A stretch of DNA of 11,941 nucleotides from Paraphysomonas bandaiensis (taxonomy: Eukaryota; Protista; Chrysophyceae): the NCBI GenBank assembly GCA_965644295.1, contig CBFFRP010000518.1, forward strand, positions 1 through 11,941. The letters run 5' to 3'. The notes below the pieces were generated by a model. That model worked only from the letters and a program-made list of their open reading frames with translations. It did not search any database and had not been told where the DNA came from. Positions 1 through 11,941 of the stretch are shown here, piece after piece; position 1 is the first letter of the stretch; each line of letters starts with the position of its first letter. Position numbers and translations under genes: made by a program.

Positions 1-1
1 C

Positions 2-261
2 GTACACACTTTTTTTATCCTACAATTTAACGCTACAAAAGCTGCTTGTGTGTCGCCGCAAGCACCAAGGTGCAACCACTTCCGCTCTGAGTTCTTAAGG
101 TGAACATCCCGGATGCTTGACTTCAGCAGGCAGCCCAATACCCCGGTTACCCTTCAGGTGGGCCCTGTCCCGGATGCCCTTCAGGTGGGCCTATTTCCGG
201 ATGCCTGTTTATTCGTCAGGACCCAAAGACGTCTACACAAGTGACATTTATTGGTTTCCCT
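2..261 (+). repeat. Repeat copy A (inverted relative to copy C at 1218-1422); may continue upstream of the window
   Basis: Aligns by eye to the reverse complement of 1218-1422, e.g. shared GAACATCCCGGATGCTTGACTTCAGCAGGCAGCCCAATACCCCGGTTACCCTTCAGGTGGGCCC and CCCAAAGACGTCTAC. Copy A carries small insertions and a 27-bp duplication that copy C lacks. Confidence 0.95.
150..203 (+). repeat. 27-bp imperfect tandem duplication inside repeat copy A
   Basis: 150-176 CCCTTCAGGTGGGCCCTGTCCCGGATG and 177-203 CCCTTCAGGTGGGCCTATTTCCGGATG; single copy in repeat C. Confidence 0.9.
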
Positions 262-318
262 AACATTGTGTAGTAACTTTAGTGTATATTATATTACTAC
301 ACAATGTTAGGGAAACCA
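252..318. repeat. Perfect 25-bp inverted repeat (hairpin/cruciform) with 17-nt spacer
   Basis: 252-276 TGGTTTCCCTAACATTGTGTAGTAA is the exact reverse complement of 294-318 TTACTACACAATGTTAGGGAAACCA. Confidence 0.95.
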
Positions 319-420
319 CAATGATGAGTCAACTTTCAAAGGCAGATCATCAAACACTCCAAGTCCAAGTTGTATTCCATCCTTCGTCTGACGTAGAAGA
401 GCACAATTATAGTAGTCAAT

Positions 421-666
421 GTCTTATTATTAGCAATAGCCGTGTAACAGTCAGAACTAATTTAGCATTGCAATTTAACTAACTAGCTAACTAGTGCTTA
501 ACTCTGATATCCTACTATTTTACGCTACGAAAGTTTCTTGTGCATCACCACATTCGCTCTATCACTCAAAGCAAACGCAGTGAGCAAACAGAATGTTGAT
601 ATATATGACATCTGCCAATTTCAGGATTTTTGAGTCTTTAAGGTTAACAGCCCAGATGCTTGACTT
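421..666 (+). repeat. Repeat copy B, degenerate and interrupted, same orientation as copy A
   Basis: 508-560 (TATCCTACTATTTTACGCTACGAAAG...CGCTCT) and 632-666 (GAGTCTTTAAGGTTAACAGCCCAGATGCTTGACTT) match copies A/C, separated by a ~70-nt insertion. 421-443 matches the reverse complement of ~1495-1518. Confidence 0.75.
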
Positions 667-1217
667 TTGACTGCTCTACACGTAAACCTTAATCTTGCTT
701 TGTTTAACATAATTCACTTTTTCTAGAAAGAAATTATAGCTACTAATTTGAACACTTCACTACATATTCGTGTAACACCTGGTAAAACATCTGTTCTCAG
801 CAACACCTGTTTATCATATGTTCACCAGTCACTCCTATACTTATATAGTACATAACTCACTTCATTTGCACAATATAAATAACATCATATATATTGCAGA
901 ACTCAACAGACGCAATCTTATTTATAGTCTATATATTCTACACATTTCAGTTTGTCTAAAGCTATCTCATAGCATAATATCAAAACTGAATAGAATACTG
1001 TCTCTAACAATTGTATCAATCAAGTAGCGGTTAAAACCCAAAATCTTAGAAATAGAGCTTTCAATTTCAGAGATAGTTTCGTCACCCTCAACAAAGTCGG
1101 ACTCGCACCTTTTCGTGGTGTTCTGGGGGATAAGTACCGGAGAGATTCTCTCTGGGAAACTAACATAGTCAGCAGGTATTCTTCTGCCCACTCATAGCCG
1201 AATGCTTGTGTGGTACA

Positions 1218-1422
1218 AGGGACACCAATAAGCGTAGACGTCTTTGGGCCCTGACGAATTAACAGGCATCCGGGAATGGGCCCACCTGAAGGGTAACCGG
1301 GGTATTGGGCTGCCTGCTGAAGTCAAGCATCCGGGATGTTCATCTTAAGAACGCAGAGCGGAAGCGGTCGACGCACAAGCAGCTTCCGTAGCGGTGAATA
1401 GTAGGATAAAAAAAGTGTGTAC
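1218..1422 (-). repeat. Repeat copy C (inverted partner of copy A); weaker similarity to copy B extends to ~1518
   Basis: Reverse complement reads GTACACACTTTTTTTATCCTACTATTCACCGCTACGGAAGCTGCTTGTG...GACGTCTACGCTTATTGGTGTCCCT, colinear with 2-261. Confidence 0.95.
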
Positions 1423-1851
1423 TGATTAGTTACAGGTAGAGGTCTAACTAGTTTGTCTAGCATTCATCTAGTTACTAAGTTGTGCAGGTTTTTAACGCCT
1501 ATTGCTTATTAATAAGACTTTCAATATAGTTTCGTCATTAACCGTTAGCTTAATTCGCGAAGAATGCTGCTTGATTTTCAATTGTTCTGATGAAAAAGGC
1601 GAGTAATTCACATGATTAACTTTCAAAGTAAACGATAACTAAACTCAGTAAGCAGAGCACTGAACTTATTAAATATTGTGATAAACATTTCCCATCATTC
1701 ACAGCAACTTATTGCATTGATTTGCTCCCCATCCACCAAAAAAGTACAATACTAAATAGCTGCGATCTCATATAGTCATCATATTTCATTTTATCTAATA
1801 TATTTCATCGCAATCATTCATCTTCGTTTAACAACGATCAACTCGCCCTTG

Positions 1852-3617
1852 TCAAGGCAATAACATGGCCGCTTTCAACATTGCTGGAAAATTAGGGGTT
1901 CCATAACCTACCCAGAGAGTATTAGTCATTTGGTCAGCTCTTAGACAGCATACATAGTTACCTGTAATGGGATCCCATCCCTCAGATGCCTGAAATCCAT
2001 CAGAACCACACCCTGGGTTGTTTCCACTCGTGACATCATTAAAAACCTCCGGGTGTGCGTATATAAAGGGGTTCAGAAAACCCATTGGCGACTTTCCAGC
2101 GCCTATTCGTGCGTCGTTGAGCATGGCGACGATACCTCCAAATGTTGGCGACGAGCAGCTGGTGCCGGCAACAGATGGGAGTGTCATACCGTTGTTAATT
2201 ACAACGTAGCCCGTGCCTTGAGCAGACACATCCGGAAAACCTCTGCCAGTGGAATTGTAAAGCTCAGGATCAGGAAGATAGCTCGCAGTGGAAAGGTATT
2301 CAGTGACAGCAAAATCTTGCCAGGCTGGACGGCGCCACCTGCACTTGTGTCAAAATAAACTACGGTACCTCTCAGATATTACTACCTATTAGAGAATCCT
2401 CCCGACGACAACTGTGCCCCTATTTCGGGATTGGAGGATGTCGTTGCTCCCACTGATGTAACGTATGGCGAGTCCGCCGGATACTGTGGAGTGAACGTGG
2501 TGCAGGGTCCAAACGCCGATCCAACTCCGCTATCTCCAGATGCAAAAATAAAGGAAATTCCCCTCAGGGAATTTTTCATAAACTCTTCATTCATTCTGGA
2601 GGCGTACTCCGACGAGACAGAAGCCTCATCCTCCCCATAGCTCGTGGAGAATACCAACGGTGGGTCCGATGTGTTGCCCAGCACATAGAGCCAGTCGAGA
2701 AAGGGTTCATTCTCGGTGTTATTAGGTTGGCGCCCAGCAAATGACCAGAACTCAGTTCGAACGCCTGCACCCAACGTAGACATGTATTCTACGTCTAGCG
2801 AGGCCTCAACACCGGCACCTTTACCATTCGGTCCCAATACCTCTGCGATGGGTGTTCCAAGTAGTTGAGGAAAGTATTGGTTATAGAAACTCTGTAGGTC
2901 AGCTTCTGAATAATACTGATGCAAAAAGGCGGTTACACCTATAACATTATTAGGCAATTATTACTATCATATCAGTAAACCTTGTCTAGTTGAAGATTTC
3001 CCCCCCATTGTGCTGCCCAGTCCGTAGAGTTCTCTCAAGCTATCGGGGGTATTTTGCTGTAAGTCAGTGGAATCTACCCCATTGTACGTAACACGAAGAG
3101 GACGGGGGAAGTTTACTGTGGGTGCGACGAAATCAACGTGATCAGCCACAGTTGTGGGGAGAGAATACTCCTCGCATCTCAATGTTTGTTGGCCAAGTCG
3201 TGAATGCATGTATGTACGATACGTTGCCGACAAAATTTTCTCAGCCGTACGGACAGCAACATGAGCTCTTAAAAAACCAGAAGATATACTGATGTTGTAA
3301 ACCCCAAATTCTCTGAGATATGAAGAAACAGCATCAAAAGACTCTGCTGGCGGCCTCACAATATTTTCTATATCCTCGAGACTAAGAAGTTTACCGTAGT
3401 TTTCACTTTTTGGAGACGAAATATCGATTAATCTGTGTTTGAGTTCCTCGATATTTCTGTGCTTGACAGCAAATGTCAATTCAATGAACTTCCCCTCAAC
3501 TGATGATTGACTGTCGACGATCCACTCCTTACCCCTCCGGGCGTCTGTTTCCAGGTAGCGACGACTCAGCACAAGAGAAACAAGCGCACTTAGAACGACA
3601 AGACGTAACGTCATCAT
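1852..3617 (-). CDS. TPP1: Tripeptidyl-peptidase I-like / sedolisin (peptidase family S53) preproenzyme, ~540 aa; exons 3617-2981, 2938-2386, 2338-1962, 1907-1852
   Basis: Signal peptide (MMTLRLVVLSALVSLVLS); activation prodomain (ISSPKSENYGKLLS, YSLP..VADHVDFV); catalytic Glu/Asp EASLDVEY; oxyanion Asp FASGDSG; GRGFPDVSA; catalytic Ser AGTSCSSP; Ca-binding tail DVTSGNNPGC..GWDPITGYGTPNF. GT-AG introns of 42, 47 and 54 nt give a continuous 1623-nt frame. Confidence 0.95.
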
Positions 3618-4196
3618 GATGATGACGGTTGGTTAGATATTGTGGCTGCCTTTTCAATTTTCTGCACCACTATCAGCACAAGAAAGGTCCTGTAATTTTC
3701 GTTAAATGCCTGTGCGAGGTGCCGTTCAGATCTTATCACATACAGCAAAACAACTTAACTTGGGGGGAGGGTATGTATATTGTGCTATCTTCGTAGCACA
3801 TATCTTTGTGTCTGTAATGTGTATGAAGAGTATTCCTACCATGCCATACATAGATACATAGGTAGGAACTACATACAATACAGAAGCTGCATACTCTGCA
3901 TACGCAAGTACAGCAAGTTGGTTGCGTTTTTCCCATTAACAAAGCTCGTGTAGTGGGTGTAGGTGGGAGGATTTTGTGTATGGTTGCTTGAAGAATATTA
4001 ATACAACGAACACCTACAGAGTGACAGAGTGCTAGAGTGGAGGAATCGTCTGTGAGGTGTATACGGACATACCATTAAACAAATTCTCCGTTTAATGTGG
4101 TGTATGATAACGCTGGGGATAGTATGAGTTAGAGCTTGTAAAATAATATTCTTTAACGTCGTATCCTTCCAGGCTGATAATTGAAACCTTTCCGAA
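3618..4196. promoter_or_regulatory. Divergent intergenic region (TPP1-like / MscS-like), probably including a spliced 5' UTR of the MscS gene
   Basis: Head-to-head genes 579 bp apart; plus-strand donor-like GTATGT at 3771 and pyrimidine-rich acceptor-like TCCTTCCAG ending at 4172, 25 nt before the ATG. Confidence 0.4.
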
Positions 4197-6463
4197 ATGC
4201 AGCCTCCATTCTCTGAGAAAAAAAACTGGGAGGATGAAATCTTGAATAACATCGAATGCCGAAAAGAAACTAACTCTTCGCAGGATAGTATCGGAACAGA
4301 TTCAGATGCTTTTATGTACCCGCTCTCAGGATATGGACGAAAATACTTTTTGGTACTCCCATCGAAACTCATTATAAGCATTTACTGCGCAATTAAACTT
4401 CGTGTGGTGCACTTTGCTTTCGTAGCAGTGGCTCTATGCCTGCTTCTCTATGCCCGGGGTGAATTTTCAGACAACCACTCTTATCTGTTGGGGGTATCTC
4501 CTAGAGACTGGGGAGAGTTCACTGTTGTAGTTTTTGTCATAGATATATGCACTGCAATAGCGGACCATCTTTTTCTTTTTTTATTCGAATCACTTTGGAT
4601 CGGTTCATATGAGGTTGTGTATTATATGTACTCCGTTCACGGACCTCTCGGTAGACTTCTGACTGTGGCCATCATAGTAAATTTTTTCTCTGGTATGAAA
4701 GTGCTGTCAACTGTGAGTAACATTCGACCCGTCGTGACTACCTTGATTGTCTTGGTAATTTTGTATACCGTAAAGGAGTACTTTATTCGCAAAAACTACA
4801 CCCGTTTGCTTGAACTACGCCTTAAAAGTCGGTTAACAGAAATTGAGCTATGGACGAATATTCTCTCTATTATTGCATGTAGACAGAGCATTCACGGAGA
4901 AGTAGGATCTGACGGGGAAGACTCTTTAGGCGGGGAGACCGGAGAGGTTGTCCTCTCTCCTATGCATGTGGGGGGAGGACGCCCAGAGCGACGACCCTCT
5001 GGAAAAGCACTATCTGTTGTTAACAAGGTATCCGACTTTTTCACCGATATGGCGAAGCAACAGGACACTGGCATGGACGAGGTCGAGATAGAAGAATGGG
5101 AGATGGAAGGCGACGCTGCGCATTCAAGTGGGAGAACATTTTGGCGAAGAGTACGCACCCTGAGAACGGGAAGTCTTAAGGTAACAACATGCTTTGGGAC
5201 AATAGTTATGCGGCGACGCAAACACGCTGTCTCCTTTGGGCGACAACTTTACCTGCACATGACCTGCGGTGGTACAAAGGTTTTTTCCGCTGCGATTCTT
5301 TGCGACCTGCTTCGATCGGCCTGCCAGTCTGGTGTTAGCCCATTCCTCAATCATGAAAATATAGAGGAAGAAGTTGTTAAGGCTGCACTAGAGCTGTTTC
5401 GTTTCAACGACGAGAGCAATGTGGAAGTCATCACGCAGGCAAAGGTTGTTGCTGGGATTGTGCGGGTTTTTAAGGAAATAAAATTTGCGGCGGCATCGTT
5501 GCATGATCTACAGAATCTGCATAGATCAGTGCTTAATATAGTAGACATTATATTCTGGATACTAATGTTTCTGGTTGCTCAAGCTATTCTTAAATTCGAC
5601 ACTTCAGAGATGCTGGCTCCTTTGTTAACAGTCCTGTTTGGCCTTTCCTTCGCCTTTGGGCCCGTTGTTGCTAATATATTCATGTCTGTGGCGTTCGTAA
5701 TGCTAATGCTACCATTCGACGTCGGTAACAGGGTGGTGATTGGACGGGACCAGACAACAGGAATAGTTGGAAATATTATATCTATCTGTCTCATGCACAC
5801 CACAATACTAACCAGGTTTAACGAAAAAGTGAGTTGTTTGTGAGCTTTGTAAGAGTACTATTTGTTATTCATCTGTGTGTTTAGTTGAGAATTCCTAATC
5901 ACACGCTCTTCCATGAAAAGATTATTAATCTGAATGAGAGCAATGCATCTACATTTGAAATATTGGTAGACTTTGCACTGGACGGTCCACACGCTGTTTC
6001 TGCGGTTCGTATCTGTCTGTATATGCACAGCTGCTACTTGTTCGAGGAATGTTTCAATACTTAATTTGTTTGATAGTCGACGATATCGGATTACTGCAAG
6101 GTGCTGGAAAGGTATTGTAAGGTAGAAAAGAAGTCTGAATGGTCTGACCTGACAGTCTTCAACTACGGTTTGAGTTATCCTTCTAACACTATCAAGTACG
6201 GTATATGGGCTACGCACAAGGGAAGCTGGCACGAAGTAGGTCGTGTGCATGCATGTACATCGCACAAATCATATGTTGTGCAGGTGAACAGAGTTTGGTA
6301 CGCAAGGGGAGCGCTACTCGATCGCATGAGGCAGGCACAGTTAGACCTGGGCATCAAATACATGAAGCTAACGGACCCTGTTCACATCTCCGGTTCAGTA
6401 GAAGGAAAGATGCAACGTGGTCCACCAGCACCAGAAACTAATTCAGACTCTACATTGTGGTGA
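4197..6463 (+). CDS. MscS-like (eukaryotic MSL/Msy-type) mechanosensitive ion channel, ~696 aa; exons 4197-5828, 5885-6004, 6077-6235, 6284-6463
   Basis: Four N-terminal hydrophobic helices, a long cytosolic loop, then TM helices with GLSFAFG..ANIFMSVAFV, the MscS motifs PFDVGNRVVIG and ICLMHTT, and (after splicing) LRIPNHTL..KIINLNES. GT-AG introns of 56, 72 and 48 nt keep frame. The in-frame TGA at 4182 supports ATG 4197 as the start. Confidence 0.9.
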
Positions 6464-7203
6464 GTTCGCTGCATTAATTTGGTGTCATTCTTTCTACAAG
6501 AGACCAAAGACAATTTCTTTAAATGTGCACAATATTTGGTTTAGGGTTCAGTCTGCCTTGTTAGTGCTATACATACTTAGGTGTACTAATTTCTATTATC
6601 ATTTTCATTTCAATGAAGAAGGCATTATTAATCTTTTACGTAAGAGTACAGAACTCCGTAAACACACACCCAATTCAGTTTATGATAAACATTTCATTAA
6701 ACCGATGTACGACAGCATTTATTTAGCCACTGTATTCTTATCTAATTTTTACAGTTCAAAAACCTTAAACAACAGTATTTAATTGTTCAAAGAGCAGCTC
6801 AACATCTGTTATGAGAAATGTTTTGTGGCCGTTACAAAGAAGATGTATATCTACTTAGGGATCGTTTTCTGTGTTGATGGCGTACGACAATCCAATGTTA
6901 TCACTTTCAATGATTGCGTTGATGCGGCAACACAAAAGAGCTGCACGGAACTGATGTTATCATACTCTCCGTGGCATTCTACCTACTTATTTTAGTGCTT
7001 TATAACGATTAAGTTGAAGCGCTATAAGCAACTACAAGGCCGTGGCTACCAAATCATTTAGAAGAAAAATGTTTAAACAAGAGCAAACAATGCGGCACTG
7101 GCTCTCTTAAAGGTAGCTTTTTTTTTTTCAAGAATGCAATGTATCCTGATTAAATTACACAATCAAACACTCTGTATAAAAACTATTTTCGCATGCCTCA
7201 GTA

Positions 7204-8259
7204 TTAAGGTGTTATGAGTGCAGCTTTGGCATCATTCCACTTTTCTTCAAACATTCTTTTTAGTTCTACAGCTTTTTCATGTTGAGGAGCGTCAGGACTA
7301 TAATATAGCGTCACATTGTTGAACATGGTGTGGAAATCTCTTTCGAAGGCTTCTGGGGTACTATACATACCATTTTCGAGCCTTTCCTGCATGTGAGGCG
7401 GAGCTTAAAGCCAATAAAACAGAATAGTACAGAATAGATTCATACCTTTATATTCCGTAGAGTACATTCCTGCATAACTTTCTCATAGAAACCCGGAAGT
7501 TGAATTCGTTCACAGTTTTCTCTGGTTATAATGCTAAAGAAAGGAATAGCAATACTGGGTTCCATTTCTAAATCCCAGAATCCATCGAATATCTTCTGGA
7601 GGACCGGTTGAAGAATTTCAGGCCTCACAACTGTGCCAGTTTGGGCAGGCTGCTCTGTTTGCCGCCTGCGGCTAGGACGAAACCGCTTCCGGGCAGCAGC
7701 AAGACTCTCCTCATCGTTCTCCTCATCGGACAAGATTGTGTTACGTGCAATATTGCTGCCGGATGACATTGAGGGCTGACGACGTTTTCGGTCAGTAGAG
7801 CGTGTAGTAGAGGGAAGAGGCTTTCGAGCTCCCGACCGGCCAATACTTGGAGGAGGTTGAGAATCATGAACGATATGCTGCACTCTGGTATCGGGCTTCA
7901 CTGGGTCGATTTGAAGGCGAGACAAATAGTCTGCAGATATCTGTTTAGATACACCAGTTATATTTTGAGCTAAACAACCTTTAGGGAATAGTTCAATACG
8001 TGCATCAAATGAAGATAAAGCGATGTCCAAGAGGCCTATTTCTGGTATGAATACAGAGTTGAAACAACCACTATATGTTACCAGCTGGAATCCGTTTCTC
8101 ATCTTCTGATAGACTGAACGGTCTGATTAAATGGTCCAGTCCTTTCTCCATTTTCTTCTTGGCATACTGACTTGTTTCAGCGAAATGCTCTCGATAATGT
8201 AAAATGTCATATTTTTTAAGTACAGCTGTCACAGCATCTGCTGAGTTTGTTGACGACAT
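7204..8259 (-). CDS. C-terminal bromodomain-containing protein (atypical), ~318 aa; exons 8259-8082, 8041-7446, 7386-7204
   Basis: The spliced product contains AIPF...LPGFYEKV..ECTLRNIK|ERLENGMYSTPEAFERDFHTMFNNVTLYYSPDAPQHEKAVELKRMFEEKW, which follows the bromodomain pattern (PF..P.YY..I..PMDL..I..RL....Y.....F..D..L.F.N...YN). Basic NLS-like RKRR and RKRFRPSRRR segments. GT-AG introns of 40 and 59 nt join three listed ORFs in frame. Confidence 0.85.
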
Positions 8260-8721
8260 GCTCTGCTCACTCTATTCCGTAAGTAATTAACCCTAAGCAT
8301 GCATTGTGTCACTTTTCCGAGCTATTAACAAGGTGATCGGTATATTGGTACACGTACACTGGTAGACGTACACACGTACACCTGGTACAGCGGTACTCCG
8401 TGCTGCTACTGTGTGGAATCGAATCACGTGTACAGTACGTATTCCATTCTGCTGTATTTCTGTATATGAAAAGTCATCAAAATATCTACTCTTGCTTCAA
8501 AAAAATATTCCGGACAGGGATAAAGGGTGCACCTACACATATGTACATATATGTACTGTATGTACAGGAGATCGCTTTACAACGTTATTATTACTCCATC
8601 AGCATTACGACAGAGCTCCAGGACTGCTGGTCATTTCTGGTAAACCTTGGCGCCATGATTTATACCCATTGTCCTGGTGCCCTTATCTTTCCCTGTTCCA
8701 CTGAGGTTCGTTTGTAATCAG
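8260..8721. promoter_or_regulatory. Divergent intergenic/promoter region between the bromodomain and PHD-C2 genes, with a GTAC cluster
   Basis: Head-to-head ATGs 462 bp apart; 11 GTAC tetramers in 8348-8565; TAACCCTAA at 8288-8296. Confidence 0.5.
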
Positions 8722-11379
8722 ATGCCATTTTTTTCCCACAAGGCGGAATCATTGACGAAAGCATCGACTAAGTCGACAGCGGTGTCTATTATTCAGAATT
8801 CTATACAAGAAGCAAAGAAAGTTGATGCATGGATCCCTCCTGTAAGGATTCATAATTTTGCGAAGAGAAACGTCTTGTGTGAAGTGTGCCGAGAGCCGAT
8901 ATCATTCTGTCCTTCGTTGGACGCACACTGTTCCGTTTGCAATGTGGTGGCTCATATTGTATGCTTGACTAAAGAACAGCGCAAGAACAACTTTAGGAAC
9001 AATTGGATATGTACGAAATATACTTGTACTTTCAATTCATGAGTATGTCGTGGTACAGGTGATGATTGCTCAGATGACTTGGCGGACAGCAAGTCACATT
9101 ACGTGAGTTGTAGATCAAAAAAAAATTATGAGGTACGATACGACTTGTTGACTATTGTACCAACCAGTAGTTCGTACAATGCTGACATAGGAGGCGACTC
9201 ATAGAGCTCAGGCTCTTATAGCGAAAACATGGCGGAGATATCAACACATTAGATTGTACAAACACACACTGAAATATGTCTTGAAACTTCAAGGTAATAC
9301 ATTGTGCTTTATGCTGATGATAGCAGTTATCTCAGTGATGTAAAATTCAGGAATTGGCCGTATGATACACCGGAAGAATATGTTATTGCAATATCGACGT
9401 ACATTGATGCGGCCACTCGGAGTACGTATTACACGTTGCTCTAATCTTCAGTTCGATCCCGACTCATCCGAGCAGCCGGTACGTATCCTATCTTCTGGCT
9501 GTAGAACCATATGTACAAAATTCAAATGGATCTCTTGATGCCTTGTAGCAGACTTGTAATCCTTTTGTGTATATCTCGACATCTGACACCCGAGAAATAT
9601 CGAGCCAAATTTGGCTCAAGCATACCACAGTGGTGTGGGGCAACGAGGACCCTGAATACAATGAAGATTTTATAGTTCCTGGTATCAATGGAAACCAGTC
9701 GGTGGGTATATATTGTGTCTCAAACTTTTACACTACTGATTAATTTGGATTGTTTTGGCAGGTGGTATTCACTGTAGTGTGCAAGACAGACCGCAAGCAC
9801 AAGTTTATGGGACAGGCCGTTTTGGACCTGTCATTTAAAAATCTTTGGTGTAGGGGTGGATCGTTCATGCTTCCCCTGAGGTCTGTTCAGGTACAATTGG
9901 CTATCGTTGAACATTTGAGTTCGTTGATTGCTAATTTTTTGCGAACAGTACATTCTCCAGGAACACAAGATGCCAATACCCCTAGACTATTCTGCGGTTG
10001 AGCCATCTGGCACACTCGAGGTGGGTTTTGTATAACCACATCTTCGCAATATGATGTGTGTTGTAGGTTCAGCTCTTTCCTCTTACTTCCATCGATAATT
10101 TCTGTGGGCGCGTGTATGGACCACGGTGGGTGCATCTTATGGACGTATTTGTTGTCTGTGTGCCTACCCGATGATCCATATGTACTATGTGTCAAGTAAG
10201 CGATGCATGCAGCATTTCAGATCTTATGATCGCTTTTCGTGATCTCTCTGCTAATCACTCAGAACATCGCGACCCAGGTGATATGCTAGTTGAATTCATA
10301 AAATTTTTGAGGTCCTATTCTTAGAAAACAAAGCAGTTTTTGGGGAGGGGCTTGCGGCAGATTCGAAGAGGATTCGTAAATCTACTTTGTGGCTCGTTCT
10401 CACTGGTGGAAGAATATATTTACACGACGAGTAATTAAATACATCGTCGTAATTGTTTTCGTATGATGGCTGTATTTAACTACTCAGACTTGGAGAGCCA
10501 TGCAGAATGTTTATTGACTTGAAGCTGACTACTGTGCAGGCGAAGAATCGATTTGATACCTTGTGGTATGTATATAGGCATGTATGCTCCGCTATTCGTA
10601 AGGCTCTTACTTGTAGGTTTGATATAAAGATTGATGGGTGTCCTACACTAAAATTCGCTGCTACTGACAGGTTCGACGAAAACAGATTCAAGGTGATGCC
10701 GAATTTTTTTTTCTAATTTTTAATTGCAATATCACAGGCTGCTATGATGAGTGCTTGGAGAAAGTCGAAGGTATGTAGGTTTCAGTTGACAACCCTGGTT
10801 GAAGACTTGATTCACATTCGACTCCTCAAAAAGCAAGCCGACGAAGACAGCTCTCGTCCCGGTAGAAATCTGAATGCCACACGAGTGCACATAGCACACC
10901 CAAACCCACTGAGACGGCGTCGAGGGACATCCTTTTTACCGTCCATTGCTGAGAAATATTCTGTGCTTGATGGAGAATATGCGCGCAAGAAATCTACAGA
11001 AAGTACAAATGATTGTTTGACGTCGCTATCTTCAACTAAACTGAAGTTACTGCACCCATTGGTAATTCCTGACGTTGAAGTGTTACCTGAGGCTTCCAAA
11101 CATATTTCGACACTATCTAGTCCTAAACGTAACTGCGAAACAAAAATTATCTGTAGGCAATCCCCAAAAAAGTCGTCAAATAGGTCGATATTAACCTCAT
11201 TGACACCATCTCCGAAGAAGTCCGTTGCTAGGAATTCTATTTGTAGGCGAAACGGGAAAGTGTTTTTTCAAGACGACATGGATACGTACGATAAAGGCCA
11301 TAACATACTCCGTACCAGCCCTGCTCATGCTAATAGGGATGTCCCAGTTGCAGAAAGTAAGGGTAGACGTAAACAGTCG
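8722..11379 (+). CDS. Multidomain PHD-type Zn finger / IQ motif / C2 / PH-like protein, >=658 aa, 3'-truncated by telomere (no stop); exons 8722-9010, 9059-9132, 9191-9293, 9351-9478, 9549-9701, 9762-9890, 9949-10020, 10067-10125, 10213-10277, 10325-10430, 10488-10565, 10617-10692, 10738-11379
   Basis: Twelve GT-AG introns (45-87 nt) give one continuous frame. It contains CEVC-x13-CSVC-x4-H-x2-C...WICDDC (C4HC3), IQ-like AQALIAKTWRRY..KLQGIGR, C2 (LGVRITRCSNL, CNPFVYI, TTVVWGNEDPEYNEDF, VVFTVV...KFMGQAVLDL), PH-like (LWLVLTGGRIYL...FDIKI...LKFAATD..DENRFKAAM), and a basic Ser-rich tail with SPKR/SPKK. Exons 8-9 are the least certain. Confidence 0.8.
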
Positions 11380-11929
11380 TTAGGGTTAGGGTTAGGGTTA
11401 GGGTTAGGGTTAGGGTTAGGGTTAGGGTTAGGGTTAGGGTTAGGGTTAGGGTTAGGGTTAGGGTTAGGGTTAGGGTTAGGGTTAGGGTTAGGGTTAGGGT
11501 TAGGGTTAGGGTTAGGGTTAGGGTTAGGGTTAGGGTTAGGGTTAGGGTTAGGGTTAGGGTTAGGGTTAGGGTTAGGGTTAGGGTTAGGGTTAGGGTTAGG
11601 GTTAGGGTTAGGGTTAGGGTTAGGGTTAGGGTTAGGGTTAGGGTTAGGGTTAGGGTTAGGGTTAGGGTTAGGGTTAGGGTTAGGGTTAGGGTTAGGGTTA
11701 GGGTTAGGGTTAGGGTTAGGGTTAGGGTTAGGGTTAGGGTTAGGGTTAGGGTTAGGGTTAGGGTTAGGGTTAGGGTTAGGGTTAGGGTTAGGGTTAGGGT
11801 TAGGGTTAGGGTTAGGGTTAGGGTTAGGGTTAGGGTTAGGGTTAGGGTTAGGGTTAGGGTTAGGGTTAGGGTTAGGGTTAGGGTTAGGGTTAGGGTTAGG
11901 GTTAGGGTTAGGGTTAGGGTTAGGGTTAG
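11380..11929 (+). repeat. Telomeric array (TTAGGG)91 + TTAG, G-rich strand running 5'->3' toward the end
   Basis: 546 nt of uninterrupted TTAGGG (11380-11925) plus TTAG; correct orientation for a right-hand chromosome end. Confidence 0.98.
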
Positions 11930-11941
11930 AGCAATACATGT
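11930..11941 (+). other. Probable Oxford Nanopore ligation-adapter remnant (technical)
   Basis: AGCAATAC matches the first 8 nt of the read-end adapter sequence AGCAATACGTAAC... (reverse complement of ...GTTACGTATTGCT); the last 4 nt diverge. Confidence 0.7.

Follow-up and report, generated by a model that had tools for sequence, protein, structure and literature searches.

How does a protein-coding gene come to run straight into a telomere? The contig analysed here, C518, comes from Paraphysomonas, a colourless, heterotrophic chrysophyte and marine flagellate, in an assembly that totals 62.5 Mb in 669 contigs. The contig as a whole, 11,941 nt, is the window to which all positions refer unless another contig is named. 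Towards its end the last exon of a gene is still open when perfect TTAGGG repeats take over. The features on which the argument turns are the following:

1-1530: dispersed repeat, with at least 150 copies in the assembly
8598-11383, + strand: retained transcribed part of the gene, 13 exons and 12 GT..AG introns of 45-87 nt
10738-11379, + strand: last exon, 214 codons, open and without a stop up to AAA CAG TCG
11379-11383, + strand: GTTAG, common to the gene and the telomere (the X4 and X10 alignments end at 11383; L074:2130-2150)
11380-11929, + strand: terminal telomere, about 92 perfect TTAGGG units, with the G-rich strand running 5' to 3' outward
11930-11941, + strand: non-genomic tail of 12 nt, AGCAATACATGT, neither telomere nor genome; adapter remnant

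The contig is short because its non-telomeric end stops inside the dispersed repeat; from there to the telomere (1530-11379) the sequence is unique within the assembly. At the other end, Tandem Repeats Finder reported a single array at 11379-11929, with a period of 6, 91.8 copies, 100% matches and no indels. The tail AGCAATACATGT that follows it also occurs, in a longer version, after the telomere at the ends of C514, C579 and C467, and we take it to be an untrimmed nanopore ligation adapter. Since an adapter remnant lies beyond the array, the contig ends where the sequenced molecule physically ended, and the approximately 550 nt of repeats are therefore the real length of this telomere. Unique DNA meets the terminal repeats directly, with the G-strand outward, which is the arrangement expected of a healed terminal deletion.

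The exon/intron model of the interrupted gene was set by a spliced transcript contig from X10, and its introns were confirmed in the window. A JGI transcript contig, L074, agrees with this model exon by exon, except for one retained intron. Translation starts at the codon at 8722, and the retained part encodes residues 1-657 of a protein of 714 residues (P0005, which matches C518:8722-11388); the gene is single-copy in the assembly. The last exon is identical to residues 279-492 of P0003, which correspond to residues 444-657 of P0005, and the frame that starts at 10738 remains open across the repeats, which are read TTA GGG. An initial annotation of this DNA had described an open last exon of 214 codons that passes into perfect repeats without a stop, a 3' UTR or degenerate units, and both the sequence and Tandem Repeats Finder confirmed this. 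It had also considered that a frameshifting intron from a donor at 10771 might end the gene upstream of the telomere; this case is excluded, as the transcript places the start of the exon at 10738 and contains no further intron. The domain label that it had proposed, PHD-IQ-C2-PH, stood only in part. In a Pfam search of the encoded protein the C2 domain was clear (E 4e-8), the matches to C1/PHD-type zinc fingers were weak and below the cut-off, and a PH domain was not detected. The identical protein in the database is labelled MMETSP1103, taxon 36769 (Paraphysomonas). The assembled strain still has a paralogue at C432:323080-325960, which is 56-60% identical to the gene in the domain regions.

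The intact form of the gene was found in other strains. For this comparison the contig sets of four public runs, rather than individual reads, were aligned on 8400-11400. In X4, which is DNA from an independent strain (2020), a contig of 10,174 nt covers 8400-11383 and then continues into 281 nt of unique sequence. The transcripts of X10 (2015) include a contig that extends 177 nt beyond 11383, beginning TATTGCTACC, with the same letters as X4; both also carry the two SNPs, at 11172 and 11181, by which the intact haplotype is recognised. L074 extends 229 nt past the join and supplies the complete 3' end, which comprises 57 further codons, a TAA at L074:2314-2316 and 59 nt of 3' UTR. P0003 likewise has 57 aa after KQS. 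The intact gene is thus transcribed in other strains (X10 and L074), while the copy on C518 stops at residue 657, which is 57 codons short, and has neither a stop codon nor a 3' UTR. Beyond its own cluster, the full protein had no homologues in the protein search, so the comparison of orthologue lengths suggested in the initial annotation could be drawn among conspecific strains only; among these, it came out at 714 aa for the intact protein against 657 aa retained.

The two alleles also locate the break. At the join the intact allele reads ...CAGTCGTTAG followed by TATTGC..., and the assembled strain reads ...CAGTCGTTAG followed by GGTTAGGG..., so that they diverge after 11383. The initial annotation had placed the switch from gene to telomere at 11380. 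This is indeed where the array starts, but it is not where the alleles part, since GTTAG (11379-11383) is shared by the gene and the repeat. The original DNA end lay within 11378-11383. How much was lost beyond it may be little: the X4 contig ends 281 nt past the break, which is about 50 nt farther than the transcript contig reaches, and since the DNA of the intact strain is known to +281 only, its natural end could be near. The sequence just past that point in the intact strain could be a repeat or even a natural telomere. Looking up three products by exact match (the 548-aa ORF next to the gene, P0003, and P0003:281-549 as the predicted genomic ORF) yielded no genomic contig from the intact strain.

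Is the truncated form real, and is it the only form present in the assembled culture? We searched the 62.5 Mb assembly for a distal 30-mer (allowing up to 3 mismatches), for the distal 232 nt and for the 57-aa tail, and none of the three had a match; wherever we speak of the distal DNA as absent, we refer to this search of the assembly. In X6, another sample from the assembly's own study, a contig covers 11167-11390 and reads telomere letters at 11384-11390, with a word depth of 17.8 against 22.8 upstream. The numerous single-base deletions in X6 suggest noisy long reads, and X6 may be the raw data of the same assembly project, in which case it confirms the depth and does not represent an independent culture. 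The join does not stem from a single chimeric read. No branch towards the intact form is listed among the X6 contigs at 11383, and the SNPs of the intact haplotype at 11172 and 11181 have zero depth there. As X6 lacks these SNPs, we take the culture to carry the truncated haplotype only, and this seems to be the case at the level of contigs, from which rare molecules could escape.

The end of C518 is, then, a terminal loss with its proximal edge in 11378-11383, capped by perfect repeats that start inside a 5-nt homology. We consider it likely that this represents a strain-specific terminal deletion healed by telomerase. The healed break inside a coding exon that the initial annotation had suspected is borne out by X4, X10, L074 and P0005, all of them intact, and by the absence of the distal DNA from the assembly.

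The same annotation had gone further, and had concluded from the sharpness of the join and the lack of a subtelomere that the break was recent. To put the C518 join in context, we surveyed joins across the genome in all six registers of a non-telomere base followed by at least 4 repeats, and about 60 flanks were read. About 50 other sampled joins between unique DNA and telomere were as sharp as that of C518, and among the 60 or so flanks we found neither a subtelomeric repeat family nor a degenerate proximal zone. The flanks are mutually unrelated; all that recurs is short retroelement fragments (45-130 nt), which lie between telomere tracts at other ends of the genome. At least 12 of the joins are direct, like that of C518 (for example C363:698543, C442, C368, C244, C583 and C573). 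The survey of telomere-capped contigs envisaged in the annotation thus showed that other ends look alike, and in doing so removed its argument for recency. A sharp join without subtelomere is the norm in this genome, and abruptness alone therefore does not show a recent event; that the C518 end is the derived state follows from the comparison of strains and not from the anatomy of the join. The 12 or more other direct joins, which have short homology or none, imply that healing is a recurrent process in the genome. Open frames abutting five other telomeres were searched with Pfam and contained no significant domain. One open frame, on C439, has the look of coding sequence and is directed towards the telomere.

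Most of the surveyed joins differ from that of C518 in one respect, as their first TTAGGG is preceded by a short tag, with the consensus CACCCAAACTATTCGA and a variable 5' extent. In a sample of 33 joins chosen solely for a non-G base before TTAGGG, 22 match the tag exactly over 4-16 nt, the lengths being spread evenly over this range, and 2 more show the tag with an internal skip of 5 nt. The 14-mer CTATTCGATTAGGG was counted 103 times in the genome, whereas the reversed control has 0 copies. Many of these copies lie deep inside large contigs, where they are followed by only 1-5 repeats and then by unrelated DNA; in total about 100 internal telomere-like inserts begin with the tag. The initial annotation had proposed looking for a breakage motif shared by the capped contigs. 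What is shared at most other joins behaves as templated sequence instead, and it is absent at the C518 break.

A possible source for the tag was found at a single locus:

C144:108460-108780, - strand: candidate telomerase RNA, single-copy; reads ...GGAUGCAU-CUAACCCUAA-UCGAAUAGUUUGGGUG...

The tag is the sequence next to the template of this candidate gene, whose locus is matched by the 22 of the 33 sampled joins. The locus contains a putative template of 10 nt, CUAACCCUAA (1.67 repeats), after which comes the tag's exact complement. A hairpin lies directly 5' of the template. Downstream there is a stem, CAGUCGGG/CCCGCUG, closed by a U-rich loop, with which a further downstream run of A (AAAACAAAAAA) could pair to form a pseudoknot-like structure, and a long-range helix encloses the whole region. 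The Rfam model of vertebrate telomerase RNA matches this place and strand, with only 15 bits and an E value of 0.19, and the fold has a z-score of -1.24. Judged by these features of its sequence, the locus is a good candidate and rather likely to be the telomerase RNA gene. The sole literature candidates that we found for a stramenopile telomerase RNA are those of Blastocystis, which came from a search based on Pol III promoters (PMC8287931).

These observations raise the possibility that chromosome ends are unusually plastic in this organism. Most of them would be healed non-telomeric breaks, and telomerase would also patch about 100 internal breaks per genome, leaving behind an RNA-copied tag of 4-16 nt. 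We put this forward tentatively, giving it slightly less than an even chance. If it is true, C518 would be a strain-level snapshot of an ongoing trimming or truncation of terminal genes, and the tag would be both a genome-wide record of telomerase repair and a direct lead to the telomerase RNA of ochrophyte stramenopiles.

For C518 itself we propose the following course of events. In the lineage of the assembled culture, the chromosome would have broken or eroded inside the last exon, and the exposed 3' end, ...GTTAG, would have annealed to that part of the telomerase RNA template which serves for alignment. The join does have this short homology, GTTAG, to the candidate template: TTAG can pair with the 3' CUAA of CUAACCCUAA, and copying the remainder would yield GGTTAG, as observed. 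Telomerase would then have added TTAGGG repeats straight onto the broken end, and the join would lack the tag because the end had paired with the template itself. All the distal DNA, from the last 57 codons with their TAA stop through the 3' UTR to anything beyond it, would have been lost, and the truncated end would subsequently have become fixed in the culture. Two telomere-like pentamers close to the join, TAGGG (11334) and AGGGT (11360), might be considered as seeds of the addition; this is a weak, post hoc argument, and we do not claim it.

The same product could have arisen without telomerase. Break-induced replication or telomere capture from another chromosome end, via the GTTAG homology, would look identical, that is, a perfect array beginning at a short homology. 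However, five bases are very short for capture driven by homology, and the tags at most joins, which match the candidate telomerase RNA, are plentiful signs that telomerase acts on ends that are not telomeric. In addition, capture would often bring along retroelement fragments or variant units, which are seen in other arrays and not at C518. We regard recombination as unlikely, and the new telomere was presumably made by telomerase. A different concern is that the join might be an artefact in which a chimeric read or a misassembly brought together unique DNA and repeats, since the contig is tiny and ends in adapter, meaning that few reads support its end. But the X6 contig, built from repeated words, spans the join at a depth of about 18, near the flanking depth, which also disposes of the single chimeric read that the initial annotation had named as a way in which its reading might fail; moreover, the join falls exactly on a 5-nt homology with the repeat, and the distal sequence occurs nowhere in the assembly. 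An artefact is therefore very unlikely. The culture, or a diploid cell, might instead keep an intact copy that was dropped by the assembler and by the contig sets. Contigs do drop rare variants, and the word depth in X6 falls from 22.8 to about 17 across the last 200 nt. Against such a mixed state, the X6 contigs show no fork at 11383 and give the alternative letters at 11172 and 11181 a depth of zero, and the distal DNA is absent from the assembly, all of which makes it quite unlikely.

The most far-reaching proposal of the initial annotation was that fragmentation in this organism would be programmed or pervasive if many contigs ended in this way. In this case fragmentation would be developmentally regulated, and the exon would be one of its regular breakage sites. 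Such a process would agree with the small size of many contigs that bear telomeres (5-18 kb), with the sharpness of joins across the genome and with the short conserved tag that adjoins most telomeres. The tag, however, is found neither at the C518 join nor where the intact sequence crosses the break, and no conserved cis-acting signal for breakage or addition was found in the intact sequence around it. Where the tag does occur it is graded in length (4-16 nt), and it is also present at about 100 internal sites before only 1-5 repeats, which fits templated synthesis and not a cis-acting signal. Programmed fragmentation might further leave both products retained and capped, but the assembly contains no capped distal fragment, the distal DNA being absent from it. 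The X6 contigs show the capped form only and may miss a rare form. Other strains express the intact gene, and the small size of C518 is due to the dispersed repeat at its other end. Since the site has no signal, a distal fragment is missing from the assembly and the difference lies between strains, we consider programmed fragmentation very unlikely, and a terminal deletion healed by telomerase remains our explanation for C518.

What the truncation does to the gene can be anticipated from its structure. The frame is open through the telomere, with no stop codon and no polyadenylation signal, so that non-stop decay or silencing of its transcript is likely and this copy is probably a dead or crippled allele. 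At least one gene expressed in other strains therefore lacks its end in the strain behind the reference assembly. The event itself is a clean but ordinary case of textbook-type chromosome healing, of a well-known kind. Its value lies in its base-pair resolution, with the intact allele in hand, and in a lineage whose telomere biology is undescribed: our literature searches on telomere biology in heterotrophic chrysophytes or Paraphysomonas found nothing relevant. Annotators should take sharp joins between gene and telomere in this genome neither for misassemblies nor for proof of recency. More novel than the healing event are the tag, which occurs genome-wide, and the candidate telomerase RNA; if both are confirmed, they would represent the densest known record of telomerase as a break-repair enzyme.

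Several known systems can be compared with what is seen here. Programmed chromosome breakage is established for the Cbs of Tetrahymena, the E-Cbs of Euplotes and the DNA elimination of Ascaris. As in those systems, telomeres in the present genome sit on unique DNA without subtelomeric repeats. In contrast to them, the C518 site has no cis signal, no distal fragment and no sign of a duality of germline and soma, and its break differs between strains and not between nuclei. Endonuclease-deficient Penelope-like retroelements are telomere-associated; short fragments of this kind lie between telomere tracts at other ends of the genome, and none lies at the end of C518.

For the tagged sites, the closest parallel is the TERC-ITS of vertebrates. 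These are interstitial repeats flanked by retrotranscribed telomerase RNA and inserted at double-strand breaks; an end that is not telomeric pairs with the RNA 3' of the template and serves as primer, and telomerase copies the paired stretch before it adds repeats (PMC2246262; PMC8537989); a total of 41 loci in 22 species is given there (PMC8537989). Here too a copy of template-adjacent RNA, variable in length, precedes the repeats, and the flanks are unrelated, a likeness that holds on the condition that the C144 locus is the telomerase RNA gene. There are also differences. The 103 copies of one 14-mer in a single genome of 62.5 Mb are far denser, and the Paraphysomonas tag also starts most of the true terminal telomeres, although the C518 join is without it.

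The C518 join itself is best compared with chromosome healing, in which telomeres are added de novo at terminal deletions. Examples are the human 16p deletions in alpha-thalassaemia, the truncations of subtelomeric genes in Plasmodium falciparum and the repeated-addition sites of yeast. As in these cases, unique or even coding DNA passes into perfect repeats where a few bases match the template, the distal DNA is lost and an intact allele is found elsewhere. What sets the present case apart is its host, a heterotrophic chrysophyte, and a genome in which joins that look healed are the rule and not the exception.

The terminal telomeric array of the window is followed by a AGCAATACGTAACTGAACGAAGT-like sequence (11930-11941), which also follows the telomere at the ends of contigs C514, C579 and C467 (stretches L070, L071 and L073) and which we take to be untrimmed adapter. 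These tails are assembly contamination, and they are useful, as adapter after a telomere proves that the molecule ends there. The other features of the window, and a paralogue of its telomere-truncated zinc-finger/C2 gene, are:

Window 1-1530, left end of the contig: dispersed repeat
Window 1852-3617, minus strand: sedolisin-type peptidase gene (Pro-kumamolisin activation domain, E 7.5e-32; S8 weak)
Window 4197-5843, plus strand: MscS-type mechanosensitive channel gene (P0001, 603 aa, PF00924)
C432:323080-325960, plus strand: paralogue of the truncated gene

The channel gene has a 100% identical MMETSP transcript. The paralogue shares 56-60% identity with the truncated gene in the zinc-finger and C2 regions, is weakly similar at the C-terminus, and could compensate for the loss of the window copy. 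The assembly breaks at the dispersed repeat. Within it, positions 1085-1528 have at least about 40 copies among the matches listed (80-89% identity), and positions 2-261 align with those elements the other way round (identity up to 97%); the repeat is likely to be a transposon whose ends are inverted.

At most telomere joins of the assembly, a tag of 4-16 nt with a variable 5' extent (consensus CACCCAAACTATTCGA) lies immediately 5' of TTAGGG. Internal copies occur at about 100 sites, where only 1-5 repeats follow the tag and the flanks are unrelated; CTATTCGATTAGGG was counted 103 times in the assembly, against 0 for the control. Examples of the tag are:

C135:38745-38763
C440:71604-71622
C649:3926-3944
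C573:1948-1966, minus strand
C164:167729-167747
C297:928478-928491

At two joins, C208:125957 and C214:90112 (L021 and L022), CCAAACTA abuts TTAGGG and the tag lacks its final five bases (TTCGA), as if the enzyme had slipped on a TT.

The exact complement of the tag follows the template (CUAACCCUAA) in a single-copy locus:

C144:108460-108780 (L076:150-470), minus strand: candidate telomerase RNA gene

The candidate RNA has a hairpin immediately 5' of the template, a U-rich loop and A-run resembling a pseudoknot, and a long-range enclosing helix. At 15 bits (E 0.19), the match of the Rfam vertebrate model to the locus is weak. About 200 nt upstream of the candidate gene there is a long (TGTA)n microsatellite.

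Some telomere tracts flank, on both sides, a 45-60 nt fragment (TACGCTGTCCCCCGATAGCTCCTTACCCATTTGAGGTGTGGA), whose source is probably a telomere-primed, 5'-truncated Penelope-like retroelement:

C325:26700-26760 (L012)
C12:110830-110896 (L016)
Also in C579 (L036), C467 (L028) and C80 (L039)

One frame, coding by appearance, heads into a tag-bearing telomere and is possibly another telomere-cut gene:

C439:2142-2440 (L047:10-300, minus strand): open frame of 97 codons

Its terminal GGTATGTGT, right before the join, is splice-donor-like, and the frame has no significant Pfam match.

Taken across joins and internal sites, the tag pattern has the appearance of healing and break repair templated by telomerase RNA. 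It resembles the TERC-ITS of vertebrates, interstitial telomeric repeats flanked by sequence retrotranscribed from telomerase RNA.
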